This document shows positions 1-35,083 of a DNA stretch of 35,083 bases, piece by piece. Within the stretch, counting starts at the first letter, position 1. The number at the start of each line of letters is the position of its first letter. A program made the translations under genes and the position numbers. The stretch comes from a bacterium (GTDB lineage: Bacteria > Patescibacteriota > Minisyncoccia > Phycocordibacterales > Phycocordibacteraceae), in the NCBI GenBank assembly GCA_023264495.1, contig JAHFMM010000004.1, positions 1 to 35,083 on the forward strand, written 5' to 3'. The notes beneath the pieces are model-generated. The model saw nothing but the letters and a program-made list of their open reading frames with translations, searched no databases and was not told where the DNA came from.

Positions 1-348
1 TTGAAGAATACTTGGAAGATCTTCTTCTCCCGAGGCACCGCTTAGTTTCAGATATGCCTCATTAGTCTTGAAGTCGTCGATGGTGCCACGAACGAATCCA
101 GAGATCTCGCCACTCACAAGCATATGCGCAATCTTTTCTTCAGGAGCAGAGTCGACTACGACCGTGAATCCGGAAATGTTTTGTATAGCTTCTGGACCAA
201 CGAGTATGATATCAGCATATTTCTTAGAACGTTCTAGACTCTCGAGTATCTCCCTATCTGGTTCTTGCATACCGAAAGCGATAGTGGGCTTCCGCATAGA
301 TGCAAATTTTTCAACGGCTGTGTCAAAGCGTTTAAAGGTCTCGTTCAT
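1..348 (-). CDS. hypothetical protein, N-terminal 116 aa only (gene runs off the left edge); weak resemblance to PTA/PTB-fold (MtxX-like) proteins
   Basis: Absent from the ORF track because it has no stop inside the window. Reverse translation from ATG 348..346 gives MNETFKRFDTAVEKFASMRKPTIAFGMQEPDREILESLERSKKYADIILVGPEAIQNISGFTVVVDSAPEEKIAHMLVSGEISGFVRGTIDDF..., open to position 1. The start lies 10 nt after the stop of the upstream co-directional gene. The family hint rests only on the remembered IAFG..ADIILVG..SGEI.G.VRG pattern. Confidence 0.45.
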   Translation of the reverse strand, partial: MNETFKRFDTAVEKFASMRKPTIAFGMQEPDREILESLERSKKYADIILVGPEAIQNISGFTVVVDSAPEEKIAHMLVSGEISGFVRGTIDDFKTNEAYLKLSGASGEEDLPSILQ

Positions 349-357
349 AAATAATAG

Positions 358-1437
358 TTACAGGGCGTGTGATTTTAATAATGGGTCTACGTCGAGGGCT
401 GTCTGTTCTATTAATCCGTGTAGAATCCCCAACCTTTCCGTATTGTATGAGAAACTCCCCCACGAGTTCTCATCTGTTCTATCCATATAAGCTCGCTCAT
501 TACATTCAAGCTGGATTGCATTGATGCCGTACTGCTCATGATTTGATCCCCAAAACTTCACATTGTGTACGCCCTTCATATAGTGATTCCGTACGAACAA
601 TGGCCCCCCGACATCTTTGGAGATTAGATTTCTTTGTTCTTCAGACAGTGCATTATAGTTCTTCTGCAACGCCTGCTCAAACGCGTCAATGATGTCTGCA
701 TCGCATCCTTCTCCTTCTCTCGTACCAGTAATAAACATTGGTAGTCCTTCGGGGTTTTCTATGCCGTAGTGATCATAAAACGGTTTTAGATCTCCGGTGA
801 CCGGGAATGAGTGCCCGTCGAGGATAAGAACTCTTTGTTTTGTTGCATCAGTACGTCTATCAGAGAGTGTCCCGACTGCACCCATGATGGTATTGTAATA
901 GGGTAAGTAGTAGCGTTCTGCGAGAGACTGTATCTCCTCGGGAGTTGGTTCGAGACCTTCTTTATATATCGGTCCGAAGTCTATCCCCTCTTTCCATAAA
1001 ATAGTTCCGGGAGCTTCCCCCGACTCCGGTTTCTTATGAATGTCGAATGATGGTTCTCTGTTTGGATCGACTACGAATCGTGTTATGCCGAACTGCGCCC
1101 ACGGTATCTTCTCACTCTTGAAGATCTCTGGGGTACCGAGGTCGAGAAGCGGGAGAGTACGATCACCTTCTTCTGTAAGTCGATTCTTAAATTCAAGTAG
1201 TGCGTTCTCTCCAGCGTGCGGAATACCAATAACTATGTTTGGACAATTTGCTTGTGTAAGTGGTCTAAAACCCTTTGTTACCGCGTCTTCGCCTCGTATC
1301 TCGTGTTTTCTCATTTCAAGTCGAGAAGGAAGGCCGACTGCTTCCATAACGTTGTAAACTGGCTGCAGTTGCTCTCGGGATTCTATACGGCGCTGAGTAT
1401 CAGCGAAAACAAACCTCTGTGGGGGATGTTCCGACAT
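358..1437 (-). CDS. N-formylglutamate amidohydrolase (FGase) family hydrolase, long form (359 aa)
   Basis: ORF track 359 aa. Family-typical motifs appear in the expected order: IGIPHAG, VVDPNRE, ILDGHSFP, AIQLECNE. The substrate cannot be inferred. Confidence 0.7.
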   Translation of the reverse strand: MSEHPPQRFVFADTQRRIESREQLQPVYNVMEAVGLPSRLEMRKHEIRGEDAVTKGFRPLTQANCPNIVIGIPHAGENALLEFKNRLTEEGDRTLPLLDLGTPEIFKSEKIPWAQFGITRFVVDPNREPSFDIHKKPESGEAPGTILWKEGIDFGPIYKEGLEPTPEEIQSLAERYYLPYYNTIMGAVGTLSDRRTDATKQRVLILDGHSFPVTGDLKPFYDHYGIENPEGLPMFITGTREGEGCDADIIDAFEQALQKNYNALSEEQRNLISKDVGGPLFVRNHYMKGVHNVKFWGSNHEQYGINAIQLECNERAYMDRTDENSWGSFSYNTERLGILHGLIEQTALDVDPLLKSHAL

Positions 1438-1449
1438 ACATTGATTATA

Positions 1450-2226
1450 TCATGCCCCTTCTTGCTGGATCTCCTCGATGACTGCCATAGGGACGATTTC
1501 ATCGAGTGTGTAGTCACCCTTCTTGTAGGTGATGCGCATGACTACTTCTCCATTTGTCTTCACAAAAGTCGCATCAAACCCCTCGACATATCCGAATCCG
1601 TTGTTTCCCGCTACCTTGAGTAGCTGGTCACGCTCCGCGACCCCCTTCAGCTTCTCCACAACCTTCAGCAAGAAACATTCTTGGATGGTGCCGTGCGTTG
1701 CGAGAATGCGCTCGAAGTCGTGCTTCTCATTGTCAGGATTCACGCTCTTTTCAAGTACGGATGCGCCTCGAGAGGCGGCGTCATAGTTGCGATGGATGAT
1801 GTTCGCGACGTTTGCTGCCATGCGCGAATAGGTGCTCGACGCGGTATCGCCGCTCTCTCGCGCGAGCGCGTCGCTCTCATGCACGAGGAACGAGAGCGCT
1901 TTGCCTGCAAGATATGCTTCGTTAAAACTGTTCCCATATCGCGTGTCGTTGATGACAAAATCAAGCTTCTCATTTATGCGGACCTTCCCTACCCCGAGAT
2001 CTTCGGGACTCGTTGCAGCATCTTGGGTCGCGGCAGTAGCAGCCGTCTCGTGAGTGCGGACGCGCGGTGAGCCGACCACGTGCGCATAACGCATGTCGAG
2101 CGGATTCTCGAATTTCTCGGCGGCTAGCGCGCGACCCTCAGGCGTGATCTGGACGTCCTTATCATCCTTCTCAGGAGTTTTCTCCTTTATCGAATGTCGA
2201 ATAAAATGAAGAACGACTTTCGGCAT
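1450..2226 (-). CDS. histidine phosphatase (phosphoglycerate-mutase-like) superfamily protein
   Basis: ORF 1450..2262. VVLHFIRHS is an RHG-type catalytic motif variant, and GSPRVRTHETA matches the SP..R..QTA-like motif. I place the start at ATG 2226 (MPKVVLHF) because GGGAGAG lies immediately upstream; the ORF-track start at 2262 has no SD. The C-terminal ~100 aa are unassigned. Confidence 0.7.
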   Translation of the reverse strand: MPKVVLHFIRHSIKEKTPEKDDKDVQITPEGRALAAEKFENPLDMRYAHVVGSPRVRTHETAATAATQDAATSPEDLGVGKVRINEKLDFVINDTRYGNSFNEAYLAGKALSFLVHESDALARESGDTASSTYSRMAANVANIIHRNYDAASRGASVLEKSVNPDNEKHDFERILATHGTIQECFLLKVVEKLKGVAERDQLLKVAGNNGFGYVEGFDATFVKTNGEVVMRITYKKGDYTLDEIVPMAVIEEIQQEGA

Positions 2227-2266
2227 CGTCTCTCCCGCTGTCTTTTGTTTTGGCCATTCCATACAG

Positions 2267-2292
2267 TATTTATAACTTATATTTATAACTTC
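2267..2292. repeat. tandem direct repeat, 2 x 13 nt (TATTTATAACTTA / TATTTATAACTTC)
   Basis: Read directly in the 42-nt gap between the RhuM-like stop and the phosphatase ORF. On the minus strand each unit contains TATAAAT. Confidence 0.8.
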
Positions 2293-2304
2293 CGCACTAC
2301 GCCA

Positions 2305-2874
2305 CTATTTCAGCATCTGGGTTATCAGTAAGGATTCTTTATCATACGCATCGAGCGACATCCATGTGCTCGCGAACTCCCGTATCAGCTCGAGGATATT
2401 CTTCGGATCAAGCGTGACCTGTTCAGGAAGGAGCTCTTGGATACCCGCGACCGACTTCAAGAACGCATTGTAGTTATGAGCGATCTGTTTGCGGTTTATC
2501 GTATAGCCCTTGGTAATATGCTCACGCAACGTCCTCGTCGCCCATTGCCGGAATTGAGTCGCTGTCTTTGAGTTGACTCGGTAGCCCACAGACAGAATCA
2601 TATCCAAGTTATAGTGCTGTATCTCGCGTTCGATCTCCCTCTTCCCTTCCTTTTGAACTATCCGGAATTCCCGGACAGTTGAAGTTTCTGCCAATTCCTT
2701 TGTTCGATAAATATTCCTTATGTGTTCACTGATAGTACGCACATCAACACTGAAAGCCAAGGCAATTTGAGCCTGAGTTGCCCAGAGTGTCTCACGCGAG
2801 GTGTCACCTCGCAGCTCGATTGCTCCGTTCTTCGCCTGATATACGACCAGAGTATTTTTAATTCGTTTTTTCAT
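2305..2874 (-). CDS. RhuM-family protein, short/truncated form (189 aa; N-terminal DNA-binding-like half only)
   Basis: LWATQAQIALAFSVDVRTISEHIRNIY, FRIVQKEGKREIEREIQHYNLDMILSVGYRVNSKTATQFRQWATRTLREHITKGYTIN is the conserved RhuM core as I remember it. The ORF stops after DAYDKESLLITQMLK, where full-length members (~330 aa) continue into a Fic/DOC-like half. Confidence 0.75.
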   Translation of the reverse strand: MKKRIKNTLVVYQAKNGAIELRGDTSRETLWATQAQIALAFSVDVRTISEHIRNIYRTKELAETSTVREFRIVQKEGKREIEREIQHYNLDMILSVGYRVNSKTATQFRQWATRTLREHITKGYTINRKQIAHNYNAFLKSVAGIQELLPEQVTLDPKNILELIREFASTWMSLDAYDKESLLITQMLK

Positions 2875-2916
2875 CGCTTTATTCTATCCTGCTTTTTCTA
2901 TAATTCGCACCACCCA

Positions 2917-3216
2917 TCAAGCCGTCATGAGTCGAATCGCAAACGGCATGAAATAGGCCTTTATGTTCTGTGGGCTGATATGAAGCTCCGAGACAGAGTC
3001 GCCGACAGCGTGAATAGCCTGTGAGAGCATTTCGATCTCGGCAAGTCTCGGCCGCATGTCGGGAGAAGTCTTAATCTCGTCAAGCATGCGGTCTGCTCGT
3101 AGCGTAGCTCCTTGAAGCAAGACCTCATCATTTTTCTCTTTGGCTGCAATAATCCGCGACACCTCGGCACCGAGGTTTGCCATCAGGAACAGAGAGGTTC
3201 TTTTAGAGTCGTTCAT
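2917..3216 (-). CDS. hypothetical protein (99 aa, predicted helical)
   Basis: ORF track; co-directional and directly upstream of the RhuM-like gene; composition looks coding-like; I recognise no family. Confidence 0.5.
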   Translation of the reverse strand: MNDSKRTSLFLMANLGAEVSRIIAAKEKNDEVLLQGATLRADRMLDEIKTSPDMRPRLAEIEMLSQAIHAVGDSVSELHISPQNIKAYFMPFAIRLMTA

Positions 3217-3297
3217 ACGATTTTCGCATCGATAATATCCTTCATTCTACCGCGAATATCCTGCAATTCAGCAATCGATATTTGGTCGGTAACGATT

Positions 3298-6200
3298 CTA
3301 ATGTTCATATTTTTCAATTATCCTCACCACGCCATTATCCGCATCGACCTCGACCAGATCGCCGTCGTGCAGGACTTGCGTGGCAATCTTGGTAGCCATC
3401 ACGCACGGTTTCTTGAGTTCGCGGCTCGTAATAGCAGCATGGGATACTAAACCACCCTCGTCGGTCACGATGGCGGCGCATCGTATCATGGCAGGCATGA
3501 AGTCAGGAAGACTCATGGGAGAGACAAGAATGTCGCCCTCATTGCATTTTGAGATGTCGTGTCGCGACTTAACTATCCGTACGATTCCTTGCGCGTGCCC
3601 GGGTTGCGCACACACGCCTTTCAAAACGCCATCTGCGGATATCGAAGAAATAGTATCTCGTTTGAGATCAAATCCAAGTCGCGCCCCAAGTTCTTCTGCC
3701 GATTCGCCTGCATACAAAGTATCTTGTGCCAAGCAATATTTTTGCGCTCGGGCAGCGAGTACTTCTTCTGAAGGTATGCTGCCGTTCATCACTTCGTCGA
3801 TAAGAATATAAGAAACAAGAGTGCCGAGATGCGGGTAGGCGTGTGTGAATGAATCGTGCAAGACCCTGTCGATCTCAGGGACGAGCTTCTCTCCATATTT
3901 CCTTACGGCAAGCAGCTCGGTGAGTTCATCGCTTTTTTCTCCATGCTCTTCTGCATTCTCGATAAGGAACCATGTGGCTTCAAGAATATTCCAAGCATAG
4001 GTTGCATCCTTGATGAATCCAGAGAGTCCCGACAGAGCTAGTGGCGTCTTTGATTCAAATGCGGGTCTTAGTTTGTCATATGAAGCGACAGCTTCTTTCA
4101 ATATCCATGCAAGGAAAGAAGGATCCTCTACTATTCTCTTCTGCAATTCTTCTTTCACCCAATTGATACCTTCGAAGTCGTACCAGCACGTGGTGCTCGT
4201 GCCATCCCAGTCGAAGACGACATAGGGATCAGCGGGTTGTGACTTTGATGTCCATGCTTTGACGGATGTCTTCTCGGCCCTATTCCAGATTTGAAATGTT
4301 GCGAGCATGAAGAGACGTTCGAGGTACTTCTCAAGTACCGGTTTCTTTTGCTCGATAATTCGCACCACGCCGTTATCAGCATCGACCTCGACCAGGTCAC
4401 CGTCTTTCAAGACTTGCGTGGCGATTTTGGTGCCGATGATGCAGGGCTTCTTCATCTCGCGTGCGACGATGGCCGCATGGCAGACGATGCCGCCCTCGTC
4501 GGTTACAAAAGCGGCTGAGCGATGCATTGCGTCGATAAAGTCAGGGGTTGTCATTGGTGAGACTATGATGTCGCCCTCCTTCACTTTCTGCGCCTGAGCT
4601 CGGTTCTTTACGATCCGAACTGGCCCACGCGCCCTCCCAGCACAGGCGGTCTGACCAGATATCTCAGTCCCATCCCACGCGTTAGTTATCAGATCATTAA
4701 ATTCGTATTCCGGATGTTTTTCTGCAAAGACCGTCAGAGATACTGTCTCAAGGTCTCTCCCATCGAGAAGAATAGCTCCGGAGAGTCGTGCGCGAAGATC
4801 TTCTTCTGGCGGCAAAGTCACAAACTCATGCGGCAAAACGACCTCAGCAATTCTGGAATCGTATCCAGCTGCCACGACACGCTCACGAGCAAAGGCGTCA
4901 TTCCGCGCAAAGAATTCATCATCTTTGCGAATCTCAATAGCAAGATCCTTTACTTCTTGTGGGGTACGTTCGTCGTTACCGGCGTAGTAGATGAGCGAGA
5001 TATTTGCATTGCCGAGCTCCACGAGAGCTACATATTCGGCCATCTTCACAGGATCGGAAAACTCTCTACCCTCCCAATAGGGCTGGATATTCTCGAGTAC
5101 TTCTCGATGTGAGTCGACGATTCGCTGCATGAACCCTATCCCCTTCTTATTTTCTTCGAGCAGTGCGTCGAGGAACCATTCGACCGCTTTTTTGTTTTCC
5201 CAGATCTGCACATTATCGCCGGTTGTCGCGTGTATGACGACGGGTCGGTACGGATTCCCCTTCCCGAGGGATAGATAATTATCGCCTGCCATAACGGCTC
5301 CATAAATTCCTTGCATCAAGAATGTAGTATCGCGTTCTATCGTCTTTTCAAACTGCACCATCTCCGTATTTCCATTTGTCGATTTCTCTAATATCCGCAC
5401 GACGCCGTTATCAGCATCGACCTCGACCAAGTCGCCGTCTTTGAGAACCTTCGTGCAATTCCCCGTGCCAACAATGCATGGCTTTTTGAGCTCACGAGCA
5501 ATGATAGCTGCATGAGAAGTCACACCGCCCTCCTCAGTAACAAAAGCAACTGCTCGTTCCATAGCAGAGATATAGTCGACCATCGTTGTTCGTGCCACAA
5601 GCACCGACTTACTTGTGACTTTCCCAAGATCGCTCTTACCATACACGAGTGCGACTTTGCCTATCGCAATACCCTTGAAGGCCGACATGCCTTTAATGGG
5701 TCCGTCAGAATCTTCTGTGTGTAGAACCAATTTAGAAACGACCTCCATTTCTTTTTCATCCGTAATTACCCTCGTCTCCTCTGGGCTTCGGTAGTAGACG
5801 TAACGAAACACTCGTCGTGCCATTTCATCTTTATTTGGAACAGAAGAACCGTTTAAATAACTCAAGATTTCTTGATTTGTCATGCTAACAACTTCTCTCA
5901 TACTCCACCTTTCTCCCGTATCTTGTACGAGATTGTCTGCAAGCATTTTGAAGACATTACGAAATGGGGTTTGTATTTTCTTGAAAAGATCTACTCGGTC
6001 TGTTCTTAGGAAGACATAGTGATTTATCAATTCTGCGTAGACTCGTGTTGTCGGATTTGTTATCTTCTCAAGCATTTGAGTATACCGTTCAGTATTATGC
6101 CGTATCCCCTCGAAGAGGTCTTCTCTTTCTTTATGAGCCGTGTCAGGCGTAAGTTTCTTCAACTCTGATTCGAAGTACTTTTCGTCGTACAAATCTTCAA

Positions 6201-8889
6201 CGTAAGAATACTCTCCATACCATCCAAATTGATCAGCAAGTCCTTGAGATGCTTGCGAAATATCTTGTCCGCTAATAACACAGTCACAAATGGCGATTCT
6301 CATTTTTTGATATTCGTGGAGTTGAGTCGGGGAACTAATTGCCTCGCGCATTTCTTCGGCCTCGCTCCCAAACTCGTTATTGAGTCGTTCTATAAAAAGA
6401 GGGTCGAGCACTTTCTCAATTGCAAATGGTACCCATACGTAATCAGAAAGTTCTACACACAATCGTTCAAACAAGATAAAAGCATTTTTGATATCCTCTT
6501 TTCCCGAACCAACGTGAGCAAAAGTTGTGATAGCCTCTTCGTATTTAGATACCAAGTCCTGATATCTCTTCAGATGCTGTGTGAGTTTCTCTTTAGAATC
6601 AACTGCTTCAATGACTTTCTCATATAGGGCGTTCATCATCTCTTCTGAAAGATGAAGTGATCGATTATTGCCTTCGAGAGGGATTGAGACGACTCCTGTC
6701 TTCTGGAGTCCATATTCCTGGAGAAACATGTATACCGCCTCGTCTCTCTGCACGGTCTGTGGGCGTGACGCCAAGAACACCGTATCCATAATGAATTCTG
6801 GGAGTCCTTCTTGAAAATGGATCTCATTCCCCGTATAGGTCTCCAAAATCCGCACGACGCCGTTATCAGCATCGACCTCGACCAAGTCGCCGTCTTTGAG
6901 GACTTGTGTGGCAAACTTGGTACCGATTATACAAGGTTTATTCATCTCGCGCGCGATAATCGCAGCGTGACAAAGTAACCCTCCTCCATCGGTGACAATC
7001 GCCCCCGCTTTCTTCATGAGGGGAACAAAATTTGGATCCGTCATTCCGGTCACTAAAATATCTCCCTCGTCGAGCACGGCACTTTCATAGTCAGCGATAA
7101 CACGACACTTCCCTCGCACAACACCTGGATATCCTATAGTTCCTTTAATACCGTCTTTCGTGCTTACCGAAGAAAACCATTGTTGTTCAATTTGATCGAC
7201 AACATCCGCATCTAGTATACGTAGGCCTGTGCCGCTCGAGGAGAGATAAATTCCACATTTAGTGCGACGCTTCAAAAGATTTGCCGATGAAGGAAAGTCG
7301 TCTTTTTTCTGCGATGCGAGCAATTCCTCGAGAGTAAGAAAAGAAATTTCTTCGAATGCATATCCCTTAAATGTGGCTGAGGCCGATTTGATAATTTCGT
7401 TAATCTTCTTATCTGCTGTACCAAAAAAGTTTTCTGAATATTTTCTTGTCTCCTCAAGCGCAGTGAAGGCGGCACTGTCTTTCTGAGGGTCCAGGAAATT
7501 TGCTGCTGTTTTTGTAGCAACCTGATATGCGGTATAGGTATCGTAGAGACTTTGTATGTGAGCCGTGTTATCAAGAAGATTCTCGAACGAAAGATCCTGT
7601 ATCGCCGACGTGATTTCGTCTGCAATGTTCTTAAACGCAACAGTGTTTTTTTGCAGATAGGTATGATCTCGCATCTTTTCTGCAAGATATGTTCCGACCT
7701 CCTCGTAGCTGTTGATTGGCAGATACGCAGATGCAACTCCGTCTTTATAGACTACATATACAAAATCTATATTTTTGCCAAAAATCTCTTTGAATTTTTT
7801 AAAATACCCCTTTCCGGCAAATGAAAGATGTAGGAGTGAAAACATTCCTTCCCAGTCATTCTGACAGTCAGTGCTCTTTATTTTTTCTATCACTCCATCA
7901 TCAACATCTTTAGATTTGGGTTCGCTCAAGGTGGTGATCGGGCGGGATTGGACGATATAGAAAGCGCCCTGCGCAAAGGCCCATTCGATGTCGCAGGGGA
8001 AGCCGTAGTGGTTCTCAATCTTGAGGATGAGCTCGGAGAGCTCGAGGATCTGTGTTTCAGTGAGAACTTGCGATGATGCCTGTGGCTCTGCAATATCGCG
8101 CCACACATTCGCTTGCCCTGAGCCTGTCGAAGGGCCTCTCCCATCGACACGATAGAGCGCCCGAGTCTGGGTTGAAACATTCGTATCAATAATCCTCCTC
8201 GGCTCCTTCTCGACAACATATGAGTCGGGAGTGACCGAGCCCGAGACGATCGCTTCGCCAAGGCCATAGCCTGCCTCTATGATGAGCTGATTCCTATCCT
8301 CCGTCACCGGGTGGACAGAGAAGGCGATGCCGGAGACTTCTGATTCAACCATCTTCTGCACCACGACTGCCACCGAGATCTTGGTCTGGTGAAGCTCCTT
8401 CTCGAAGCGGTAGAAGATGGCGCGGGGCGTGAAGAGCGATGCCCAACAATGCTGTACGTTCTCGAGGAGGGTGTCTTCGGTCGTATTGAGGAAGCTGTCG
8501 AGCTGCCCTGCCCAGGCGGCGCTCGCTGAGTCTTCGGCAGTGGCGGAGGAGCGGACGGCGACATACTTCGCATCGAGTTCTGCAAAGAAGGTCTGGATCT
8601 CCTGCTTGATATCCTCAGGCATCTTCGCTGCGAGAATGAGCGCCTGGATTTTCTCTGAAGCACCCTCTACGGTATGCATCTCTTCTGGCTTTACGGTGTG
8701 GAGAATGCTGTCTATCTCGACATTAAGATCAGTCTCTTCGAGAAAGCGCTCGAAGGCCTCAGAGAGGATGACGAAGCCCGGAGGGACAGGGATGCCTGCC
8801 TGGGTCATCTCGCCGAGGGAGGCGCCTTTGCCGCCGGCAATATTTGCATCGTGTCTTGAGAGTTCGTTAAAAGGCTTAATCCAGGCCAT
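3298..8889 (-). CDS. giant multi-module PEP-synthase/rifampin-phosphotransferase-like protein: 1 x PPDK_N ATP-grasp head + 4 x [variable domain + PEP-utilizer phosphohistidine swivel domain], no TIM barrel
   Basis: Single uninterrupted 1,863-aa ORF. The N-terminus reads [39 protein letters not shown]...[11 protein letters not shown]...[11 protein letters not shown]. Four swivel copies each end in [16 protein letters not shown] and each retains the GG...HAAI..RE phospho-His motif. Confidence 0.9.
   Translation of the reverse strand: [1863 protein letters not shown]
3301..3627 (-). other. domain: phosphohistidine swivel copy 4 (aa ~1755-1861, His1817)
   Basis: [87 protein letters not shown], followed by EKYEH-stop. 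Confidence 0.8.
3320..3372. repeat. 53-nt intragenic repeat, copy D (about 44/53 identical to copy A by my alignment)
   Basis: atcctcaccacgccattatccgcatcgacctcgaccagatcgccgtcgtgcag; encodes L1840-I1857. Confidence 0.8.
4351..4668 (-). other. domain: phosphohistidine swivel copy 3 (aa ~1408-1513, His1471)
   Basis: [87 protein letters not shown]. Confidence 0.8.
4358..4410. repeat. 53-nt intragenic repeat, copy C (47/53 identical to copy A by my alignment)
   Basis: attcgcaccacgccgttatcagcatcgacctcgaccaggtcaccgtctttcaa; encodes L1494-I1511. Confidence 0.85.
5386..5700 (-). other. domain: phosphohistidine swivel copy 2 (aa ~1064-1168, His1126)
   Basis: [86 protein letters not shown]. This is the most diverged copy. 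Confidence 0.75.
5393..5445. repeat. 53-nt intragenic repeat, copy B (100% identical to 6848..6900)
   Basis: Same 53-mer; encodes L1149-I1166. Confidence 0.95.
6838..7152 (-). other. domain: phosphohistidine swivel copy 1 (aa ~580-684, His641)
   Basis: [87 protein letters not shown]. Confidence 0.8.
6848..6900. repeat. 53-nt intragenic repeat, copy A (100% identical to 5393..5445)
   Basis: atccgcacgacgccgttatcagcatcgacctcgaccaagtcgccgtctttgag, compared base by base with copy B. Encodes L664-I681 ([18 protein letters not shown]). Confidence 0.95.
7924..8889 (-). other. domain: PPDK_N / ATP-grasp nucleotide-binding head (aa 1-322)
   Basis: [51 protein letters not shown] motifs in canonical order. 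Confidence 0.8.
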
Positions 8890-8926
8890 GAAAGTAATTG
8901 CAGTGTATCACAAATACGCTCATTTT

Positions 8927-10282
8927 CTAGAGATACGAGAGCGGATTCAGGTACGCGTCGAGTGAGGCAACGGGCATCGAGGCGTTCGCGCAGGCAGTCC
9001 CCGAGACGCCCTTGAATTGCCCGAGGGTTTGGATCTGGGTGCCTTCAGTCGCATATACGCCGAAGTGGAGGTGTGGCCCGGTCGCGTAGCCCGTCATGCC
9101 CGAGAGTCCGATCACCTGCCCGACTGCGACTGACTGCCCCTTTGAGACATCAATCTCAGAGAGGTGGGCATACATCGTGTTGAGGCCGTTGCCATGCACA
9201 ATCATGACCCATTTGCCGAATGAGTAGCACTGATGTCCCTTCACATCGTGAGCAAGGTCGGTGTTGCCGGTCGCAAGCACAGTGCCGCCAAGCGCGGCGT
9301 GGAGCGGCGTGCCGATTGGTGCGGCGATGTCGATGGCGTTGTGGCCGTGATTGTTATAGATCTGCGGGTTTGCGGTCGCGAATGGCGTAGTGCCAAAGTA
9401 TTGCGTGATACAGAAAAGATTCCCGAACGTACTTTTCCGATTTGCACAGTCGAACATAAAAGCGGAACTGAAAGGCCAGGTGAGCACGCCGGAACCGACT
9501 TTAGGCAGCAGGCCTGGATGCACAATGAGATTCAACTGCGCCTGAAGGCTCGTGAGCTCTGATTCGAATGATTGTTCGGCCGCTTGCTTTTGCGCGATGA
9601 GTTTCTGATAATTTGATTCTTGGTTCTTCGTTTGCGAGAGAAGTTGCTGCTGATACGTCTTACTTGCATCGATCGAACGCTTCTGAAGCGAGAGATCCTT
9701 TTGAAGCGAGACAAGATCCGCTTTTGCCGCAGCGACGCTGTCGCGATTGGCGGCGAGCTCGGTACGTATCGAACGCAAGGTCTCAATAGTCTTTGTCAGA
9801 CTGGTATTGAGTTGCATCGCTTGATCGGCGGTTCGCCACGCATCACCGAATGACTGCTTTGAGATGAGAGTCGCGATAAGCGGCGTTTCATCGCCAATGG
9901 CGATATCTCGGAGCATCTTCGCGATGACATCTTGGTTCTCGGCGATGGAGGACTCTTTGTTGTTGATAGAAAGAGAAAGACGCTGTATCTCAAGATTTGC
10001 TGACGATATCTTGCTCTGCGTTACTCGTATCTGCGATGTAAGCTGTTTCTGCGAGATGGTGAGCGTATCGATGGTTGATTGGAGCGTATTCTTTTTCTCG
10101 CCAAGCGCATCGAGCTGTTTCTGAAATGCTGCTATCTCTGCTTTGAGCGCATCTACTTGTTGATTATTCGCATCGATCTTTGATTGGATATCAGATGTTG
10201 CATCAGCGTGCGCTAGAAGCGGTGCTACAACAAGACTTGTCGAAAAAATAAGGAGAATGGGGAGAATCCTAAACACTTTCAT
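8927..10282 (-). CDS. M23-family peptidoglycan DD-metalloendopeptidase with N-terminal signal/anchor and long coiled coil (EnvC-like layout)
   Basis: C-terminal HNAIDIAAPIGTP (HxxxD) and GYATGPHLHFGVY (HxH). The N-terminal half is Q/L/S-rich heptad-like. I start at ATG 10282 (MKVFRILPILLIFSTSLVVAPLLAHA, signal-like). The 41 extra codons in the ORF track overlap gltX and look non-coding. Confidence 0.85.
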   Translation of the reverse strand: MKVFRILPILLIFSTSLVVAPLLAHADATSDIQSKIDANNQQVDALKAEIAAFQKQLDALGEKKNTLQSTIDTLTISQKQLTSQIRVTQSKISSANLEIQRLSLSINNKESSIAENQDVIAKMLRDIAIGDETPLIATLISKQSFGDAWRTADQAMQLNTSLTKTIETLRSIRTELAANRDSVAAAKADLVSLQKDLSLQKRSIDASKTYQQQLLSQTKNQESNYQKLIAQKQAAEQSFESELTSLQAQLNLIVHPGLLPKVGSGVLTWPFSSAFMFDCANRKSTFGNLFCITQYFGTTPFATANPQIYNNHGHNAIDIAAPIGTPLHAALGGTVLATGNTDLAHDVKGHQCYSFGKWVMIVHGNGLNTMYAHLSEIDVSKGQSVAVGQVIGLSGMTGYATGPHLHFGVYATEGTQIQTLGQFKGVSGTACANASMPVASLDAYLNPLSYL

Positions 10283-11613
10283 TATGAGAGTATAGCAATT
10301 GCTTTCTGCACGCGCGAAAGAGCCGTTTCTTTGCCCAAGATAGCGATAAGCGTGAACGGATCGGGGGACCGTTCTTGCCCGGAGAGCGCATAACGAAGAG
10401 GCCATAAGACTGCTCCGCGACCTCCCTTCCCTACTGCCTCTGCGGCATCGGCAAGCGGCATAAACGTCTCTTTTACCGCCTCGGCGGATACGCCCCCAGA
10501 AAGGCTCTGTAAGGGGTCGAGGAGGCTCTCTAGAGCTCCTTTCGTCATACCTCTGCGTTCAGCTGGCTCCTTGACGGTGAGAATAGTCGAGTCAAGGCTC
10601 GGCTCACTGAAGATGCACGAGAGCTCGCCGGTGAGCATCTCGCGCACCTCAGCAAAGGTCTGCGCGCGCTCCTTGAGAAGCGGGACGATCTGCCGCAGCC
10701 TCTCGGTATCGGGCGCGACGAGATTGCCGCGCTCGATGAAGTCGTCGACCGAGAGTTTGCGCATCCAGTGCTGATTGACTGAGCGGAGCTTCGTCTCGTC
10801 GAGAATAGCCCCGCTCTTCTGTACGCGCTCAAGAGAGAATCGCTCGATGAGTTCGGAGAGAGAAAAGAATTCTTCGTCGGTCCCCGGATTCCAGCCGAGG
10901 AGTGCGAGATAATTGATAAGCGCTTCAGGGAGATATCCCTCGTCTCGATATTGCTCGAGTGAGGCGGCGTGCTTCCTCTTTGAGAGCTTGGAACGATCGG
11001 GAGCCAAGATGAGCGGAATGTGTGCGTACTGCGGCCGAGGGAATCCGAGTGCCTCTTGGATAAGGATCTGACGGGACGTATTGGAGAGATGCTCTTCGGC
11101 GCGGATGATGTGCGTCACGCCCGCATCGTTGTCGTCGGCGACGACGGCGAAGTGATACAACGGATCGTGCATCGAACGTGCGATGACGAAATCGCCGAGC
11201 TCGGTCGTGTCGAATGATACCTCGCCGCGGATGAGGTCGGTGAAGGTGATGCGCGTACCAGGATTCTTGAGGCGTACGACTTCGACCTCTCGCGAGGGGT
11301 CGTCTCGTGAAGGTTCTTTCGAAACATATGCCTTCCCTTCGCTAACAAGAGTGGCTAATAGCTCGCGATGGCGATTGGCATGTTCGGACTGGATGTAGCG
11401 CGCATCGGGCAAGAGACCGCACCATTCGAAATCCTTCCAGATGGCATCCACCCACTCGGGTTTATTGCGCTCTTTATCAGTATCTTCAATCCGGACGAAA
11501 TACGTTCCGCCCTGCTGCTTCGCGAAAAGGTAATTGAAAAGAGCCGTGCGGACCGTACCGATGTGCATCTGACCGGTTGGCGAGGGAGCAATGCGAGTGA
11601 CGACAGCGGTCAT
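10282..11613 (-). CDS. gltX: glutamate--tRNA ligase (short form, 443 aa)
   Basis: RIAPSPTGQMHIGTVRTALFNYLFAKQQGGTYFVRIEDTD (HIGH region) and KLSKRK (KMSKS). The TAA stop overlaps the downstream ATG by one base (TAATG). Confidence 0.9.
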   Translation of the reverse strand: MTAVVTRIAPSPTGQMHIGTVRTALFNYLFAKQQGGTYFVRIEDTDKERNKPEWVDAIWKDFEWCGLLPDARYIQSEHANRHRELLATLVSEGKAYVSKEPSRDDPSREVEVVRLKNPGTRITFTDLIRGEVSFDTTELGDFVIARSMHDPLYHFAVVADDNDAGVTHIIRAEEHLSNTSRQILIQEALGFPRPQYAHIPLILAPDRSKLSKRKHAASLEQYRDEGYLPEALINYLALLGWNPGTDEEFFSLSELIERFSLERVQKSGAILDETKLRSVNQHWMRKLSVDDFIERGNLVAPDTERLRQIVPLLKERAQTFAEVREMLTGELSCIFSEPSLDSTILTVKEPAERRGMTKGALESLLDPLQSLSGGVSAEAVKETFMPLADAAEAVGKGGRGAVLWPLRYALSGQERSPDPFTLIAILGKETALSRVQKAIAILS

Positions 11614-12749
11614 GATTCGTGGGAGAGAGCGATTGAGAGCACAGCATCGGCAAGGACGCGCGCCGCGTCCGGCTCGGTGAATCCTTCTGCCGAAGCGCTC
11701 ATCTTCTTGCTAAGTGCTTCATCGCCCATAATACGGTGCATCTCGGAAACAAGAAGATGTGGCGTGAGATTTTCTTCTTCAATCACAATGGCGGCGCCGG
11801 TACCGGCATACGCATAGGCATTCATACGCTGATCGTGGCTTATGGACTCAGGGATAGGGATCAAGATAGACGGTTTCTTCCAGAAGCTAATCTCAGAAAT
11901 GCTGTTTGCGCCTGCGCGAGAGACGATGAGATCAGCAACACCAGCGACTCGCTGTATCGACACTTGATCGAGGTAGTTCATCGGATGGTAGCGGCTCGCG
12001 TTCGGATTTTTCGTGAGGATGACGCCTCCCATCGCTTCTACCTCTTTGAAATTCGCTTGTCCGGTTTGGTGGATGACATTGGCAAACGAAACAATCTCGG
12101 GGAGTGCCGCGAGCACAATATCGTTAATCTTTACTGCCCCTTGCGACCCACCAAAGATGACAATAGTTGGGATACCCGCCTCGAGATTCAAATATTGACG
12201 AGCGCCTTCAGTCTCCACACGCATAAGTGCCTTTCGGATCGGAGTACCGGTACGGGCGATTCTGCTCTGTACCTTCTTCGGGAAGTACGGCGCGGCGCTG
12301 TCGAAGGAGATAGCGATCTTCGTTGCAAACTTTGCCGCGAGCAGATTCGCACGGCCCGGCTTCGCATCGGACTCATGGATAATGATGGGGATGCGCAACA
12401 GATGCGCTGCAATGACGGTCGGTACACTCCCATGACCGCCCTTGCTCACCACGACATCTGGATAGAGACTGAAGAGGATGATGATCGCCTTGAGGATGCC
12501 GTAGAATGTTATGAATACATCGGTGATATTCCTGAATGAAGCATATCGGCGTATCTTCCCTGCGGGGATATTGATATATATCAAACCGTTCTCAAAGAGC
12601 GCTTTCTCGTCAAAGGCGCTCGGAGCCAAGTAGTACAAGGTTGGTGCGATAAGACGCTTTTCCCGCACAAGGTCTTGAATGCCTTCGGTAATTGCGATAA
12701 TCGGGTAAAAATGCCCTCCTGTTACTCCTCCGGTAAATGCAATCTTCAT
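11610..12749 (-). CDS. murG: UDP-GlcNAc--MurNAc-(pentapeptide)-PP-undecaprenol GlcNAc transferase
   Basis: MKIAFTGGVTGGHFYPIIAI N-terminus, GGSQGA motif, position after ftsW; 4-nt overlap with gltX. Confidence 0.9.
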   Translation of the reverse strand: MKIAFTGGVTGGHFYPIIAITEGIQDLVREKRLIAPTLYYLAPSAFDEKALFENGLIYINIPAGKIRRYASFRNITDVFITFYGILKAIIILFSLYPDVVVSKGGHGSVPTVIAAHLLRIPIIIHESDAKPGRANLLAAKFATKIAISFDSAAPYFPKKVQSRIARTGTPIRKALMRVETEGARQYLNLEAGIPTIVIFGGSQGAVKINDIVLAALPEIVSFANVIHQTGQANFKEVEAMGGVILTKNPNASRYHPMNYLDQVSIQRVAGVADLIVSRAGANSISEISFWKKPSILIPIPESISHDQRMNAYAYAGTGAAIVIEEENLTPHLLVSEMHRIMGDEALSKKMSASAEGFTEPDAARVLADAVLSIALSHES

Positions 12750-12770
12750 ACGAGCTCTAGTATACCGCGT

Positions 12771-13868
12771 TTAGGTGCGGCGGTGTGCGGCAACATTGAG
12801 CACTATGCCGCACATGAAAAGGATAGCGACCAGCGCCGTCCCGCCATGAGAAATGAACGGGAGCGGGAGACCCGTGAGCGGGATGATGCTGAGCATAGCC
12901 CCAATATTCATGAAGGCTTGAAATATGATGAGAAATGAAAAGCCAAGTGCGACAAGACCGCCAAAGAGGTCGCTCGAATTCCCCGCTATCACGACCCCGC
13001 GAGCGGCCAGTGCGACGAAGAGAATAATGAGAATAACTGCACCAATAAAGCCAGTTTCCTCTGCAAAAACAGCAAAGACCGAATCACCATCAGGCTCGGG
13101 AAGATAATTGAACTTCTCAACGCTCTGCCCGAAACCTCGCCCGAAGAATCCGCCTGACCCGACTGCAATCAATGCCTGCTGGATTTGATACCCACTTCCA
13201 AGAGCATTCGCAGAAGGATCTATAAATGTCTTGACGCGTTCGAGTGTATATGGACGCACCATAACCAGAATCGCGAGTCCGATGATGATTGCAAGTGCGA
13301 GGATACCGAAATCTCTCCAAGGTGCTCCGGCGGCAAAGTACATGATCATGCCAGTAATGATGAGAAGAAAAGCAGTCGATGTGTTTGGCTGCGCGAGGAG
13401 AATAACAACAGGCACAACAAGAATACCAACAAAGGAGATGAGTCCTTTCCTTATATTGGTGAGTTGACGTGCGCGCGGGGCGAGCCACCAAGCAAGCATG
13501 AACACGAAACCAATCTTCAAGAATTCGGCCGGCTGGATAGTTGTGAAGTGGAGATTGATCCACCGTGTCGCTCCGCCGGCATGGAATCCGATGCCAGGAA
13601 CGAATACGAGAAGGGTGATGATGAGCGTTACGGCATAGATAGGGAGCGCAAAGCGCCGTAAGTATGCGAGGGAGATGCGGCGCGCGGCAATGAAAGCGAT
13701 GAGACCGATGCCGAGACCGAGACCGGTCTGGAGAAGGATGTCGCGCGATACCGAACTACTCTCGCGCGCGAGGAGCCCGAGTGCGGCTGAAGAGAAGATG
13801 GCGATCCCCGCAAGCGCAAGCACCAGCACCAGCATGAGGAATATGCGATCACCGGACAAAGATTTCAT
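12771..13868 (-). CDS. ftsW: SEDS-family peptidoglycan glycosyltransferase (FtsW by dcw position)
   Basis: Polytopic membrane protein with NYLPEPDGDSVFAVFAEETGFIGA and PLPFISHGGTA motifs; lies between mraY and murG. Confidence 0.85.
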   Translation of the reverse strand: MKSLSGDRIFLMLVLVLALAGIAIFSSAALGLLARESSSVSRDILLQTGLGLGIGLIAFIAARRISLAYLRRFALPIYAVTLIITLLVFVPGIGFHAGGATRWINLHFTTIQPAEFLKIGFVFMLAWWLAPRARQLTNIRKGLISFVGILVVPVVILLAQPNTSTAFLLIITGMIMYFAAGAPWRDFGILALAIIIGLAILVMVRPYTLERVKTFIDPSANALGSGYQIQQALIAVGSGGFFGRGFGQSVEKFNYLPEPDGDSVFAVFAEETGFIGAVILIILFVALAARGVVIAGNSSDLFGGLVALGFSFLIIFQAFMNIGAMLSIIPLTGLPLPFISHGGTALVAILFMCGIVLNVAAHRRT

Positions 13869-14947
13869 ACGGGCTTCAAAAGCGCCACGGTCATGCCGAG
13901 AATGGCGCAGATGATTGAGATGATCCAGTACCGCATCGTTACTTTATACGAAGGCCACCCGATTGCTTCGAAGTGGTGATGCAGCGGGGCGATGCGGAGG
14001 ATCTTCTTCCCTCTGAACTTCTTCGAGGCCACCTGTACGATATTGGATGCCACGGTAACGACGAGCGGGAATGCGATGATGGGGAGCGCCGCGAGCCCGT
14101 AGCCGTTCCCGGGCGTATCGGTCATAACGGCGATAACCGCGAGAGTCATAGTGAGACCCATCGTACCGGTCTCGGTCATCCAGAATCGTGCGGGCGGTAT
14201 GTTGTACCAAAGGAAGGCGAGCGTTGCTCCGGTGAGGGTCGCTGAGAAAGCGGCGAGATTGATCTGGTCCTGGAAGTAGGCGATACCAGCATATGCCATG
14301 AATGCAGTACTGAAGACACCACCTGCAAGTCCATCAATCCCATCGATGACTCCGCCGGCATAGAGCCCGAGCGTGATGAGAATGAAAAGCGGAATAATGA
14401 ACGCGCCAAGCGCGAAAGTGCCATCGCCGGGGATACCGATCGAATCGATGCCGAGCTTCGTGTAGAACCACCACCCGATAAAGAGCGAGACGAGCGTGAC
14501 GAATACGAGCCGTGTGCGCAGGCGGACCCCTTTCTCGCCAGACGGATGAATGTCGAGCAGGTCGTTGATGAATCCCATGCTTGCACCGGCAAGCAAGGTA
14601 AAGAGCGGTATCCAGGTCTGGCTTCGGCTCAAGAAGTCGAGTTTCGCGAAAAATGGAATTGGTATGAAGCGCGCGAGAAGCCACATGCCGACCGGTATGA
14701 TGGTCGCTGTTGCCCAAATGAGGATGCCTCCCATGCGCGGCGTTCGTGTCTCGGTCCCGGCGTGGGTAGTAGCACGGATCTTCTCAAACTCGACAGCCCG
14801 TGTGCCGTCGAGTGCTGTCTTCCCGACAGTTTTTTTCCATACTTTATGCTTGTAGAGATAATGCGTGAGAAGCGGTGCGGTAAGAATCCCAAAGGCGAAT
14901 GCAGCCACTGCGGGGATAAAGACTTTGACGATGTCGGAGGTGCTCAT
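13865..14947 (-). CDS. mraY: phospho-N-acetylmuramoyl-pentapeptide transferase
   Basis: INDLLDI, VIDGIDGLAGG and RIAPLHHHFE motifs; 4-nt overlaps on both sides. Confidence 0.92.
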   Translation of the reverse strand: MSTSDIVKVFIPAVAAFAFGILTAPLLTHYLYKHKVWKKTVGKTALDGTRAVEFEKIRATTHAGTETRTPRMGGILIWATATIIPVGMWLLARFIPIPFFAKLDFLSRSQTWIPLFTLLAGASMGFINDLLDIHPSGEKGVRLRTRLVFVTLVSLFIGWWFYTKLGIDSIGIPGDGTFALGAFIIPLFILITLGLYAGGVIDGIDGLAGGVFSTAFMAYAGIAYFQDQINLAAFSATLTGATLAFLWYNIPPARFWMTETGTMGLTMTLAVIAVMTDTPGNGYGLAALPIIAFPLVVTVASNIVQVASKKFRGKKILRIAPLHHHFEAIGWPSYKVTMRYWIISIICAILGMTVALLKPV

Positions 14948-15894
14948 AGTGACGAGACGCCGGCAAAATGAGCAATCGTAGCGGCGACAAGCGCCGTTCC
15001 ATCGGTAAAGCGGGCGTTCTTTGACGAACCGAGAACGATGATGGAGATCGGGTGCATGATACCGGCGTCAAAGACGAGTGCGAGATTCCCGCCTGCGAGG
15101 TCGGTGTACCCTGTCTTCGAAAGAAGAAGACGCGGGATACTGGCAACCATCGGATCCGTATTCTTCACCGTGAGTGCCGCGCCTTGCTCAGAACGAGCGG
15201 TCACCTTCGCCTCGGTTGTCGCGCGGGCAATAGCAGGCGCCTGCTCGACGACAGCTCCCGCAAGGCGGGCAAGATCGCTCGCCGAGCCGTATCCGCCAGA
15301 CATCGTTGCACTCTCATCGAGGCCGCTGCCGTTCAAGGCATACGTTTGCGAGAGATCGAGTGCAGCAGCCGCGCCTGCGAGCAGAGCATGCTCCGATACG
15401 TCCTCTTGTGCGGCGACAATCTTCGCGATAGCAGCTGCGCCGTCATTAAGAGATGCCGTAAGTGTAATCCGTGCCAGGTCGGCAAGAGTGAAGGTCTGCC
15501 CGGCCTTGAGTGCATGAGGAGCTTCGACCTGAGTTGCTTCTGCAGGGATGGTGATCAGTGTGTTCTGTGAGAGATTGCGTACCGCTGCATATACGGTCAA
15601 AAGCTTCGTGAGCGATGCGAGCGGAAGCTGAGCTTCGGGATTCTTAGCATAGAGCGTTTCTCCAGTTGCCAGATCGTAGACGATGGCCGCTTTTGCATCA
15701 ATCTGCACTTTTGAAAAAGAGTCCGGTACAGTCGGAACCGCCCCTGCTATGTGTTTCGGTGAGATGGGTTTAGTAAACATGCTCGTAATGAGAATTGTCG
15801 TAGCGAGAATGCCTGACGCGAGAAGAATTGCAATACCGACTTCACGCATGAAGCGGGTACGTTCGGCAAGATCTTTGAGTTCAGCGGAGTTCAT
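14944..15894 (-). CDS. serine-type D-Ala-D-Ala carboxypeptidase (S11, low-MW PBP) with N-terminal membrane anchor
   Basis: SxxK (LASLTKLLT), SxN-like (NGSGLD) and KTG (SKTGYT) motifs in order. Confidence 0.8.
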   Translation of the reverse strand: MNSAELKDLAERTRFMREVGIAILLASGILATTILITSMFTKPISPKHIAGAVPTVPDSFSKVQIDAKAAIVYDLATGETLYAKNPEAQLPLASLTKLLTVYAAVRNLSQNTLITIPAEATQVEAPHALKAGQTFTLADLARITLTASLNDGAAAIAKIVAAQEDVSEHALLAGAAAALDLSQTYALNGSGLDESATMSGGYGSASDLARLAGAVVEQAPAIARATTEAKVTARSEQGAALTVKNTDPMVASIPRLLLSKTGYTDLAGGNLALVFDAGIMHPISIIVLGSSKNARFTDGTALVAATIAHFAGVSSL

Positions 15895-15896
15895 GA

Positions 15897-16475
15897 CTAT
15901 GCAGAAGTCTCGGTAGCAGAAGCTTCAACGATTGCGTGCGTGGCGCGACTCAATTCCTCAGCACGCGGGAGATCATCAAGAGAAGAGATGCCGAGGTGTG
16001 CAAGCGCTTCGGTCGTGAGCGTGTAGCGTTGTCGCCGTTTATCACGAACATCTTCTCTCCCCTCAATGAGTCCGCGCAGAAGCAAGATACGGAGCGATGC
16101 CGAGGAATTGACGCCGCGCACCCAATCAATCTCGCTCCTGGTCGCGCCTGTCTGCCCGGCAGACAGACCGCCATGGTACGCAATAACTGCAAGAGTTTCA
16201 AGACTCCCTTTCCCCAAATCACGAGAGAGTTCGCTCTCGCGAAGCGTCTTCACGACCGCGGCCGCTTCCGGTGCAGTGCGGAGCTCGAGATCGGTCTCGG
16301 TCTCGACAAGCGCTATGCCATGGCTGGCAAGCGACGCTTGCAATGCTGAGGTTGTCGTAGCAAGATCTTTTTCTCGTATATCCAACAGTGCTACGAGACG
16401 TTTCTTCTCGACCGGCCCGCCAGAGGCAAAAAGAATTGCTTCAAGCGCGCCTGGCGGGGTTATCATGTCCCTCAT
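15897..16475 (-). CDS. scpB: segregation and condensation protein B
   Basis: LEAILFASGGPV N-terminal signature, two winged-helix-like halves, directly downstream of scpA. Confidence 0.85.
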   Translation of the reverse strand: MRDMITPPGALEAILFASGGPVEKKRLVALLDIREKDLATTTSALQASLASHGIALVETETDLELRTAPEAAAVVKTLRESELSRDLGKGSLETLAVIAYHGGLSAGQTGATRSEIDWVRGVNSSASLRILLLRGLIEGREDVRDKRRQRYTLTTEALAHLGISSLDDLPRAEELSRATHAIVEASATETSA

Positions 16476-16533
16476 TGTAGCCCATTCCCTCCCTTCTCGG
16501 CAACGCTCTATTCTGGGGATCCGTCAGATGCTC

Positions 16534-17301
16534 CTATTCGTACCGAGGAGTAGCTGAAGCTGAGGTATGAGAGATCTGGATGTCGCCATGCCGTTCATGC
16601 TGGTCGGCAGCGACCGCGCCCTGCTTCACGAGCTCGAGGAGAGCGAGAAAGGAGACAATGACCTCCACCCTCTCCCTCGTATTGCCCGCTTGTGGTGAGC
16701 CTGTCGAACCCACAAACTCTTTGAAAGAGAGCGTGAGCGCGCTCTGTACCCGCTTCGCGAGCCGGTCCATGATTTCTTCGATCGAGACGAGCGGCTTCAC
16801 GCGTGTCTCGGGGAGATTCTCTACTTCTTCACGCGCGGCAAGGACGCGTGCGAGCGCCTCGGCGAGCGCCTCTTTGCTCAAATCGCCGGAGGGAGAGAAG
16901 AATGGTTCCGGAACACGCACGCCAGCAGGAAGAAGCATGGTCTTGCCGAAGATGCGCGCGAGTTCGCGCGAAGCGTCACGGACTTTCTCATACGCCTCGA
17001 GACGCCGTTTCAGGTCTTCGACATCAGCGTTCTCTTCTTCAGTCAGATCGAGGTCGGGTATGAGTGATTTTGATTTGATCAGGAGAAGTGTCGCCGCAAT
17101 TTGTATGAAATTTGCCGTCTCTTCGACAGGGAACATTTCTTGAGCGCGCACGTGCTGGATGAAATCTTCGGTAATTAAGGCGAGTGCCAAGTCGTTGATG
17201 AGAAGCTTCCTTGCGGCGATAAGATCGAGCACTACCTCAAACGGACCTTCATACGACGAAGTCTTGATAGAGAATCCCGTGCGCGGCGCTACGATTTCCA
17301 T
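16534..17301 (-). CDS. scpA: segregation and condensation protein A (kleisin)
   Basis: YEGPFEVVLDLIAARKLLINDLALALITEDFIQHV matches the ScpA N-terminal signature. It overlaps the pepA end by 13 nt, so the start is slightly uncertain. Confidence 0.85.
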   Translation of the reverse strand: MEIVAPRTGFSIKTSSYEGPFEVVLDLIAARKLLINDLALALITEDFIQHVRAQEMFPVEETANFIQIAATLLLIKSKSLIPDLDLTEEENADVEDLKRRLEAYEKVRDASRELARIFGKTMLLPAGVRVPEPFFSPSGDLSKEALAEALARVLAAREEVENLPETRVKPLVSIEEIMDRLAKRVQSALTLSFKEFVGSTGSPQAGNTRERVEVIVSFLALLELVKQGAVAADQHERHGDIQISHTSASATPRYE

Positions 17302-18701
17302 TGTTCGATAAAATGAGTAAGGAGTCGAACTGGCGCGCCTGCCGCACCCTTCGCAAGTTCATCACCCGGTGCGGTAGTCATCCTCGGCGCAATGTCGAGA
17401 TGCGCCCACGGACAATCGAGCTCTTTGGCAAACTGCCAGAGGAACATCCCGCCCTCAATCGTGCCGCCATAGCGCCCTCCAGGGCCGTTTGAGATATTCG
17501 CGATATCAGCAAAGGTGCCTTTCACCATATCTTCATATTCATCCCAAAGCGGGAGCCGCCACACATAGTCGCCAGACGCTTCCCCGCTCTCGCTCACGCG
17601 AGTCGCGAGAGCATCATCGCGGGTAAGGAGAGCGCTTGCGTGGAGACCAAGCGCAGAGAGTGCTGCACCAGTGAGTGTCGCAACATCGATGACGACAGAT
17701 GGTTTGAACCGTTTTGCATAGGTAAGCGCATCGGCGAGGATAAGGCGGCCTTCAGCATCAGTGTTTAAAACCTCAATCGTTTTTCCCGAAAGCGATTTTA
17801 AGATATCGCCCGGCCGATACGCATTGTTCCCCGGCATATTCTCGACTGAAGGAATGAGCCCGATGACCCGCTTCTTAAGTTTCAATCGAGCGGCAAGCGC
17901 CACGGTATGGATAACAGCCGCGGCACCTGACATGTCCATGTGCATCTCATAGATGCCGCTTGATGGCTTCAGGTTGAGTCCACCGCTATCGAAGGTAACG
18001 CCTTTTCCGGCGAGCACGATAGGGTCCCCTTTTCCTCCCTTGTAGTCAAGGATGGTGAAAGTCGGCGCTTCGGTCGAACCTTTTGCGACACCAAGCAGGG
18101 CGCCCATGCCGATTTTCTGCATCTCTTTCTTCCCGAGTATCATTACTTTGACCGGAAGACCCCTGACCGCGTCCTTTGCCGCGCGCGCAAGGAGTGTCGG
18201 CGTCATATCGCCGCCCGGCATGTTGGCGAGCGAGCGACACGCATTCACCGCCCTACCGATCTCTTGTCCCTTCATGACGGCTTTTGCGAGCGAGGCTGAC
18301 GAGGCCCCGCACAGGAGGATCTCATCAACGGCGGTCCATCCTTCTTTCGGCCTCGTCTTAAATACCGTGAATTCGAAGTTTGCCATCTCAAAGTTCTCGG
18401 CAGCGAGCTGGAACAATTCTTCACGAGGATACGGCTTCAGCTTTTTTGCCGTTGCGAGAGACGCAAGATCAAGCGCAATCTTCTTGCGCTTATTTGCTTT
18501 GGCGGCATTCACAACAGCTCGGCAGAGCACGATGCATTGGCGCCGATTCAGCTCATCCTGCTTCCCTACGCCGATCTCAAGTGTCTCAATATCTTTCTCG
18601 CGAACAAAAGTGCGTGTCCCTTTTGACGTATCGGTAAACTGGATACGCGTGTATCCTTTTGGCGCTTTTGTCAGATCTCCTTTTTGTATCGCGATGTTCA
18701 T
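17289..18701 (-). CDS. pepA: leucyl aminopeptidase (M17)
   Basis: GKGVTFDSGGLNLKP and NTDAEGRLILADAL catalytic-domain signatures. Confidence 0.9.
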   Translation of the reverse strand: MNIAIQKGDLTKAPKGYTRIQFTDTSKGTRTFVREKDIETLEIGVGKQDELNRRQCIVLCRAVVNAAKANKRKKIALDLASLATAKKLKPYPREELFQLAAENFEMANFEFTVFKTRPKEGWTAVDEILLCGASSASLAKAVMKGQEIGRAVNACRSLANMPGGDMTPTLLARAAKDAVRGLPVKVMILGKKEMQKIGMGALLGVAKGSTEAPTFTILDYKGGKGDPIVLAGKGVTFDSGGLNLKPSSGIYEMHMDMSGAAAVIHTVALAARLKLKKRVIGLIPSVENMPGNNAYRPGDILKSLSGKTIEVLNTDAEGRLILADALTYAKRFKPSVVIDVATLTGAALSALGLHASALLTRDDALATRVSESGEASGDYVWRLPLWDEYEDMVKGTFADIANISNGPGGRYGGTIEGGMFLWQFAKELDCPWAHLDIAPRMTTAPGDELAKGAAGAPVRLLTHFIEQWKS

Positions 18702-20062
18702 GACTCTTTGGTTATCTGAGCAGTGGCGTGTTCGGTCTCGGCGGCTTCAGCATTGTCTGAGAGAAGGATGTCGATACGGTTCAGGTCGCGCGGGAAGAGT
18801 GCGGCCTCTTTTACGTTTGAGAGGTTCAGCATGCGGGCAGTGAGCCGCTCAAGCCCAGTCGAGCAGCCGCCGTGCGGAGGAAGGCCGTATTTGAATGCTT
18901 GGAGATAGAACGAGAACTTCTTCGGATCCATACCGCGCGCCTCGATGCGCTGCACCATCTCGTCGTACGTGTGAATGCGCTCGGCACCGCTATTGATCTC
19001 AAGCCCGCGAAAGAGGAGATCGAAGCCGCGCGAGTACGGCGCTTCAGAGGGGTCTTCATAGGTATAAAAGGCGCGTGACTTTGTCGGGAACTTAGTGATA
19101 AATACGAAGTCTGATCCATGCTTCTCCTTAGCCCATTCGCAGATCTTGCGCTCGTGCTCCGGCTCCATGTCGTCCATAGGAGCAACACCGAGCGTCTCAT
19201 GCGCCTCTCTGAGCGTCAGCACGGGGAACTTCTCTCCGAGCAGAGGCGTCTCCGTCTTGAGCGTGGCGAACACGTCCACATGCTTCTCGACGACCTCCGT
19301 GACGACATCGCGGATAACACCCTCAAGAACCTCCATGACCTCGCGCTCGTCTTTGATGAATCCCATCTCAAAGTCCATCTGCGTGAGCTCGGAGAGGTGG
19401 CGCGTGGTCGCGCTCTTCTCAGCGCGGAAGATGCGCGCGATCGTGAAGACGCGTTCAAAGGCGCCGACCAATATCTGTTTGTAGAGTTGCGGCGAGGTCG
19501 CGAGATACGCCGTCTTATCATAAAAATAATCGACCTTGAACACGGCGGAACCGCCCTCGGCATCGCCGCCCACAAGCGCCGGCGCTTGGAACTCGGTGAA
19601 TCCTTGACGAGCAAGCGAGCGGCGATAGGCATCGGCAATGGTTGCCTGCACGGCGAAAATCGCGCGGTCGCGTTCGCTCCGGAGCGTGAGCGGCCGATAG
19701 TCGAGGCGGGTATCGAGATTGAGTTCGGTATCCTTCTCAAACGGCAATTCCTGCGCGCGTACGAGCACGGTGATAGTAGTCGCTTCAAGTTCGACACGGC
19801 CGTTGACACCCTCGATTCGCATCTTCTCAGGACGTTCGTTCACGACGCCTTCGATCGTGATGATCCACTCACTGCGAAGCTCTTGGGCGGTAGCGAGCGC
19901 TTCAGTATGGTTCGGAAGACAGACGACTTGCACGTTCCCCGATCGATCGCGGATATCGAGGAAGATAAGCTTTCCATGATCGCGGCGGACATCGACCGAA
20001 CCCGAAATCGAGACCGTCTTGCCGATATATTGCTCAAGCTCCCCAATAAGAATGCGTTGCAT
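18698..20062 (-). CDS. aspS: aspartate--tRNA ligase, archaeal/eukaryal type (possibly non-discriminating)
   Basis: Class II motifs FRAEKSATTRHLSELTQMDFEM and GLPPHGGCSTGLERL...LFPRDLNRI; size ~455 aa. I start at ATG 20062 (MQRILIGEL) because the ORF-track ATG at 20083 lies inside a strong hairpin. Asp versus Asn specificity is a motif-memory call. Confidence 0.8.
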   Translation of the reverse strand: MQRILIGELEQYIGKTVSISGSVDVRRDHGKLIFLDIRDRSGNVQVVCLPNHTEALATAQELRSEWIITIEGVVNERPEKMRIEGVNGRVELEATTITVLVRAQELPFEKDTELNLDTRLDYRPLTLRSERDRAIFAVQATIADAYRRSLARQGFTEFQAPALVGGDAEGGSAVFKVDYFYDKTAYLATSPQLYKQILVGAFERVFTIARIFRAEKSATTRHLSELTQMDFEMGFIKDEREVMEVLEGVIRDVVTEVVEKHVDVFATLKTETPLLGEKFPVLTLREAHETLGVAPMDDMEPEHERKICEWAKEKHGSDFVFITKFPTKSRAFYTYEDPSEAPYSRGFDLLFRGLEINSGAERIHTYDEMVQRIEARGMDPKKFSFYLQAFKYGLPPHGGCSTGLERLTARMLNLSNVKEAALFPRDLNRIDILLSDNAEAAETEHATAQITKES

Positions 20063-20080
20063 AATATCTATAAAATAGCA

Positions 20081-20104
20081 CATCCCGCGGTTTTTTGCGG
20101 GATG
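20081..20104 (-). terminator. 8-bp GC-rich hairpin (CATCCCGC / GCGGGATG, 8-nt loop) between the M19-like gene and aspS; possible intrinsic terminator or attenuator
   Basis: On the minus strand the stem is followed by TGCTATTTTATAG. Read directly. Confidence 0.4.
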
Positions 20105-20121
20105 TTGTAGCGAATCCTCCT

Positions 20122-21012
20122 TCAGATTCGCGGTAAAGAACGGTGCAGGAAATATCGGAAATTATTGCCCAAGACGCCTTGCAGGACGTCATCAGAAAAG
20201 CCAGCATGGTTTTGCAATGCCTTCTTCTGTGCATCGATAATCGACATATCCAGGAATTGGCAATCGCTCCCGATACCAACACGTTTCGATCCCATCATTT
20301 GAGTAGCGTATTGCACATGATAGACGAACTCTCGGGGGTAATAACTTCCCTTTGCGGCGATGATAAAGGTAATCGCGGGAATGCCGCAATACCCGTCAAG
20401 ATCGGCGACTGCGCTGAGGACGGCATTCGAAACATTCCGCGGACTCATATACACAGAATGACATCCTGAATGCGACAACATCACCTTCACCGGTAGATCT
20501 TCCCGGTGGATCAGGCGCATCGCATTCATTGCCGTCTGTTCGTTGGCATGCGACAAATCGAGGATGATGCCGAGCTCGGCAAATTGCCGGATCAGCCACT
20601 CGCCGCGCTGTTTCAAGCCGCCGTGAGTCGCATAGCCCGACCCGTACTCGTTCTCAGATTGGTATGCGATTGCTCCGATGCGCAAGCTGTCATCGCGAAG
20701 TGCTCGTAGCACATCGCTCGTCATCTTGCACGGCATGTGCTGCAGGCCGAGGATGACCTTGATACCGGCGAAACATTCCTCCACATCGCTTTTCCGGCGG
20801 GCGAAGCTCACGAGCGGATTTCGCAGGATCTGCTCGGCGAATATCTGGTGTACCTTGAGCGCCTCTTCAGCATTCTCGATCATCGGCGGTACGCTGGTTA
20901 TGAGCGCCAGATCTATCGCTGGCTGTGTCGGCAGGACAGGTTGCTTCCATGGCAGTCCGAAGAATGCTTGGGAATCAGCACGGAATACCGTGCGTTTGTT
21001 TTCAGTTTTCAA
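20122..21012 (-). CDS. divergent membrane-dipeptidase (M19)-like protein, paralog 1 (296 aa), canonical metal ligands partly missing
   Basis: The core aligns by eye to renal-dipeptidase-type proteins: VILGLQH...VLRALRDDSLRIGAIAY, GIILDLSH, VMLSHSG, PRNVSNAVL, VGIGSDC. TTG start at 21012 is preceded by AAGGAGG with a 5-nt spacer. Confidence 0.7.
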   Translation of the reverse strand: MKTENKRTVFRADSQAFFGLPWKQPVLPTQPAIDLALITSVPPMIENAEEALKVHQIFAEQILRNPLVSFARRKSDVEECFAGIKVILGLQHMPCKMTSDVLRALRDDSLRIGAIAYQSENEYGSGYATHGGLKQRGEWLIRQFAELGIILDLSHANEQTAMNAMRLIHREDLPVKVMLSHSGCHSVYMSPRNVSNAVLSAVADLDGYCGIPAITFIIAAKGSYYPREFVYHVQYATQMMGSKRVGIGSDCQFLDMSIIDAQKKALQNHAGFSDDVLQGVLGNNFRYFLHRSLPRI

Positions 21013-21064
21013 TCGAGCCTCCTTTTCGTTGGCGGTTTATCTGCATTCCCCTTGCGAGTCCTCA

Positions 21065-22060
21065 TCAGACCCGCGGCAAAGAACGCTCAAGAAAGTGCCG
21101 GAAACTCCGGCCGAGGATATCGTTGGCGACACTCGAGTTGAGTGTCGTGCGCAATTCACGTTCGAGAAGCTCGAATAAAGCCGACCCTCGGTGGATGGCC
21201 TCAACTGAACGATCGGGGAAATATGCCCCGAGCGCCTCGTCGTTGCCGACCAATTCGAGCATGCGTTCGAAGTTCTTCTTGGCCGCAGTGAGCGTCATAT
21301 TCACATGCGGACAATCGCTTCCGATGCCGACCTTTCCCGGCCCCATCTCGTGCACGGCGTGTTCAACGTGCCGCATGAACTTGAGTAGTGAGGCACAGCA
21401 CGATCCCGCATCGTGCAAGAGGAACGTGATGAGCGGGATACCGATGTATCCATCAAGCGCGGAGAGGCGCAAGAGCACCTCGTTCGATATGTTGCGTTTA
21501 TGCTTGTACACCGCACTGCATCCCGAGTGTGATGCCATCACGCCGCACTCGAGCCCTTCACTCCAGATGAGCTCGAATGCGTCCATGGCCGTCTCCTCAT
21601 TTGCATAAGAGATATCGAGCGTGATGCCGAGCTTGTCATACTGCCGGATGAGCCACTTGCCGCGTTCTGTGAGACCGCCCTCGGCCGCGTATCCTGAGCC
21701 GTAGGCAGTCGCTCCTTTGTAGGCGATAGCACCGAAGCGAAGGCCGTCGTTGTAGAGGGCGCGAAGCTGGCCTTCAGTCATCTTGTTTGGCACATGCTGC
21801 AGGCCGAGCACGACGCCGATATCCGAGCTGAGCGGGTTCGCAAGATCGTCCTTGCGACGGACAATACATACTCCATTGTTGCGAGTAACCTGACCGACGA
21901 ACGCTTGGTGCGCATGAATGACTTCAATGGGGTCATTCACAAATGGCGGCACGCTTGTGAGGAGCGCAAGATTGAGTTGCGGCCCCTCGCCGGGGATGAA
22001 GATCGGCGGCTTGCCCTGAGGGGCGAAAAACGCCTGCGAGTCTGCGAAATATGTTTTCAA
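21065..22060 (-). CDS. divergent membrane-dipeptidase (M19)-like protein, paralog 2 (331 aa)
   Basis: Same core: VVLGLQH, LRFGAIAY, GITLDISY, VMASHSG, KRNISNEVL, VGIGSDC. TTG start at 22060 is preceded by GGGAGG with a 5-nt spacer. It shares the N-terminal ADSQAFF motif with paralog 1. Confidence 0.7.
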   Translation of the reverse strand: MKTYFADSQAFFAPQGKPPIFIPGEGPQLNLALLTSVPPFVNDPIEVIHAHQAFVGQVTRNNGVCIVRRKDDLANPLSSDIGVVLGLQHVPNKMTEGQLRALYNDGLRFGAIAYKGATAYGSGYAAEGGLTERGKWLIRQYDKLGITLDISYANEETAMDAFELIWSEGLECGVMASHSGCSAVYKHKRNISNEVLLRLSALDGYIGIPLITFLLHDAGSCCASLLKFMRHVEHAVHEMGPGKVGIGSDCPHVNMTLTAAKKNFERMLELVGNDEALGAYFPDRSVEAIHRGSALFELLERELRTTLNSSVANDILGRSFRHFLERSLPRV

Positions 22061-22139
22061 GATTGCCTCCCATTTTGGTTGACGATTACAAATCCCTTGC
22101 GGGTCCGCTTGCTAGTATAACATATAATTGGGTGATGGG

Positions 22140-23153
22140 TCAAACTACCCCGACCGCATGGCGGACGCGCTCCATCTTGGCCTCGCTTAGTGTGCGCGCC
22201 TCCTGCTTCCCTCTCGCGAGAACATCGTCAACGATGCTGAAATCATTTTTGAGCTCGTCATACTTCGCGCGAATCGATGCGAAATAGCTATCAAGATCTT
22301 CAATCAGAAGTTCTTTGAGCATTTTGTAATTGCCTGCATGCTCGGCGTAGATCGTCTCGAGTTCTTCTTTACTCCGAACGAGCGCATGGATGGCGTAGAC
22401 GTTCTTTGGTGGTGGACATCCGATGTCCACGGCTGCCGTGGACATCGGATGTCCACCAGAGTCGGTAACGACGCTCATCACTCGTTTCGCGAGCTCATCA
22501 CGAGAAGCAAAGAGCGGGATGACATTCCCGTAGCTCTTGCTCATCTTCTGTCCATCGATACCGGGGACAGTCGCGACCTCGGGCATGATATAGGGCTCAG
22601 GGAGCGAGAATATATCTTCTTTAAAGATGCGGTTGAACTTCTCTGCGATGTCGCGGGCGATCTCAATATGTTGCTTCTGATCCTGCCCGACTGGCACGAT
22701 CGCCGCATCATAGAGGAGGATGTCAGCGGCCATGAGCATCGGATAGTTGAAAGTGCCGACATTGATTTCTTTGTTCTTCGCCTCAGCATCTTTGAAGGCG
22801 TGCGCACGCATGAGATACGGCATCGTCGTAATAGTGTCGAAGATCCAACAGAGTTCGGTATGCGCGGGCACATCTGACTGCTTGAAGAAAGTTACTTCTG
22901 CCGGGTCGAGACCAATGGCGAGATAGGCCATCACGATCTCGCGCGTGCGGCGGCGCATCTCGTCGGCATCCTGCATCGAGTTCAGTGCGTGGTAATCGGC
23001 GACGAAGATGAATGGGCGGTACTTCCCTTCGCGGGCGAGTTCCACGAATTGGCGCATCGCGCCGAAATAGTTGCCGATATGGAGGTCTCCGGTCGGTTTG
23101 ATCGCGGAGACGAGGACGGGTTTCTGAGTCATGCTCTTAGCATAGCAAATCAT
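22140..23153 (-). CDS. trpS: tryptophan--tRNA ligase
   Basis: KPTGDLHIGNYFGA (HIGH), VPVGQDQKQHIEIARD, KMSKS. An alternative start is ATG 23132 (MTQKPVLV). Confidence 0.9.
   Translation of the reverse strand: MICYAKSMTQKPVLVSAIKPTGDLHIGNYFGAMRQFVELAREGKYRPFIFVADYHALNSMQDADEMRRRTREIVMAYLAIGLDPAEVTFFKQSDVPAHTELCWIFDTITTMPYLMRAHAFKDAEAKNKEINVGTFNYPMLMAADILLYDAAIVPVGQDQKQHIEIARDIAEKFNRIFKEDIFSLPEPYIMPEVATVPGIDGQKMSKSYGNVIPLFASRDELAKRVMSVVTDSGGHPMSTAAVDIGCPPPKNVYAIHALVRSKEELETIYAEHAGNYKMLKELLIEDLDSYFASIRAKYDELKNDFSIVDDVLARGKQEARTLSEAKMERVRHAVGVV
22410..22458. repeat. perfect 49-nt palindrome (24-nt arms, 1-nt centre) inside the trpS coding sequence
   Basis: tggtggacatccgatgtccacggc-t-gccgtggacatcggatgtccacca, checked pair by pair from 22410/22458 to 22433/22435; pairing breaks at 22409/22459. 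Each arm also holds a smaller hairpin (GGACAT-CCG-ATGTCC). Confidence 0.95.
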
Positions 23154-23218
23154 TCCTTCTTCTCGAAGTGCTGATAATCAGTGTTAGGTGACCAGTGTCC
23201 GCCTCATCTGCTACGACC

Positions 23219-24496
23219 TTATGCTCGAGCGAGCCACTTCGGCTCTTGGCGGACAAGGAGCTTCGCATCGGCAGGATGTGCAAGAAGCGCCTTGACGACA
23301 TGTTCAGTGCGAACCGATTGCGACCCCTTCACTAACACGACATCCCCAGAGCGCACCATAGCAGCCAGTTCGCGAGCGGCATCCTGAGCAGTATCAAAGA
23401 CCATCACCTCTGCGGTACCGGGTGCGGCAGCGAAAGCTCGAGCGCGAACGCCGATAGCAACAACAAGATCGGCTGCATCGCGCGCGAGAGCGCCGATGCG
23501 CTCATGCTCGACAACCGAATACCTGCCGAGTTCAAGCATGTCGCCGAGAACGGCAATGCGCCGCGCCGCCTGCGGGAACGCCTTCAAGGTCTTAAGCGCG
23601 CACTCAACCGCGACAGGCGATGCATTGTATGAATCATCGATGATGATCGAGTCGTTCTTCCCTCTCAGAAGCCGCCCGCGGCCCGGTGGCGGTTCATACT
23701 CATCATGGAGCGCCTCCAGCGCTTCCGAGAGCGATATGCCGAATGCCCGCCCTGCAGCGATCGCGGCGGCGGCCGGAGCGATCTGTATCTCGCCGACTGA
23801 GCCCTGGATCACTATCTTTCCTCGTGCCTCTGCGATCGAGACGTCAGCTTGCATCCCGATCACCTTCCCTTCTGCCAGGGCGTGCGTGATATGGCTCACA
23901 CGCACCTGCGCAGACGCATTCGTGCCATATGCTATGACCTGCGCCGGAGTGCGCGCCGCATTCGCGAGCGCGCAGGGGTTGTCGGCAGAGACGATAAGCG
24001 GCGCGGCGGCGGGAAGCGCATGAGCCGGCGAGAACTCCTCCTCCCACACCGCCTCAGGCGAGGTATACGCCTCCACATGCACCGGGACTTCGGGAAGACA
24101 GGTTACCACGACCGCATCCGGCTTTGCGATGCGCATGATGCGCGCGATGTCTCCAGGACGATCGGCGCCGACCTCAAGCACCAGCATGTTCGGATACTGA
24201 TTCGGCAAGATAAGGAGAGCGAGCGCTTTCTTCAAGAGCACGCCCCAAGCAAGCGCATCATCCCACGGATTACTCACGTCAAAGATGGTAAAAGGGACGC
24301 CGAATTCGCTATTGAAACTCTTCTCGCTCTTGCGGACAAAATAGCGCGAGGCGAGCACCACCGCGACCGCATCTTTCGTAGACGTCTTCCCGACCGACCC
24401 TGTTATCATCACGACATGCGGATGATATCGCCGCACGACTGCTCGTGCAAAGATCCCGAGAAAGAACGTAACGATGTGTTTCAGATATTTTTTCAT
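23219..24496 (-). CDS. murF: UDP-MurNAc-tripeptide--D-Ala-D-Ala ligase (MurF-type Mur ligase)
   Basis: ITGSVGKTSTKD P-loop followed by SFNSEFGVPFTIF (MurF-like NxNNxxGVPLT), plus dcw position after ftsI. The N-terminus is short and hydrophobic instead of the usual N-domain. Confidence 0.75.
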   Translation of the reverse strand: MKKYLKHIVTFFLGIFARAVVRRYHPHVVMITGSVGKTSTKDAVAVVLASRYFVRKSEKSFNSEFGVPFTIFDVSNPWDDALAWGVLLKKALALLILPNQYPNMLVLEVGADRPGDIARIMRIAKPDAVVVTCLPEVPVHVEAYTSPEAVWEEEFSPAHALPAAAPLIVSADNPCALANAARTPAQVIAYGTNASAQVRVSHITHALAEGKVIGMQADVSIAEARGKIVIQGSVGEIQIAPAAAAIAAGRAFGISLSEALEALHDEYEPPPGRGRLLRGKNDSIIIDDSYNASPVAVECALKTLKAFPQAARRIAVLGDMLELGRYSVVEHERIGALARDAADLVVAIGVRARAFAAAPGTAEVMVFDTAQDAARELAAMVRSGDVVLVKGSQSVRTEHVVKALLAHPADAKLLVRQEPKWLARA

Positions 24497-26238
24497 ACGC
24501 TCAGCACGGTCGTCTGCGCAGGCACGCCGCGATCAGGCGGTATCTGGTAATAATCGATTAAGAAGTGCGTGAGGTCAAGGAACGTGTTCCCCAGCGTGTC
24601 GGACGCATAGGTCACATGCTTCGGATCGTTGGTGTAGAGCAGGATGATGAAGCGTGGATTATATGCGGGGAAGAATCCTACGAATGAGTGAAAGAATCGA
24701 TCGGTATAGTAGCCACCATGCCCGTCGGTGAGCTGAGCCGTGCCCGTCTTTGCGGCAACCGACATGGTTGGGATGATCGCCTTCCCATTCTGAAGTTTCT
24801 CATCGACCACGCCCACCATCATCTGCGTTGTCTGCCGTGCGGCAGCTGTTGAGAAGACCGGCGTGGTCGAACTCCAGTCAAAGGCCCGCTCGATGCCTGA
24901 ATCGAGCCTGACAGCGCTTACGAGGTGTGGCTCGACCATGACGCCGCCGTTGGCGATAGCTCCCTCGGCGCGGATCATCTGCAGCGGCGTCACAGCGATC
25001 CCTTGCCCGTATGATGCCGTATCATAGCCAACCTGTTGCGGCTTCGAGAGATTGCTCATGAGCGATCGCCCTTCGAGCGGCAGGTCGATGCCGGTCTTCT
25101 GACCGAAGAGTTCCGTGAAATATTCGCGGAACTTCTCTTGGCCCAGCTGCGTAGCGACCCATGAGGCGCCGACATTGAGCGACTGGAGGATGATCTGCTT
25201 CATAGGGATGACGCCGCGCGCCTTAAGATCCCAATTGCAGATCTTTGCAGTCGAGACCGTGATGCATCCCGTGTCAGTATAGGTTGTGTCCGGAGTGATC
25301 ACGCCCGCATCAAGCCCTGAGGTCATGGTAAGCGGCTTCATGATCGAGCCGAATTCATGCACATGTTCTACGAGCGGATTACTGAGCAGCGCAGGATTGA
25401 TGTCTTGCAGGCTGTTGACGTCGTAGGTTGGATAATTCGCGAGCGCAAAGATCGCGCCGGTCGCCGGATCCATGATGATGCCGCCTGATTCCGTGCTCGA
25501 GTATTGCTGATTCACCTTTGCAAGATCATTCGCGAGTCGCGTCTCCACTTCTGGCTCGATAGTGGTAACGATGTCTCCCTCTCGAGCGTCATTCACATGT
25601 ACCAGCAGATTGCCGATGTTTGAGAATAGCTCGGCAAAGAAATTCCGATAGAGCGAGTCGCCCGAGCGCGTCAGCACATCATCATACTGCGCCTCGAGAC
25701 CTGTCTGCCCGACCAGAGTGTCACCCGACCCGTAAGAGACGATCCCGATTGATTGTGCAGCGAGATTATTCCCCGGATAGTAGCGCCAGCGCTCCCGCAG
25801 CACCTGGACACCAGGGAGGCCGAGCGCCGCGAGCGCTTGCCCGATTGCTTCCGGCAGATGGTGTGCGACTTCGACATAGACCTGGCTCTTCTTCGCTGCG
25901 GCGGCGAAGAATGCTTCTCGCGACACGGTTGTCGATGCGACAGCGGCAAGAGCGTCGTAGGCACCTTGCGGGTCGGTAAGCAATTGCGGATTAATCGCGA
26001 CTAAGAAGCCGGTCGCGAGTGTTGCGGCCGAGATGAGATTCCCGTTCTTATCGGTAAAGTAGATCGCGCCTCGGTCAAAGAGCCCGGTCGATCCAGAAGC
26101 AAATTGCCTATCGGCCTTCAGCGCGTATTCATCGCCATGCACAATCTGCACGAAATAAAGCCGCACAAGAATGAGGAGTGCGAGCGCAATAACGCACGCG
26201 AGGATAACACGAATGCGAAAACGGAATTGTGAACGCAT
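24493..26238 (-). CDS. ftsI: class B penicillin-binding protein (division transpeptidase)
   Basis: N-terminal TM segment; SxxK (GSIMKPLT), SxN (QSLNVG), KTG (AKTGTA); position between the ftsL-like gene and murF. Confidence 0.85.
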   Translation of the reverse strand: MRSQFRFRIRVILACVIALALLILVRLYFVQIVHGDEYALKADRQFASGSTGLFDRGAIYFTDKNGNLISAATLATGFLVAINPQLLTDPQGAYDALAAVASTTVSREAFFAAAAKKSQVYVEVAHHLPEAIGQALAALGLPGVQVLRERWRYYPGNNLAAQSIGIVSYGSGDTLVGQTGLEAQYDDVLTRSGDSLYRNFFAELFSNIGNLLVHVNDAREGDIVTTIEPEVETRLANDLAKVNQQYSSTESGGIIMDPATGAIFALANYPTYDVNSLQDINPALLSNPLVEHVHEFGSIMKPLTMTSGLDAGVITPDTTYTDTGCITVSTAKICNWDLKARGVIPMKQIILQSLNVGASWVATQLGQEKFREYFTELFGQKTGIDLPLEGRSLMSNLSKPQQVGYDTASYGQGIAVTPLQMIRAEGAIANGGVMVEPHLVSAVRLDSGIERAFDWSSTTPVFSTAAARQTTQMMVGVVDEKLQNGKAIIPTMSVAAKTGTAQLTDGHGGYYTDRFFHSFVGFFPAYNPRFIILLYTNDPKHVTYASDTLGNTFLDLTHFLIDYYQIPPDRGVPAQTTVLSV

Positions 26239-26246
26239 ACGGTCTC

Positions 26247-26534
26247 TTATCGCAAGGCGGTTCCGCTCGTTGTCGGGACAAATATCCTCGTTGTCGGCTT
26301 TGCGTACCCGAGCATGCGATAGTCGGATGTTTGGATGCGGGCAATTTGTGCAAGATACGTCGATTCGAGAACGGCGACCGCCGCCTCATCATTCTTCACT
26401 GACTGCGCGTACTCCATCGTCAGCACCGCATAACTCATCACGACCGCGATGAGTCCGATATACACGACGGCGAGCAGCGTCACGGCGCCGAAACTGAGCG
26501 AGAGGACAGAAAGATGTTGATTGAAGAGACGCAT
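26247..26534 (-). CDS. small bitopic membrane protein, FtsL-like by position (95 aa)
   Basis: Taken from internal ATG 26534 (MRLFNQHLSVLSLSFGAVTLLAVVYIGLIAVVM...), 1 nt after the rsmH stop. Single TM plus short periplasmic helix. The longer ORF-track version overlaps rsmH. Confidence 0.5.
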   Translation of the reverse strand: MRLFNQHLSVLSLSFGAVTLLAVVYIGLIAVVMSYAVLTMEYAQSVKNDEAAVAVLESTYLAQIARIQTSDYRMLGYAKPTTRIFVPTTSGTALR

Positions 26535-26535
26535 A

Positions 26536-27507
26536 CTATGTGGAATATACGAAGCCGTCAGACGGTACTGCTTCTGCCAGAGGTGTCGAGGCGGCACGTT
26601 CGAATACCCGCAGTTTCGCGCTCCGCGCCCGGCGATTCGCAAGTATCTCGGCGCGGGAAGGAATCAGGGGCTTCTTCGAAACAGTCCCGCCGCCATTCTC
26701 GGCGGCTTCGCGCAACGCATGCTTCACTGCTCTATCTTCGATGCTGTGGAATGAGATGATCGCTATGCGACCGCCCGGTGCGAGCGCCTGAAGCGCGGCG
26801 GCGAGCCCCTCGCGCAAACTCCCCAACTCATCGTTCGCCGCAATGCGAAGCGCCTGAAATGTCTTTGTTGCCGGATGATTCTTCTGCCCGTGATACCAGC
26901 TCGGCGTACCGGCCTTAATTGCCGCCACCAGAGCATCGGTTGTGAGAATGCGTTCATGCGCGCGCGCCGCGACAATAGCCCGAGCGATCCCGCGGGCGAA
27001 ACGCTCTTCACCATACGTATGAATGATGCCGGCAAGCTCTTCTTCGCTGGCACTGTTCACGATATCGGCGGCAGTCTCTCCGCTCTCGCCATACGTCATC
27101 AAGAGCGGTTCGCTCCCCTGGAAGGAGAATCCGCGCGGTGCGGCGATCTGATACCCGCTCCACCCAAGATCAAAAAGGATCGCATCAATCTGTCCTATGC
27201 CGAGACGTTCGAGGATGCGGGTGAGATTACGGAAATTGTCATTCACAATATGCGCTGTCGGCCGTTCATGACGGCGATCGAGCGCATACACCGTTCGGGC
27301 GCGTTCGACTGCTTCTGCGTCAGCATCAATTCCGACAATAACGCCTCCTGTTCCGAGCATCGCAAGCATCTTGCTAAAATGCCCGGCACCGCCAAGCGTA
27401 GCATCGACAACGATGTCGTTCGGCGTGAGAGCGAGCGCTTCAAGCGCTTCGCTCACGAGGACGCTGTCGTGATGCGCTTCCACTTGTGGTGAGCTAGATC
27501 GAATCAT
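26536..27507 (-). CDS. rsmH: 16S rRNA (cytosine1402-N4)-methyltransferase
   Basis: HDSVLVSEALEAL...VVDATLGGAGH SAM-binding signature. Start candidates are 27507 (MIRSS, 1 nt after the mraZ TGA; chosen), 27516 and 27543 (ORF track, 35-nt overlap with mraZ). Confidence 0.85.
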   Translation of the reverse strand: MIRSSSPQVEAHHDSVLVSEALEALALTPNDIVVDATLGGAGHFSKMLAMLGTGGVIVGIDADAEAVERARTVYALDRRHERPTAHIVNDNFRNLTRILERLGIGQIDAILFDLGWSGYQIAAPRGFSFQGSEPLLMTYGESGETAADIVNSASEEELAGIIHTYGEERFARGIARAIVAARAHERILTTDALVAAIKAGTPSWYHGQKNHPATKTFQALRIAANDELGSLREGLAAALQALAPGGRIAIISFHSIEDRAVKHALREAAENGGGTVSKKPLIPSRAEILANRRARSAKLRVFERAASTPLAEAVPSDGFVYST

Positions 27508-27508
27508 A

Positions 27509-27931
27509 TCAGGCATCAACCTTCTCCGCGAAAAGATTGGCATCGCGTTCTATCTCGGCGGTATACGCCTTCCATGCCTCCTCCTCCCAGATCTCGACAC
27601 GATCGGCAACGCCGGCAATGATGGCTTTTTCTTTTAGTGAAGCAAATGATTTCAAATGTTCAGGGATGAGAACGCGGCCAGAACCATCTACATCGACCTC
27701 GGACGACCCTGCCAAGAAGAGGCGCGCCAGTCCGCGCCGCGCCGCGCTCCCGTTCACTTCGGCAGCATAGAGCTCTGCTTCCTTCTCCCACGCCTTGCGA
27801 GAATAGAGATACAAACAATGATCAAGGCCGCGTGTCATCACGACAACACGGCCAAGACCCTTCCGGAATTTCGACGGAATCGAGATCCTATTCTTTGTAT
27901 CAATAGTATGTAGGTATTCTCCGAGGAACAT
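27509..27931 (-). CDS. mraZ: transcriptional regulator MraZ
   Basis: MFLGEYLHTIDTKNRISIPSKFR and the second SpoVT/AbrB-like repeat GSGRVLIPEHLK; first gene of the dcw cluster. Confidence 0.92.
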   Translation of the reverse strand: MFLGEYLHTIDTKNRISIPSKFRKGLGRVVVMTRGLDHCLYLYSRKAWEKEAELYAAEVNGSAARRGLARLFLAGSSEVDVDGSGRVLIPEHLKSFASLKEKAIIAGVADRVEIWEEEAWKAYTAEIERDANLFAEKVDA

Positions 27932-27965
27932 AGCGAGGCACGGTTATCTCTTGCGGGACAGGCAA

Positions 27966-28043
27966 CCACTCCTGTATCCCACTTCAGCAACCATTCTTGG
28001 ATTATATCCCACTCTCCCCCACTACCCTATTACCGTTATCCAC
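27966..28043 (-). promoter_or_regulatory. mraZ promoter region: perfect TATAAT (minus strand, 28006..28001) flanked by phased GTGGG boxes (putative MraZ operator)
   Basis: Minus-strand GTGGG at 28022..28018, 28012..28008 and 27982..27978, plus GTGGA at 28043..28039 and GTGG at 27969..27966. Spacings are 21, 10, 30 and ~13 nt. TATAAT sits directly after the second GTGGG, ~70 nt upstream of the mraZ ATG. Confidence 0.5.
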
Positions 28044-28076
28044 AACAGCTCTCTCTTCCCCTTATTCCGAGGTGAT

Positions 28077-28105
28077 TTGACTTATTGATACAGATATAGC
28101 ATTAT
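28077..28105 (+). promoter_or_regulatory. candidate sigma70-like promoter for the plus-strand orphan gene (TTGACT, 17 nt, CATTAT)
   Basis: TTGACT at 28077..28082 and CATTAT at 28100..28105. GGGAG SD at 28153..28157 lies 6 nt before ATG 28164. Confidence 0.3.
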
Positions 28106-28163
28106 ATGCTCTGGTGCGGATGCAGCTTGTCCGCGTGTACGAAAAACTCTTAGGGAGAAACAG

Positions 28164-28676
28164 ATGAAAAGAACTATCTTTATGATCGTCTTGGGCGCAG
28201 TGTCCTTTATCGGACTTGCGATTGTCGATGTTGTTATATTATCGAACCTCAATAAGCAGAAAGTGCTTAGGGACCAGGTCGTAGCACTGGCTACTTGCGC
28301 GGCGGCAAATAATTGCCGGGTGCCGCGCAAGATGACAACCATTGCTGGTGAAAATCTCTGGTCCATCGGGATCATTACCCCCGATGGGGACGAAATTCGG
28401 TACTTTTTCGGAACCGATAAGGTGTTTCGTGTCATGATGACACCTATGGACACGAAACTGCCGATTCTCATCGAGGACACAGGGTACACCGGTGTCGTAA
28501 AGAGGGTCATCGAGACAAATCGTGAGGGGAAGATTATCGAGACAACAGCTCCAAACGAGAAAGGGTTCGGAGAACGCCTCACAAAGGCACAGCACCTGTA
28601 CTCTCTCGCTATGGGCATAGCGCAGAAAGCGGTCATTCCACAAAATAAGTCGAGTACTCAAAATATGCTCATGTGA
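28164..28676 (+). CDS. hypothetical membrane-anchored/secreted protein (170 aa)
   Basis: Only plus-strand ORF not shadowing a minus-strand gene. Good SD (GGGAGAAACAGATG). The N-terminus MKRTIFMIVLGAVSFIGLAIVDVVIL is signal-anchor-like. An intrinsic terminator follows. I recognise no family. Confidence 0.6.
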   Translation: MKRTIFMIVLGAVSFIGLAIVDVVILSNLNKQKVLRDQVVALATCAAANNCRVPRKMTTIAGENLWSIGIITPDGDEIRYFFGTDKVFRVMMTPMDTKLPILIEDTGYTGVVKRVIETNREGKIIETTAPNEKGFGERLTKAQHLYSLAMGIAQKAVIPQNKSSTQNMLM

Positions 28677-28704
28677 TCATCTATTGATCATCTTGTATTT
28701 TACA

Positions 28705-28735
28705 AGAAGTATCGAAGTCTGACTTCGATACTTCT
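28705..28735. other. perfect 14-bp hairpin with 3-nt loop (AGAAGTATCGAAGT-CTG-ACTTCGATACTTCT) in the convergent intergenic region
   Basis: Paired base by base. No U-tract on either strand, so it is not a canonical terminator on its own. Confidence 0.7.
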
Positions 28736-28739
28736 GATA

Positions 28740-28770
28740 ACGTCCGGCAGCAATGCCGGCGTCTTTTTTT
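28740..28770 (+). terminator. intrinsic terminator of the plus-strand orphan gene
   Basis: CCGGCA-GCAA-TGCCGG stem-loop, extendable with one bulge, followed by CTTTTTTTAT. Confidence 0.6.
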
Positions 28771-28779
28771 ATATACGCT

Positions 28780-30237
28780 CTATCGCGGGCGGAGGAGAGG
28801 GAAGGTTTGCCCCTCGCGGATAGAGATGCCTTCAAGGAAACTAAATAGTCGTTCTGAGACGCCGAAGCCGAAAGTCGGCGGCATGCCGTATTCGAGCGCC
28901 TCGACATAGGCGGCGTCATTCATCTGCGCCTCGTCATCGCCCGCATCGCGGAGCGCTTGCTGGTGCTTGAAGCGTTCGGCCTGATCGATCGGGTCATTAA
29001 GCTCGCTAAAGCCCTTCCCGACCTCTGAACCAGCGATGATGACTTGGAAGCGCTCGACAACACGCGGATCCTTCGCACTGCGTTTCGCAAGCGGTTCGAG
29101 GTAAGCGGGAACGCCGATGAGGAAGCCGGGGCCGGCAAGCGTCTTCCTGATCTGCTTCCAGAGCGTGTCGACGCCGCGTTCGAGATTGAATCCTTCGGTC
29201 TCAAAGACAATCGAGCGGCTCTCGAGCACTCCCCGCACCGCATCGGCAGTAGTATCGAGCGGATCAATGCCAAACTCTTTCTTGATGAGCGCGCCGTAGT
29301 CGTAACGCTCCCACTCCCTCCCCAGGTCGACTTTGTGATCGCGTATCGTGAATTCGCGCGTGCCATACACCTCGTCAGCAATCTTCCGATACAGGTCGGT
29401 AATCATCGTCATGCCGTCTTCATAATCGCGGAAGGCTTCATAGAACTCGACTTGGGTGTAGTCTTGGAGATGCTCGAATGACATGCCCTCATTGCGGAAT
29501 ATGCGTCCTATCTCAAAGACTTTCGGCAACCCTGCCACCATAAGCCGCTTCTGCCAGAGCTCGCCTGCAGAGATGCGCAGATATACATCGATATCGAGCG
29601 CATTATGATGCGTTACAAAAGGGCGCGCATCGGCGCCGCCGGTTGTCGTCTCAAAGACGGGCGTCTCGACCTCGACATACTCGCGATCGAGCAGATATTG
29701 CCGGATAGTATTCCAAAATAATGATTTACGGCGGATCCGATCAGCGAGATCCTTTGAGAGAAGGATATCGAGATACCGCTTGCGGTAGCGCTCCTCTTCA
29801 TCCTTGATGCCGAACCACTCATCCGGTATCGGCATGAGCGACTTCGTGAGCATGCGCCACGAAGCGACCAGGAGCGAGGGCATACCCCGCTTCGTTATGA
29901 AGGCGGTACCCGAGCACTCGATGATATCGCCCACATCAACCACCTCGACAAACGAGTTATACCGCTCCTCGCCCATGCCGTCTTTCTGCAGGTAATCCTG
30001 CACGCGGTCGGTACCATCGAAGATGTCGACGAAGAGCGAGCCGCCATGTTCGCGCAGAGACATCGCGCGCCCGGCAAGCGTCACGACCTCATGATTCGCC
30101 TCAAGAGTCGCGTGGCTCTCGAGGAAGAGCTTATTGGTGTGCGTACGCGCCGTGCGTACCGGGAACGGATCAAGCCCGAGCTCCCGCAACCGCGCAAGCT
30201 TAGCAAGGCGTTCCTTCCGAATATCTTCGAGTGCCAT
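28780..30237 (-). CDS. lysS: lysine--tRNA ligase, class II
   Basis: N-terminal OB-fold region, IGRIFRNEGMSFEHLQDYTQVEFYEAF (motif 2 region), C-terminal YGMPPTFGFGVSERL (motif 3). Confidence 0.9.
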   Translation of the reverse strand: MALEDIRKERLAKLARLRELGLDPFPVRTARTHTNKLFLESHATLEANHEVVTLAGRAMSLREHGGSLFVDIFDGTDRVQDYLQKDGMGEERYNSFVEVVDVGDIIECSGTAFITKRGMPSLLVASWRMLTKSLMPIPDEWFGIKDEEERYRKRYLDILLSKDLADRIRRKSLFWNTIRQYLLDREYVEVETPVFETTTGGADARPFVTHHNALDIDVYLRISAGELWQKRLMVAGLPKVFEIGRIFRNEGMSFEHLQDYTQVEFYEAFRDYEDGMTMITDLYRKIADEVYGTREFTIRDHKVDLGREWERYDYGALIKKEFGIDPLDTTADAVRGVLESRSIVFETEGFNLERGVDTLWKQIRKTLAGPGFLIGVPAYLEPLAKRSAKDPRVVERFQVIIAGSEVGKGFSELNDPIDQAERFKHQQALRDAGDDEAQMNDAAYVEALEYGMPPTFGFGVSERLFSFLEGISIREGQTFPLLRPR

Positions 30238-30254
30238 TAGTAGCTACTATACCA

Positions 30255-30285
30255 GAAACCCGCCGTGCTGCGCACGGCGGGTTTC
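30255..30285 (-). terminator. 14-bp GC-rich hairpin after greA (GAAACCCGCCGTGC-loop-GCACGGCGGGTTTC); likely intrinsic terminator, symmetric A/T flanks
   Basis: Paired base by base. On the minus strand the stem is followed by TTTCTGGTAT. It lies 14 nt after the greA stop and 18 nt before the lysS ATG. Confidence 0.55.
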
Positions 30286-30298
30286 CTTTGGCTTATAG

Positions 30299-30781
30299 CT
30301 AAGCGACTTTATCGATCGTGTAGGTCTGCTTGCCAGCGGGAGTCTCGAAGGTAAAGACATCGCCCTTCTTCTTCCCTATGAGTGCCGCACCAAGCGGTGA
30401 GACATGCGAGAGTTTCTTCACGCGCATATCAGCCTCCTCGCTCCCCACGATCGTGTATTCGTGCACCTCGCTACTTCCCTCCTTCTTGATCGATACCTTT
30501 GAGCCGAAACCGATTTCACTCTTCTTCTTGCTGTCGGTAAACACCTTCGTGTGTCGCACGAATTCTTCAAGCTTCTTGATACGTTCTTCGGTCGCTGACT
30601 GGAGATCGCGCGCCTCCTGATATTCTGCATTCTCTGAGAGATCGCCGAGCGAACGGGCGTATTCTAGATTCTTCGCGATCTCGGTCCGCCGCACCGTCTT
30701 CAGATGCTCGAGCTCTTTTACCATTTCATCGAACTTCTCCTGCGAGACGATATCTTCCTGAGGTGCATTGAGCGTGGTCAT
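30299..30781 (-). CDS. greA: transcription elongation factor GreA
   Basis: Coiled-coil N-domain (EKFDEMVKELEHLKTVRRTEIAKNLEYARSLGDLSENAEYQEARD) and C-terminal globular domain (VSPLGAALIGKKKGD). Started at ATG 30781; the ORF-track start 30811 is a TTG adding 10 aa. Confidence 0.88.
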   Translation of the reverse strand: MTTLNAPQEDIVSQEKFDEMVKELEHLKTVRRTEIAKNLEYARSLGDLSENAEYQEARDLQSATEERIKKLEEFVRHTKVFTDSKKKSEIGFGSKVSIKKEGSSEVHEYTIVGSEEADMRVKKLSHVSPLGAALIGKKKGDVFTFETPAGKQTYTIDKVA

Positions 30782-30832
30782 AATGCCCGCATTGTACGTG
30801 CTCCACCTCAACTTGCAAGTACTCTCTGGAAC

Positions 30833-32503
30833 CTACAAGTCGCCGACATATGGGGAGGTGTCGGCGTAGAGAGCGTCAAAAAGGTCGCGCATCACGTTCA
30901 CCGCCTGTTCGCCGGTGCCTGAAGGGCCGCGCTCGAGGACAACGGCAAAAGCGTATTTGGGATGATCGTAGGGGAAGAATCCCTCGACCCACGAATTGTC
31001 ATATTGATTCCGCACGCCTGTCTGCGCGGTACCAGTCTTTGCCGCGACACGTACGTACGGGAGATTAATCGCACCTGCAAGCGCATCGGTGACACCCATC
31101 CGCATCCCCGCACGCACGGTCGCGAGGGCCGCAGAAGCAACCGGCACGTTCGTATAGAGCGGCGTTTGATTCGCAAAGAGGGTCGGCGTGAAGAGCTTCC
31201 CTCCGTTTGCAATCGCCGCGATCGCACACGCCATCTGTATCGGCGTCACCTGTACCGAATACTGCCCGATAGCGGTGAAGTAAGTGTCGCCGAGATACCA
31301 AGACTCATTAAATACTGACTTCTTCCATGCGGGGTCCGGGATAAGGCCGCTCGCCTCCCCTGAGAGATCGATGCCAGTCGTCGTGCCGAGACCAAAGGCG
31401 CGATACCAATATTCGAGCCGATCGATGCCAAGGCCTTTTTGATCCTCAAAGCCGCCGCCGAGAGTATAGAAGAATACGTCGGACGACCATGCAATCGCCT
31501 TCTTCACATCGACCGGTCCAAGCGCCCGCCACCCCGTATACACGAATTCTTTCCCCGGATGATACGGATCCGGGATCGAGAGTCGGCCATGATCGTTGAT
31601 GACGGTGTTTGCCGTGATGAGGCCATCGGTGAGCGCTCCAGCCGCAACGAACGGCTTCACGATTGACCCGGGAGCATATACGCCCTGCACGGCATGATTC
31701 AAGAAGGTGTGGCCGGGGTCGGTATGGTAAGCGGCGATAGTCGAAGCGGGACCGCCGCTCGACATGACATTTGCATCATAGTTCGGATACGAGACCATGG
31801 CATTCACGGCTCCCGTCTCGACATCCATAATGACTCCCGCACCCGCGATAAAATGCTTCCCTTCGACAATAGCGGCAAGCGCTTGCGCAAAGCGTTTTTC
31901 GAGATTCGCATCAATCGACAACTGAAGCGTCTTCCCTGGCTTAGCCGCGACAACCACCCCCTCAGAACGGACATTCCCCAGAGCATCCATCTCGGTGAGG
32001 ATCTGTCCATTGGTGCCGGTGAGAATATCATTATATTCGGCTTCGAGGCCGGTTACGCCTTTCTCGCTCGTGTCGTAATACACGCCATGCATATCTTTCT
32101 TCGGATATGACACATACCCGATGATGTGGCTCAACGCAGGGAGCGTATAGATGCGTTCAACACTCCCGTCTTCTTTCTCCCTATTCTCAGCCAGCACGAC
32201 GCCGTTCGTATCTGTAATAATCCCGCGCGGGGCAAAAAGGGGTACGACCGTAAGACTGTTATGCGCGCTTTGCGCGGCATAGAAAGCTCCATTGCTAATC
32301 TCGAGATTCCACGACCGAGCGATGAGAATGAGGAAAAGGACGCAAACGGCACCGACAGTTACCAGGAATGTCGATGCGGCGAGCGGCTTCTCGATCCGCC
32401 CTTCAAAACGCGTCCGATCGAAGGCGGGAGCATTCGACACGTCAAGAAATATCTCATCGGGAGCTATCTCCTGATCACGCCTCCGTGTGCCGCGCCACAT
32501 CAT
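30833..32503 (-). CDS. mrdA: class B penicillin-binding protein 2 (elongation transpeptidase)
   Basis: N-terminal TM; SxxK (GSIVKPF), SxD/N (SSDVFF), KTG (AKTGTAQ). Immediately downstream of mreBC and the MreD-like gene. Confidence 0.85.
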   Translation of the reverse strand: MMWRGTRRRDQEIAPDEIFLDVSNAPAFDRTRFEGRIEKPLAASTFLVTVGAVCVLFLILIARSWNLEISNGAFYAAQSAHNSLTVVPLFAPRGIITDTNGVVLAENREKEDGSVERIYTLPALSHIIGYVSYPKKDMHGVYYDTSEKGVTGLEAEYNDILTGTNGQILTEMDALGNVRSEGVVVAAKPGKTLQLSIDANLEKRFAQALAAIVEGKHFIAGAGVIMDVETGAVNAMVSYPNYDANVMSSGGPASTIAAYHTDPGHTFLNHAVQGVYAPGSIVKPFVAAGALTDGLITANTVINDHGRLSIPDPYHPGKEFVYTGWRALGPVDVKKAIAWSSDVFFYTLGGGFEDQKGLGIDRLEYWYRAFGLGTTTGIDLSGEASGLIPDPAWKKSVFNESWYLGDTYFTAIGQYSVQVTPIQMACAIAAIANGGKLFTPTLFANQTPLYTNVPVASAALATVRAGMRMGVTDALAGAINLPYVRVAAKTGTAQTGVRNQYDNSWVEGFFPYDHPKYAFAVVLERGPSGTGEQAVNVMRDLFDALYADTSPYVGDL

Positions 32504-32757
32504 TCTCCAATACTATCCGTCTTCAACCGGCTCCGCACGAGAAACGCGACCATGGTCGCCGCGCCACCCGCGATCGTCCCGATCGGCAACCATCCTGTCT
32601 GCGGCACATAATACAAAGCATCGATGCAGAGCCCGGTTGCGAGCGGCACGAGCGGCTCGAAGAGTGCCATACCGAGCGCCACGAGCGCCACGAACGGCCA
32701 CGGGAAAAACAGCGGGGAGAGAAGCGCCGCACCAACCCCAAGTCCGCGCGCGATCAT
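32500..32757 (-). CDS. small polytopic membrane protein, MreD-like by position only (85 aa)
   Basis: Hydrophobic 85-aa ORF with 4-nt overlaps to mreC and PBP2. It is much shorter than typical MreD, so the call is positional. Confidence 0.4.
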   Translation of the reverse strand: MIARGLGVGAALLSPLFFPWPFVALVALGMALFEPLVPLATGLCIDALYYVPQTGWLPIGTIAGGAATMVAFLVRSRLKTDSIGE

Positions 32758-33587
32758 AACGCTGTCGAAGTCGCGATCGTCATCGGCACAATACCCGTCA
32801 TCCGGAGCGCAACGATCGATACTGAAAAGAGATTTGTCGCGGACACGATACTCACGGTTATGTTTGGCGATGACGGATCGCTCTCGACTCGAGCGACCTT
32901 GCCGATCGGGAGCATCCCTGGTCCCGGGACAAATACCGGATCGCCGACTGCGACCGCTGCGTCTCGAGCGACTGCCGCCCGCAACACTCCTCCTCCGGCG
33001 CCGGAGAGCGTAATCGGCACGTTCTTATCTCCGATCCATCCCCGTGTCTGGACGCCCGGTGCGGAGAAGAGCGTGATGCTCGAGAACGAGGCAGAGACAG
33101 CCGAAACGATACCGACCGGCGCTCCCCCGGGACCAAATGCTTCCATCCCGATCATGACTCCCTCCTGCTTCCCTGCGGCTACCAGGAATGTGTCGTACGG
33201 GTTCTCAGGAGGGTGCGCGGCGACACTGGCGAGGATGGCGACGCTCTTCTGAGCTCCTGAGGCGCCTAGAAGGGATGTGAGTGAATCGACTTGCTTCTGT
33301 AACGCCGCATTTTCTACTGCGAGAGCGTCTTTCTCATTTGCCAAGATCTCATTCTGCCGGACGCGTGCCGCCGAATCTGCAAATGCATTTGACACGCCCC
33401 GGCTCACGGCCGCTGCCGAGTCTGATGCCCGGAATACCGGTGCAAGCAGGCTGAAGGTGGCGTCAGGAACGAAGAAGCGTGCTCCTGCGAGCAAAAGCGC
33501 CGCCGCAAGGGCGAACATGCCCCATGAGATACCGCGCACAGTGAGGAGCGTATTACGCTTCGCTAAAAATGTCTTCTTCATCGACAA
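32754..33587 (-). CDS. mreC: rod shape-determining protein MreC
   Basis: N-terminal TM, coiled coil (NEILANEKDALAVENAALQKQVDSL), Gly/Val-rich beta C-terminal half, position after mreB. The start overlaps the mreB end by 29-35 nt, so it is uncertain. Confidence 0.8.
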   Translation of the reverse strand: MSMKKTFLAKRNTLLTVRGISWGMFALAAALLLAGARFFVPDATFSLLAPVFRASDSAAAVSRGVSNAFADSAARVRQNEILANEKDALAVENAALQKQVDSLTSLLGASGAQKSVAILASVAAHPPENPYDTFLVAAGKQEGVMIGMEAFGPGGAPVGIVSAVSASFSSITLFSAPGVQTRGWIGDKNVPITLSGAGGGVLRAAVARDAAVAVGDPVFVPGPGMLPIGKVARVESDPSSPNITVSIVSATNLFSVSIVALRMTGIVPMTIATSTAL

Positions 33588-34605
33588 AAAATTCTGCGTA
33601 CGGCCCTGGATTCTCGGTTACGATGCCGGCGCCGCGCACGACCGCCGTGAGCGGATCGGGAGCGACCCGCACCGGGACGCCGAGCATCTTCGCAAGCATC
33701 TGCGGTAACCCGCGCAAGAGCGCGCCGCCACCGAAGACGGTCACGCCATACTCAAGCACATCGGAGAGCAATTCTGGCGGTGTCGACTCGATAACCTCTT
33801 TCATCGCATCCATAAGCGGATCGAGCGAGGGGGTGAGCGCTTCGCGCACGTGGCTGTCGGTCAGGATGATCTCGCGCGGGAGCCCGGTGGCATAATCACG
33901 CCCGCGCACGCTGCGCGAGAGGCCTTCAGAGAGCGGTGCGACCGAACCGATGCTGATCTTAACGTCTTCGGCGGTTCGCTCCCCGATGCCGAGCTTGAAC
34001 TCGCTGCGGACAAAATCGATGATGTTCTCGTTGAACCGGTCGCCGGCGACATGCGAACTCTTCGATGCGACAACACCCTTGAGCGCGATGACAGCGATGT
34101 CGGTCGTGCCGCCGCCGATGTCGAGCACCATCGTCCCGACCGCATCGAACACCGGCAACTTCGCGCCGATTGCTCCCGCGACCGGTTCTTCGAGGATGAT
34201 CGCCTCGCGGGCGCCGGCGGTCTTCGCCGCATCGCGTACCGCGCGGCTCTGCACATTGGTCACGCCGGTCGGCACGCCGATTACGACACGCGGACCGAAG
34301 AACTTGGTCCGGCCGCTCTGCGCCTTCTGGATGAGATAGGTAAGCAGCTCTTCGGTCACTTCGAAGTCGGAGATGACGCCGTGCGAGAGCGGGCGCACGG
34401 CGCGAATATGGCCGGGGGTCTTGCCAAGCATCGTCTTCGCCTCCTTCCCTACCGCCACGACTTGATTCGTCTTATCGTTGACCGCAACGACTGACGGCTC
34501 ATTGAGCACGATGCCGCGGCCGCGCACATAGACGAGCGTGTTCGCCGTCCCGAGATCGATCGCAATGTCGCTGCTGAAGAGGAGATCGGTGAAAAATTTC
34601 GACAT
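33553..34605 (-). CDS. mreB: rod shape-determining protein MreB (actin-like ATPase)
   Basis: DIAIDLGTANTLVYVRGRGIVLNEPSVVA, VIGVPTGVT, MVLDIGGGTTDIAV motifs. Confidence 0.93.
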   Translation of the reverse strand: MSKFFTDLLFSSDIAIDLGTANTLVYVRGRGIVLNEPSVVAVNDKTNQVVAVGKEAKTMLGKTPGHIRAVRPLSHGVISDFEVTEELLTYLIQKAQSGRTKFFGPRVVIGVPTGVTNVQSRAVRDAAKTAGAREAIILEEPVAGAIGAKLPVFDAVGTMVLDIGGGTTDIAVIALKGVVASKSSHVAGDRFNENIIDFVRSEFKLGIGERTAEDVKISIGSVAPLSEGLSRSVRGRDYATGLPREIILTDSHVREALTPSLDPLMDAMKEVIESTPPELLSDVLEYGVTVFGGGALLRGLPQMLAKMLGVPVRVAPDPLTAVVRGAGIVTENPGPYAEFFVDEEDIFSEA

Positions 34606-34608
34606 ACG

Positions 34609-35083
34609 CTATATACCGAGTATCTCTGTGCGAGACTTCTTCGTCATCATCCCGGTCGCACGTTCAACAACCTCGAACGCGTCATTCGCAACAGCGTCTT
34701 TACCGACCACGATACGGAACGGGATGCCGAGCAGATCGCTCTCGGCAAACTTCTCGCCCGCACGCAGATCGCGATCGTCATAGAGCACCTCGACGCCCTT
34801 CTTCGCGAGCGCGTCATAGAGCGCATCGGCTGCTTTGGCGATGTCGTCACTATTGTGTCCCGAGCCCTGCCTGCCGGCAGACAGGGAGACGAGATGATAG
34901 GTAAACGGCGCCACACTTCCGGGCCACACGAGCCCCTTCTCGTCAGCGAGCTTCTCAACAATGACTCCCATGAGCCGTGATGTGCCAAACCCGTAACACC
35001 CGACAATTGGATATTGTTCATTGCCTTCCGCATCTTTATACGTAAAACCGAAAGCTTTGGGGTATTTCTGTCCGAGATCGAAC
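34609..35083 (-). CDS. proS: proline--tRNA ligase, C-terminal part (5' end outside the window)
   Basis: The frame is open to the right edge: FDLGQKYPKAFGFTYKDAEGNEQYPIVGCYGFGTSRLMGVIVEKLADEKGLVWP (class II motif 3 region), followed by an HGTP-type anticodon-binding domain (LYDDRDLRAGEKFAESDLLGIPFRIVVG). Confidence 0.8.
   Translation of the reverse strand, partial: FDLGQKYPKAFGFTYKDAEGNEQYPIVGCYGFGTSRLMGVIVEKLADEKGLVWPGSVAPFTYHLVSLSAGRQGSGHNSDDIAKAADALYDALAKKGVEVLYDDRDLRAGEKFAESDLLGIPFRIVVGKDAVANDAFEVVERATGMMTKKSRTEILGI

Follow-up and report, generated by a model that had tools for sequence, protein, structure and literature searches.

What is encoded by a locus at which a single open reading frame (ORF) joins one ATP-grasp head to four successive pairs of a variable domain and a phosphohistidine swivel? 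The ORF lies in a 35,083-nt stretch of Patescibacteriota DNA (the window) and was analyzed by profile searches, structure prediction and a survey of related loci. A sequence-only reading had proposed a layout like that of rifampin phosphotransferase (RPH), with one head serving several substrate-domain/swivel pairs, either as a multi-substrate phosphotransferase or as an internal His-to-His relay. The protein is an uncharacterised multi-module relative of RPH, an enzyme that inactivates an antibiotic, and its novelty lies in the possession of several modules per head.

Domain organization of the ORF

The ORF was present as previously delimited, on the minus strand, which had been left unstated. 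Its domains are as follows:

3298..8889, minus strand: whole ORF, 1,863 aa plus stop, ATG start; head, then four pairs of variable domain and swivel
7915..8889, minus strand: ATP-grasp nucleotide-binding head (PPDK_N), aa 1-325; PF01326, E 5.8e-98
7156..7914, minus strand: variable domain 1, aa 326-578; family F, short form, ~250 aa; modelled within unit 1
6838..7155, minus strand: swivel 1, aa 579-684; PF00391; catalytic His641, codon at 6967-6969
5701..6837, minus strand: variable domain 2, aa 685-1063; family K, long form, 379 aa; AF2 model and Foldseek search
5383..5700, minus strand: swivel 2, aa 1064-1169; PF00391; His1126 at 5512-5514
4666..5382, minus strand: variable domain 3, aa 1170-1408; family A, short form; the commonest family
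4348..4665, minus strand: swivel 3, aa 1409-1514; PF00391; His1471 at 4477-4479
3628..4347, minus strand: variable domain 4, aa 1515-1754; family E, short form; related to family A
3301..3627, minus strand: swivel 4, aa 1755-1863; PF00391; His1817 at 3439-3441

Pfam searches recovered the head at aa 16-331, with its motifs GGKGASLGEM and VAVRSSATAED, and PEP-utilizers in four stretches (E 1.2e-96); the remaining matches were sub-threshold noise over the swivels, and none fell in the variable regions. The TIM barrel domain PEP-utilizers_C (PF02896) was not found anywhere in the protein at E ≤0.1, giving exactly the tally of one, four and zero predicted from the letters of the sequence. Only three residues separate the last swivel from the end of the protein, which therefore has no space for a TIM barrel. 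Each swivel lies immediately C-terminal to a variable domain, and the whole sequence is assigned to the head, variable domains or swivels, with none left over. The phospho-acceptor residues (His641, His1126, His1471 and His1817) all lie in GG-x3-H-AAI, and the common end motif noted earlier proved to be an identical DGDLVEVDADNGVVRI in all four swivels. The variable regions, previously estimated at 257, 379, 239 and 241 aa, measured 253, 379, 239 and 240 aa by HMM boundaries.

The head matched the heads of PpsA and RPH among PDB sequences, and HpeI (9goj) and the RPH head (5hv6) in Foldseek searches. The protein also exceeded the cut-off of the NCBIfam model NF005057, "phosphoenolpyruvate synthase" (751.9 vs. 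598), and its head and swivel were nearer in sequence to archaeal PpsA (435 bits for 8a8e) than to RPH (360 bits), as might befit a true PEP synthase (pyruvate, water dikinase) whose swivels had been duplicated. However, the NF005057 score sums five partial stretches (the head and four swivels), and the PpsA annotation is an artefact of these summed partial matches. Moreover, the barrel is missing, the head, RPH-like variable domains and swivels account for every residue, and the swivel follows the second substrate domain, the order found in RPH and not that of PpsA. We consider the probability of a PEP synthase to be negligible. Searches of the giant ORF with PADLOC yielded no defence-system match, and scans of the whole window yielded no tRNA or Rfam match.

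The variable domains are compositionally foreign relative to the head and the neighbouring genes. GC3 was 0.68 in the head, 0.38 in variable domain 1 and 0.40 in variable domain 2, ranging from 0.38 to 0.49 across the variable domains, versus 0.63 ± 0.06 in neighbouring genes.

Integrity of the ORF and repeats at the swivel ends

A rival explanation of the ORF is an assembly chimera, in which paralogous single-module genes had been concatenated via a repeat at the swivel ends. The 16-aa ends are identical, GC content is uneven along the ORF, and exact DNA identity reaches 53 nt, the longest exact repeat within the ORF, between the following runs:

6848..6900, minus strand: 3' end of swivel 1; 53 nt shared exactly with 5393-5445
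5393..5445, minus strand: 3' end of swivel 2; 53 nt shared exactly with 6848-6900

However, a join via this repeat would end in a stop codon instead of leading on to the next variable domain. The same uninterrupted ORF is carried by an ENA contig from an independent assembly (L081), which is 99.76% identical to the window over 6,676 nt, and the 53-nt repeat is shorter than the k-mer used for that assembly (k=141). Multi-module homologs were also obtained from NCBI, JGI, ENA and Logan, on contigs of up to 0.9 Mb, and multi-module fusions were present in 15 of 80 species-representative genomes. A chimera is thus extremely improbable: the ORF is real and not an assembly artefact.

The swivel DNA around the two 53-nt runs is only ~51% identical, whereas swivels 1 and 2 agree in 17 codons in a row. 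The window and L081 differ at seven positions within the ORF. Five of these, all synonymous, fall together within a 31-nt part of the end motif of swivel 3 (codons 1498-1508, window positions 4366-4396). Given the 17 identical codons and the clustering of strain differences, protein-level conservation alone was rejected as a full explanation of the identical swivel ends. The 53-nt identity is a probable footprint of gene conversion or recombination, and comparable within-locus identical runs were found in other genomes.

Families and predicted fold of the variable domains

The four variable domains of the window belong to four different families (F, K, A and E). Comparison of family profiles with hhalign indicated that the families are mutually homologous, with probabilities of ~95-99.9% between those holding the four domains of the window, and the short forms aligned end to end with the long forms. 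The sequence-only reading had taken these regions for deeply diverged copies of one domain, a view borne out here. The profile comparisons indicate that the variable domains constitute a single superfamily of ~16 main families, freely mixed between proteins.

Direct sequence searches were uninformative: the family profile of variable domain 2 gave only noise against PDB sequences (E ≥0.08), and the four variable domains alone retrieved nothing meaningful from NCBIfam at E ≤1. The AF2 model of variable domain 2 (pLDDT 91.7) is mostly helical, with a few short strands at its ends. Its top four Foldseek matches were all RPH-Lm (probability 1.0, TM 0.45-0.51), whereas all non-RPH matches had TM values below 0.22. 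The similarity is remote (TM ~0.5, E 2e-3 to 3e-2), and this domain is predicted to have a fold like that of the rifampin-binding domain of RPH, with the match holding at the level of the fold only. Variable domains 1, 3 and 4 are tied to variable domain 2 by hhalign. The model of the head and module 1 matched full-length RPH over ~900 columns (E 5.6e-33), followed by the HpeI head, so that RPH was the best match for both models and the RPH-like layout suggested earlier was upheld.

RPH (PDB 5HV1 and 5FBS) belongs to a wider "small-molecule dikinase" family; its swivel shuttles between the two sites, and its catalytic residues are Arg666-Glu667/Lys670 (Stogios et al. 2016, PMC4844700). R-K-x-x-E or R-x-x-R-x-D motifs are conserved 94-102 residues before each swivel of the window protein (for example, ARKYSE at 481-486 and LRTDRVD at 961-967); these may be likened, by position alone, to R666/E667/K670 of RPH.

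Fused and split forms in related genomes

Relatives were gathered by an alignment-based scan of genome contigs; a pattern scan of contigs built from the single protein found nothing. They were present in at least 596 species-representative genomes, and the multi-module layout is common in ultra-small bacteria and archaea. Viral contigs yielded one weak swivel-only locus and nothing else, and the system is therefore not phage-borne.

Architectures were counted in the best 120 of more than 1,100 homologs. All but one of these 120 had one head and two to seven modules, with the swivel last, the exception having two head stretches and four swivels. The ~16 main variable-domain families occurred at any position in the protein, and 99 of the 120 homologs had no repeated variable-domain type. 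The strict His-motif pattern was fitted by 373 of their 384 swivels, and the His was kept in 10 of the 11 off-pattern swivels on inspection.

Eighty species-representative loci from Patescibacteria and DPANN archaea were then surveyed, and both separate genes and fusions were found. At 41 of them, a free head (~315 aa) lies beside one to seven free modules (340-520 aa), although some of these loci may be frameshifted assemblies. These split loci strongly support the previously proposed service of several substrate-domain/swivel pairs by one head. A further 22 loci have a fused head and module protein and at least two modules per locus: 12 are fully fused, three are fused with extra free modules, and seven have a single module joined to the head and further modules free. 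The same families supply free and fused modules. The family of variable domain 1 is also found as a free-standing module gene (L080), as are homologs of variable domain 3 (L016, L073 and L040) and variable domain 4 (L025 and L069).

At the syntenic locus L084 (FtsW-MurG-GluRS-peptidase-system-phosphatase), the head shares 70% identity with that of the window, but the variable domains show no BLAST similarity to those of the window; one of the module boundaries of L084 consists only of TAA, 4 nt and ATG. Over short evolutionary times, modules are gained, lost, swapped, fused or split, and recombination at the nearly invariant 3' end of the swivel-coding stretch probably contributes to this.

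A probable histidine-phosphatase-like partner and the gene neighbourhood

A second gene of the window is probably a third component of the system:

1450..2262, minus strand: putative histidine-phosphatase-superfamily protein, 270 aa; motifs RHS..SPRVRTHETA..THG

The match of its product to PF00300 is weak (E 6.5e-5, 23.1 bits vs. a cut-off of 21.7) and restricted to aa 18-80. The motifs IRHS, SPRVRTHETA and ATHG can be seen in its sequence, and some homologs bear a precomputed PF00300 annotation. At three loci (L016, L021 and L060), homologs (E 1e-32 to 1e-40) are located within the gene array, and L021 has a second phosphatase-like copy ~2.1 kb away; in L082 and the syntenic L084, the gene comes immediately after the last module. 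After profile iteration, 26 of the 80 loci proved to have His_Phos-like genes, most of them at a distance of 0-15 nt from the array; the gene is thus present at only about one third of the loci viewed.

Clustering of the neighbours at the 80 loci revealed no conserved partner other than the His_Phos-like protein. The window locus and L084 lie within a cell-wall/division block (MraY-FtsW-MurG ... M23 peptidase). This location would suit modules that use the same machinery on macromolecules (cell-wall/glycan polymers or proteins), as glucan-water dikinases do, while other modules could act as ligases of the PigC/RedH type, in which phosphorylation activates a substrate for condensation. PigC and RedH have the head and swivel in common with the window protein (NCBIfam scores far below cut-off). 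Nevertheless, this neighbourhood is not conserved across loci, the phosphatase excepted, and the nearest fold match of variable domain 2 is a small-molecule binding domain; we regard such a division of roles as unlikely.

Proposed mechanism

Patescibacteria (CPR) and DPANN archaea probably share a modular dikinase system built as "one loader, many modules", of which the ORF would be the fully fused version. The analysis established the architecture, the homologies and the similarity of fold, the existence of both split and fused loci, the turnover of modules and the partner gene; from these we infer a chemistry with parallel loading, small-molecule substrates and a role for the phosphatase-family protein. 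The N-terminal ATP-grasp head would bind ATP and, through the pyrophosphoryl/phosphoryl-His intermediate used by PpsA, PPDK and RPH, phosphorylate the His of each swivel. Loading of H641, H1126, H1471 and H1817 could occur within the polypeptide, where the head would have to reach swivels up to ~1,500 residues away, or between copies. Each phospho-swivel would then dock back onto the helical RPH-like domain directly upstream and pass its phosphate to the substrate of that domain (ATP + X + H2O -> AMP + Pi + X-P). Four putative substrates, one per module, would be phosphorylated in parallel, and they would differ because the variable domains belong to four different families. The putative His-phosphatase-family protein encoded downstream probably resets phospho-His or acts on the products.

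The other mechanism offered by the sequence-only reading was a serial phosphorelay, in which phosphate would travel from the head through swivels 1, 2, 3 and 4 to a single final acceptor, with the variable domains as spacers or regulators. Four tandem phospho-His carriers in one chain do resemble multi-step relays, and the near-identical C-terminal strand of the swivels could be a common docking surface. However, the modules also exist as separate genes, in any order and in numbers from one to seven, always paired with their own RPH-like domain. The homology of the variable domains is to a substrate-binding domain, the last swivel is not followed by a terminal acceptor domain, and characterised relatives pass phosphate directly from swivel to substrate. 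A relay is disfavoured because the modules are free-standing, unordered and variable in number, each with its own RPH-like substrate domain, and we judge it very unlikely. The split loci and the split dikinases HpeHI and PpsAB point instead to a shared loader with parallel modules, and the parallel multi-substrate phosphotransferase is the option that we favour.

Comparison with known systems

Like the window protein, RPH has an ATP-grasp head followed by a helical substrate-binding domain and a C-terminal swivel with the catalytic His, with no TIM barrel, and it was the best and only specific structural match of unit 1 and variable domain 2. However, each RPH head comes with a single substrate domain and a single swivel, whereas the window protein has four of each, from four families. 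No sequence similarity links its variable domains to the rifampin-binding domain, and their short forms measure ~240 aa, as opposed to ~440 aa in RPH. The RPH family cut-offs of NCBIfam were not reached (NF041857, 510 vs. 999; NF000283, 357.7 vs. 1,700).

The dikinases HpeHI, PpsAB (phenylphosphate synthase) and CreHI each divide the work between two proteins: an ATP-grasp protein phosphorylates the swivel His of a partner made up of a substrate domain and a swivel. HpeH alone can pass phosphate between substrates (PMC12167813). These two-component systems demonstrate experimentally that a head can act in trans. Their separation of the head from the substrate domain and swivel parallels the 41 split loci, and the HpeI structure (9goj) was among the top Foldseek matches of the head. 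By contrast, they comprise one head and one module, whereas CPR/DPANN systems have two to seven different modules, fused or free. The substrates of the two-component enzymes are phenolics, and their genes lie, together with carboxylases, in the catabolic operons of free-living bacteria; the CPR/DPANN arrays often have a His_Phos-like partner instead of carboxylases.

The head and swivel of PpsA and PPDK are clearly homologous to those of the window protein, and the His-mediated transfer of the beta-phosphate is presumably the same, but the window protein lacks the PEP/pyruvate TIM barrel and has its swivel C-terminal to the second substrate domain. The prodiginine ligases PigC and RedH likewise have a head ... 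swivel frame without a TIM barrel, but they have a single module and other central domains, and the window protein scored ~460-510 against cut-offs of 1,300-1,350 (NCBIfam). The resemblance to the PTS (Enzyme I/HPr and Enzymes II) is a functional analogy only, in that one loader supplies many specific modules via phospho-His. Enzyme I has the swivel domain in common with the window protein, but the window system would use ATP rather than PEP as the donor, has no HPr, membrane component or transport, and its specificity domains are unrelated. The partial literature coverage available to us, which did retrieve the two-component dikinases, contained no description of multi-swivel proteins in CPR bacteria or DPANN archaea, consistent with the earlier statement that no characterised enzyme has this layout.

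Implications

The host-dependent CPR bacteria and DPANN archaea have small genomes (~1 Mb), yet many of them devote 3-9 kb to such genes. A broader proposal, which we offer tentatively as one possibility, is that these loci are "kinase cassette arrays" of CPR and DPANN, with one loader, two to seven fast-changing modules (of at least 16 families in all) and a His-phosphatase-family partner of their own. Such arrays might be shuffled horizontally and might trap scavenged host metabolites, or neutralise toxins of hosts or competitors, by phosphorylation, as an ATP-driven soluble counterpart of PTS logic.

Automatic annotation hides these proteins as "PEP synthase", and such calls could wrongly assign gluconeogenesis to CPR/DPANN lineages in metabolic reconstructions. 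The split and fused forms provide ready-made constructs for tests of trans-loading by a shared head, and the family is a natural case of modular, recombination-driven enzyme assembly. It also widens the proto-resistome idea around RPH, and if each variable domain corresponds to a distinct specificity, it would constitute a large untapped reservoir of new ATP-dependent small-molecule kinases.

Domain organization and integrity of the giant ORF

The giant ORF (3298..8889, minus strand; 1,863 codons, with an ATG start) encodes an ATP-grasp PPDK_N domain (the head) followed by four modules, each consisting of a variable domain and a PEP-utilizers phosphohistidine domain (the swivel). Its Pfam content was exactly that predicted by the sequence-only reading: one PPDK_N domain (aa 16–331, E 5.8e-98), four PEP-utilizers stretches (E 1.2e-96) and no match to PEP-utilizers_C. 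The phospho-acceptor His is retained in all four swivels (H641, H1126, H1471 and H1817), in the context GG-x3-H-AAI.

Domain boundaries in the giant ORF, as assigned by HMMs
Head: aa 1–325
Variable domains 1–4: 253, 379, 239 and 240 aa
Swivels 1–4: 106 aa each, swivel 4 ending 3 residues before the stop codon

These boundaries leave no room for a hidden TIM barrel, and a true PEP synthase was rejected because this barrel is missing. The giant ORF scored 751.9 with the NCBIfam model NF005057 (cut-off 598); the cut-off is exceeded only because five partial stretches add up, so automatic pipelines will misname such genes.

The giant ORF is not an assembly artefact. It is uninterrupted in a separate assembly (ENA contig L081; sample ERZ27279563, k141), which is 99.76% identical to the window across 6,676 nt and differs within the ORF by 7 nt and 1 aa. 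The longest exact repeat inside the ORF is 53 nt, and joining through this repeat would lead to a stop codon rather than to the next variable domain, which also argues against an artefact.

Anatomy of the family

Over 1,100 relatives were retrieved from 5.8 billion proteins, and the best 120 (1,027–3,111 aa) were examined. They come from NCBI, JGI, ENA and Logan, where their contigs reach 0.9 Mb, and, besides swivel-like noise, Pfam recognised in them only PPDK_N and PEP-utilizers. When scanned with HMMs made from the window's own head and swivels, 119 of the 120 displayed one head followed by two (26 proteins), three (60), four (21), five (9), six (2) or seven (1) modules; the exception had two head stretches and four swivels. 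Nearly all these proteins end a few residues past the last swivel. A strict His-motif pattern was matched by 373 of their 384 swivels, and the His was kept in the 10 inspected of the 11 swivels outside this pattern. All 150 top matches of the swivel profile among 1.84 billion representative proteins had at least two swivels, with a maximum of six.

The variable domains fall into two length classes, of about 240 and 375 aa, and clustering of 383 of them produced about 16 main families (A–P), found at any position and in many combinations. No type was repeated within 99 of the 120 homologs; the order in the giant ORF is F-K-A-E. The description of these regions from sequence as deeply diverged copies of one domain proved right: profile-profile comparison joined the main families, directly or via common relatives, typically with 90–100% probability. 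The short domains align end to end with the long ones, indicating that the long forms carry an insertion.

Two homologs, P0045 (1,619 aa) and P0071 (2,300 aa), were both reported from one 901,513-bp JGI contig, apparently a single genome. Their heads (approximately the first 330 aa) are almost identical and their module sets differ, implying that the head was duplicated or homogenised recently and that the cassette arrays have diverged. Another homolog, P0024 (2,254 aa; swivels at 1204–1309, 1673–1778 and 2148–2253), has Trp where Gly is otherwise invariant (EEWGVTAH, AEWWITSH, DWDLVEVDADKW), consistent with a code-25 gene (UGA = Gly; Gracilibacteria or Absconditabacteria) read in code 4, in which case the family would be present in recoded CPR lineages too.

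Structural resemblance to rifampin phosphotransferase

The variable domains had no sequence-level match in Pfam, NCBIfam or PDB. Variable domain 2 (aa 685–1063) was modelled with AlphaFold2 from an 11-sequence alignment (pLDDT 91.7); the model was almost wholly helical, and its top four Foldseek matches in PDB were all Listeria rifampin phosphotransferase (RPH; 5hv2, 5fbu, 5fbs and 5hv1), with a probability of 1.0 and TM values of 0.45–0.51 over about 400 columns, versus less than 0.22 for all non-RPH matches. For a model of the head, variable domain 1 and swivel 1 (aa 1–687, pLDDT 80), the best match was full-length RPH (E 5.6e-33, about 900 aligned columns), followed by HpeI, the isolated RPH head and PpsA (PEP synthase). 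Both models therefore match RPH best, in agreement with the RPH-like layout first proposed. Stogios et al. reported no structural homologue of the RPH rifampin-binding domain, and placed a catalytic block (Arg666-Glu667/Lys670) about 100 residues ahead of the swivel (PMC4844700). In the window, a family-conserved basic/acidic motif lies 94–102 residues ahead of each swivel (e.g. ARKYSE 481–486 and LRTDRVD 961–967), a candidate counterpart of this block by its position.

Split and fused arrangements and the proposed mechanism

With each GTDB species represented by one genome, an alignment-seeded scan identified relatives in at least 596 genomes, and the best 80 loci were analysed. These were mainly from Patescibacteria (Parcubacteria, Kaiserbacteria, Moranbacteria, Saccharibacteria and others), with 19 archaeal records, mostly DPANN (Woesearchaeota, Nanoarchaeota, Iainarchaeum and Micrarchaeota), and about a dozen MAGs with doubtful labels of other bacteria, such as Gammaproteobacteria. 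The modules occur both as separate genes and as fusions:

Gene arrangements at the best 80 loci
Free head (~315 aa) adjoining 1–7 free module genes (340–520 aa), same strand: 41
Head fused to at least two modules: 15, three of these with extra free modules
Head plus one module, with extra free modules: 7
Head plus one module only, in the region viewed: 17

The same families supply free and fused modules, and the window types F, A and E, as well as family K, are each also found as a free gene elsewhere. This fission/fusion pattern is the strongest evidence on how the giant ORF protein works: judging from gene arrangement, a single head must have the capacity to load a number of different modules, also in trans. 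Loading in trans by a separate head is experimentally established for the one-head, one-module small-molecule dikinases HpeHI, PpsAB and CreHI; HpeHI loses its activity when the swivel His is mutated, and its module by itself moves phosphate between substrates (PMC12167813).

We consider it likely that the giant ORF encodes four substrate-specific dikinase modules of the RPH type, working in parallel and served by a common ATP-grasp loader. The single head would supply phosphate to the four modules in parallel, each acting on its own substrate. A serial His-to-His relay along the four swivels is disfavoured, as the modules can stand alone and have no fixed order or number, each comes with a substrate-type domain of its own, and nothing follows the last swivel. 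For the parallel modules, candidate substrates, by analogy, are antibiotics or xenobiotics, as for RPH, or, along the lines suggested for HpeHI, metabolites that are scavenged and then trapped by phosphorylation; the modules may instead activate substrates for ligation by phosphoryl transfer, as in PigC/RedH.

Module turnover and recombination

Synteny with the window (FtsW-MurG-GluRS-peptidase-[system]-phosphatase) is seen at locus L084, where the head shares 70% identity with that of the window and the variable domains have no BLAST similarity to the window's. The system there consists of a 1,292-aa and a 366-aa protein, separated by TAA, 4 nt and ATG.

GC3 along the giant ORF
Head: 0.68
Variable domains 1–4: 0.38, 0.40, 0.49 and 0.47
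Swivels 1–4: 0.50, 0.52, 0.66 and 0.58
Neighbouring genes: 0.63 ± 0.06

This uneven composition suggests import of the modules from donors of lower GC. All four window swivels have an identical C-terminal end, DGDLVEVDADNGVVRI, at which swivels 1 and 2 share an exact run of 53 nt (6848–6900 = 5393–5445); over their whole coding sequence, the two swivels are only about 51% identical. Of the seven ORF differences from L081, five form a cluster of third-position changes in codons 1498–1508, the end motif of swivel 3 (chance of five of seven falling within the four 48-nt motif copies about 1e-6, by a rough binomial estimate), and at four of these five sites the window matches swivels 1 and 2. This cluster looks like a gene-conversion tract. 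Other genomes show the pattern too: exact runs of at least 25 nt were found in 12 of 216 within-locus swivel pairs versus 1 of 397 pairs from different loci, and six of the 12 runs end 13–22 nt from the swivel 3′ end. Throughout the family, the motif is conserved as protein sequence as well, so it is subject to selection in addition to recombination and is a plausible junction for module shuffling.

Putative phosphatase partner and genomic setting

Genes between the giant ORF and the end of the phosphatase partner
2917–3216, minus strand: 99-aa ORF without matches
2305–2874, minus strand: truncated RhuM-family gene (Pfam PF13310; strong PADLOC PDC-S05/S23 matches)
1450..2262, minus strand: putative phosphatase partner, 270 aa, with a weak His_Phos_1 match and visible RHS, SPRVRTHETA and THG motifs

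In L016, L021 and L060, homologs of the partner (E 1e-32 to 1e-40) are located inside the module array, and L021 has a second copy about 2.1 kb away. Profile iteration detected partner genes at 26 of the 80 loci, mostly 0–15 nt from the array and on the same strand; in L082 and the syntenic L084, the partner directly follows the last module. L082 also carries a canonical His_Phos_1 gene (9931–10557, minus strand; 208 aa) just after the partner and on the opposite strand to it, and L031, L021 and L080 each have two partner-like genes. SixA, of the same superfamily, is a phosphohistidine phosphatase; by analogy, the partner may reset the phospho-swivels or, alternatively, act on products. In the window, the 99-aa ORF and the RhuM gene (2305–3216) stand between the partner and the giant ORF; here, alignment with L081 has a gap and then 95.6% identity, versus 99.8%. 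This region has the appearance of a small insertion, either mobile or of a defence gene.

The genes of the window form a core chromosomal block (MreB ... MraW-FtsI-Mur ligase ... AspRS ... MraY-FtsW-MurG-GluRS-M23 peptidase), and all lie on the minus strand. Judging from the best named matches of AspRS, the source is a Patescibacterium resembling Paceibacteria/Kaiserbacteria. The mechanically called ORFs for the M23 peptidase (8927–10405, minus strand) and GluRS (10282–11613, minus strand) overlap by 124 nt, and the peptidase probably starts at a downstream codon. A tandem pair of paralogous M19 membrane-dipeptidase genes (296 and 331 aa; 20122–22060, minus strand) adjoins an M17 leucyl aminopeptidase (17289–18701), a peptide-scavenging cluster that fits a host-dependent lifestyle. 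An N-formylglutamate amidohydrolase-family gene (358–1437, minus strand), with a GC of 0.46 and GC3 of 0.44 versus 0.56 and 0.63 in the surrounding core genes, is possibly another acquired gene at the block end.

The system was not phage-borne in the viral contigs searched, PADLOC gave no defence-system match for the giant ORF, and a search of limited reach found no description of the one-head, many-module architecture in the Patescibacteria/DPANN dikinase literature. The proposed dikinase-type mechanism is the same as that of RPH and HpeHI, but the architecture, with one head and many modules in combinatorial, fusion/fission arrangements, is unlike either. This system is found for the most part in ultra-small symbionts and has a conserved, putative phosphatase as its partner.
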